A stretch of DNA of 64,000 nt from Okamejei kenojei (taxonomy: Eukaryota), in NCBI GenBank assembly GCA_035221665.1, contig CM069157.1:11842001-11906000 (forward strand), given 5' to 3'. The notes under the pieces were generated by a model, which was given only the letters and a program-made list of their open reading frames with translations, did not search any database and had not been told where the DNA came from. Position 1 is the first letter of the stretch. Every line of letters starts with the position of its first letter. Below, piece by piece: positions 1-64,000 of the stretch. The position numbers and the translations under genes were made by a program.

Positions 1-39
1 GGGATTAGGAAGAAAAGAATCAGATGGGATTAGCAAGTA

Positions 40-180
40 GTTGGTGAGACAGTCACGTTTGGTCTGGCCAATGTAAACGTGGGCACTGGATGCAGGAGAC
101 AAGGTGCATGTGTACCTTTGTCTCACCTCAAAGGGCTTCAGAGATCCATGAATGGAGGTGAGGGAGGATGTGCAGCCTCT
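40..180 (-). mobile_element. Penelope-like element GIY-YIG fragment
   Basis: Minus strand reads tacattggccagaccaaacgt = YIGQTKR. Confidence 0.5.
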
Positions 181-759
181 TGTGTCCAGGAAATCTCTTA
201 AATTCAACAGCAAAGAATTAATAACAATACACAGCACTTTCTCAGAAGCAGTAGTTCAACATGTCACAGCAGAGAATGCAAAACGCTAGCACAGACTGAG
301 ATTAGTAACAAAAAAAATGTCCATTTACTCTTTAGAAGAGGATATTGCTCGTTGCCCCTGTAAGCAGACAGATGTTGAAATAATTTGAGAATTAGTATTA
401 AAGAAAGATAAATTAAGATTCCCTCTGTCTTGTATTCCTGAACTTTGACAGTTATACGGGGTCCCTGACTGCTTGAGGTGGCTCTATCTGTTATGTTGTT
501 CTGGGACATGAAGCTGATGTTGCTGTTGGAAATGTCCACGAGTTAGGGAGGAGATGAGACAACATGGGAAGGCCTGCTATTAAATCACTACATTTTATGC
601 AGAACCAGTAAAGTCAACCCAGGAAAGATTGACAATTTAGCAAAGGAGCTCCATTAGATTGCAAGGAAATATTCTATGAAAAGTTTCTCCTGGAGCAAAA
701 CGTATAATTTTGGTAAGGTAGACCAGGAGAAAACTTGCGCTTATTTGATGGTTCCTTAA

Positions 760-1053
760 GGGCCTGTCCCACTGTACTGGCTAATTCAAGAGTTCTCCCG
801 AGTTTCCCCTAATTCGAACTCGGAGAATTACGATAATAGCCGCTCGTAGGTACTCGGGGCTCTCATGGACATTTTTTAACATGTTGAAAAAACTTCACGA
901 GCTTACTGCATTTCTCGAGTAGCTGGTGTTAGCGTTATGAGCCGCTAAGAGACGTCCCGAGCTCCGACGTACCCGCTACGTACTTACCACGAGTTTGATT
1001 TATTTTTAAACTTGGGAGAGCTCTTGGGTAAACTCGTATAGTGGGACAGGCCC
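760..1053. mobile_element. Non-autonomous DNA transposon (MITE), TTAA-flanked
   Basis: TIR GGGCCTGTCCCACT / AGTGGGACAGGCCC, extending imperfectly to about 46 bp. TTAA on both sides (756-759, 1054-1057). CpG-rich interior. Confidence 0.85.
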
Positions 1054-2079
1054 TTAACTCTTCTATCAGCCTATTTAAATTATTCGGATTGTTAAGAAAA
1101 CATAACTTGCAGAAAAATTCTGGTGAGGTGCTATTTATCTATGTGCTGGAACCAGAGTGGAAAGTTGGGAGACACAATGAACTGCAGCTGCCTGTGTACA
1201 AAAAAAAGACACATTTGCTGGAGTAACTAAACGGGTCAAATGGCATCTCTGTAGAACATGAATTGGTGCCTTTATGTTGGAACTCTTCTTTTGGGTATGT
1301 TTAATTAAATTTAGTGTATTCCTGCAGAGGGAGCTATCTCTTTATTAGTGCATTATTAGTTTATCAACTGAAGCTATCGCAATCAATGCGCACAGAGACA
1401 CCGCTGCAAGAACTTTGATTAGAGGGCAAAAAACTATCATGAATTTCTGAAGTACTTTCCATTCAGGAAGAATAAAATTGTATTAAGTTTATGTAGGAGA
1501 TATTCTCCATGTTATGGAGATATATTGTTGGGATTTCAGTGGAAACCGATGGGCCCAGTTCATATTATACTTGCAGGGTAACAATTATGGGTATTGATTG
1601 GAGTCACCCAAGTTGAGACAGTGTTTGAAAGTACAGAAATGGGCAATAAAAAGATCCTAGAGCAAATCCAGCTGCAGGACAATTGGCCCTTCATATCTTT
1701 ATTATCATTGAATGAAAGTGTGACTTGTCTCTTAGTGTCACTTCCCTGGTACAACTATGCTATCACTTGAGACTAAATGTCCTCATTTACACAACCTTCA
1801 TTAAGGGAAATTATCAACTCCATTGCCTTTTTCAAAGCATGGTGTCACCTTTGGGGAAAATAAATCAAATTGTTTCAGATCTTCCCCATACAATCACACT
1901 GGTGGTTGTTGATTAATCATTGCCTTCCATAGATTAACTCTAATCAGAATCTTTTCCAATAACTCTGGCACCTCACGTATGTTAAACAAAGATGTATAAA
2001 TTCATTATCGCCCTGCAATCTCCTCCTTTGGCTCTGACTTGGATACACTTCAGAAGGACATTCAGAAGGAACTGCAACA

Positions 2080-2240
2080 GCAATAGGTGCAGGAGTAGGC
2101 CATTTGGCCCTTCAAGCCTGCACCGCCATTCAATGTGATTATGGCTGATCATCCCCAATCAGTACCCTGTTCCTGCCTTCTCCCCATATCGCCTGACTCC
2201 GCTATTTTTAAGAGCCCTATCTAGCTCTCTCTTGAAAGCA
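2080..2240 (-). mobile_element. CR1-type (HER1-like) LINE 3' end, inserted in a Penelope-type terminal repeat fragment (about 2060-2270)
   Basis: ataggtgcaggagtaggccatttggcccttcaagcc is shared with 6923, 7529 and 4560-4625. Flanks cagaaggaactgca...gctggtttaaactgaagatagacac form a split PLE terminus. Confidence 0.7.
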
Positions 2241-2964
2241 TACGCTGGTTTAAACTGAAGATAGACACATGCTGCGTGTATCAGGTCCTTGGGCTTTATC
2301 CAATTGTTAAGGTTAATAAGACTCCCTTTGTCTCCTTTTTAATGATAGTACATCCTGGAATGTTGTTGTTCACCTCCTGGAATCCCCCCACTACATTGTG
2401 TGAAATGGTTTTGTCACCGGCATAGGAATGAAGGCGAGGTTGACAAAGATCAAAGAATGAGCCATGGATATGGAAAGGGTTTATATGGAAGGTGAAATTA
2501 AGAGAAGATACAAGGGGACTGAACAAAGCTTGAAATCAATAAGAATGAGATATGGTTTCATGCAGGATATCCTTCAGAACAAGGTCATTAACATTTCAAT
2601 AGAAAATGTGCTGGAAAAACTAAGATTTGCCCAGTTTCAAATTGTTTTATCTCGTCTATTTTCATCAATATCCAGGACTTCTATATTCTTAGGATCAGAA
2701 GTTTTGTTAGCCTATGCATTGAACCCCACAAATGGGAGGAGGCCATGCACTCCCAAGTCCATTCCAGTGGTATGCACGACCAGTCCTACTAATGCCACCT
2801 CTCCCTGGATAAGCACTGCACGAACTTATCCAGCTCAGTTTTGTACATAACTGGATCTGCTTCTGCAACCATCTCTGGCAGAGCTTTTTGATATTGCCAA
2901 TTTATGATCTCTCTGACCCAAGGAAAATAATCTCATCTTCATTCTACCGAATCACTTTGCAAGT

Positions 2965-3250
2965 CATACAGTGCGGAAACAGGCCCTTCAGCTCAACCTG
3001 CCCATGCCCAAGAAGCCCTACCCAAGTTATGCCCATTTGCCCCATGCCTGGCTTTTATCCACACCAAACCTTTCCTGTCCAAGTGTCTTTTTAATGTTAT
3101 TATATCTGCCTCAACTATCTCCTCTAGCAGCTCGTTCCACATACTCGCCATGTGTGAAAAAGGTGCCCTTCAGGTTTCTAGTAAACTTTTCTCCATTCAC
3201 CTTAAACCCGTGTCCTCTAGTTCTTGATTCCCCTTCTCTGGGCAAAAGAC
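2965..3250 (-). mobile_element. CR1-type LINE 3' fragment (second subfamily)
   Basis: gtcatacagtgcggaaacaggcccttcagc...cccctctagttcttgattcccc; similar to 21255-21660 and to the reverse complement of 47770-48065. Confidence 0.6.
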
Positions 3251-3355
3251 CGATAATTCTTGATAAGCTTCTTCACTGATTATAGTACCACCTGTTAAGT
3301 TAATTGTCACATGTACCAAGGCACAGTGAAAAGCTTTTGTTTCATGCTAATACCC

Positions 3356-4102
3356 TCATCAACCGCCAGGTGGCGCTTCGATAGCAGCCTCGCCTACAGT
3401 CTGTCCTTTTCTTGTTATTTTCGGTGTTTTAAAACTGTGTGTTAATGTTCTCCGGTTTGTTTTATGTGGGGGGTGGGCGGGGGAAACTTTTTTTCAACCT
3501 CTTACCTTGCCGGAGATGCGATTGTTTCCTGGGTCGTATCTCTGGTTGCTCTGCGGCCTAACATTGTGGAGCTGGAGGCCTTGCTTGGGACTGACTTTGA
3601 GCCCCACCGCGGGGCGGGGACTTGGCATCGGGGTAGATCCCTTGCCTGGGATCAACGCTCCAACTTTAACATCTGCGGACTTTAACATCAAGGGCTCACT
3701 GTCTCGGGAGAGACAGAGTCGGGATGCTCCAGAAGCAACACGACGTCGCTAGCCTCAACCCGAGATAGATCGCCCGGCGCAGGGGGGGGGCTGAGATTCC
3801 CCCCCCCCCCCCACCGATGCAGGAGCTTGAACGCCCCGACGATGAGGCCCGCCGCCAGCTACGGGAGTAAAATCATCCCGTCAACGGAAGGTTTAGCGGC
3901 CCCGACCACTGGAGGACCAAGAAGGGAAGAGATTGAACTTTTTTTTCACCTTCCATTACAGTGAGGAATCTGGGGAAGTCACTGTGGTGGATGTTTATGT
4001 TAAACTGTATTTTGTGTGTTCTGAAGCTTTTTATTAGTATGACTATATGGCAAATCAAATTCCTTATATGTTGCAACGCATATTTGGCAAATAAAGTATG
4101 AG
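3356..4102 (+). mobile_element. Unclassified GC/CpG-rich interspersed repeat with retroposon-like AATAAA tail
   Basis: Abrupt GC- and CpG-rich island in AT-rich DNA, poly-G/C runs, ends ...gcaaataaagtatga. Confidence 0.5.
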
Positions 4103-4184
4103 TAACCTTCTTGGTTACTTCAAAATACTCAAATTTGAGGCGCAAACTCCCATAACACAAACCATGCTGAGACGGGACTGACAT

Positions 4185-4625
4185 GTGAGGAAAGAATGGG
4201 TTGTCTGGGCTTGTATTCACTGGTATTCAAGGATGAGAGAGGATCTTATAGAAACGTATACAATTCTTAAGGGATTGCACAGGCTAGATGCAGAAAAAAT
4301 GTTCCCAATGTTGGGGGAGTCCAGAAATAGGGGTCACAGTTTAAGAATAAGGCGTAGGCCATTTAGGACAGATGAGGAAAAACTTTTTCACCCAGAGAAT
4401 TGTGAATCTGTGGAAATCTCCGCCACAGAAGGCAGTGGAGGCCAATTCACTGGATGTATTCAAGAGAGTTAATTATAGCTCTTAGGGCTAATGGAATCAA
4501 GGGATATGGGAAGAAAGCAGGAATGGGGTACTGATTTTGGATGATTAACCATGATCATATTGAATGGCAGTGCTGGCTCGAAGGGCCAAATGGCCTATTT
4601 GTGCACCTATTTTCCATGTTTCTAT
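4185..4625 (+). mobile_element. CR1-type LINE ORF2 C-terminus and 3'UTR
   Basis: ORF 4185..4472 has RMREDLIETYTILKGLHRLDAEKMFPMLGESRNRGHSLRIR, a typical CR1 ORF2 end. Confidence 0.85.
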
Positions 4626-5814
4626 CCCAGTAAGCCCATCTTTCCAAATGCATGCAATTCCTATCCCTCAGAATCCTTTCCAATAACTTTCCTACCGCAA
4701 ATGTTAGGCTCACTAGTCGATAGTTCCCAGGTTTTTCTTTGCAACTCTTTTTAGAGGCATATTAGCCACCCATCAGCCTTCCGGCACCATATCTAGTAAG
4801 ATTCATATATCTCAGTCAGTATCTACACCCCCTTAAAACGTTTAGATTTTTAAAGTGTAACACCCACAATCAATATTCCTGTCGTATCCAAACCAGTGTT
4901 TTTTACATTTTTGATTACTTCCTTGCTCCTGTATTCTATAATTTTAACGCTCAGGATCCCATGTACATTTTCTTTAAAACTACATTTTCAACATGTTCTG
5001 CCATTCAACAAATTTTGCACACAAGGGAACATGAAAAAGTAAAAATATACCCAGTGAACCCTTTTTAGAATGGTTCACTCATTTATAGTTCTAGTACCAA
5101 TCGTTATCTGTGCCCTTGCCTCCAGTCCAAAAAAAGCAATCTCTCTTGTTTTCTTGGTCCTTAGCCACTTCGTATCCATGCTGCTATAATCCCTTTTATG
5201 GAATAGCTCTAAATAATGTGACATGAGACATCAAATATTTTGAAAGTCCACTGCAGTGACACTTCTATTACCTTGGTGAAGAAAAAAAACTAGTAAGTTA
5301 GTCAAGATATAATTTGCATTTAACAAATCCATGTTCTCTAATTATACTTGGACAAGTAACTACACTTCTGTCCTGTTTTGGAACATTCACCACCATGGAG
5401 GTTAAACTAAATGACCAACATTTGCAGTGTTTATCCCTATATGGATCTATTGGAATATGGGTGCATATTTGCATCTTTTCAGTCCTCAGACACCTCTCCA
5501 AAATCTCAAAGTACTTGGAAAGTTATTTCCTCCATTGCTTTCCTCATTAATCTGAGAAGCATTCCACATGGACCAGGTGCTGTAACCATTTTCAAATGCA
5601 GCTAGCCTTTCATTTCATCTAGCTTAAACCCATCCAGAATCTCAACTAATTCTTCCTTGCAAAAAAAGCTAATGCAAATCATTTAGTACCTTAGCCAGAT
5701 CTTCTGCCTCTGCAAGATTTTCTGTTTAGTCCCTCATTCACTTTTTTAAATAAAATACTTCACCACTGAACCTCATCGAATTGGCCTGGCTCTCCCTTGT
5801 ATTAACAACTTGCA

Positions 5815-6070
5815 TCTGCACCCCATCGTCCCACATTCTGCATCCCATCATTATCACTCCTTCCCCAGCTAACAATGGGGGATTATGGGCTCCACATTTC
5901 CTTGGCCATCTGTTGCCCCCCTTGTTTTCGTTCTGGCCTTTTCCTATCTACAATTCTCCGAAGGGTTTCGACACAAAATGTCACCTATTCCTTTTCTCTG
6001 GAGATACTGCCTGACCCGTTAAGTTGCAGACTTAAGACTTTGTGTCTGTTCATCTGCAGTTCCTTCCTAC
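5815..6070 (+). mobile_element. Penelope-type terminal repeat remnant with decayed hammerhead motif
   Basis: gaagggtttcgacacaaaatgtcacctattccttttctctggagatactgcctgaccc. Confidence 0.6.
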
Positions 6071-6389
6071 GCAATGCTGCCTATCACTATAATAGAAACA
6101 CGCAGCTCAATAAAGTTCTCCCAAGCACAATCCCCGCATCCATTGCGCTAATATCACTATCCCAGTTTCTATTTCCACAGTTGAAGATCTCCATTTTTGT
6201 TATTTTAGCACTTTTGCAATTTCCCTGCTAATTTATTCAATTTTACTGGCTGGCAATCTATTGATTTTTTTTCCACTAGTGATCACATCTCTATTTTTCT
6301 CAAACTGTAAAGAATGGATCATTTTAAACAGCAGATACTGAAAACAAGAGATAAAAACTGAAAAATGAAGTTAAAAGTATACAAAAGAA

Positions 6390-6922
6390 CATAAAGTGCT
6401 GGAGTACCTCAGCAGGTCAGGCAGAGAACATGAATAGGTATTATTTCAGATTAAGATCCTTCTTCAGAGTGTGTGTGTGTGGGGGGGGGGGGGGGGGGGG
6501 AGGGGGGGCGGGAGGGAGAGGGAAGAAAACTTGGAGGCAAGACAAAGCGTGGCTTGGATACAGGCAAGGTTTTTTCTTTGATAGGCAGATGGTTGGAACA
6601 AAGAGTAAAAGCAAGTGAGAAACAGGATTGAAAGTTGTGAATTGTGAAGCTAGGAGGAAAATAGCAGGGCTGTAGGAGAAGGAAATAGGTTGGAGTCCAT
6701 GAGGGGCACAAGAATGTGGGGGGGAGTTGGTAGGGTTTTTTTAGAGGTTATCTAAAATTGCAGAATTCATTATTCATTCCATTGGGTTGTAAGCTCCCAA
6801 AGTGGTAAATAAGGTAGTGTTCCGTCAGTTTACATGTGGCCCCTCTAACAATGGAGGTGGCCCAGAATATAAAGGCCATGTTGGGAATGGGAAGGGGAGT
6901 TAAAATGATTAGCAGCCGGGAG
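6390..6922 (-). mobile_element. Penelope-like retroelement 3' end (GIY-YIG C-terminus plus terminal repeat)
   Basis: Minus frame ...CKLTEHYLIYHFGSLQPNGMNNEFCNFR*, homologous to 41500-41640, followed by the terminal repeat. Confidence 0.75.
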
Positions 6923-7032
6923 ATAGAAACATAGAAAATAGGTGCAGGAGTAGGCCATTCGGCCCTTCGAGCCAGCACCGCCATTCAATATGATCATGGC
7001 TAATCATCCAAAATCAGTACCCCGTTCCTGCT
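6923..7032 (-). mobile_element. CR1-type LINE 3' tail
   Basis: atagaaacatagaaaataggtgcaggagtaggccattcggcccttcgagcc. Confidence 0.75.
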
Positions 7033-7037
7033 TTAAT

Positions 7038-7170
7038 TCAGAAGGAACTGCAGATGCTAGTTTACACTGAAGATAGACACAAAATGCTGGAGTAACTCAG
7101 CAGGTCAGGCAGCATCTCGGGAGAAAAGGAATAGGTGAATGTTAAAGGTTGAGACCCTGCTTCAGACTGA
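7038..7170 (-). mobile_element. Penelope-type terminal repeat copy
   Basis: gaaggaactgcagatgctag...agtaactcagcaggtcaggcagcatctc...gagaccctgcttcagactga. Confidence 0.75.
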
Positions 7171-7528
7171 ACTTTATTGCTATTCTTTCTGCATGTTTAA
7201 TCTTTTTTGGTCTTCAATTGACCTCAATTTCAGTATCAGCAAAGGACAAAAGTGATATCTGCATCCAAGTGAAGGAAATATGTTGCCCTCACAAATATTA
7301 ACATATAATTGGAAATGTTAGCTGCTTTACCCAAGTCTTGGCAATATAATAAGATGGTTCTAAGGGACCGAATATTTTCAGCTAATTCTTAGATTAAATT
7401 TATTACAGGAAGTAATTCAACTTGTTGCATCCTTACTAGTCAAAACAGCTAATCCCAGTTGCCAGCTTTTGCTCTGTTACCAAATACTTTAAATCCAAAG
7501 GATGACATTTGAACCAACATATCCAGAT

Positions 7529-7705
7529 CATAGAAACATAGACATAGAAACATAGAAAATAGGTGCTGGAGGAGGCCATCCGGCCCTTTGAGCCAGCACC
7601 GCCATTCATTGTGATCATGGCTGATCGTCCCCTATCAATAACCCGTGCCTGCCTTCTCCCCATATCCCTTGACTCCACTAGCCCCTATCTAACTCTCTCT
7701 TAAAT
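7529..7705 (-). mobile_element. CR1-type LINE 3' tail with (ATAGAAAC)n microsatellite end
   Basis: catagaaacatagacatagaaacatagaaaataggtgctggaggaggcc. Confidence 0.75.
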
Positions 7706-8100
7706 CATCAGTTGCCATCACTGGATCACAGGTACAGTCATTTAATATGGTACCAGTCTCTATAGTTAGAATAGGGGCAGAAATTCAGGTTTAAACTAGG
7801 GATATTTTGATTAGTGAAATTCAATATAATATCAAATATCACCTCTCTGGTGGTACGGGAAAATAGAAAAATTAGGAAATACATACCATGAGAGTTAACA
7901 TACTTTCTCCTGCTACTTCCACAATAGCAAGCCTCCCACACTAAAACCAGCCAATATTGTCACACAATTTTAGAATACTGATGATTCGGGCTCCACACTG
8001 CACGCAGCCAGACAGTTAATTCCAGGATAAATAGCAATGTCTGCTCAAGCAGAGAAGAGAAATGAAATAGGAAGAGACATGTGTGGAGTATAGAGCCAAG

Positions 8101-8226
8101 CAAGGGTCTCGACTTGAAACGTCACCCATTCCTTCTCTCCAGCGATGCTGCCTGTTCCGCTGAGTTACACCAGGGTTTTGGGTCTATCTTCGATTTAAAG
8201 CAGCATCTACAGTTCTTTCCTACACA
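8101..8226 (+). mobile_element. Penelope-type terminal repeat copy (5'-truncated within the hammerhead motif)
   Basis: aagggtctcgacttgaaacgtcacccattccttctctcc...agttctttcctacaca. Confidence 0.75.
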
Positions 8227-9661
8227 AGCTTAGGCTGAGTTACCCATCTCCATGCTCTGCATTCAATGTAATTTTATATACACAGAGAGGTGTTGCCTTG
8301 TATAGGGACCGATGACAGCAGCTGACCACAATGGGACAGAGTCAATACTACCAGGAACAGCTGAGAACAGAGTCTATTCTAAAAGTTCCACCAAAAGCAG
8401 ACTTCATGCCTATGAAAACGGGAATATTGCAGTTAAAACGTGCTGGCTGTTCCTACAAAATGTTGATTTAAAAATCAAAAATGGTTACTCTTGATTATGT
8501 TCCTTTGCCTTTCTCCTTCTCAAGACTATACTGTTATATTCGCAGTCAACTGCAGATATCCAGTGCTTCCTTCAGTCCTAGGGTTACTTTTCCTTTATAA
8601 GAAATATAAATGCTCAATCTGATATCCAAGACAATTGCGGGTTTGTTTTAGCACATGTCCTGCCTCAATGGATCTCTCCAAGGTGTAAGGAAACAGGCCC
8701 CAATAAACCATAGATGGGAGGGGAGATCAATCAGACTGCCTCTCTCCATCATTTTATTTTAGTAACATCTAGTCACAGACATCAGGTGCAGGTAGAAGTC
8801 AACACCTACACAGGACAATACATTGTTAGCTTATGTTAGCATAGTGGCAAAGAAAAAGTAGTAATTTAATTGTATGTAGTAGCATTGTTGGTAATAGAAA
8901 ATTGAAGCACCCAACCAATTACTGCAGTTTGTATTACTGACAAAAAGCTTCAGTGCAACAAATTCTTGAACATGTATAAATGTGCTGTATACATTCTTGT
9001 AATTTAAGATGCTGCGCATTTAATGTTGGATGAAAGTTAAAAAATGTGTGTAAAGTTAAAGAGCCTTCAAGTCTTACAATTGCAGTGACTTTGTAATCAA
9101 TCCCCAGGACCTTTACTGGGGTAGTTTCTAGCTCCTCAAATCAATCTGTTAAATACCATGCTCACAAATTACCTGAGCACCTACAGTCGGGCTCATGTAC
9201 ATGATTCGTTACGATTTACTTTGGCATCTGGTCTACTTACTGATTCTCCGCTATTTATTTATTCAATCACATTCGCTGGATGTTCGGAATGGAGGAGCAT
9301 TCTCCTCAAATGATTTGCACAGTCCAAAACCAACGCAGTTATTGAAAAGCCAATGTACTTATTGAAGCTCTTTTACCAAGATATTAGCATTTCTTCAAGT
9401 GGTCAATCTATATATCACAGCTTCTTCTACTCGAGTTCTAACTTTTCAGAAGAAACTGTACGAGTGTAAAGGAGTAGGCACCTAATAACTGTTCTTTCTA
9501 TAAGCCAGTGATGCTGGCATGCAAACAAAGGTGCAGGATGGGCTCATTTGACAATGCAGTCCAGTGATCCAAATGACCGTTTCTTCAACCTTTATCCCAC
9601 GTGCACTTGTCATAGCCATCGAAGGAGGCATCCCTTCAGACCTGTGGAATTAAACGAAAAC

Positions 9662-9812
9662 NNNNNNNNNNNNNNNNNNNNNNNNNNNNNNNNNNNNNNN
9701 NNNNNNNNNNNNNNNNNNNNNNNNNNNNNNNNNNNNNNNNNNNNNNNNNNNNNNNNNNNNNNNNNNNNNNNNNNNNNNNNNNNNNNNNNNNNNNNNNNNN
9801 NNNNNNNNNNNN
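9662..9812. other. Assembly gap (151 N)
   Basis: Run of N. Confidence 1.
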
Positions 9813-10800
9813 AATATGCAGATTTCATAGCACTGAAAAATCTCAAATTGTGTTTCTTCATTATTTTTTGTGAGCTTCAACTGAACCTAAACTTTTTCCA
9901 CACCTTGATTATAAAGGAAAAACGTGATCTGTTGCTCTCCTTGAACTAGAGCACAACTTTATACATACAGAAACTTGTACATTACCCTCGCAGGATATGG
10001 CCGATGGAAATAAAAGCTATCACTTTTTGCTTGACCATGTCATGAAAATTGTAAACCTCATTCTACGAGAGAAGGAAAAAAACAACCAACTTTGAGGGTA
10101 TGTGCATTGTACAACTTCTATATACAATCACAGCTCAGGGGCTGTAGCTGCAGTTTAAAATCAGTCAGGAAGTGAAAGAGGAAAAGTCCATACAATCAAG
10201 GGGAGGTGGTGTAGATACACACGATACTTTGAGAAGGGGAAAAGCCTTTTTTCACGTTTACTGTAAACTAAAAAATGTTTTAAAACTACAGTTCGCTGCC
10301 AAACCAGCATTGTTCAATGTGAAATATTGTTTACAGCTGGTCAAAGGTTACATATGTTCAGGGTTTAATGTGTAGGCTGTCTCCTGCATAATGTACACAG
10401 AGCTTCTCATGAGCCACCTTCCAGTGGTTGAATTACAATCCAAGAGCACAGCACTGAACCAAAGATTTCCCAAGTCATTTAGCTTCCAAAATTTACCATA
10501 AAAATTTTGAAGCAGGGCCCTCCAGGGAGGGATGCCCGAGGATGAGGCATTCTCCCAAACTCGCTGCAAATGAGACAGCAACTTTGGTTAAAAAATTTCT
10601 GACTTATACACAGGCAGCAAACATTCATCTTTTTTATCCCCCCTCTGGTACTTGATCAAAATGACTACGATATCCTTCCATTATTAAGAATAGGTGGGGC
10701 AAGTTTTGGGAACAGAGGTGGTTTTTGCATAAATAAAGACAGAAACAGTCGATTCAAAGATCTCCAATCACGCACACACACAGTAAGGTTCCCACAGCTG
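9813..10800 (-). other. ARID1A: ARID1A 3'UTR (continues into the gap)
   Basis: Directly follows the stop codon and has no repeats. Contains blocks that I recall in the mammalian ARID1A 3'UTR (tttatttatgcaaaaaccacc; gttgtacaatgcacataccc; aggttcagttgaag...gaagaaacacaatttgagatttttcagtg). Confidence 0.75.
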
Positions 10801-12498
10801 TCATGACTGGCCGATCATGAAGAGTACATCACAAATTACATTTGTAACCAGTGAGTTCAGGAGAGGCGATACAGAGATATCTAGCAGTCGTGCCTCATGC
10901 AACGTGAACTCAGAGTGGTTTTCTTCTACTTTTGCCATTGCTAGCAGGGCCTTGGCTGCCCGCCGCATCATGTCCATACTTGTTGGCTCAATAGGTGCAG
11001 TTTGCAAGTGCATCAGACTGGGCTGACTCTGCTGGAGTTGAGTGGCTGCAAGACTATCCTCCAAAAAGCCCAGTAGGTTACTGATGCTTCCCTTACGAAC
11101 GGCAATTGCTCTGGCAGCCAAGCTGTCTCCTTGCGCCAGATTTGCCAACAGTACCATACACATTTCACGGCACACCTGACTTTTGCGTTCCCCAATGAGC
11201 CGGACCAGTATCCCATAAAGTTTCTCCAAGCGGCTAAAGGGAGGCGTTGCCAGGATGAGGTCCACATTATTGTCCTGGATACTAAGTTTACACAAGCTCT
11301 CCAGGACGAGTCTCTGGGGAGAGAGCATTGAATTAGGGCCTAGCGTTGGGAAAGGGTCTTGGGCCTCCGCTGCAGGACACACAGCCCAGTGCATCAATCC
11401 ATCCAGAAGTGGCAGGCAGATACTCTCTGGATACAGAGACAGGTCCAACTGCCCAGAAATATTGGCCATTGTGACAAGAGTGTTTTCCCGTAATACTTCT
11501 AAACAGTCCCACCACCATTCATCACGATCGCAGCTTACACCTTCATCCTCCTCATCCTCCTTCTCGTATGTTAACGGCGTTTGTTTCCGTTCTGGGTGCT
11601 CGTGATGCTGCAATATAAGCTTGCCCAAGATAAGCAGCAAGCCAGGGTGCTTTGACAACTCTGCGTCATTCCCAGGCACAAACGACAAGCTGCGGATAAT
11701 GTTTGATATACAAATACACCGCTTCGCTAAAGAGTCCTGCCAGTCGGCCATCATACATAACGGCACCTCATCCCGGCTGCACGGCTCGTCCTCCAGAATT
11801 TTGATATTTTTATGACTTTGTGCCTGATGAATAGCAAAAGGAAACTTGTTGTTATCTGTGTTTCCCTCTACTGACCCGTTAACTGCTTCCTTGTTTAAGG
11901 AGCCAGGCCTCGCTGACAGAACATCATCTATGGTCGCAGTTATGCTTTTCTCGGACTCCTCACCACTCATTGTTTCCTCAGCGATTCCTTCGGTCCCTTT
12001 TTTGCTTTCAGCTGCGTGCCTTTTTGTGGATCCCTTATGGGTCATGGTTCGTTTCCGCAGGGGTACCTGTGTCTTACTCTCAAAGTGTGTTTGGATGTGT
12101 TCCGTAGTGTCACCTCCCCCAATCTGCCAGTGTAGCAAACCACTGTCAAACTCCTGTACCCTACCCAATTTATCTGAATTATCTACCACAAATAGATCAT
12201 CCTTTATAACCATTTTCACAGGAAGTCTGTCAAACTTGCTGACATGCTTGGGATTCTTTTCTGCATTCTCAATGGCCGTTGCATCTTCAGTTAGATTAGC
12301 TGCCATTTCCTCTTCACTGATGTGTTCCCTGTCTCCCCCTGTCTCAAGCTCTGATGGTTCCTTTACTTTCCCAAACAGCTCTGGATCCAGGAGTGTCTTT
12401 TGGCCGGGATGTCCAATCTCGTACTCCTTCAGGATTCCAAATATTTCAATCAAGCATTTCCGGAAATATTCCACCAGAAGCTCCAAGAATCCGGGTAA
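10801..12498 (-). CDS. ARID1A: ARID1A terminal exon 20 CDS, BAF250_C (ARM-like) domain
   Basis: ttttttcctag|TTA acceptor; 565 codons to TGA at 10801-10803; [12 protein letters not shown]...[16 protein letters not shown]...VLFMIGQS. Confidence 0.97.
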
Positions 12499-15026
12499 CT
12501 AGGAAAAAATAAAACACAAGTGAGGTGACAAGCACAGACCGACATCATGAAGCAGCGAAGGAGAGCAGGCTTCAGCACAATGTCACCTTGGTGCCCGTTT
12601 CAATCCTGGGACAAACCTCAAGGGTAGCAGGACGATTGGGATCTATGGTGTGCAGATGCCTCACGTGCCATACTTCACCCACTATCACTGTACTTTGATG
12701 TAGTAGTTTAAATACTGGAGCTCCCTACTCACGGACCAATGTGCAGCCTTCCATCAGAAGGATTACAGGAGTTCTAGATGGCAGCACATTAGTCTCAAGT
12801 TTAGACAAGCAGCAGATACACATCCTCCAAAGGAATAAAGAAAACTCTCAGTCAAGTGTCACAATATGCTTGCTCTTGATACTGGCAACAGATAAAGCAT
12901 GTGCACTGTGCTTAGGCTCAAGGGATTAGAGTTGCAACAATCCTGCAGTGACACTTAGAGAGAGCTCTACTGCATAAATTGAAACTCAATAAATCTAATC
13001 ACCACTATTTTTTACCCATTAATTACTTTAGGAAGTTTTATTATATTATTTTCAACTTCGCCTCCCTTCCTGAATGCACAGGCTTTCGCTCGCCTGCAGA
13101 TTCACAAGCAATGCTAATTAAGAGGCCATTATTTATGTATACCCTGCCGTGTGTGTTCATAGAATCATACAGCACAGGACACCATTCAGCTCATGGGTTC
13201 TTTGAAAGAGCGATCCAATTAGTCCCATTTGTTTGCTTTGTCTCCTTCAAATTTTGCTCTTTCAAGTATACAAGCAATTCCATTTTAAAAGGTTAGCATT
13301 GAATTTGCTTCAATATCTTAAGGCCATATATTCTAGATCACAACATGCTGCATAAATAGTTCAATTCCTTTTTTGATTCTTTTGCCAATTATTTTTGATG
13401 TACTCTAATAAGCAACCATTTTTTTCAATGGAAACAACTGATTCCAATTTACTTTGTCAAAAACCTTTGTGGCTTTGAGGATGTCCATCAAATCTCCCAT
13501 TAACCTTTTCTGATTTGAGAACAATCTTTGTTCCCCAGTTTCTTTGCAAACTGTCTTCTTTCATCATCACACAATTTCAGAATTGGACACAATAGCTGAA
13601 AGTTTAACTTGTAATTTATAAAGGTTAAGCACAACTGCCTTTGTTTTTGCATTGTTTAGAAAGTGAAGGACCCTTTATATTTCTATTAGAAACATCTTCT
13701 CACCTAATACTAGATACAATATCTCCATGTAGCATCACCACAAGGTCATCCACACAGACATGGATTGATTGGGCCATGTGTTTTGTAAATAGTTTCTGGT
13801 TCTATCAGTAATACTTGCTGCACTTTACACCTGGGAGGGAAACAATCTGCAAACTGACTTAAGGCATGGACTTTCCATTGAAAGACAACTCCTACAAAAT
13901 TATTTTCCCATTAAGATCAGATAACAATTAATCCCTAGAATGGAACAATGCCGCCTTTTAGTCAGCAAATCGTACCAGTGGGCACAACTATTATGCATCA
14001 TTCTCAATGAAGCTCATTCTGATCTGCCCAAACTTTAAACATCAAACCTGTTGAAAGAAACATTTTGCACCAGTTGCATTGCAACCCAATGAATCAGATG
14101 CAGTTATGGACAGCAGTCCAAGGCTGGGGGAGTTCCAAATGAGGTTCCTAATGGTCTAACCAGCAGGGCAAAGGGATAATGTGCCACCTAACATCACCTT
14201 TCTCAACAACCCCTCTTTTGAGCTAAAATAGTTTGATGAAACAATAATTTAATATATTGAACCATAGCATGCAAGACTGATATCACTGTGTTAACATCTA
14301 TAAATAATATGACACACCCAGACTGCAACATTCAAAGAATGAGCTGTGGAGAGGAACAAAACAGATTCCTTTTTATTAGAAAGTACAGAAAAGGCAAGTA
14401 GTAACCACCCCGCTTTTCAAAGTTCTCCACAAGCCTCCTTCCACCTCTCCCCTAGCAAGTCTGGCCTGGTACTCGAGTACTCTAATGCATGCTCCCCGTT
14501 CTTGCACTATCAGGACAAGGTCGAGATTTTAAAGAATATTGTTAATTAATAAAGGCACAGCATGGTAACTCAGGGTGATGTGGCTCAAATACAATTCAGA
14601 GAAGGAATCATTGCACCAAGGGATTCCATGCATTTTGACCGGCTTAAATACCACATCCGGTAGCAGTGCCAAATTTCTTGCTAATATTTCAGATGTACAG
14701 GCTTCCAAAAATATCAGAAGAGCAGCAAAGAAAGCATGCATAGTAGCCAGAGCACTTGGAAGACACCAAAACTTGTAAATGCTAAATTCAGTTTTAATAT
14801 TGCATTTTGTCTGGGCTTTGAGTCCATCCAAAATCAACCAATGCCTGGAGTCACCACAGGAATAAGTTTATTCTATCTGGATAGTTCACCAGGCAGTGGT
14901 ACTACATTTTAACCTGCCGTGTCAAAATTAAACTCATTTCTCGGATTTCGATCTCAAACTCTATGCTTAGCAACCTGATTTTCCCCATATTCAAGGTTTA
15001 TTTTTGGTCTCATGTAGTTTACTTAC

Positions 15027-15157
15027 CTGAGATAACGTGAAGGTGGCTACACTGCTATCATCGTACAATAAAATATTAATGGTGTCCAAGGCCCATGTAC
15101 TTTCAGCCAGGAGGCCAGATTTAAGGGACATCATCACCCGCCAAGCCTCTGGGGTGC
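15027..15157 (-). CDS. ARID1A: ARID1A exon 19 equivalent ([43 protein letters not shown])
   Basis: ccattcccag|GCA acceptor, CAG|gtaagt donor, 131 nt; invariant ARID1/Osa motif. Confidence 0.96.
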
Positions 15158-15983
15158 CTGGGAATGGAACAAAGAATGATGCTGAAACCACAATCTGGGA
15201 AAGACCTACCACATGAACACATGTCCAACACATGCATTAAACATTATTGCAATATCTCTCCTTCTACATTGTAATACTATGGTCAATATTACTGCTCGAA
15301 AGACCGATTTATAATTCAAATGTGCAGGAACCAACTGATCCATCTGATTTCAATCCCAAACTTTGCTGAAAAATCAGACCCCATTTCTCTGCAACATGGT
15401 TTACTCAGAGCATGGATAGGATTGTTCCTTCACCCAAATGTGTGGAAGTGACTACGTTATCATTGAACATCACAATGCTCATGGCAAAGATACTCAAGAT
15501 AAAACATTGTGTTGTTCGCTTCAAGCCCACAGATGCTACATTTTTCTTGTCTTTGTATCTTCATTGAACACTGCATCATTCCATCTCCATATTAACTCAT
15601 GAATTCTCCGTACTCAGAACAAAGGGTATCTCCCCTTTTCTCCATTTTCTACACGGTCGAAATCCCATCTGAATATGAACCAACTACTTCTCAAATCGCC
15701 CAGCAGACCACTCCACTCAATAACTTAAAACCTCTTAACAAATGAGATACTAATACTATTTTGTTTGGTCAACTGACAGGATGTGGTATTGGAGGCACCC
15801 ACTTGACCCACTAAACCCGCGCTGGCTCTTTTCCCAGAATCCTTACACCAGACTTGCTCCACAACTAATTTTTCTCGAAATGTTGAGCATTTGACTGCTA
15901 AGGGAAGTAAAGTAAATTCTAGTAGTCCTGAACTCATTCTCTAACTTCACATCTGGCTTTGTGGAGGGTCTAGGGCCAGGCTT

Positions 15984-16004
15984 GCAGCAGCAGCAGCAGC
16001 AGCA
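15984..16004. repeat. (GCA)7 microsatellite in intron 18
   Basis: gcagcagcagcagcagcagca. Confidence 0.9.
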
Positions 16005-16585
16005 CTAAGCCAAAGTGGATAAGCTCCATTCACTAAGCCTTAATCAGAATCTGTTGTCCAGATCTACAGCAAATTCCTCAATGGAGGTAGATCAAAGAAA
16101 GGATCAGTCACTTGTACCAAAGGTCATAGAGCAACATCAATGTCACAGCAACATCAGACTCTAAACATGTGTTAAAATAGCAAAGTTAGTTTATTGCTCG
16201 CTCATCTCAAATTTAAAGCATTATTAAGCTTACAGAAAATATAACTATTAACTGTGCATCTTTCAAAGAAAGTAAAAAGTGCCACAAATTCAAGCTGATT
16301 GGACTACATTTAAAGATACAGCAAACCACCACAGTTACATGCAAACACAGAAGCTTAAACTGAGAATCTTACCCAGAATTAACACAATGGATATATTGAA
16401 CTGCACATTTAATCTGTGTCATATCTAATCAAAGCTCTGATTCCAAAATACCTAAATTCACCTAAATACCAAAATTACAGGGGGAAAAACAAGTTCCATT
16501 TTACTTGGACTTAATTTAGTATTAGGAAAGAGCTCCCAATCTAATTGATCTGAGCAATGACTACTACCATTTAAATATCACTTAC

Positions 16586-17378
16586 CAACGTCCTTGGTGG
16601 TGAGTCTCCGGCGAGGTTTCAGGGCTGGCTGAGATGCTTCAACTGATCCAGGAGGGAACGTGATGTCTCGTCTTATCAGTGGTGGCTGCACAGAGGGCCC
16701 AGAAATATGAGATGCAGGCATGGGGGGTCCAACTTTTTGCATCTTCATTCCTGAATAGATAAATGGCGATTTGCTGGGTGAAGTGCGGTTTTCCAGTGGT
16801 CTCTGCATGGGAGCTGGACTGGACACTTGGGAAATATGATTTGGCACTGACGGAGGAGTTTGGTAGGTAGACTGTGATGGTCTTGTAATTGGTGGAAGAG
16901 GTGCAGAAGGGGTGAAAGATTGCTGACGCTGGTTAACATGGGAAGCCCATTGGCCTTCATGGTTCATTCTCTGATCAGGTCCAATCATCTCCTCGGAACG
17001 ATTCATGCTGTGATATGCTGGAGCTTGTGGTGGAGTGCCAGGACCTTGTCGGTTGGGATAGTTGTACGTCATGTCATTTCGCCCCGGCCACACCGTTCCT
17101 TGTGGTCCTTCTGGTGGTGACTGCAATGGACCTCCCATCATCTGTGGGGGCACTGGCTGTGAAGTGGCTGCGCCAGGGGGACCTTGCATTCTCTCTCTGC
17201 CATACTGAAATGGAAACTGATTCTGCACTGGCCGGCGATCAGTACCTGGATAGGCATTGCTATACTGGTTATACATATCTTGCTGTGATTGCTGGGCAGT
17301 GTAGGACATTCCATATATTTCACCCTCATGTCTCTTGGCCGGAGGCCCATACGTTCCATCCATTTGTCGCTTGAAGTT
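16586..17378 (-). CDS. ARID1A: ARID1A exon 18 equivalent ([20 protein letters not shown]...[30 protein letters not shown])
   Basis: ttttgtcag|AAC acceptor, TTG|gtaagt donor, 793 nt; within ORF 16578..17396. Confidence 0.95.
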
Positions 17379-18250
17379 CTGACAAAAATTATACAAGAGT
17401 GTTCAGCTTTCTTAAATTTCTTAAAATAAAATGATTCTAGCAGCATAAAATCTGAACCTTAAAATAGGCAACTGTGCAATCCAGAGATCATTTAATCTAG
17501 TAACTTAATCTTGCTGAAAAGTCACTTCATTAACTTTAGGTACTTAAGAATCAGCCCTGGAATTTCATCCCTGAACCCCCCATAATAAAGTAGGCTCTAA
17601 AGAAATGAGTGTTTACATTGTTGGAATGTTTGGCTACGTTTTGAGGTTTGGCCTAATTTTCTCTCCTAAATGATTAGTTCACTCCCTCAGCTATGAATAA
17701 TATCTATTGTGCAAATTGGCAGATTGCAACCAATTGCTGAACTGCACTGCAAGTAGTTGTGCCCCAATTAAACTTTCTACTGCCCTGTATTTGTAAATTG
17801 GGAAAGGTCCCTCAACCCTAATTATTTCCCTCCAATTTATATTCCTCAAATCAAGGCACAACAGTTTACTGATTTCAGTCTTGAAATGTGTAACCAATCT
17901 ACAGCATCAAATTATTTAGGGAAAGCTTTTCACACTTCATCATCTTGTGTAAAAAATGTTTGTTCTAACTTTACTCGTGAAAATTATATCCCGTGCGCTA
18001 TATTCCCCCACCACTGATTTGGCTGACCTGCATTTATAATTTTTAATAGCATCAGATCATCCATCACATTTAAGGAAATACAAGCTGCAATCTTACAGCA
18101 TCTCCTCTTAATTCCTGGAGCTTTGGTTAACTTTCTAAAAAATATATATATCAATCCTCCATCGCTAATATATTCTTTAATTGAGCTTTCCAAAACAAAA
18201 GTCAAGAAACTTTGTTGGACACTATATGAAGTAATACTTCCTTTCCTGCG

Positions 18251-18428
18251 GAGAAAAAACTGCAGATGCTGGTTTACAAAACAGGATATTCAGCAGGTCA
18301 GGCAGAATCCCTGGAGAACATAGATAAGTGACGTTTCGGGTCAGGACTCTTCTTCAGACTGAAGAGTCCAGACCCGAAGCATCACCTTTCCATGTTTTCC
18401 AGGGATGCTGACTAACTTGCTGAGTTAC
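18251..18428. mobile_element. Fold-back (tail-to-tail inverted) Penelope-derived element
   Basis: Arms about 18290-18358 and 18359-18423 are reverse complements centred on cttcagactgaag. Confidence 0.75.
18327..18360 (-). ncRNA. Minimal hammerhead ribozyme motif (near-intact)
   Basis: Minus strand AGU-CUGAAGA-A-GAGUC(CU)GACCC-GAAAC-GUC-ACU: 3-bp helix I and one stem II mismatch. Confidence 0.5.
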
Positions 18429-18507
18429 CTTACCTAAGTCACTTCCTCTCCATTGAGAAATTCCTTTGAGATAAACAGTTGATCATTGTTCTTCCTATCT
18501 GTACACA

Positions 18508-18745
18508 GCTGGTATCAGGCAACTGAACCATCCTATCACCAACCAGAGAGCCGTTCCCATCTATCTCAATGGACACCTTCAAACTATCTTTAATTGGACT
18601 TTACTGGATTGTATATTGCTATACCCTTTCTGTCTCTGTACACTGATGGTAATCATGTATAGTCTTTTTGCTGACTGGATAGCACATACCAAAAAAAATG
18701 CATTTCACTGTACCTCGGTACACATAATAATAATAATAAACAAAA
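18508..18745 (+). mobile_element. Rex1/Babar-type LINE 3' end
   Basis: gctggtatcaggcaactgaacc...tttcactgtacctcggtacacataataataa; homologous to 27358-27645. Confidence 0.6.
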
Positions 18746-18805
18746 CTAGCATTTAATGCTTTGTAAAACTCAGCATCTAAATCTACTAATTTCTCCATAA
18801 CAATT

Positions 18806-19108
18806 AGTTTATTAGAATTTAGGTTAGAGATGCAGAATGGAAACAGGCCCATTGTCGCTTTGAGTCCAGACCAACCATCGATTAGCTGTTCACACTAATT
18901 TTATATCATCCCACTTTCTCATCCACACCCTACACACTAGGGTCAATCGACAGCGGCCAATTAACCTACAACCCCACCTTGTCATTGGGATGTTGGAGAA
19001 ACCAGAGCACCGGGAGAAAACCCACAGTCACAGGGAGAACGTGCAAACTCCAGACAGGATGGAACCGGATCTCTGACGCCGTGAAGTGGTAACTCTGGTA
19101 GCTGCGCC
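18806..19108 (-). mobile_element. tRNA-derived SINE (HE1/V-SINE-like)
   Basis: Minus strand has a tRNA-like head (cagagatccggttccatcctg), body ggagtttgcacgttctccctgtgactgtggg, and a CR1-like tail. Confidence 0.75.
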
Positions 19109-19621
19109 TTTCTTCTACCCTTAAAATATTCCTATTTGTTTTTCTCATGTTCAAAGTGGATAAGCTCCATTCATTTCATCTGTGCTCCACTGATGTAGAG
19201 ATGCCAAAGTACATAAACTGGTGCAAAGATATATCAAACTTATTAGATACATTTCACTTCCAGCTCAATTCAGCAACAATGGGTTAACTAATGGCTAAGA
19301 GTTTTTCTGAAAGTCTGATTACATCAGTACAGATGGCTGTGTGTGTATCAGGAGATATTCAGGGAGGATTAGCCCGACAAATGTAGATTAGATTTCCTCT
19401 GCTCTATTTTGCTAATAACCATTAAGCGACATACAAACCTGTTATGTAAGCACTGGAACCAAGTACATCTGAAGATGACCAACTACATCTGCTTCAACAA
19501 ATGGCAACATTTAAAAACAGGAGCTATTTGGTTGTAGCTGACCAGACTAACATGTCCTTCTGTTTTTTTATGTAAGAATTCCATGCTGAATTTAATCAGC
19601 CCAAAATTCCAGGGTACTTAC

Positions 19622-19715
19622 TTGCTGTTGTGGAAACATTCCAGGTTGCTGGTTAGAATAAGACTGTCCAGCTGGAGCTCCCTGTCCAGAGTACTGACTT
19701 CCATAAGGATCATGC
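19622..19715 (-). CDS. ARID1A: ARID1A exon 17 equivalent (HDPYGSQYSGQGAPAGQSYSNQQPGMFPQQQ)
   Basis: aaaaccag|GCA acceptor, CAA|gtaagt donor, 94 nt. Confidence 0.9.
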
Positions 19716-20270
19716 CTGGTTTTATGGTTTGTGGAAAGGCAAGAGTAAAATTAAAATTAGTAGCTGCAGCCACAACACTGACAAAATAACTCCCACTAGA
19801 GTTTTCTACTTGAAATGTTAACTCTTGGTAGGAAGTATTGAGCAGACCCATCAAGTGATAATTGGCCTGCTGGGAGAGAACTGCAAGTTAGGAAAAGACT
19901 GTCAACCATTAATATTTCTGATCCTTTTACATGCAGTAATTTCAAAACAAAAGGATTGTGTTTCTGTTGCACACTACTCTGGCCCTAATGCATTTCTACA
20001 GCTGACAAGGAAATCAAAATTGGTCCTTAACCAATGGCTCACAGTTTGACAAAATACCACCCTGGGCTCAGTAATCAAAAGCAGAATTAAAGAAATAACA
20101 CTTTATGCTTTCTAAAAATTGCTGGCTCATCTTCTTCTTTGACTTATGCAAATCATCTACCACACTTAACATTCAGCAGAGATTTCTGATTAAAAGGTGA
20201 AACATTCTGAATGTAACATGTGCAAAAAACATTCCACTTTTAAGAAACAACTTAAGCATTCCACACTTAC

Positions 20271-20375
20271 CGCTGCTGGGCTTGATAACGATTTGGAGAA
20301 TACATGCTGGAATCTGCATTGACTGACACCACACTAGGTTGTACTGTTCCCTCTGGACCCATTCCATGTTCTGAC
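20271..20375 (-). CDS. ARID1A: ARID1A exon 16 equivalent (SEHGMGPEGTVQPSVVSVNADSSMYSPNRYQAQQR)
   Basis: tttacttag|GTC acceptor, GCG|gtaagt donor, 105 nt; MYSPNRY motif. Confidence 0.9.
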
Positions 20376-21254
20376 CTAAGTAAATAAAGTTGAAGGAAAG
20401 CACAAGATTAAAGTTTGGGCTGGTGGTTGAGAGGGCAGGTTAGAACCATTCTAGATACAACATTCCACCATCAACTGACATGAATTGGAACCTAAAGAAT
20501 AATGAAACTCTGGGGATAAATTTTGCAAAACCAATGTCTGCTACAGGAGAAAATTCAAGATTCATCTTACTCAGTGATTTAGCCTTTGGTTTCTGTAATA
20601 CATTTGTGATTTAAGACTTAAAAAGAATACATGGTAGAGAAAATTGCATACAAGATCAAATATTGGCTGTGTGAATTACAGTGGAAGAAAGCTTCAGGCT
20701 TCAGGAAGAGAGAAAGTGTCCCATTTGTTGGACAGAAAAGTAGGATAAGGAATTTAGTCCCAATGCGAGGTAAACATTTGGGAAGTACAAAAAGCCTTGG
20801 GAAGAGGACATTAAGTAGTGCAGAGAAAAAGGGACCTTGAAATGCAAGTCTACAGATTCTCAAAGAAAGCAGGATAGGTCAATATGGTAGTTAAAAACAT
20901 TCTGGATGCATTCCTTTCATAGGCATGAGAAAGAGTCGTGCAAGAGTCGGACGCTTATGCTACAACTTTGCGAGTGAAAACATGCAAATTAATGAGGACA
21001 TTTTCAGGAGTGGAAAAATACAGCAATAAAAAAGTGCAAACACACTACAGTTTACTCGGAACCGAATAGACACTCAAATGATTTATAAAAATTATGAACA
21101 GTTTTTTAACAGAATGGCCTCATCAAAATATATTGGATGCAATCGTTTATTAGCCGCGGCAAAGTATTTATAATAAACGAGTTCAACTTCATAAATAAAG
21201 TGTAACTTTCGTTACCATTTAGCAATTAACAGTTAACCCCAGAGGAAGTTATGG

Positions 21255-21660
21255 AGTCAAGAGTCATAGAGCTCTACAGCACGGAAACAATACCTTTGGT
21301 CTACCTTGTTTGCCATGCTGATCAAGTTGGCATGCTGAGGTTGTCTCATTTCTCTACATTTGGCCCAGAGCCGTCTAAATCCCTCCTATCCACATCTGTC
21401 TAAATGTCTTTTAAAAGTCATAATTATATCTGCTTTTATAGTTTCCTTTGGTACCTCATTTCAGATACGGACTATCCTGAATGGAAAAAGTTGCAGGGAT
21501 CTCTCTTATAACTCTCCCCTCTCACTAAAACTGTCCCCAGGGGAAAAGACCAAGTGTTCACTTTATTCATAACCCCCATGATCTTTATTCATAACCCTCA
21601 TGATCTTTATTCATAACCCTCATGAACCCTCCATAACGTCACCCCTCAGAATCCTACACT
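21255..21660 (-). mobile_element. Decayed CR1-type LINE 3' fragment containing a 22-bp tandem triplication
   Basis: gagtcatagagctctacagcacggaaac...; tandem array at 21561-21626. Confidence 0.6.
21561..21626. repeat. 22-bp tandem repeat x3 (ctttattcataaccctcatgat)
   Basis: Three consecutive near-identical units. Confidence 0.9.
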
Positions 21661-21701
21661 CCAAGCAGAGTATGTTAGTGTTTGTTACTCCAAACATTTA
21701 C

Positions 21702-21834
21702 CTCCTTTCAAATCCAGATCCATATGCATACTGCTGGCGTGGCCCCATCCCTGTTGCCGGAGGGCGATTGTAAGGGTCTCCCATTCCAGCATTGGGAGAG
21801 GGTCCAGTTGACATGAAAGGATCTTGTCCAGGAG
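21702..21834 (-). CDS. ARID1A: ARID1A exon 15 equivalent ([26 protein letters not shown]...[10 protein letters not shown])
   Basis: ctgcctacag|CTC acceptor, GAG|gtaaat donor, 133 nt, frame compatible with neighbours. Confidence 0.9.
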
Positions 21835-23513
21835 CTGTAGGCAGAAAGATACATTACAAAGAAGAGGGAATCAGCTGGCTCTGAAGGTCAAAAAGAACAT
21901 GGCTGATCTGCCTTAACTCTACTTCCTGCACTATTCTCCATATCCCCGAAAATAAATATACTCAATTAATCATCCAGACAATTCCAAAAAATTTTGTCCC
22001 CAAAATAGTTGTAATACTCGGAGTCTTTATTTTGGGTCTGGTGATCCTAATTTTTAGATTTTCTATCGAGGAGTCCAAAAATTGGGGGGTAGAGTCTCAG
22101 AATATGTATTAAGCTATTTAGAACTGAAATTGAGAAAATGTATTATTAGATCAGTTGGCTGGAAGATTTCTTAAGTTTTATTTATTGATGGCACGTCATT
22201 TTACCTAGTTAGGACAATGCTCTAAGCTGCAATAATAGTATAGTGGCACTAGAGTTTGTCAGGTATAGATAAATAGTAACGCAATAAAAGGACAGATGAT
22301 GGTTATGGGGAGATAAAGTTGTTGTAAGGACCATGAAAATCCAGAGAATGCAGCTGTTCTGCTGGGAGCCGGCCTGCACCTGATGGGCTGAATGGCTCTC
22401 TTTTGCATCTCAAAAAATAACTTCATCAGGTTAGCTTTTCTTTGTAGGTACACCTGATGCTGATCCTGACACACGCTAACTTTCAAACATGGGTTGATAT
22501 ATGCAGAGTTAAAAGTAATGTTCTAGTGAGGGGGCATGCCATGTACTACAGATTATGATACGATTGAAATTTACTACAGGAACAGACCACAACATTGCAT
22601 GGATCCCCAGTTTTGAGACGCTAGGTCTGCCTAGATTTATCCTAAGGTAGTGATGCCAAGCAGCGCAGGATGCTCTTGGTGCAAGGACAGGATTTTGTGG
22701 CAGCCACAAGCATCACAGTAGTCATGGACCAATATTAACTTACAGGATAGTTGACAAAAGTCTGTTAAGATGTCATTGTGGGAGGGGGGGGGGAAGAGAA
22801 AAAAAACAAAATCAGTGGAATTCCATGCAGTCATGGGAAAAACTCCTGAGCATTCACCCGACCGAGGTCAGGATCAAACTTGGAGCCATGCGACAGAAGT
22901 ATTAACCATTTTTTATCATATCATATTTTCCCTTTCATCGATTTTTCAGTCGTCCTTTGCAAAATTGTTTAAATTTGTTTAAATTGTTTAAACAAAAATT
23001 GTTTAAAAAACCTCCAAGGAGACAATGCCGACCTAGCCTGTCAAATGGTGAGCTAATGCCCATTGCCAAAAACCTATTTCACCTCACATCCTCATACATA
23101 TCCTGTCATGCAGCTGATGTTAATGTCAAACAGCAATTATAATGTTTAATTTCAGTAGTTGAACCAGTTGCAGAACAAGTAGTGGAGTATATGGGGTAGT
23201 TCCATATTCGCAGGAGTTTTGTGCAGTTTTAGTTAGTTTTAATTAGTTTTCTGACACAAAACTACTGTAAGTTCACTTTTATTTCCTCTCCTTTGTTTCT
23301 TAATTCCATCAAGATCAAAATAGATTGTACAACTTGATTTTTAAGCTATGAATTTGAGCATGACAGATGAAAATACAACTATAACCTGCAAGATCACGAT
23401 TTACAAGATCAATACCTCTGAGTGTCAAAAAGTTCAACCTGTAAACCAAGTTCATTGGTCATTTCATAAAATGTTTCTATTTTAGGAAATTAATCTTAAA
23501 ACATTACTCCTAC

Positions 23514-23686
23514 CTTTCCTCATCCCACCAAATGGATCCTTGTTCGGTTCATATGGCATACGAACCATTAGGTCTGTGGTATTCATGCTGGGGGGGTAGG
23601 TTGGGTTTTGAGAAACAGCAGTCCTCTTTTGGAAAGCCGGGTCACTGGTGTCTGCAAATGGATCCTGGACACTCACAGAGTTGTTT
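23514..23686 (-). CDS. ARID1A: ARID1A exon 14 equivalent ([21 protein letters not shown]...[13 protein letters not shown])
   Basis: acattcag|AAA acceptor, AAG|gtagga donor, 173 nt. Confidence 0.93.
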
Positions 23687-23954
23687 CTGAATGTTAACAA
23701 AACACAAATTAGATAAACACAGATCTTTTATAATTTGTTATTTTTTTCCAAACAGCAACTGACAAACAGATGGCTTTAGTTAATATTGGATAGTAATATG
23801 GGATAATGGGAAAAGCAACCAGTTTAACTGGACAGTCACACCCTCCTTGCCATTGGGCCATCTATCATTCAAATCTGCTAACTACACTTGGCGCTAGTGC
23901 ATCTTGCATCATAAAAGCAGTTTGTAGTTTGCTCTTTCCTCCGAGTTGCCGGCT

Positions 23955-24050
23955 CTGAAGAAGGGTCGCAACCCAAAACGTCACCCATTCCTTCTCTCCA
24001 GAGATGCTGCCTTTCCCGCTGTGTTACTCCAGCAGATAGTGTGTCTATCT
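23955..24050 (+). mobile_element. Penelope-type terminal repeat with hammerhead motif (G12>A, probably inactive)
   Basis: ctgaagaagggtcgcaacccaaaacgtcacccattcc. Confidence 0.75.
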
Positions 24051-24208
24051 CACACTATCAACCTTTGCTTTGGGAATTGATGAAGTGAAGTAAACACAAC
24101 TCCATCACTATTCCACAATCAACAATTTCAAGAAACGTGATTGCATCGAAATTTTCAATCAGGTTGTTCAACATGAACTGGTACCTCGTACATGACCATC
24201 TTAATTAC

Positions 24209-24341
24209 CTGGATCCTGGCATTGGCTGCATATGGCTATGGGGTGTTGAGACGGGCGTTGGTGGTTTTAAATCTCCTCCTTCTGCCATTGAGCTGCTGGT
24301 GGACTGTGGGGTCTGAGGGCCCTGCAGTGAACCTGAACCAG
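24209..24341 (-). CDS. ARID1A: ARID1A exon 13 equivalent ([36 protein letters not shown]...)
   Basis: ttattgcag|CTG acceptor, CAG|gtaatt donor, 133 nt. Confidence 0.93.
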
Positions 24342-26410
24342 CTGCAATAATAAAAAGATCACATATTAGTATCAAACAGGGGAGTCAATGGCTCGGGAAC
24401 AATGTAAAACTATGACAAAATTGTGCGAACTGACAAGAGGAAAAGGCTGAGAAAACAGGGGTGAAGGAGGACAGGACAGAAGGGGACAGGAGAGAAAGGT
24501 TAAGAGAGAATAAGTGGGTGATCAGTGAGTGGGGAGGCAAGGCGAGCAGAAGGAATAGACTGGAGGAGTTTGGACTCAGATAAATGTGGAGGGTTCAAAC
24601 TGTCAGGGGCTGGGGAATGTGGACCCTGAGAATTTTGTATTGGGTGGATTGTGGGGAAAGAAAACGGAAATAACAAAAAGGAGAAAAAGAGGCCAGAGGG
24701 GCGAGTGTGTGACCAGTGGTGGATGCAGAGAGCAAAGATCCAGGCAGGGTATGCAATAGAGGGAAACAATGGGCAATTTGTTGCGGCAGGACCTCTTTTG
24801 TGAGAGACTGGGCCTGTCACTTCGCCGGGAGGTGTGTATTGTGTTGTCAAAAGAGGTGGCATACGATCTGGAGTTAACAATCTAACCTATTCCTCAGATC
24901 TGGAAGACATGAACTCAGACAAATATAATCAATTCAATATGAAAAATACTCAAAAATCATATACTGGTATATTTAAATATTGTGTTCAGATACAATTCAT
25001 TTGAAGGACAATCAATGAAAGCAGTAACAACGATTATTCTCATGCATTCTTCTGTTCATACAAGATCATTGTGACATGTCATAGATGGGGCTGCTCAGAT
25101 ACAGATGTCTATGATTGGTGTACAATACTGTGCTCATAATCAAGTGCTCTCAGGTACTACAATAGTCTTGATGATTCACGCTGCTGTCATTAAATGTGAA
25201 GAGGGAAGATCAACAGAAGGTTAGCCTTATTTACACCCAGCTCTGTTTCACCTTTTCACCCTGCTCAGTCAGGGGATTCCCCTCCTGCTTAGTGACTTGT
25301 CACTGCCTTAAGAATGCAGTTGGGCTCCCCTTACTGTGCAATATGGGAATTAGGTTACACTGTAGTCAGGCGACCGAACTCTGCTTCATTCAGTTTCTAA
25401 ACACGCTTCCCATTCATCAACTCTCGGGTATCTCCAGGGAATCTGGGATGGCAACGTGCAAAGCAGTCAGCTGGAATGTCACATGAGCTGCTGGGCAGGG
25501 CTGACATTCTTGGAATTCCTTCCTTCCTCCCCCCCCCCCCCCCCCACCCCCCCATACAATCCTGTGCAGCGATAGCACGGATAATGCCCATGTAAGGACA
25601 GACTTCAGACTCAAATCATGGACTCAATCACCCAGAATGGATAACAAAATTAAGTGTACAAGGAAACATTGTTTACTATAAAACTCTCCCAGATCTAATG
25701 ACATTTATTTAAAATGGCAGGGAGAGGTGGCCAGTATTGAACAACACAGGCAGAAATGCTGAGTTTCTTGTATGCAACTGCAGCTGCACTACACCAACAT
25801 TCCGCAGCATCAGTCATTCAGATATTAACTATTTTTCTCTGTTAAAATGCTGACCAGCTGAATATTTCCAATATTTTGTTTTTTATATATAGTAACATAC
25901 TGCATACTTTTCCTTCCAAACCAAGTAGGATAATCTAATCAGGCAACATATAACAATGGGTCTTGCCAGCACTACAATGAAAGGCAGTTTTAAAACAGAA
26001 AGGACTGATAAAGTCAATGGATATGGACAATTTATAATAAGCTATCAGGAAAATTGGAGCAAAGATTAGTGTAAACATACAAGTGGCCAAAGGGGTAAAT
26101 AAATGTAACTCCAACACCTCTCCAACTCCCCTTCACTGCACTTTATTTCTGTCATCTCAATAAACTGCAAAGTCACAATGCATACTTTCTACTGCTAAAT
26201 TAACTTTAGCTACAATTGCTTTTCAGATGATTAGTTGCATGTCTGATACACTCTGAAATCTCTCAACAGTTTGGAAAACAAATGACAGAATTCTTCATAA
26301 TGTCATGATTAACCTCCTTTCACATTGACAGCATTGCATTCCTTACTAATTATGTCATTAATTCACCTTGTAAAATAACATCTTACTCCACCAAAATGGA
26401 GTTAATGAAT

Positions 26411-26603
26411 AGGAAAGAACTGCAGATGCTGGTTTAAATCGAAGGTAGACACAAAATGCTGAGTAACTCAGCGGGACAGGCAGCATCTCCAGAGAGAAGG
26501 AATGGGCGGCGTTTCAGATTGAGATATATCTCTGTACCGCATCATGCATTCCTTCTCTTCAGAGATGCTGCCTGTCCCGCTGAGTTACATTTTGTGTCTA
26601 CCT
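26411..26603. mobile_element. Fold-back Penelope-derived insertion with 14-bp TSD
   Basis: Inverted arms 26442-26504 and 26547-26604. Direct repeat tggagttaatgaat at 26397-26410 and 26604-26617. Confidence 0.85.
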
Positions 26604-26721
26604 TGGAGTTAATGAATGTCATGTTAGGTAAAGTAATTTAATACCTTTTAATTTCCCCATTCCATCTACTAGCAGCTACAGAGCAAACCTGAATTATCAA
26701 TTCCCAGAGCCTTGAATCCTA

Positions 26722-26997
<276 letters not shown>

Positions 26998-27357
26998 TCA
27001 GGTAGTGTGGTGAGAAATACACAATCCTCTATTTACTATCATTTGGAATCTGAACATGGATCTTAACAGCCCCACTATTTAACACAATCAGAGAAAATCC
27101 CCTTTTCCACTCATCACCCAACCCCACATTTTCTGCTACCTCAACTAACGATCTCTTGTCAACACTGAAGATGCTGCTTGACCTACTCAGTTTTTTCAGC
27201 CGTTTGCTTTAAATTCAGATTTTCAGCATCTCACTCCCTTTTGGATTTTAATCTGAGTTTTTGATTTGCAGTTGGGTAATAATCAACTGTAGTTGAAAAA
27301 CATTCCAGCAACACCATTCCAATGCCCAGAATACACGTAAATGCATGCATCACAATT

Positions 27358-27645
27358 TAACCATCGGGCAAGGGGTACAGAAGTTTGAAAACGCATACCG
27401 CCAGATTCAGGGACAGTTTCTTCCCAGCTACTATCAGACAACTGAACCGTCCTCTCACCAGCTAGAGAGCAACCCTGACCTCCCAGCTATCTCATTGGAG
27501 ACCTTTAAATTATCTTTAATCGGACTTTATTAAACGTTATACCCTAGATACAGTATATCTGGACACTGTGGACAGCTTGATTGTTATTATGTATTGTTTT
27601 TTTAGCTGACTGGATAGCATGCCACAAAGATTACAATAATAAACT
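27358..27645 (+). mobile_element. Rex1/Babar-type LINE 3' end
   Basis: Frame reads PSGKGYRSLKTHTARFRDSFFPATIRQLN, a typical Rex1/Babar RT C-terminus. Confidence 0.7.
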
Positions 27646-27659
27646 AAATACTTGTGCGA

Positions 27660-27930
27660 TACTGGGTAGTTTGTTCTTTCTGATGAGATGAGAACCAATC
27701 CCTGTACTTTCCAGTGAATGCAAAAGATCACATCTGAAAACAGCACCCTGGCCAACTTATCTCTCAACTAACCCTAAAAAAGATTACCATGGCAGAATCA
27801 CTTCGCTGCTTGTAGAAACTCCTTGCGTTCTTACAACAAAACAGGGACCCCATTTCAGATGCAATTCATTGGGTGCAAGTTTGAGTCAGGGCCTAATGAA
27901 AGATATTATACATAATGCACGATTTTCCTT
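27660..27930 (+). mobile_element. Ancient Deu-domain (SacSINE/AmnSINE-like) SINE remnant
   Basis: ctttctgatgagatgagaacc...tgcaaaagatcac...ccctggccaacttatctctcaac resembles the Deu-domain consensus as recalled; L2-like tail. Confidence 0.4.
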
Positions 27931-28886
27931 TTAACTATAGATGGAACAATTTGTGCGGGCACCACAGCTACACAAGAACATAACTTCTTGAATTCTAATG
28001 GGAACTGTAAGCAAACCAGTCTAGGTAGGGATAGGCAGGTAAATATCTTAAATCAAGACTGTCCATAAGATAAGATTTAATATAATGCATAACTTTTTAA
28101 GTTTAAGTATTTCTCTCTCCAGGAAGTTATCCTACCTTTCTTCAACCTGCCTGAACATACCAAACATGAGGGCAGTTTCCTGGTCATCCATTGTTCTCAC
28201 TTTGACTGGGAGAATATTGTGCTAGAATTTTGGATTTTACAGTACACCACTCTAACCATGTCCTAATGACAAGCACCAAATGATCTAGTATCGACTGTAA
28301 ATTCTTAATTTAATTTAACCGCAAAAAAGGTTTCTGAAATACAGTTGCATCAAAACTCTTATTTCTGTTTATGGTGAAAGTCTGCACAGACCCAATTTTG
28401 TGCCCACCTATCAATGACTGAAATGAATTATATTTTGTTAATGGGGTGGTAAATGACAGGAGATGGTCTTGGAATTCCAAATAAATCTATTTCTGGACAT
28501 GGAATGAAATGTGCTTCTGTCAGAATTGCATTCATATCACCCGACCTTAACTTTGAAATTATTGAGCTAGAATGAGCAGACATACAACAGGGGCTTGCAG
28601 TTATTTTAATCTAAGAAACCCCCCCCCCCCTGCCCCCAACTCTAAATAAGGGTGGGATTATTCAAGCAAGCAGTGGTATTATTCAAATAAACATTCTAAA
28701 CTAACAAGCGGTGCTGTGCAGGAATGGCTTACAGGATGACCAATGAGTTGAAAACAAGTTTGGCAAAATCAAACGGCCAAGATGGATACATTAAAAAAAG
28801 GATGAAATATAGAACAAAGGTTTAAAATTATCTGTGAAGTTTGCAACCAGGCTCCCAGCTGAAGTTAAAAGCTGTTTCAAACTTAC

Positions 28887-29096
28887 CTGCGTAAGCCCCC
28901 CAATATCTTTGACTGACATATAGAGTCGATAAAGGTCCAGCGGTTTCCTGCCAACTGCAGGGAGATTCATCATCATCGTGCCCTTCTCTTCCATAAAGGC
29001 AAAGTACCTATCAATCCACATCTTTCGCTCCGGCTCCCCACCCAACTCGTACAGTTTTGCAATTTTCTCATTAGTGGTCGTGGAAGAGCTCGTCTT
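28887..29096 (-). CDS. ARID1A: ARID1A exon 11 equivalent, N-half of the ARID/BRIGHT DNA-binding domain
   Basis: tctttacag|AAG acceptor, CAG|gtaagt donor, 210 nt; encodes [18 protein letters not shown]...[19 protein letters not shown]. Confidence 0.96.
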
Positions 29097-30121
29097 CTGT
29101 AAAGAGACAGATTCATCAGTAACTAACATTACAACAAAGCTAAAAAAAAAACCACCAGAAAATGGGTAGCTTGAAGTTCGCAGACAGTCCATACAGATCT
29201 TTCACCAAATCAGGGAGAAACAACAACCCGGCGCAGAATGGAGTCCACACTGCGTGAAAACAATCAGCAAACCAAGTCTGGTGAAAGTGAAATCTCGTGC
29301 AGAATTAAATTATGAGAGGTTTTAATAAAGTTCATAAACATCTTTGCCTATTGTTCAACATACTAGGTAAATACATGAACTACAGCTACAAGATGAGTAA
29401 AACAGAAATATATTAACCACAGCTACAAAATAATTTGTGTAAAAGAAAGGCCCACATATTGCCATTGGAATCTGAAAGGCAATCCGAGGTCAATGAGATC
29501 ATAAATATCTCAGTACATATCATTTCATTTGTGTTTCTATTTCTAAAAACCTACCAGCCCATTCTTGCTATTGTGCACATATATTAATGCTCTTCACTCC
29601 CCATTGATCAGATGATGCTATCTTTAGAAAGGGCGATTCAGGTTGAAAGAGTATGGTGGCGGTGTCTGGTGCTCCTTGAACATCTCAACATTAGCGGGAA
29701 CTCCTACTCGATAAAGCTAGATAAAATATGCCACTATAATGGCTGATGTTTGAATTGAGTCCAAGTGTTAGGAAGGAGCCAAGCAAATTTTACTCTCCTT
29801 CAGAATGCTGTACTTGATCTAGTGCCAATTGATACTGGCATCGGATGTCCTTAGTATAAAATTCTAAATCCTAATCAATAGGTATCCTTTATTTCGTAAG
29901 CTCAAATTATCTGGAATACATTAAACACAAGGTTATTGTGGCTCAGGGTCAGTCAAGTGGATTGAAGTCCTAGACAAATGACAGCTGTTTTCAGTGTTAA
30001 ACACTGAATCATTATCATCTGGTTCCCCATAACAGTAAGCACTGTATCCACCCCACAGTTTAATATTAACACCTAGTGCATTATTATAAATGTAAGGGAA
30101 CTAATACACGAGTGTTCTTAC

Positions 30122-30231
30122 CTTCGACTTGGTATCAGACTTTGCCGATCCATCTGCTTTATTGTTTGCTTTCTGTGTCGGTGGTAATTTTCCTTCCCCA
30201 AGTGCCATCATCTCAGGACTGGGAGCCATAC
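30122..30231 (-). CDS. ARID1A: ARID1A exon 10 equivalent ([36 protein letters not shown])
   Basis: cttcacacag|GTA acceptor, AAG|gtaaga donor, 110 nt. Confidence 0.92.
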
Positions 30232-32384
30232 CTGTGTGAAGAAGATGTTAAATACTGAAGTAATACAAGGTTAATTATTCAACAGACTTAATTGACTCTA
30301 CGGCTTTCACCCTTCTACCAACTAAGTTTAAAATATTTTTATCAAGGTTTCTGTCACGGTCTTCGTAGTCCATGAGTTATGAATTATGAATACAAAATAT
30401 AACTAGACCGCAAGGTTATTTTTTGCCTTTTTGCATTTAGTGATTAGAAACAATGCAATAACTGAAGGAAGTGTTTGTGGCAATTGTATGCTCAAACTCC
30501 ATGCTGAATGTTAAGCAACATTGTTGCATCCATATTAAAGAAATGCCCTTTTTATAACAACATGTTAAATTAAGGCCTTCTAAAACTATCCCATATCTGA
30601 AAGAATGAATAGGAAATTGTCCAATGATAAAACATGAAAAACAAATTAATTGACTGTTCATCCAACTTCTGTAAGTGGCATTTGGCTGGAGACAAAGCGG
30701 CATAACTTCTGATTAATTCATTTATCTGTAACCACTTTTGGTGACCCTCGGAATATAAATTGGAGTGGTAAAAGTGTCAATATTTTCATCGAAATAATAG
30801 GAAAAATATTTACACGATTTTACTTAACTTACCAAAAATTCATTTTAAAACATATTCATTGTGCTTACTGTAACATCACAGTATGCATCAAAATTGGAAT
30901 TTAAGCTCCGTTATATTTAAACAGCCACTGTTAGTCCCTAACAATGAGCTGCACTCATCTTTTCAGTCAGGATGCAATCCTGTCTCCTATCTCAACCTCA
31001 CTGCTCAAATCGATGGGTGCAACCCCAGTTCTCACAAGCTACCATACCCAGCCATGGGGGAATTGTGGGTTCCTGACAAAGCAGTGCCTAACGACAGGAA
31101 GAGAAGAGGTTCACAAAAGTTTCAAAGCACTGTGGTTCACCGTAGAGCTGTGCACTCCAGCAGGAAAGGCAGGAGTTTATACCAAATCCATGGAATAACA
31201 GCACCACTTGACACAGCTTCCTATAAATAATGTAATAATCACCTCTTTTAGTACCAATTCCAGTTCCACTCGTTCTTGGGAATGCACACTGCGTGCTAAT
31301 AGCATTTGCTAACACTTTTTGGTTATGCCTTTTAATTGACTCCCATGATGTCAACTTCTTCCCTTTTTTAAAATTTGAGTCTATTTTTCTGTTTTGTATG
31401 TTAGGACGGTTTATGTTTTTCTACATCTCTCCCCACTTATTATCACCTTTTATTTGGTACATCCTACTGAACATGGCACACAATCACATGCTGGGCTATG
31501 CCATTGTTGAAGATAGGGATGTTTTTGGAGTTTATTTGACCATCACGTTGCGCATCTAGATGCGACAGCACTGCAGTGCTCTGTTGTGAGATGGCTGAAT
31601 ACTCTGTGGAATATTGATTTCGCTTTTTGGCATGTATGTCATCCTGTGGTGGAATTTCACCACACAGGCACTTCCTTCTTATGCCTGGTGTTGCATCAGG
31701 AACGTCTCCTGTGTTTCAAAAGTGTTCCTCATTGAATCAGGATTTATCCTCTGGTCTGATCAAACAGTAAGGATTACTGATTCTAGCATACATTTCTGCC
31801 GTCAGTGATGATCCACATTGTCTCATGGATTCCCAGGTATGAACTGCCAGATTTATTCCATGTGTATTCAAGAGGACAATCATAAATCTGACAATTGGCA
31901 ATACTAGCCTCATCACTGATCAATGCAAAATCAACATTATTTGTTTTTGCATTTGTTTTATCCGAAGCCAATGAAAATGCAAATGATATTTTGCAACTTT
32001 CTTGTCTGAAACAAGTACTTTTGAAATAGTGTCATATTACAAGAATCATGGAATTGATATGCACACAATATAACATCTTTAGGTAACAATATAATAAGTC
32101 TAAACAATCTATTTTCAATTTGCTGATGGACGAATATACATTAAGACAGGATTCTGAACAGTGTGTTCAACTGAATGACACTTTTACAGTTGGCCAAGAG
32201 ACCAGCCACTGTCTCCGTTGAAAGTTTCAACTGAAGCATGCGCTACACTAAAATTATTGCTTACAAAATGTGAACAAGCTTCTCTTGAGAAATCTCCTGG
32301 CATCTACCTAGCAAGATGAGAAACATTACCATGTTGCCACTATGCTGAAGACATATATTGGAGTTATAACATCCGTGCCATTAC

Positions 32385-32530
32385 CTGCAGAACTATTTGC
32401 CATGTTTCCAGCCATGGAATATGGAGAACCTTGTGGATTCATCATCCCTGCCATGCTGTTCATGCCTTGATTGTAAGGTGAGGCAGAACCCATCATACCC
32501 CCTTGATTCATAGTTGGATAAGTAGATTGC
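32385..32530 (-). CDS. ARID1A: ARID1A exon 9 equivalent ([34 protein letters not shown]...ANSSAG)
   Basis: ctcattcag|GCA acceptor, CAG|gtaatg donor, 146 nt. Confidence 0.93.
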
Positions 32531-32959
32531 CTGAATGAGAAGAGGGCAAATTATAGAGTCATGCGACACCTCTGGCTGATACATAAAAGTGGCATATTAC
32601 AGTTTAAATATTGTTGCAAAGAACACAAATTATGACTTGTGGACTGATGAAGAAACGTTTATCTGTTTGCGGTGATGCGTGAAGGCACAATTCCAATACA
32701 GAAGCAATTGGGTGCCATTCCAGACCTGAGACATCACTGGTAGATATAGCAACGGTCAAGTGTTCAAAGACACTGCACCTCGCCAACGTCCTGCAATAAT
32801 TCAAACACTTAAAGCTAATGGTACAACTAGGACACTGCTCTTAACCAAAACAAAAGTTTAGTATCAGATCATAAGCGCACGAGGTTTCAGCGTCTTTAGC
32901 TAATTTTCCCCATTCAATCAGATTGTAACTGATATGTTTCTTAATGCCTTTTTACCATT

Positions 32960-33306
32960 GGGTGGCACAACACTGAAGCTGGAGGAGCCACACTCCCCAT
33001 CAGCGCCAGAGACTGGAATTCAACCCTGACCTCAAGAGCAGTCTGTGTGAAGTTAACATGTTCTTCTTGTGATTGCATTGGTTTGCTTCCAAGTGCTCCA
33101 GATTCCTCCAGTATTGCTAAAGCATACAGGTTGGTAGTTATTTGGCCACTGAAAATTGTCCATAGTATGTAGAGTTGTGGTAGAATCTGAGGGGAATTGA
33201 TGAGAATGTGGGCACAAAAAAGGGGTTAGTGCAATATTCATGTAAATGGGTTATCAGATACCATAGACTCATTGGGCTGAAAGGCCCATTTCCATGCTGT
33301 ATCTCT
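32960..33306 (+). mobile_element. tRNA-derived SINE (decayed)
   Basis: gggtggcac...cagcgccagagactggaattcaaccctgac head; ends gggctgaaaggcccatttccatgctgtatctct. Confidence 0.7.
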
Positions 33307-33729
33307 GACTAATGGTATAATTTAAATGACCTAATGAACAAAACTTAATCTACCAATTTAGATTTTTTTCCCCCCACCGATACTAATTGTAGAGGTGGTG
33401 ACCTTGACCTTGTAGAATTCTCCTATTCATGGGAAGTGCTGTAAAACTCAGTCTAATAGTTCCAGCTCAACTCGCCTCATTTAATTAATTAAATATTTTT
33501 AAGGGCATGCCTCCTTTTTCTGGAATACTCTACTCAATTAGTCTAGCGAACTGCTATTGACATGTGTGATGCGCTTGCGATAATCACCCAAGCATTGAAA
33601 AACAAAAGAGATCATTAACAAATTAAACTTAGTGATCTGTTGAGATTTACTTCATAAACTTAATTAGCATATTCCAAGCTATAATATTTTGAACATTTTA
33701 TTTTACTAGCTGTCTGTTTAATTAGTAAG

Positions 33730-34085
33730 TAAATTTTATTTATATAGCACGTTTAAATCAACTTGCGTTGAAACCAAAGTGCTTTACATAAAATAAATAA
33801 TAAAAATAATAAAGTTTCCGTACATCCATAGAAATTTTTTTTTAACGAAATATGGCACAACACATTATAGAATTCAACGTGAACGTCCCCCCACAACAGA
33901 ATCGAAATTTTCCACTGTGGGGAAAGGCATCAAAAAGTCCTCTTCCTCTGTGAAACACCCATGGTCGGGGCCTATTTGTGGCCTCCGCAGCCAGTCCGAT
34001 GTTTTCAGGCCCTCTTTGCCGGAAAGCTGAAACTCCAGCGTCGGGTGAACACTCCTCAGCGGCTTGGAAAATGTCTGGAGCGTTA
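33730..34085 (-). mobile_element. L2-tailed retroposon fragment
   Basis: Minus-strand tail gtaaagcactttgg...gtgctatataaataaaa; body related to 43025-43350. Confidence 0.55.
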
Positions 34086-35137
34086 TATAAATGTTAATAT
34101 ATTTGAGTCCTGTTAAGATGCTGTTCATCTTTATCCCATCTCTCCCTCTACATTGTGTAGTTTTCAGAGAGTAGTCACTAGTTCCATACAATAATTAATT
34201 TTTGAGTACCTGATATAATTGAAAGTCTCTGATTCAGAAGTTCTGGGAGAAACCTTGTTATACAGAACTAAACGTTTGTAAAATCACCACTAACACTATT
34301 TATCGATTTTATAGCAATTGTTCAAGTTCAAGTTCGTGTTTGTCACTTAACCAAAATTCTTACTTAACAAAATGTTAAAACCAAGAAAAATCATGAACGT
34401 TGGAAATTGTTACATAGATGTCTGGAACAACTATATAAAAGCAGTGTTTTTATCTGTAGTGGAAGGTAACATCAACGGCTGTTTTCCCCTTCTACCATAC
34501 CATTTCTTCGGTACCAAGGAACAGCAATATTTGGCTGGAAAACTAGTAGGTTGTATTGCTGCTTGATACACCCACAATCTCAGTGATTGGATGCTCAGCC
34601 TGCTTGAAGTTGTTTACTGGTTTGATTTAATTTCTGTGAAATCACACTAATCAATTCCCAGTTCAACTTCAGTCCCAAACCTCCTCATTACCTTCACTGC
34701 AGAAATGGGAGACTAATTAGACTTCATAGGAAAAGACAGGAAGCAAACGGGCCCTGAATTCGCAACCGTAATACCTTCCACTCCAATGCAACAGACAGGT
34801 CTACCTGGGTATCAATTTCTGAGATAGACACATTTACATGCACACCATAAGAAATCCAAATTCACGAATCTCCACTGCAGACTCACATCCCCACCCCAAC
34901 AATTTAAGCCCAATTGTTAACTTTAACCAATTAAGGTTCCATTAGTCTGCTCTTAGCCATTTTTGGAATGAACCCAGATTCAACAGCACATTTCATTATA
35001 ACATGTTAATAAAAATAAAAATGCTACATCTAAAATTCAACCTTTCCAAAATATTTATTCCCTTGAACTTCTCATTTCATGCTGTTTTCTGTTGCTTAAT
35101 TTTATTCTTCCAGCCATTTGGTCAATGATGCACTTAC

Positions 35138-35453
35138 CGATTCTGTACCGAATTTGCTGCTGCGTGCATTGCAGCAACTGCTGTGTCCTGAGCCTTGCGG
35201 TTCATAGTTGGTGGCGGGCACATCCCTGAGGTCATTTGTGCTGATAGATTTGCTGTGTTCTGGGTCATGTTGCCTCCATATGGACGATTACCCATCGCTA
35301 CAGGGCCTATTCTCCCAGGCGGCATTCCAGCATAAGGTGGTGCTGGACCCTGACCATGCATTTGGTTGCCAACAGACATGGCATTCATGGTGCCTCCTAA
35401 GTTGTAGTTTGCACTGGACATTGTGTTATAGTTGGGTTGTCTGGGATAGCCTC
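35138..35453 (-). CDS. ARID1A: ARID1A exon 8 equivalent ([17 protein letters not shown]...[11 protein letters not shown])
   Basis: taaacag|GAG acceptor, TCG|gtaagt donor, 316 nt. Confidence 0.93.
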
Positions 35454-36309
35454 CTGTTTAAAAGAATGGTAGAACAAAATAAAATAAATGCCATTGTTCA
35501 TAAGAAATAATAGAATATGTTGGAATTAATTAGGCATGAGCTATAGAGAGAGAAATTGTTTTAGCTCAATGAGCTTATATCTGTGCTTTGCTTTTACCAA
35601 TAAAACTGGAGCCAAGTCATCCAGCACATTTAATACAATCACAGATGATTCTCTAATTTAAGTTCACTTTTCTGCCTGATCCCATACTGCTTAATTTAAA
35701 AAAAAATGTTTTTTAAATGATCACACACACCATCTGAACAGACTTGAACATGTGACGTAGAATTTACAATTTAAAGCATACACTCTGCAATCTGAATTAT
35801 CCAGATTCAATTTGTCCCTTCAATACTGATTTACAGGACAAAATGTGATTCAACTGTTTGGTATTAGTGCAACAGAAACTCATGATAACTGAATTAGTAG
35901 TCAATTAATTGACTACTTTTTGGCACCTGAGCTGCAAATAACTATTGGTCTTCTTGTAAACTCAAACAAATTCTTCCACACTATATCTCTAAAGTCTCCA
36001 GAGATACTGCCTGTAGTTAAGTTACCCCAGCATTTTATGTCTGGAAATCTGTTGTCATTTCATCCCATTAATTTCTCCAATACCTTTTAAATCAATTATG
36101 ATTTTGTTAATTCTATTAAAACTGTTGTTCACCACTAATTCCAGAAGGCTGTAAGTCTTTGTTTTTATATCAAACATGCTGATATCTGAGAAAACAAGCT
36201 CATCTATTAAGCACCTTTCCATCTTGCATTCCAAAGAGAATTGCATTAATTCACAACGTTTCACAAGTTTCAACTCTACCATATTTGTCACACAAAACAT
36301 GAAGCTCAC

Positions 36310-36477
36310 CTTGAGGTGCGTACTGAGCACCTTGAGGTCCATAATTTCCAGAGTTATTCTGCTGATATGGGCTCATTGCAGCATGCATCTGGCTCCCAGA
36401 TGACTGACGTGGGGACAGTGCTGACCCTGTTTGTGGGGAGTTGTATTGAGGCAGTTGGGGAGGTCTCTGTAAATAGC
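36310..36477 (-). CDS. ARID1A: ARID1A exon 7 equivalent ([28 protein letters not shown]...[12 protein letters not shown])
   Basis: cttaacag|GCT acceptor, AAG|gtgagc donor, 168 nt. Confidence 0.93.
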
Positions 36478-36819
36478 CTGTTAAGAAGTGAAAAGGAAGA
36501 ATTATACCAAAACAGAATATAGTTGAATGCAGAGTCACATCTCACTGTGAAAGTTATGAGGTGCACCTTACCAACATTCCTAATTATTGTCAAGGCAATG
36601 GTGTCAATATTTTGAACCACTGAGGTCCACACGGATAATGGCATGGCCACTGCACTACTTGGTAGGGAGTTCCAGTGATTGGATCCATTGATAATAAAGA
36701 AATGGTGATACATTTCTAAGTCATGACGATTTACAACTTAGGGGGAGGAGCTGCAGGCAGCTACAATCCAATATTGCTTCCACTTTGCCCTAAACAGTGG
36801 AAATCATGTTTAGGTGGTT

Positions 36820-37115
36820 TTTGGTTTTTAGTTTTAGAGATGCAGTGTGGAAACAGACCCTTTGGCACACCAAGTCCATGCCAACCGGTGATCCCTTTAC
36901 ATTAGTTCTATCCTACAAACTGGGGACAATTTACAGAAGCCTATTAACCTACACGTCTTTGGAATGTCGGAGGAAATCTGAGCACTTGGAGAAAAATCTA
37001 TGCGGTCATAGGGAAAACGCACAAATCAGTATAGACAAACACCCATAGTCAGAATTGAACCCAGGTCCCTGGCACTGTAAGGCAGAATCTCTACTGCTCC
37101 TCCACTGTGCCACCC
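36820..37115 (-). mobile_element. tRNA-derived SINE, next to a CR1 fragment (37116-37400)
   Basis: Minus head gggtggcacagtggaggagcagtagag...gggacctgggttcaattctgac (A/B boxes). Neighbouring frame reads KALVGQHLEYCVPFW (CR1 ORF2). Confidence 0.8.
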
Positions 37116-38020
37116 TAAAATGCTCCATTCTAGGTAATATCCTGTGAATTTCTTTTCCGTTCTTTTTAATGGAATACGTTGTGGAATGGAATACTTTATT
37201 GTCACATGTGACAAGACACTGTGAAATGTGTTGCTTGCATATAATGCTACCACTGCTGTTCTGCAGTGTGACAACCAGAAAGGTACACAATACTCCAAAT
37301 GTTGCCCAACCAAAGCTTTGCCGAGCTGCAAAATATCCCAACTCTTGTCCCCAATGCCTCGAGCTATGAAGGCAAGCATACCAAATGCCTTCTTCACTAC
37401 GCCTGTTAAAAAAAATCCAGATAACAATATATTAACTTAAATTACCCAATGTGATGGGTTTGAACATTTCCCGCCTGTTAGCCCATATTTATAGATTATT
37501 AGTTTGACAATTAACATGCCATGCACCCATTCACACCCCACAAAGTTCTGAGTTTATTCAGAATGTGAATGAGTCTCATATCAGAAAGATTGCTAGTTCA
37601 GTGCCTGGTCAATAGTTAGTTAACTGATCTCACTAGTTTAGGCATGGACCTTTGCACTTTTGAAAGGAATAATAAATAGTTGAGAATGTAGGGAAGAAGT
37701 CAGTGGAATTAAGTTTTTGCATTACACCAAAGAACTGCCAAAGACACAATAAGATGAATAGACTCCCATATAGCAAGCATTGAGGCAACAATGATTGAAA
37801 TTCTTACAACAAGCAGGTACCAGAGAAAGACTGGTAACTAAAACTGTACCATCCCACATAAGTAAAAAAAAGAATTAGCCAGAAAAAGAAAATCCTTTCA
37901 GCCCTGACATTTGTTTGTACACAATTTTCTTGCAGCATCCAAGATGATACATGTGGCACGCTCTACAAAGTTTATTTATTATTGATTCTCACTCAGTGAA
38001 TGAATTGACTCTGAACTCAC

Positions 38021-38110
38021 CTCGGTCCTGCCCCATCGCAGATGGATTCATGGTGGGGTGAAGAATTCCATCAGATTGTCCACTTGAAGGGCGGGGTGGC
38101 ATCTGGTTAC
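38021..38110 (-). CDS. ARID1A: ARID1A exon 6 equivalent (GNQMPPRPSSGQSDGILHPTMNPSAMGQDR)
   Basis: catgctag|GTA acceptor, GAG|gtgagt donor, 90 nt, phase 1-1. Confidence 0.93.
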
Positions 38111-38193
38111 CTAGCATGTAAAGAATTTGCATTGGTTGCTAACCAAACTAATGAGGTATTGCACAACATGTGATGGTAGCAAAATTGGGATTA

Positions 38194-38505
<312 letters not shown>

Positions 38506-40297
38506 CTAAAAACCCATGGGCACAATCAGTTCACCTGCATTTGTATCAGATTTTTCTCAAATAATAATTATAATCTTTGAATATTACGATGGCAATAATT
38601 GTTAGAAGTTAGACTGTGCATAATAGGATTTGTTACACAAAATGTAAAGTAGTTTTCTTTAATGTTTGCAAGCAATAACCTAAATTTAACATCTTTACTA
38701 CAACTCCTTTGTTCCAGGTTTTTTTCCCGGAACTCGTTTCTAATCAGTGACCTAACTGGCAAAAAAAATCTGCTGATCCCCAATATCCGCGGCTTGTCCC
38801 ACTGCCAAAATCCTCGAAGCTGAAAGCATTGTTCCACATTCACAGACTGAAAACCTTACAGCAATGACACCGAAACCGAGCACCAAAAAACAGGCTCCAA
38901 ATTGTGTGAATTGTAATGACTGAAACCACAAAATATTTATTTAATTCCTAAATAAATCAGTGCATTTGCTTTGGGGGAGATGCTGATGCTCTGCAAATAT
39001 CCAAAACGTTTTCAGTTAGCATTCAAACAGGGCATGACAAAATCTACAAACGTTTTTTTTTGAGAGTGGAGATGTGAAGGGGATAGGTGAGAAAGTAGTG
39101 GGAATTCAGCGAGGAAGGGGTTAGCTTTAGGAATGGTATGTTTAAAACATCACTGCTCAGCAGGGTAGATGTTCAGCATCCCACAAAGTTTGAGGAAGTA
39201 ATGGATTTTGCAAAACCTTCGAACCCCACCTCTGGGGAAATTTTGAAGTTAAGCTTTCACTTAAAAATACGTGGTGAAAGTTGGGGTGGGGTTGACAGGA
39301 GGACGAGTAGTTATGAATAATCCTGCCACGTTTTAAGTATAGCCCTGACTGGCACAGCTTGTCGGTCTGGGATTACCATCCTCTCAGGCATAATGACATC
39401 ATCACATCACATTTAAATTACTGGAACTACTTTTTTCTTGGTCTTTGAAAATGTCTTCAAAGCATTTGACAACAATTGAATAATTAGCAGGACAGGACAA
39501 GGGCCAGAGTTAAACCTCCTGTGTACAGAAGTCATACTGCAATTACCATTTGTCAAAGACCTTGCATTGTTGTAACCAAACTTAATTGTCTTTTACAATT
39601 TCATTTTTATTTGAGAATGTGAAAGCCCTAATATTTCACAGCATTTCATTAAATATAATTTGGACTGTACACTTAACATACAGATTTCTTACTGCACCAC
39701 AAACTCATCTCACCTGTACTCTCCCCAACGGTCAATTAATCCACCTCTTAACCAGCTCACTATTACGCTTCAAATCATAAACTCAGAGGAAGTTTTCTAC
39801 ACTAAAACTATCACATCATCTTCAAATCATTATATATAAATGTTGTTTCAGATGAAGCCATAACTGAGGAACAATACCAGGCAAGCTTTCAACTGGCAAA
39901 CTGCATCTCAGCAGCAGTTTAAATTGGCTTTAATAATGATGCAAGGAAGCTGCATCATTTTCACCACAGGGCACAAACTCACTTCTAGTCACATGAATAC
40001 TCCCCACCCACAGACCCCATCAAACAAGCAAAGACAACAATCACAAACAATCAAATATTAGGCTTCTGGAATTAACTTGGCCTGTTTTACACTAGACTGT
40101 CTGCTTTTTAACTATCTTACAAAATGGTGGTTAAAGAGAAAATGGCAGCCGCAAAACCTTGTCCTGTACGGAATGCTTAAACAATCTGGCTTATTCTTGA
40201 GGCAAAAGCTAACCGATTGAACCAATACATAGGTTATGATGTATTACAAGTTAAAATGTAAACAGTTTGCTCTTAAATCAGCTGCATGGCACAGATA

Positions 40298-40318
40298 TAC
40301 ACACACACACACACACAC
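40298..40318. repeat. (AC)n microsatellite
   Basis: acacacacacacacacacac. Confidence 0.85.
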
Positions 40319-41384
40319 TAGCTTATAAGCATTCCAGGTTTAGTACTGCAATGTCATCCTACAAACACTGCTGCCCTGTAGTGTTATATAAAGCTGCTTT
40401 CATTGTAAGCAACAAATTTAATATTTGAGTTTTCATTAAATACAAATGTTGATTTCACTCATCTAGAATTTGTAATGCTGATGGTACCACATTGAAATTG
40501 AGGAGACAGAAAGCACCCAGGATATTTAATGCTGACACCAGCAGGAAATTGCAGCAAGGGAATCCACTATTGACAAGATTTCACACATTCCATGAAGCAC
40601 GATGTTATACAACTCCACAAAAAACAGCCAAAGTAAACAACTCCCAGTCATGGCCAATAGAAATTGCTATCGCATCTCGACCCCACATTGATGACCTGCA
40701 GTGTGTGCAGATTCAGTCTCTCGCTAACATGATTGCTCTCCCATCTTAAAAATGCTTATTGCTCTGCCAACATTTACATTTGTAAACAATAACAATGTGA
40801 GTGGATTGGTTTGTCTCACACGCTTTCCATGTGCTTTCGATTTATTGCCCATCTGCCATTACCATCAAAATACTGGAAGCTATCCAAGTATTTCACACTG
40901 AATCTCACACTCCTGGCTGGCTCCCTAACAAAAGCCTTGAGCTTTCTTTTGAAATCCTGCCCAGTTTTATTTCAGGCTCTGACCTGATGAATGAGAGTTG
41001 AATACTCCAAGGAGTTTATTTATTCATTCATTTTTTTAAGGATGCTATTGCCGATGGCGAGGCCAGCATTTATTGCCCATCAGATGGCTCTTCGTGGTAG
41101 TAGAAATTGTGGGTTTCAAAAGTGCTGTCAGAGCAGCTTTGGCAAGTAATTGCAAGACATTGTTGATAGTGCACACTGTAGCCTGTATGACAGTAATGGA
41201 GGGAAATTAATGTCAAGGATAGTGGATGTATTGCCAATCAAACAGAACTATTTGTCGTGCACAGATTCATGTTTCAGAACGGTTGATAGAGCTGCATTTA
41301 ATCTGGACTAGTATGGAATATAACATATCAAGCAATAACATCCCAACAGACTCAAGTCTTAGACCACTCAAACCCCAAGAGTAA

Positions 41385-41878
41385 ATGTGTAGGAAGTGCA
41401 GGCCCGGCGATAGTTTTTTCTGAACATCGGCGAGACCAAGCGCAGGTTTGACGAACACCTTAAACTCCGCTTAAATTTCGCTTAAACTCCCCTACCCATT
41501 CCCATTCTGACCTTTCAGTCCTGGGCCTCCTCCATTGTCAGAGTGAGGTCCAGCACAAATTGGAGGAACAGCACCTCATATTTTGCTTGTGTAGCTTAGA
41601 CCCCAGCAGTATGAACATTGACATCTCTAACTTCAAATAGCCCTTGCTTTCCCTCTCCCCATCCCTTCCCCCTGCCCAGTTCTCCCATCAGTCTTACTGC
41701 CTCCGACTACATTCTATCTGTCCCGCCCACTCCCCTGACATCAGTCTGAAGAAGGGTCTCGACCCGAAGCGTCATCCATTCTTTCTCTCCAGAGATGCTG
41801 CCTATCGCGCTGAGTTACGCCAGCATTTTGTGTCTACCTTCAATTTAAACCAGCATCTGCAGTTCTTTCCTACACATT
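41385..41878 (+). mobile_element. Penelope-like retroelement 3' remnant: GIY-YIG endonuclease end, terminal repeat, and short inverted 5' terminus
   Basis: IGETKRRF...HSHSDLSVLGLLHCQSEVQHKLEEQHLIFCLCSLDPSSMNIDISNFK*. Hammerhead-like motif at 41746-41773 (GAAG variant). Left end atgtgtaggaa is inverted relative to right end ttcctacacat. Confidence 0.85.
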
Positions 41879-42149
41879 AAATTAAAATGTTGACTTTCTC
41901 TCTCCGAAAGACATTGGAAAGTTTCCTTCTGATGGGCAATTTTTCCAGGTTTAGAGAAGCTGTAACAGAATGTTCATTCTCATTGAATGGCGGTGCTGGC
42001 TCGAAGGGCCGAATGGCCTACTCCTGCACTTATTGTCTATTGTCATTCCAATGAAGGAGATCTCTGTAAACATCAGTTAGGCTTTAGTTTGAGATACAGG
42101 GTATAAACAGGCCCTTTGGCCCACCTAGTCTGTACCGACCAGTGACAGA

Positions 42150-43350
42150 AATCGCTATCAAAATATGGAAGGGACCGGGGGACAGGGGGACACACAATTT
42201 CTTGGCGGTTGCGCACGCTCACACACGAGGCTTCGGAGGCTTCTGCCGTGGGCCCTGTGAATGGTAATTTCAGCTCAATCCAGCGTTAAATGCAGCTCAA
42301 CTCTGCCTGTCTCGCCGGGTTAACCTACAGCCCTGCCTGGACTGACTGAATACCAATCCGGAGCCGTAGAGCTAGCGCTGCTTCTCCGTGCTGCCTGTAA
42401 GCCTGGACCATGTTTCCTGCAAGTCCAGGCAGGGAGAGGCAGAGTTGAGCTAGGTTTAGCGCTGCTTTGCTGCGCTGCCTGTGGGCACCGCGCCCTTCTG
42501 ACTCCCGACGTCTCTGGCCACCACCGGGCGTGTGTGGGGGGGGGGGGGGGGCACTTGGGTAGAGACAGGGATGGTCCAGTGGAGGTTCGGCAGCGATTGC
42601 AGCGCTGGAGACCTGGGATCGATCCTGGCTGCAGATGAGGCGCAGCTCTGTGTCCAGCAAAGATCCTATGCAGAGATCCCAGCTTTGGTGTCCAGGACCA
42701 AAGATTATAGGACTGCCGTTGTGACCCTATGACCTGGGCACGTCTCCCTCCTCCAATCGCCCCGCTCTATCCTCAGTCCCACCCCCCTCACCACTTCCCC
42801 CTCTGACCGACACCTCCCTCCTCCAATCATCGCACTCAATCATCATGTTCCGCCCCCATTGCATGCTGACCGACGTCCCTCTTTCCAATCGGCGCCCTCG
42901 ATCATCAGTCCCACCCCCAGTCCCGCGGAAAGCGAAGATTTCACTGGGTTTTAAAATCCGGACTACAAAAAATTTGGGTGGGGGGGGGGGGGGGGGGCTG
43001 TGCCAATGCAGCACATAAAAAAAGAATACAGACATAACAATAATAAAGAGATTTTAAACATAAAAAACATCCCCCCACAATGGTTCCCATTATGAGGGAA
43101 GGCACAATGTGCAGTCCCCATCCCCATGTCCTGCCATAGTCAGGCCTATTGAGGCCTCCGCAGTCGCCGTCACGGAGGCCCGATGTTCCAGGCCGTTCTT
43201 GCCGGGTGGTGGTGCTCCAGCATCGGGAGAATCCTCAGCTGCTTGGGACACCTGGAACGGCCGCTTCCTTACCGGAGCCCGCGGCTTCCGAAGCCAACAA
43301 GGCCACGCTGACTGGAGCTCCCCCACTGGCTCCCGATGTTAAAGTCAGCG
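42150..43350. repeat. GC/CpG-rich composite repeat cluster in intron 4
   Basis: High CpG, internal inverted repeat (about 42283-42317 / 42428-42463), three diverged ~60-bp units (42741-42918), G-runs; 43025-43350 is related to 33730-34085. Confidence 0.55.
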
Positions 43351-43448
43351 CCGCTAATGAGGGGCACTACATATTGAACATGGTCAGGCTGAAAACCATA
43401 TGCAACATAGTTTATAGATTTATTGCTCTTCCTTATGACAATTAAATT

Positions 43449-43639
43449 AAAGTGCTGGAATAACAGCATCTCTGGAGAATAGGGATAGGTGATGCTTTTA
43501 GTTGGGACCCTTCATCAGCCTGAAGAAGAGTCCCAACCCAAAATATCACCAATCCACATGTTCCAGAAAGGCTGCCTGACCCGCCGAGTTACCTGAGCAC
43601 TTTGTCTTTAAATCAGCATCTGCGGTTCCTTGTTTCTAC
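43449..43639. mobile_element. Fold-back Penelope-derived element with two back-to-back decayed hammerhead motifs
   Basis: ggtgatgcttttagttgggacccttcatcag|c|ctgaagaagagtcccaacccaaaatatcacc. Confidence 0.75.
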
Positions 43640-44779
43640 TTCGCACATATATACACACACCTGTGGTTTGACTTGCTGAATATTTCTAGTGTTTCCTGTT
43701 TTCACTGATATCCACATTTACAGTTTTTGCTTTGAGCGAGTAGTGATTAATCCTAACACTGAAATAATAAAGGACAATATTCTAAGGAAGTTGATGCCAT
43801 AAGCTGTCTACTGGATCAATGACCAAATATCCAGATAGAAGATATGTTTTGCCACGAACTGTAAATTATCCCAAACTCCATAAAGTGGTGATCACCAAAA
43901 CTTACAAATGAGGTAAAAGTAAATTAAAGGTAAAAAAGTAACACCAGAAAGCTTGGGGGTCAACCCATTAATTGCTGATTATTTCCTCTACTTCTTTAAT
44001 TTGTTGCAGCTTCAGTTATTTCTGATCAATCTCAAACTCCTCCCAATGTCCACATCATCATCCACCCCATTAAAAGTCATGAGGCACCATCATTGACTTT
44101 TCACTGAAGGAAGTTCAGTGCAACTAGTTGCAATCTCCCAAATCTCACTTCCTGAAAAAGACAAATCATTGAATGCAGGTGCAGACTGATGCAGTGCATT
44201 CAAATTCAAAGCTCGCATTTAAATTCACAGCTCTCATTTAACCTTTATGGCTTGTTTCAATAGCAACCATTCTCAAGTCATGAATATTATGAAGCCTTAT
44301 TGAGAAGGGGACGAAAGTATAAACTCTTGAAGCACCATCTCTGAACAATCTTATTAAATGGCACAGGAGGCTCCAGGCCCTTATTCAATTTATAAGTTGA
44401 ATCCTTGGCACCTATTTAGTTACTGACAAAGTTCCCGATCATTGTAATTAAGTGTAGAAATGAAATCACGATCTGTGGAGCTCAGTGATGCCGGCTTACC
44501 TTACTGATCTTCAAGGAACTAAGCCTTGAAGGATTATTCTCTTCAAAGTAGAAGCAAGGAGGCAAAACAACACTGAAAACATTTCAACTGATTTATTTCA
44601 GTATAAATCGACGTGCTTGCTTATCCAAGACCTAACATTAATAAACTAAAGAAAGAACAAACCAATGTCGCCCATTCAACCTGAAATCTTATGACTCAGG
44701 TAAAAATCAATGAACAATACAGTTCTGACTACGGTGGCAGGAGGGGGGAGGAGGTAGAGCTACAGGAAACAAAATAAAG

Positions 44780-44905
44780 TTGTAAGAAAGAACTGCAGAT
44801 GCTGGTTTAAATCGAAGGTAGACACAAAATGCTGGAGTAACTCAGCGGGTGAGGCCGCATCTCTGGAGAGAAGGAATGGGCGATGTTTCGGGTGGAGACC
44901 ATTCA
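44780..44905 (-). mobile_element. Penelope-type terminal repeat copy
   Basis: gaaagaactgcagatgctggtttaaatcgaaggtagacacaaaatgctggagtaactcagcggg...gatgtttcgggtggagacc. Confidence 0.8.
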
Positions 44906-45909
44906 GCTTTAACGCATTAGCTACCCGATGACAGGGAAATGGTAACGTCTGCGGCACTCGGGGCAATTTAAAAGGATTATGATTGTTATGCTAATTATTT
45001 ACTTTAACTCATAAAATACCAACACACAACTGTTTCTGCCTCCATCACAATTACAGCAAGGACTGTTAGCTCTGTCCCCAAAGCACGAGTGGCTGGAGAA
45101 GAATAACTATTTAAAGAGCACTTGCTCGATAAGAACAATGGGAATATTTTTGACAGAAACAATGACTCTCACCTCGGGATTCTGTCCATCAACAATCCAT
45201 GAATAGAGCAAAATGTAGTTGGACACTCTGTAATGGGATTATTCAATTGTAAATTATACATCCACCGTGGCCGTATCAGTCAAGCAGGATGTTTACACTG
45301 GAATGGTTTTAACCCTTAAATACTTAACTCCTATTCCACTGGTTTGTGCATCTGCAGCAACAACATGAATTGCTGAGCTAGGTATTATAACAATATCATC
45401 TAAACGGCAATACAGTCAGTAACCAAATTACACAGCAGTTGATGTCTTGTAAATGGGTCAGAACATTTAAATAAGAAATCAATGTGTACTTTGGAGAAAA
45501 CAATCTAATTGGACCAAAGACTCTGGGAAATAAAAGGCATCATACCTCTACCGGATTCTTGGCAAAGAAACAACAGTGTATTAGCTTATTATTTCAGACC
45601 TCCTGAGAACCTTTGTACTATCAGATTCAATCGAAGAAGGAATCTCATTGACCAACACGGATGTTTCATGTTTTCATGTCCATGTGTGAAAATAAGTGCA
45701 TGCATTCTTTTCCATTCTGTAACATGTTGAAGTTGATAAATATATTTAAAATTTTATTTTTAAAACAGAAACAAGATAAGAAAAATAGCTTGAGAAAAAT
45801 AGCACAACTCAAATTTGCAAAATACAACTGCCGCTATATTTTAATCAGTTATCTGTGGTACTGTTACTAGAAACTAGGTTCTAACTGACTGATAACATAC
45901 TTGAGAACA

Positions 45910-46015
45910 AGCTGTCAGTTCAGTGAAGTATTGAGGGTGCTGTTCTGCCAAAGGAGCAGCCTTCTACATGAAATGTTAAAATTAGGTTCAATCTGCTCTT
46001 TTTTTATAGATCCAA
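45910..46015 (+). mobile_element. Ancient Deu-domain SINE remnant
   Basis: cagtgaagtattgagggtgctgttctgccaaaggagcagccttctacatgaaatgttaaaattagg resembles the Deu core as recalled. Confidence 0.4.
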
Positions 46016-47509
46016 TAAAAAAAAAGGTAACCTTTCAATCCAAGGGTAAGATTGAATTATACCTGCAGACAGCCTAATGACCACGAGTTGTTCCTCAGTA
46101 AATGAATGCTTATTTTAACCAAAATACAGCACAATTTAATAATGAAGAGGTTTCTAATTGTACGCAACATTCAATCAAGTTGTTATAAACACATAGTTTC
46201 ATTTCCATTTACTAACATCACAAGCACAGATAACTTAATTACCAAAGACCAGAATTTGTCATTAACCATTATAAGAGCTGTCACAACAGTACTATTGTCA
46301 ATTAGACTGAGTGGCCTCAAACTACGAGTCAACCTCATTCAATATTAAACATGTAAACAAATAGGAATAGTTGTATGCTTCAGAGTTACGGAAGCAAAGT
46401 AAGCTATGGAAAGAGGTTATGATCAAATCCCACTACTGCAAGTGTTTTTATATTCCTTTATATAAAGATAATTTTTCCTGCAACTCTAAGATGCACAGAT
46501 GCTGATCTTAGTTCCTGTATATTTTTTGGAATGTTATGGAACCAAAAAAAAAGCTGACATTAACCACTAGAGCAAAAGTCATCATAAACCAGCTCAGTTT
46601 TCCTGCTGGCTGGACCTCACGTTCAGGCAGCCAAGTACAAATCCACACTGGAGAACAACGGGCCCATCCTCAGGTCTAGGTCTTACATTTAAGCCCGACA
46701 ACAGCTGCGTCTTTTATTCCACTATTGAGCCTACTCTGTCATTTAATAAGATCATACTGATATGACTGGAACCTACACTCTGTATTCCCACAGAAACACT
46801 TTCCCCTTGGTTTTCTAAATTCCATCTACCACCAGCATGAAATTATTCAACGACTTTACTATCAACTCAGTTTGAAGAATACTTGAAAGACTCGAAGCCA
46901 GAAGGATTTTTGCCTCATGAGTAAAGGACAATATATATTTAAAACAGTGACTCTAGTTCTAGATATTCCTGTGAGAAGCATCCACCATGCCATGAATTCT
47001 CAAGACCTTCATTAGTTCAATTAAGTCACCTCTCACCCTTCTTGAAAGGATGCAAAATAAGTTTGCTAGAATGCTCACGTCCTAAAAAGGTTAAAATGTG
47101 AAAATTTATTATGGACCTTTGGGGCAAATGGACGTTTAAAAAATTGATATATTTCTGCTGCCTAAAGGAATTAGTGGATAGAGCAAAGAATTGGGCACAA
47201 ATCTGCAATGCTTTAACAGAGGAACAGACTTCACGGGAGTGAATGAGCCTCCAACTCCTTTGTCTTTACATAGTAAACTTTAGCAACTAAGCATCCACCC
47301 CTAGCTCTTTTCATCAATATTCTCACCTTCTGGTAACAACGCCCATTTATGGTACATTTCCAAATATACCCAAAAAAATAGGTTTACCCATCCACCTCGA
47401 CCTGCCTGACAGTAACTAGCAGATAAATCTTTTTTTTCCATTAACCTTAAGTATTCAGCTCTGCCAAAGTCCTTATCCAAGGAGTCTCCGTTTCCTTGGT
47501 CACTCAATG

Positions 47510-48065
47510 AAATTGAAATCATGATGCAGCTTTACAAGACTTCGAATAGGCCACATTTGGAGTATTGTGTGCGGTTCTGTTCACCCCATTACAGAATGTA
47601 GAGGGTCTGGGAAGGGTGCAGAGGAGGTTTACCACAATAATGCCTGGATTAGGGGGGTAGTACCTGCAGAGAATTATTGGACAGGCATGGATTGCTTTCT
47701 GCGGGGAGACTTGAGAGATGTATATATAATTATAAGAGGCACAGATAGTGTAAACAGTCAGAACCTTTTACCAGGAAGGAAATATTAAATACTAGAGGGC
47801 ATAGCTTTAAGGTAAGGACAAAGTTTAAAGGAGATGGGCGGGGCAAGTATTTTTACACTGAGGGTAGCGAGTGCCTGGAATACACTGCCCGGGGTGGAGG
47901 TTGAAGATATATTAGTGGCATTTAAAAGACTTTTGAATAGGCATCTGGATAAGCAGGGAATGGAGGAATATGGGTTATGTGCACACAGATAAGTGATGGT
48001 TTTGGCATCATGTTCTGCACAGACATTGTGGACCAAAGAGCCTATTCTTCCACTGCACTGTTCTA
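47510..48065 (+). mobile_element. CR1-type LINE ORF2 end and 3'UTR
   Basis: aggccacatttggagtattgtgtgcggttctg (RPHLEYCVRF), ctagagggcatagctttaaggt. Confidence 0.8.
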
Positions 48066-51000
48066 TGAATTATCCTATGGCTTCTGTAAGAGACATTGGT
48101 TCCAGAAATGCTAGAGTCTAGAGAGTGTGAGTGATGTAGCTCTGAAATTAAAAGTTTTGCCTTCTTGCACTTTATTTCTCCACCCAAGATAGAATAAAAA
48201 GGCAAATCATATGCAACATAATCTTTTGACTTAACCCTGTAAATGACAGTGGTCTGCTGGTTAGATCCAACAATCACCCTTACAAGGGCAACATGTTCTT
48301 CCTAAGACAAAGGGCTATTTTTCACCAATAGTAACATTGCACGAGGACTATAAAAACAGTATCCACCAACAACTAAATAATTTTATTACAGTATCTCAAA
48401 GCTTTAGTCAAAACAATTAGCAAACATCTAGATCTGTGATTACAAGACTTAAAGCATATTCCTAAACGTGAAAATAGTTTCGAAAATTGAACTCAAAAAT
48501 TTGATTCTCTCTTCCCCCCAAGTCTCATCAACAGGTCTTATTTAGGAGGGCAATATGCACAATTATATTGTTCTTGTAGGAAACTAACTTGGATAGCAGA
48601 CAATACTTGAAACAGATTTAAATTCAAAGTTACACTTCATGGAAATTAATCTACATGTTTCGAAATGAACCACTTTTTATTTCTTTGAACAGCAAACTAA
48701 ATTTCACCCCACCTTCTTATCGACATTCCTAAAACACTAAAGTTCCACTAGGTTTATGTTTTTTTGTAGTCATTGGTCCCCATCGCTCTGAACTTCAGAG
48801 TGAGATTCCCAACAACTGACCCAAACAAAATATACTCCACCCATCCAGATTTTTGTTGAATTGAAAACATTTTTACTAGCACAGCAGTTTATGAATCATT
48901 TACAGACCTACATTTAAATCCAATATATACACATTCAACAGATTTGCACGGAGTGAGTGAACCAGTGCTGATTTTAAGGTCAAGTGCATGGAAAAATGGT
49001 ACTACTACTACTACTTAATTTCCCAATTTCACATCATCAAAATTAATATGTTTGATGAGAAAATCCACAAAGAAATTTTCACAAAGATGTTCATTTAGAA
49101 CACAAGGAAATTCCTGGATTACTGGGGAGGGGGTTGTATTCCTAGAAATTGATCCATATGACAATTTCCATAATCCAAAAGGCACTGCATCTCTGCATGT
49201 CTCAGTAAATACGTTTTTTCCCCACATTAACCTAAATGTATTCAGTATCGCAAATTTTGCGTAGTGATTTGTGAATTTACATGATATGGGGATCCACTAT
49301 AGAGGAAACATTGAAGGGGGAAAAGGGGGAAATGTTAAAAAGCGAGGTCGTAAAAACCACAAATGGGTTACACTGTTTTCATATTCTGACCACTGTGGGC
49401 AAAGTCAATCAAGTTAAAGTCATACAATTTATGATCAGAGCATATAAGAGACAAAGCAAGCATAACATTGTTACATCTAAACACACTGATACAAACTTTG
49501 AAATTGGAAATGAAAGTTAAAACCATATAATCCCTCACCATCCCCTTTATTTTCACCCCAATTCTCCCATTTAAAGCAGGCTACTCACCCTATTTAATGT
49601 TTGTGTGCGCAAGGGCAGATTAGGCCCCATTATTTTATGCAAGCCAATGACTTGTGGCATTTCCATGATAAAATGCTGGTGTCAACAATATACAGCAACC
49701 ATGCAAAATGTATATATACTTTCAGAATGTTGTTCAAGGTTTCCAAACATGCAAAGTCAAGTAACCAATCCCACCCGTCTGTTGGTCAGCATCCGTGACA
49801 GCAATAGGACAAACACGGGGAAAAAACGTGTAGATTGTACACAATGAAAAGATTTTGCCAAAGTTGTTCAACCCATGACATTTGGGCCTTTGTGGCTGCA
49901 TTGCCAAGTATAAATTTTCACAACATTCTCTACTGTTAAATTCAGCAGCTAAAGGCCTTCGAGGATGAAAATCAGGTGGTAAAACCCCATTTCCTCAAAG
50001 AAAGAAAGCTTGTTGCAACCCCAGTGAGGACTTGAAAAAACGCAAGAATTCTGAAATGCACTATTTGCTTTTACAAAGATACAGCCAACCTTCACTGTCA
50101 AAAGTGGCAGAGGTTCCGAATGCATTGTACCCTGAGATCAGAACAAATAGATTTCTAACAAATTCATGGGCTAGCTTGTATAATCTCTACAAACAAGTCA
50201 CAACAGCCCATTATCTCATTGTTATTTTGATTTATCTGTGCTTATAGAAACTGAAAGTCAACAAATATTATTGACTGAAACATGTTTTAAATAATGAAAA
50301 TTAACTGAATTTGTCGCCCTCCACTGGCGACACTTATCAAAGAGAGTTAACCCTCGATCAACAAACAATTCATCCATATTTTTAATTTGAATCACAAATA
50401 AAATTACATGTCCAGAAAACCTTGCCCTCTGCTAGTTACAATCTGAAACCAGGAGAGGTATCAGAAACCAGATCTATTGATTCATCTTTAATCAAGCCAG
50501 GTTGTGCAAATGTTAGCCATCAAATCCATGGAGAATTCAGCAAGTTGTAGAGGGAAGAGTCAGCAACTTTCTGATTTCTACATTTGCACATCCGCAGCAG
50601 ACATGGAAATCAGGAATACCCTGACCAGTGCATTGTACCTTGATGGCAGTTCTACATTCATCACTGTCTAATCTTCCACAAAATCCAGAGCAATTATTAA
50701 TGATGTTACGGATCCGACAATCTGCTCTAACTCAAGGTATCAAAATAATGGTGAAGTGCACAGTCTCTCATTCCATCCCTGGAATTGAAGGTCAGTCACC
50801 GTTGGATTAACCCAAGCCGAAGGGAAGGTAACACTTCGTATCTGGCCCGAGCAGTGCCCCACTCAGCATTTAACCACCAGGAAGTGTCTTTTTTTTTTTT
50901 AACTCCCCTTTATTTATACATGCTTTGTCCAAAATTGTTTTTTTTTTTGTAATTTAAAAAAAAAAATCAGTAACTATTTAAATCCATTTCATTTGATTTA

Positions 51001-51583
51001 GATGTCTTTAACAACAGGCATTACAAAACATCAGAAGTGGCTTTTGGCAGCATGCACTTCATAGATTGATCAGAGTCCATAGAACAGTCTTGGATTCCAT
51101 CACCTGAGAACTAGTCGCACCCCAAATCACTGCTTCTCGGATGGACAAAACAACAAAGCCACAAATACTTTTGAAATGTGTGAATGCACAACATTAGTCC
51201 TGCTACAGGAATAGTTCTGGGAGCAAACTACAGGGCAGGCTGGGTCAAGCATGATCCAGTTGACTACATACCTGGAGGGAATGTTGGGACATTTATTAAT
51301 TAGCAAGAAAGCGCAATATGCCCACCATTTTTTTGTTGCGCCGTGCTAATCTCTGCCGTTGTATAGCTGCATAAAACGTAACATTTATATAGTAGAAACA
51401 TAACAATTGGCCGAATCAGTTCCTGCCGGTACTCAACCTCCATTATCATTATTAAATATCTTTCCTCATCTAACACCATCTTAATAATGCTTTATTTATT
51501 TTTCAATGGCTTCAATGCAGAAACAAAGAATGGTTACAGCATGAAAGGAGACCTTTCTGCTCCCAGACCTCATGTCAGTTTCA

Positions 51584-53219
51584 CAGTGCCCTCCATAATG
51601 TTTGGGACAATGACCCATCATTTATTTATTTGCCTCTGTACTCCACAATTTGAGATTTGTAATAGAAAAAGATCACGTGTGGTTAAAGTGCACTTTGTCA
51701 GATTTTAATAAAGGCCATTTTTACACATTTTGGTTTCACCATGTAGAAATTACAGCAGTATTTATACATAGTCCTCCCCATTTCAGGGCACCATATTGTT
51801 TGGGACACGGCAATGTCATGTAAATGAAAGTAGTCATGTTTAGTATTTTGTTGCATATCCTTTGCATATAATGACTGCTTGAAGTCTGTGATTCATAGAC
51901 ATCACCAGTTGCTGGGTGTCTTCGCTGTGATGCTCTGCCAGGCCTGTATTGCAGCCATTTTTGGCTTATGCTTGTTTTGGGGGCTAGTCCCCTTCAGTTT
52001 TCTCTTCAGCACATAAAAGGGGTGTCAATTGGGTTCAGACCGGGTGATTGACTTGGCCACTCGAGAACTGACCACCTTTTAGCTTTGAAAAACTCCTCTG
52101 TTGCTTTAGCAGTATGTTTGGGATCATTGTCTTGCTGTAGAATAAACCGCCGGCCAATGTGTTTTGGGGCATTTGTTTGAACTTGAGCAGATAGGATGTG
52201 TCTAAACACTTCAGAATTCATTATGCTACTACCATCAGCAGTTGTATCATCAATGAAGGTAAGTGAGCCAGTACATTCAGCAGCCATACATGCCCTGGCC
52301 ATAACACCCCCACCACCGTGTTTCACAGAGGAGGTGGTATGCTTTGGATCTTGGGCAGTTCCTTTTCTCCTCCATACTTTGCTCTTGCCATCACTCTGAT
52401 ATAAGTTAATCTTCGTCTCACCTGTCCATGAGACCTTTTTCCAGAACTGTGGTTGCTCTTTTAAGTACTTCTTGACAAACTGTAACCTGGCCAATCTATT
52501 TTTTGGCAGCTAACCAGTGTTTTGCATCTTGCAGTGTAGCCTCTGTATTTTTGTTCATGAAGTGTTCTGCATACAGTGGTCATTGACAAATCCACACCTG
52601 AAGTGCTTCTGATCAGTCGGAGAGGTGTTTGGGGATTTTTCTTTATTATTGAGAGAATTATTCTGTCCTCAGATGTGGAGGTCTTCCTTGGCCTGCCAGT
52701 CCCTTTGCGATTAGTAAGCTCACCAATGCTCTCTTTCTTCTCAAGGATGTTCTGAACAATTGATTTTGGTAAACCTAAGGTTTGGCTGATGTCACAGTTT
52801 CATTCTTGTTTCTCAGTCTCATAATGGCTTATTTGACTTTCAATGGCACACTTTTGGTCCTCATATTGATAAACAGCAATAAAAGTTTCCAAATGTGATG
52901 GAAAGACTGGAGGAAAGACTAGGCACGGCGAGCTCTCTTATACATGCATTAAGGAGGCAATTAAACACACCTGAGCAATTGCAAACACCCGTGAATCCAT
53001 GCGTATCAAACATTATGGTGCCCCGAAATGGGGGGACTATGTATAAATACAGCTGTAATTTCTACATGGTGAAACCAAAATGTATAAAAATGGCCTTTAC
53101 TAAAATCTGACAATGTGCACTTTAACCACATGTGATTTTATCTATTACAAATCTCAAATTGTGGAGTACACCGACATGTAAATGATGGGTCTTTGTCCCA
53201 AACGTTATGGAGGGTACTG
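51584..53219 (-). mobile_element. Full-length (1636 bp) decayed Tc1/mariner DNA transposon, IR/DR type
   Basis: TIRs of about 220 bp (51584-51808, 53001-53219) starting CAGTGCCCTCCATAA, with inner direct repeat ccat(a/t)atgtttgggaca. TA at the right flank, CA at the left. Confidence 0.92.
51840..52864 (-). pseudogene. Tc1 DD34E transposase pseudogene
   Basis: ORF 52006..52494: WTGETK...VKHGGGGVM...LQQDNDPKH...WPSQSPGLNPID (first D>G, catalytic E>D). Putative ATG at 52864 is followed by an early stop and frameshifts. Confidence 0.85.
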
Positions 53220-54119
53220 TATACTGGAGGAGTCTCTGCTTCTATCCTTTCTGAATTTTGCATATTGATTTTAAATTCCTACATATGATCCTCTCAGAAT
53301 CACCTGTGTTCCTATGAGGAGAGATGCATGGTGAACATGAAGAAGCAAAACAATAAATATTGGAATGCTTCAGAGACAGGATGTCCTGCAACATCTAAAG
53401 GCAGAATCTATTTAGTTAAGAAAGGATGCAATTACACTGTAGTTACATACAGCTCTGGTTGCCAAATATTAAGTAGGATGTTGAGGGGCAAATTTCACAG
53501 GTACTTTGCAGAGATGTGTAAACAGCAGGTTGTTATTGTCCAAACTGTACAAGGCATTCTGGAATCTAAGAAATTTTGGATATTGACAAGCAGTGTATCC
53601 ACCATCTCCAAAGCTTGGGGATTTGTTGGCTTTCAGTCCCATCAATTTCTCCATTTTGTTTTGGTAACTAATGTTACTTTCTTTGAGCTCTGCATTTATT
53701 CAAGACCTCCACCATTTTTAGGTGTTCTTTATTTTAAGGCGGTCGATTATAATTTCTCTGCCACTATTTCTTAAGAAAATTGTTGGTGTATCTTGCACTC
53801 ATTTTCTGTTGTCCCTTTCTTCGCCAATATCTTGGCCCTCCTTTGTAGAATTCTGACATTTTCTAATCCTTCCGTCTAATGATCTATCGGGCAATGTAAC
53901 TTTGAACACTGGAAGAATACCCCAGCAAGAATAAACACCTCCAGGGAAGAAATGTGAACTGGCAACATTTATTGAACATATCATTTTGTCATAGAACAAT
54001 ATAGTAAACCCTTGTTATAATGGATCTAGGGGGGAAGGGGCAGGGGGAAAAGAAGAGATGGTCCACTATTGCCGATTGTCTACTATAACCGAGGGGTGTA
54101 TTATCATTGTATAAATTGT

Positions 54120-54297
54120 TAGAAACAAACAACTGGAGTGCTGGTTAATATACAAAATGACACAAAGTGCTGGAGTAACTCAGCAGGTCAGACCCGAAAC
54201 ACTACGTATCCATGTTCTCCAGAGATTCTGTCCTGCTGAGTCACTCCAGCACTTTGCATCTTTTTGAATATTAACCTGTATCTGCAGTTGTTTCTAC
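54120..54297. mobile_element. Fold-back Penelope-derived element (ribozyme core largely deleted)
   Basis: aaagtgctggagtaactcagcagg ... cctgctgagtcactccagcacttt; inverted ends tagaaacaa/ttgtttcta. Confidence 0.7.
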
Positions 54298-55589
54298 AGC
54301 TGAACTTAGTATTGCAATAATTTGAAGGCAATATTTATTGTAATTACAGGAATTAATTCATTTAATTTATGTATTCTAGTGTCAAAGGATTCAAGTGAAC
54401 TCCAATTTATTAGATCTTTGCCAGTCTCTTGCTCAGAGCGAGGGAAGCAGTTTTTGAACATTAAGGCAATGTGAAATCAGTTCTTCATAGGGATAAAAGG
54501 TTAACAGCATACACAAGAATGCATGTATAGAATTACATTCAGATTTGTTCAATTCATTTATTCATATTCATATTTGTTCGGAACAAATAAACAAACAATA
54601 ATAATAATAATATCCATCTAAAACCAGCATAGCAAATGGTCAGCAAACAGGATTTCTAAAATTGGAGAAAGGTTTATCCTAATAACATGGATTTTCTTGG
54701 ACTTTTTAAGCTTGGACTAGTAATATTATTTATTATTAGTTTAGCCAATCAGAGGTTTTATGTACTTTAAAAAGGAAGGAGGAAATTGAGGTAACATTTA
54801 AAGCTTTATAAGTTTAATGATTTACCTACCAAAATGTTATAGAGTTGCTCCATTTTCTCCCATGTGAAACCAGACAACCACTATAGTTTTTTAAATGAAT
54901 GGCAAAACAAAAAGGACGTCAAGTTTAATGTAGGCTATCCACATCAGACGTAGGAAACATTTATAGGAGCTGTGAAGGAACAATGGGACTTTCTCATTTC
55001 AAATAAAAAACCTGTATAACGTGTAGTAATAGATATAAACATATCTTCCTGCTAATCAGGAGGGCTAACGGGATGTTGTGTGGGTTGCCAAAGCAAAGGG
55101 ACGGAGTATGCACCAATTGCACGAGGCACTTGACTTTAGAAAAGATATACTAGCCTGGAAATGGATGCAGCCTGAAAAATTACACAGCTAAGGATTTAAA
55201 TTGTCAGTACACTGTATATACACAGAAAATTATTAAACATTGTGAATGTGTAAAATTTCCCAGTACTGGTGAAGAGTACGATCTTAAAACCAGTCAAGAG
55301 TGAATCAAGAAATTCTGCTATACAAGTGTGCTGAAAATCGATTTCTCACTCCAAAACTGGAACACTGTATCTAATCCTGGTCATATAATTTTAGGAAAGT
55401 GAAGATTCTGGAGAAAGGGCGAGGGATGTCAGTAATAAGGGTGCACTGCAAAATGCGACATAATTTGCTCCATAAAACAAAGAACCTTGAGAGAAGGTTA
55501 GACGTGAAAAGATCATGACCTGTTTCAGTAGTGAATAGAGGGAAACAGATCCACACAATGGATGATTCAAGAAGAGATGAAAATAAAGT

Positions 55590-55830
55590 GTGAAGCAAGG
55601 AGGTAAGGATAGAAAAAATGTGAATTGTGAAGCCAGAAGGAGGAATATAGATGGAAGAGGACAGGAGAGCGGAGGGAGAAATAGCTTGAATCTAGATGGG
55701 GCACAGGGAGGGCAGAAAAGGGGAGGGGAGATGGGAAAGGAGTGCAGGTTAGTAACATAAAATTGGAGAATTATTTTGGTTGGTAGCTGCCCATGCAGAG
55801 TAGGTATCATTGTTGGGCAAGGTCAAGAGC
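55590..55830 (-). mobile_element. Penelope-type terminal repeat remnant (purine-rich part)
   Basis: gtgaattgtgaagccagaaggaggaa... similar to 6600-6800. Confidence 0.5.
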
Positions 55831-56674
55831 CAAGTCAAGAGTGGTTATTTGCCATATGCATACCAGGTATGAACCACAATTTGCTGCAGTTTGACAACAC
55901 ACAAGGCACCATTATGGCAAAAATGTAAATCTTCCAACCATAAAATGGCGACGGCAGAGAAGAATGTTGGGAATAAGTCTGTGTATGGCACCAAATTAAA
56001 AATGCTGAGAAAGCAATGCCGATTGGACATATTATAGTGCGAGTTTATTAACAAGGGGTGATTATAGTCAGATATGATCAAACGAGTTTCACTCATTATG
56101 CAGCTTTATTTCCGTGTATAAATTCAGTATATAAATTTACAGCAAATGTGTTTTTTTGCAGTTGAAAACAAGATATCAATCTGCATTATGGGCAAAGAGC
56201 AAAGCTTGGCCATATATGACCATGAAACATTTGTAGAAGTTGATTCTAATATGTCCCAGGGTGCTTGCTCACTCAAACACCATAAAGGGCCAGTGGTGGT
56301 AACTTGCATTTTGGCATTGCACAGAAAATAAAATGAACTCATCTGCAGTACACAGAGGCTAGATTGATTCACTGACTCTCACAAACGATCAAATCTGTCA
56401 GCGGATCTACGTATTCAGTCAAGCAACCAAAGGAACAGGAAGAGGGAAAAAAGCTTCCAAAACAGCAGTTTATCTTCTAAAAAAAACTGCAAACATCATT
56501 CAGTAAAACCCAATATGCAAATGAGAGAAGCAGGATTATATGAGCAACATCTTAGCGTAGTTGGCTGTACGAATTCCTAAATATGTAATAGCGGTTCAAC
56601 TTGATCAATTGAAGAACGCAAATTTCCATTACCTTCTGCACTTCTACCGCTCAACTTTACAAAAAATATATAGA

Positions 56675-57205
56675 ATTGAGAGTTAAAGGGAGAGCTCCCT
56701 CAAAGTGGCAACACAGTAGAGAGGATAGTAAGGCTGGTGATGGCATGCTTGCCTTCTTCACTCAGGGCACTGAATATAAAAGTCAGGAAGTCATGTTACA
56801 TCTGTATAAAGCTTTGGTCGGACCGCATTTGGAGTATTGTATGCAGTCTGGTCGCCGCATTACAGGGGGGACGTGGAGGCTTTGGTGGGGCTGCAGGCGA
56901 GAATCAGTAGGATGTGCCTGGATTAGAGTATTTGCCATAAAGATAGATTAAATAATCTTGAGTTGACAAAAATACTGGAGAAACTCAGTGGGTGAGGTGG
57001 CATCTATGGAGCAAAGGAAATAGGCGACGTTTCGGGTCGAGACCCTTCTTCAGACTTGCCTATTTCCTTCGCTCCATAGATGCTGCCTCACCCGCTGAGT
57101 TTCTCCAGCATTTCTGTCTATCTTCGATTTTCCAGCATTTGCAGTTCCTTCTTAAACAATCTTGGAATTGTTTTCTCTGGCGTGTTGGAGGCTGAGGGGA
57201 GACTA
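56675..57205 (+). mobile_element. CR1-type LINE fragment interrupted by a fold-back Penelope-derived element (56965-57157)
   Basis: ORF LYKALVGPHLEYCMQ; LINE resumes after the insertion; short direct repeat aatcttg on both sides. Confidence 0.8.
57026..57053 (-). ncRNA. Minimal hammerhead ribozyme motif, fully intact core
   Basis: Minus strand CUGAAGA-A-GGGUC(UC)GACCC-GAAAC-GUC, flanked by ~60-nt inverted arms (56965-57025, 57058-57118). Confidence 0.6.
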
Positions 57206-57624
57206 ATGACGATTGGTTTGTTGTATAAACTTTCTCAAGAGTAAAATCAGTTTGTATGCTAAAATTAAACTCTCCAAAGAACAGTAATAAACTAATTCTC
57301 TATGGAACTGCCAGCTATCCAAGTGCATAGCCACAAGCTCCATACACAATCGATTTTCCAGCTCAGAATACTTACGGAAACAATCTTTCAAAACTCCTAA
57401 CAGCCGTCTGAAGGAAGGTCTGGGAAAGTGGATAGGAAAGAGTCAATTTGCAAAAATGCAGCTACTGGTTTTGTTCATCGTCTCAACTTAAGAGCTGCAG
57501 CAAAAAACCTTTGAGCTTATATAGACTAACAAATTAAAAAAATATTTCCAAATGAAGGTACGGAATTCAGTAGTTATGTAGGTACTGAATTATTCCGACA
57601 TCATGCAAAGCCAGAACTAATTTT

Positions 57625-58540
57625 CAGATTAAATGGCTTGGTGATAGGAAGCAGAGACCCGTGGTACAAGGATGCTTTTCTGATTAGGGGCATGTGACCA
57701 GAGTGCAAGGCAGGGATCACTGCTGGGACGCTTCTTTGTGAAATGTAGAAATGCCTTGAATGTGAATGTAGGAAGCACAATTAGTAAGTTTGCAGATGAC
57801 ACGGAAATTGGTGGTGTCATGAACAGTGAGGCATGTTGTCTAAGGCTACATCAGGATATAGGTTAGATGGAAATGGGAGGACACTAAACAATGTTAATGA
57901 ACAGAGGAACCATGGGGTTCACCATGGTGAAGGTGGCATGTGGCAGGTTATCTTCATAGCACTGGACAAAGAATGTAAAAGTTAGGACATTATGTTGCAA
58001 CTTATAAAAAACTGGTTTTCTGCACTTGGGACTATTGTGTACACATTTTGTTGCCACTCACTGATATGATTGCAGTTGTGCTAGAGATTGACCAAAGGAG
58101 ATTCACCATTGCCTAGATTGGAGGACTTTAGTTATGAGGAGAGATTAGATAGACTGGGTCTGATTTTCCTGGTACAAAGGCAGTGGGACTGGATAAAAGT
58201 ATTAAAAAATGTAAGAGGAACAGATAAACATGCAGAACCTACTTACCCCCTATTATAGGGATATCCAAAACAAGAGGGCATAGATTAATGAGTTTTAAAG
58301 AGGATTTGAGGGGAAATGTTTTAAAACTTCAGAGAGTGGTTGATACTGGGAACTTGATGTTAGAGAAGGTGCTAGATTCAATGACAATGTTTAAAATATA
58401 TGTAAGACAGGCATTTAAATAGATAAAGGTAGAGAAGGATATAAACCTAGTGCACTTAAATAGGAGTAATGTATGCGGGAAAAAGATTGGTATGGATGTT
58501 GTGGACCAAAAAGGCACGTGTCCGTGCTGTACAACTCCAT
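57625..58540 (+). mobile_element. Decayed CR1-type LINE RT and 3' region
   Basis: attagtaagtttgcagatgacacggaaattggtgg (ISKFADDTEIGG, RT motif); acaagagggcatag. Confidence 0.75.
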
Positions 58541-61479
58541 GACCGTACTCCACTTGGCAGTGAACAACATACATCACTTCCATCAAAATTTGACAGACAA
58601 TGTGGGATTTGTAAATGCAAGTGACTAAATGGCTTAAACCAGACCAATTTACACAGGTTAGAACAGGATCACTTCTCTCATAAAGCAGTGAATCAATGTT
58701 TTTCAAGATTGGAAACTTTAAAATGACTGTCAGTGAATTATGCTTCTCCGCGACACAGGCAAGTGAACAGAAAAACTAGTTAAATGTATACACAGTGAAT
58801 CACATTTAATCCCGATTTAGGGTTCTCCCAACAATTTAATGGAAAATATTGGCACAATTTATAGATTTAATTCCAATTGGTAGCTGCAATTTGAGACATG
58901 CAGACTTTAGCTGTGTTCTCATTGCACCATGACACTAATATATTATGCATCCTGTATTTTCAAACTTGAACACATTGATTTGTCTGAGCCACTTTCCACA
59001 GTAATGTTATTCCACCCGTAAGAAGAACAGCTACAGGTCAAACGTAAACCAATGTGATTGCTGTGAATAGATAAATAATGCTGTAGGAAGCCCAAAAACA
59101 TCCTCTATCACTTCCTTCCTCACCAATCATCCAGGGAGGTATTTGGCAATGGCCATTCCATTCATGTGCAAATGGTTCCTTAAAACATCTTAATTAATTG
59201 TGCACTTTCCAATCACTGGACTCTGCCATCCCCAAATTGTCTGACCTTTTCTACATGAACAACACACATTTTAGCACTTCACTTCTGCTGCAATCATGTT
59301 TTGTTTCCAAATCAGAAATGATATCCAGAGTGAAAAGCCATTTTTATTCAATCTGCTAAATTGTTTGACCCTTGAATCCCAGTTACAATTTAGTTTGGTG
59401 GGAAGAGAGGGAACCTACAATTTTACATTATTCCAGATCTGTGCATCTTGGATTCTACAACAGTTCAGAAATCTAACTAAACAATTTGAACTTCTGACAT
59501 AGATTTAAAAATGTAATAAGTTTAGCAGATTCTATAGCTGATAACCCATAATTTGTACAGCATTTTAGCTTCATTGAACCCTGCACCTTTACAGATTAGC
59601 ATTAGAACCAGGAAAGACATTTAAAAAAATATTGATATGCACAAAGAAATCTGACTACCTATTCCAACTGAGGGGTTGAATGAACTATCTACCAAAAGCA
59701 AGCAGATCTCAAATTTCATCGTCAGACAGCAGTCAAAATCTGGAAGAGGTGAAAGCAGAGTCTATTCTTGAACACTAAAGGCAGCCTTATGCACATAGCT
59801 GTCTAAAGCCAGAAGCAGATCTACAATCACAGTCAAACCCAGTTAAAAACCCGTCCAATCATGCTATTTAGACAAAACTGCTGAATGACATAGAGCTGCA
59901 CATCTTCAAAAGGCAGGAGAAAACTGCAGCAAGGGAGGATTATTTGGCACAAACAGTTCTATCCTATTTCAACATTGTCAGCAGTGACCATCTCTCCCTC
60001 TTATGCACAAGATTAATTTGTGGTTTACTGGCAAAAACTATTTTTAATCCTCAAGGTTTGAAATATAGATACCAAATCTGGAGTACGGACACAATTCCTA
60101 AGATGATTATTAGCTTGAATTATTGATGCAGGATGTTATTGCACATAATAGCAAAGGTCCAGCAGATCAAGATCCCCCAGACTTACTTGCACATGTCTAG
60201 AGTTGCGAAGAACATTCAAGTTAAGTCTGGAATTGGAAGACAATATAGAACATGCAGCAGGAAAGCAATTTGCATTTTAGATTCACGCTAGGACTTTAAA
60301 AAACAGAATTGAGAAACTAAACACCAAACTCAATGTAACAGGATGCTTGGATTGACATAGCAAATAGGCACAAACAGGACCCTGGCACCCTGATTCAGCA
60401 TGACACATACAGACAGGAAGCAAGCTCCAAAATGGAGGCACAAGAATAGCAACAGGAAACAGGCCCCCAATGATGAATATCTATACACAGCCAATAGTAA
60501 GATAGCACCTAGCTCTGAAGGCAGCCTAACAATTTGAAAACACAAAGTGAACTACAACACATCCAAAAATTGCAAAGTGTACAATTTGTTTCACTTATTC
60601 TGTTTAACCAGGCAGTGGCTGATTTATGATTTATTCTCAGGACTGCAGAAGTCCATTTCAGTCTTGCATTCTTATTCACTCCTCTGTAAAAAATGCAACA
60701 GCATAATACTTGCCTACCAAGATGCAAGAAAGTGTACAAACCAACCGGATGTGCACAGGGGTTTGGCTTGCTATGTAGGCAACCGAACATTACCAGTAAA
60801 TGTCATCTTATTCTACACATTAGTAGATCACCACAACTATAGGACCCAGATCAACAAAATTAAATCAAGAATAAGTTAACTTTTACACACCAGGATCTTG
60901 CTGCAAACAGATAGCCAAATGTATAAAGATTGTCAATTATACAACTACAAAGAGCACATTCAAACTAACTACTCAACTCCAAGAATGTCTCACAGGATGG
61001 AGAATCGTACATTAAAAGTACATTAAAAAAATCTGACAAACGTACAGATTCAAGCTTCCTTTAAGTACAGTACAAACATTTCCCACTTACACATTGTTTT
61101 TGTGCTGCAACCTGGTCAAGCTGGGTTGGGACAAACCATTACATGTAGTAACGATCATTCATTGATAATGATGTGGGATAAGAAATATGTCTAATAATTG
61201 TGATCCAGCAGCAAAATAAAATTCAAATGTTGCCCAGAGAAACAATTACTTTCATACACTGGACTATTCAGAGACCAAATGACTGGGAACCTCCATCAAG
61301 TCAAACAAGTAAGGATGCCCCCAAGGCACTGCGTCCATTTCCAGTTGCCAACAGCAGAGATGTTGTTAGGCAGAGCGGATAGTTCCAGCATGATATGGTG
61401 TGGAAATACCACGCTTGCAATAAACACCAAAAGCTAGCCAGCAGAGAAAGGTGAGGAGGGCAGAATGTTTTAAGTTGTT

Positions 61480-62120
61480 TACATGGACTTCATTCAGTCT
61501 TTGACAAACTCCCGCATTGGGGAGTTTGTCCAAAAGGTTGGAGCTAATGGGATCCAATGATGTGGCAATCTAGATTCAATATTAATCTGGTTACGGGAAG
61601 CAGAGGGTGATGGAGGGATTTATTTTGTCCAATTTAAAGTCTGTCCACCAATATTGGGATGCTCATTGTTTGCAAATAAATCTGGAGAATGAGGTATGAA
61701 CAGCAAATTTGGAGATAAGACTGATGGCCAATGATAGGAGAGCTGTCTAAGTCTGTAGAATGATATAGATGATCTTAAAGAATGAGCAGAGCAATGGCAT
61801 TAATTTGCACGATTAGTAAGACCAATATATGTACAATTCAGTGCAGGTTATCTCAGGTTACAACAGGTTCTGAATCAATTGGGAAAGGAGTGGCAGATGG
61901 AATTGAACTCAGACAATGAGAAATGATAGATTTTGGGAAGCTATACCAGCTAAGGACATAGTGAATGGGAGGACCCTGGGGATGTTGCATAACCACAAAA
62001 CCATGGGGTGGAAGTAGACAGTTCTCTGAACATGGCCACATGGGTAGACAGGCAGTGAAGGCAGCGTTTGACTGCTTGCCTTCATTCATCGGTACAATAA
62101 GTGCAAGAAATGGGACGTAT
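61480..62120 (+). mobile_element. Highly decayed CR1-type LINE RT fragment
   Basis: tttacatggacttcattcagtctttgacaaactcccgcat (YMDF..FDK.PH-like); agcaaatttggagataag. Confidence 0.55.
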
Positions 62121-63190
62121 TGTTATCTAGCATCACCCATCACAAAAAATGCTCACCTCAATCTCTGTAATATCCCATCTCATTTTCTTTGGGTAATTAT
62201 TCATTCATGCACTACAAAGATGGAAATATCATGCTGCTAACTGAATTTCAAAAGCGTATTTCATTTATTTCTATACTACTACCACGGATGTACATCTTCT
62301 CTGATGACATTTCCCTCTCAGTCTACACTTTCTCCACTACTTTCACTGCCCAGTTGTCATGCTATTAGTCCAATATCCAGTATTAGATCTGCAGAAACTT
62401 TCTCCTATTAAGCAAACTCTCTTCAGTCACCAGCCGAACATGGTTATTTGCAGCCTGTCTCTCTATACGAGCCGAAAACCGAGATTCTAATTGCAAAACG
62501 TACTCATCATGACAGCTGCAAATTTTCATCTCAATAATACAGCATATCTTATTCCCTCCTCAAACCTCAGCCTTAATTTTACTGGGCAAACCGACACAAA
62601 TCACTCGATTTTTGACCAGACCTCCTCTAGATTATCCCTCCTCTATTGGTGGTGGAATATAATCAATTGCTTTTAATTCCACTATATCCATTAGCCCAGT
62701 CATAATTATAAGCACCACTCATTAAATTAGAAATCTGGACACCAAACTCTGGAGACTTTAATCATTATAACAAAGCTTAGATGTTGTATCATCTCTGTCC
62801 TATGAAAATTAACTTTATACGATCATTCTACATTAAACAAAAATTCAATTATCAGAATAAGTTGCCTATTTCAGACCTTTCAATATTTTCCAGTTTTATA
62901 CTGTTTTTGATCTGATCAAGCTATAACTTGACTTATACAACGGAGCAATATATAATGGGCCACTGGGCCAAATCATAAACACTAGATTTAACCTACACAC
63001 ACACAAGAAATCACAATATTCCAACAGTGGTAAAGTGCCTAACTGCCATAATATTCGAGGCAGCACAAGAAACTGGCGAATGAGAAAGCAGCAATGAACC
63101 TACCCTTACTTAAAAAAGTGGTCTACTAAATCACTTGATAACTATTGAATGTCCTTGTAGGTGCAAGAAAGGAACTGGAAGAGCACTCAC

Positions 63191-63301
63191 CGGCAGACTA
63201 GATGGACGCCCCTGCTGCATGAGGGTCAGCTCCTCCTGGTTGGGTTTGTTGGAAGTCAACCCTTGAGGAGCCTGAGTGGCAAATGCTTCCTGAGACAAAT
63301 C
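63191..63301 (-). CDS. ARID1A: ARID1A exon 4 equivalent (DLSQEAFATQAPQGLTSNKPNQEELTLMQQGRPSSLP)
   Basis: Acceptor tttttgtgctacagcag|GAT (alternative start at 63304), donor CCG|gtgagt. Ends in the RPSSLP motif. 111 nt, phase 0 into the next exon. Confidence 0.85.
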
Positions 63302-64000
63302 CTGCTGTAGCACAAAAACAGATCATTTGTAAATGTAGGTATTTTGTTCGGCTAAAAGGAAATACATTAAAGCCATAATGGTCAGAACTGCTCCAATTTG
63401 ATCTTACTAGTTAATCACCCCACTGTTCGTGATAAAGATGATTCGCTGCTTTCTCAATTAACAGCCAACTTTGCAACTTGTAACACAACTTTTTATTTGC
63501 AGGATTTTTTTGTTGGCTTAGTTTGTGAATGAAGCTTACTGAGGTCCGTGGACAATTAGCTAAACAGCAGCAGCAGAATGTTTAATTAGTCTCTGATCCC
63601 AGCATTGATCTTAGAAAACATGCACGTGTCAATACCAAAGGTGCAGTATTTTGTTCGCCCGAGACAAATTCTGTGCCAACACTCAACAGAGAACTAGAAG
63701 GAAGTTAAAGATCATGGGATTGTAACCTACTATGCACAACAAACTATGGAGAGAATGATCATGAACCTGCATACACAAGCAATTCTATCATTTATAAGTA
63801 AATGTACCTACAATCTACAATATCGCTGCAAACAACTGGCTTCTTCCACTCACATCTCAAAGTAACTACTCACTAGCACTAGAGTTAAGCGGACATTTAA
63901 TTAAAAAAAATCAGTAATTTCAATTCCTTTACAAGACAGTCAACTTCTTAACAGGCAAGCAAAAGGCACTGATGTTGTAACCAAGACCATTATAAATCCA

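Follow-up and report, generated by a model that had tools for sequence, protein, structure and literature searches.

The fold-back element in the fourth identified intron of ARID1A is very probably a single insertion of two head-to-head terminal-repeat stubs of a Penelope-like element (PLE), and the minimal hammerhead ribozyme that it carries is likely to be an inert passenger in that intron. All positions given below are those of the 64,000-nucleotide stretch that was analysed (the window).

The 28-nt core was read directly from the letters of the minus strand (57053-57026), with the GUC triplet and the palindromic ACGU (57030-57027) that the earlier note had described. Measured against the features of minimal PLE hammerheads in PMC4209133, it has the CUGANGA and GAAA boxes, an NUH triplet, an extra base after A9, a G10.1-C11.1 pair and a palindrome that replaces helix III. 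The putative cut site of this type I motif lies on the same strand between 57026 and 57025. The perfect 5-bp stem II of the earlier note was one pair too long: because a fifth pair would close a loop of 2 nt, stem II was counted as 4 bp (57045-57042 / 57037-57034) with a CUCG loop. Among subfamilies, stem II differs in an A-U or G-U pair and in a CUCG or UUCG loop and remains pairable, a pattern of variation that suggests selection acting on master elements and not on copies. When up to three mismatches are allowed, the 28-mer has four matches in the window and none in 100 shuffles, and the exact core has 48,215 matches in the 2.76-Gb genome as opposed to none for the reversed control. An Rfam search of the window, which had been put forward as a check, returned no hammerhead match reaching the gathering score; a local search relaxed to E 10 gave 15 matches, none a hammerhead. 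Matches to miRNA precursors were set aside as generic hairpin hits with scores far under the gathering thresholds.

The insertion may be considered in terms of two copies, a junction and a target-site duplication. If the element is numbered so that +1 is the A three bases before C3, the tail-less copy (57056-56961, minus strand, the sense strand of ARID1A) spans +1 to +95 and begins at the preferred 5' end of the family. It is set head to head with an inverted, 5'-truncated copy on the plus strand (57058-57158, about +32 to +132), which lacks the hammerhead core and carries a PLE tail of ~36 nt (about 57122-57158). The 4-nt junction (57054-57057, minus strand) contains the native 5' strand of helix I and is excluded from the long helix in the predicted fold. 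The whole lies between plus-strand duplications of 13 bp, identical at 12 of 13 positions, at 56948-56960 and 57152-57164, the right copy overlapping the last ~7 nt of the tail. The fold-back itself (56965-57118) consists of two arms of 61 nt, 56965-57025 and 57058-57118, that are 90% complementary and separated by 32 nt. As had been anticipated, the arms pair into a stable hairpin (z -13.9), and none of 200 shuffled sequences was equally stable. The arms and pairing of the fold-back originally placed at 56965-57157 therefore stand, while the insertion extends beyond the arms, over 56961-57158 plus the target duplication. Since a search for an empty site in two relatives found none, both carrying the insertion, its boundaries rest on the target duplication. 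The 61-bp intronic hairpin could, in addition, serve as a dsRNA target for editing or processing.

The repeat was assigned to a family from long copies elsewhere in the genome. In one of these (L049), a reverse transcriptase domain (RVT_1, E 0.011) and a GIY-YIG endonuclease domain (E 4.6e-4) lie upstream of the repeat, both under the Pfam cut-offs and in broken frames. A C-x4-C-x2-C linker (L022, L028, L030) and a YIDD motif were read directly in long-copy frames. L049 and the other domain-bearing long copies belong to a sister subfamily, A, and in subfamily B, to which the window's insertion belongs, the endonuclease-end region alone was seen, by eye (L050). Since RT-like and GIY-YIG frames precede the repeat in long copies, the hammerhead-bearing repeat is identified, on sequence grounds, as the 3' terminal repeat of an endonuclease-bearing PLE, and the earlier recognition of a PLE-type minimal hammerhead is borne out. 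The linker points to a clade that is probably Neptune or Nematis. Short stubs of this PLE number tens of thousands in the genome. A literature search on hammerheads of Penelope elements in sharks found nothing relevant; the supplements of PMC4209133 may include this hammerhead motif.

The anatomy of the window's insertion recurs throughout the family. In 1,145,558 bases from 128 sources, with three overlapping loci dropped and most non-C27 loci centred on exact cores, 873 segments were mapped, and removal of 304 tandem-satellite segments left 569 for pair counts. Among these there were 98 head-to-head pairs, one of them probably counted twice through local duplication (L080/L081), as opposed to 7 tail-to-tail pairs. 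Exactly one tail was present in 75 of the 98, two in 3 and none in 20, and target duplications measured 13-18 bp in most young pairs. A contiguous stretch of DNA totalling 444 kb and taken without selection held 156 segments with 24 pairs among them, and 50 of the 156 start at -3..+4. With copies selected for an exact core and their partners dropped, 147 of 452 5' ends fell at -3..+4, and the 3' ends clustered at 88-101 (201/452) and 115-135 (156/452). A lone looped-out core is found in 15 of the 98 sampled pairs, including the window's insertion. A reading of these structures as MITEs of a DNA transposon was rejected, as junctions vary from pair to pair, the arms are unequal and duplication lengths vary. 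For the window's insertion, a reading as a non-LTR retrozyme was likewise rejected, as it has one core only, an inverted partner lacking it and no tandem direct repeats.

The -3..+4 start region, used by about a third of copies, is a pyrimidine-rich stretch ending CAG/T, which reads either as an initiator or as a splice acceptor. From this initiator-like context and the pile-up of 5' ends, +1 is probably the 5' end of the RNA. The 304 tandem-satellite segments come from arrays of a ~48-nt unit, drawn from element positions 44-92 and lacking the core, which were seen at L006:359-808 and at many C1 loci.

The fold-back layout is a routine and already published product of PLE insertion. An inverted truncated copy at the 5' side, a tail on one side and a target duplication are all on record (PMC8557442, PMC3846280, PMC2377424), and in an anole PLE both target strands are cut and extended from two start sites that bracket the tail (PMC11167929). 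By this route, the enzyme of the element would nick both target strands at one staggered cut and two short cDNAs would be primed, the first at the end of the tail (about +130) and the second at an internal site (about +96). One cDNA would reach the fixed start of the family at +1 and the other would halt near +30 to +32, after which joining of their ends would give a head-to-head pair of stubs.

The host gene is ARID1A. Its last-exon frame matches ARID1A with an E of 1e-261, and the ARID exon scores 121-122 bits to ARID1A compared with 95-99 to ARID1B. Three sets of contigs from the best-matching organism, together with one raw RNA run of a relative, join the exon at 63307-63190 straight to the exon starting at 38505; therefore, the hammerhead sits within a single intron (38506-63189, minus strand, 24.7 kb) and on the pre-mRNA strand. 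This intron is spliced normally and in one piece. Three coding exons, placed upstream by means of motifs of the gene, are consistent with the intron being the fourth. Gene, strand and single intron thus agree with the earlier assignment to intron 4, its number being consistent with the exons found; the exon joins supported by reads are 3-4 and 4-5 only. Eight segments of the PLE family lie in the sense and nine in the antisense orientation within ARID1A, which amounts to no orientation bias, and no sign was seen in this analysis that the location of the insertion in ARID1A goes beyond chance. A second exact core on the sense strand of ARID1A (L033:804-831, minus) is located in intron 1, 27.8 kb upstream of 57053-57026, and belongs to a longer, tailed single-arm copy. 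ARID1A introns also contain three older pairs of this family, joined head to head, at window positions 26410-26604, 43464-43628 and 54127-54298. The same intron also holds broken frames, at 52799-52009 on the minus strand, that resemble a Tc1-type transposase.

Whether the core can cut was considered from precedent and from predicted folds. Single minimal PLE hammerheads gave no detectable cleavage and dimers and trimers cleaved weakly (PMC4209133; reviewed in PMC6765202), and an anole PLE hammerhead required the protein of the element to cleave (PMC11167929). In the window's copy, helix III is impossible in cis because positions 15.2 and 16.2 directly adjoin, with 0 nt between them. In the predicted fold of the full insertion, the arm pairs G1.1 with the base that lies five positions before C3 (P 0.99). 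The native U2.1-G1.1 pair has a P of 3e-5 there, and a helix I abutting C3 is absent, the register being off by 4 nt. The native register is 5.8 kcal/mol worse than the best fold (-109.5 vs -115.3 kcal/mol). The fold-back had been thought to supply a long helix I; it does lengthen the helix, but out of register. The further idea that this closing helix could rescue the hammerhead is not supported, as the missing part is helix III and not a long helix I. The features expected of a hammerhead active as a monomer, a closable helix III and a helix I abutting C3, are thus absent from the modelled structure. The hairpin is predicted to keep the core open, with a stem II P of 0.97. In a tailed single-arm copy (L021, +1..+132), the predicted fold instead has the 3' end of the tail paired to the core's CUGAAGAAGG half, leaving stem II with a P of 0.001. 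Such pairing of tail and core is a possible built-in off switch in subfamilies A, B and G.

Two molecules fare no better in the energy model. A double hammerhead is predicted at -214.7 kcal/mol, compared with -230.8 kcal/mol for two monomer hairpins, and since its helix I is intermolecular, the 61-bp hairpin would need a strand swap. The best predicted homodimer (-240.9) is arm-swapped and has the stem II palindromes paired together instead. Nearest-neighbour energies omit tertiary contacts and proteins, and because the same model also scores the native minimal dimer (-6.7) as less stable than two monomers (-10.6), these energies are no more than suggestive and cannot exclude activity. In the pre-mRNA, then, the arms would form the 61-bp hairpin and the core would be looped out with helix I out of register, so that cleavage would be expected to be negligible.

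Against the reading of an inert passenger stands the proposal that the fold-back lets the copy cleave itself as a monomer, cutting ARID1A pre-mRNA and tuning the output of the gene. An intact core that is predicted to be open, its place on the sense strand and the presence of the insertion at the same site in two related organisms all fit this proposal. Nevertheless it is extremely unlikely, given the unclosable helix III and the misregistered helix I, the inactivity of monomers of this class in earlier work (PMC4209133) and the neutral decay of cores in genomic copies described below. Introns cut by hammerheads were, moreover, still spliced efficiently, yet a fast HDV ribozyme blocked splicing (PMC2995048). 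It is somewhat less improbable, and still very unlikely, that the looped-out core cleaves slowly in a dimer with the intron 1 core, another transcript or element RNA, perhaps with the aid of protein. The intron 1 core is likewise exact and on the same strand, dimers and trimers of such motifs do cleave weakly (PMC4209133), a protein assists the anole motif (PMC11167929), and the family's sequence is well represented in RNA from a related organism, with more than 24,000 reads per run. However, the partners would be joined by just 4 + 2 bp unless the hairpin opens, and the favoured homodimer is the arm-swapped one. Two RNA runs of the relative also lack a pile-up of molecule ends on the element, a weak test given fragmented libraries that mostly represent other copies. 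The particular case in which the looped-out core, freed from the tail that would bury it, forms a split double hammerhead with the intron 1 core across 28 kb is very unlikely.

The inverted arm could also have been copied from RNA already cut by the hammerhead, its start then being a fossil of cleavage in vivo. In keeping with this, 57058, where the arm begins, corresponds to G1.1, and the junction is two letters or fewer in 13 of 46 pattern matches. On the other hand, 5' ends at +31..+33 number 9 when 8.5 are expected, and CpG decay blurs the arm end, which may lie anywhere from +30 to +32. Genome-wide, 46 junctions fall within three letters of the cut site, compared with 113 and 97 at two control offsets; these controls may benefit from microhomology and suffer less from CpG decay. 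This exact geometry is uncommon and not favoured, and it gives no sign that cleavage made the arm; an origin from cut RNA is accordingly held to be a slim chance.

An inert passenger agrees with how the cores have aged. Decay was counted in the 56 of 105 core-spanning copies that remained after the 49 selected for an exact core were dropped. Catalytic positions were changed at 43 of 542 and the body at 201 of 2448 (7.9% vs 8.2%, p 0.93), CpG sites were changed at 93 of 525 in the same copies, and the core was intact in 8 of the 56 unselected long copies. Cores in genomic copies thus decay neutrally. An apparent conservation of catalytic bases seen earlier (8/353 vs 177/2526) vanished once the count was confined to copies that span the core in full and those selected for an exact core were dropped; alignment-end bias and mixed subfamilies are taken to explain it. 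Within ARID1A, 3 of the 4 sense cores, the exact one in intron 1 among them, have every catalytic base, as opposed to 0 of the 3 antisense cores (by hand calculation, a one-sided p of about 0.11). This is the only hint contrary to the inert reading, and the cores are too few, and too selected, for it to count for much, the window's copy having been picked as intact.

Outside its core, the window's insertion differs from the subfamily majority at 9 of 165 positions (3/101 and 6/64); the two differences within the core are a common core variant. By hand calculation, the chance of a 28-nt core remaining unchanged is about 0.2. Contigs of the two relatives start in unique flanking sequence and reach the arms, on the tail side in both and on the other side in one, and none spans the core. 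With the insertion at the same site in both, it predates those splits; in the long left flank, of about 1,248 bases, the two relatives show 52 and 56 differences.

The insertion itself matters little, being one of many ordinary PLE stubs that lies in a large intron by chance. The family, with its fixed start, two 3' ends and one tail per pair, is a useful natural record of integration that makes a twin-priming model testable. If looped-out cores did in fact use distant partners for cleavage, a hidden source of cuts in pre-mRNA would lie in tens of thousands of intronic copies, and if split double hammerheads form, scattered PLE stubs would be latent pre-mRNA cutters.

Among known systems, the closest in sequence are the minimal hammerheads in the pseudo-LTRs of metazoan PLEs (Cervera and de la Pena 2014, PMC4209133). 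These share the core boxes, the extra base between A9 and G10.1, the G10.1-C11.1 pair, the palindromic 15.2/16.2 and the lack of helix III, and likewise occur mostly as single motifs on truncated copies. Stem II and native helix I are shorter here (4 bp with a tetraloop and 2 bp) than in Schistosoma (7-8 and 4-5 bp), and the copy number is higher, with 48,215 exact copies compared to coelacanth and frog, which have about 4,000-9,000. The same paper also reports dual motifs on opposite strands; in contrast, the partner arm of the fold-back lacks a core. Insertions of endonuclease-bearing PLEs with inverted pLTRs (PMC8557442, PMC3846280, PMC2377424) share the inverted 5'-truncated copy placed head to head at the 5' end, the 30-40-bp tail at one end and the target duplication. 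They differ in that the two copies here are stubs of ~100 nt that enclose no coding sequence, and in that most stubs of the family start at one base.

The anole Poseidon element PAc (PMC11167929) has the same two start sites for reverse transcription bracketing the tail, with both target strands cut and extended, and a hammerhead just upstream with no RNA-seq ends at the cut site, as is the case here. The present family differs in its C-x4-C-x2-C linker, which points to Neptune or Nematis, and stub pairs are not described in the available text on PAc. The intronic hammerheads of amniotes, such as that of RECK (PMC6155905), are likewise of type I and within host-gene introns; they show conservation in birds as well as mammals and are depicted with tertiary contacts. 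The ARID1A copy, unlike these, belongs to a high-copy repeat, lacks helix III and shows no sign of selection. Non-LTR retrozymes (bioRxiv 10.64898/2026.07.22.740005) are also PLE-derived, non-coding and hammerhead-bearing; they are arranged as tandem direct repeats with a hammerhead in each unit, whereas the ARID1A insertion is one inverted pair with one core.
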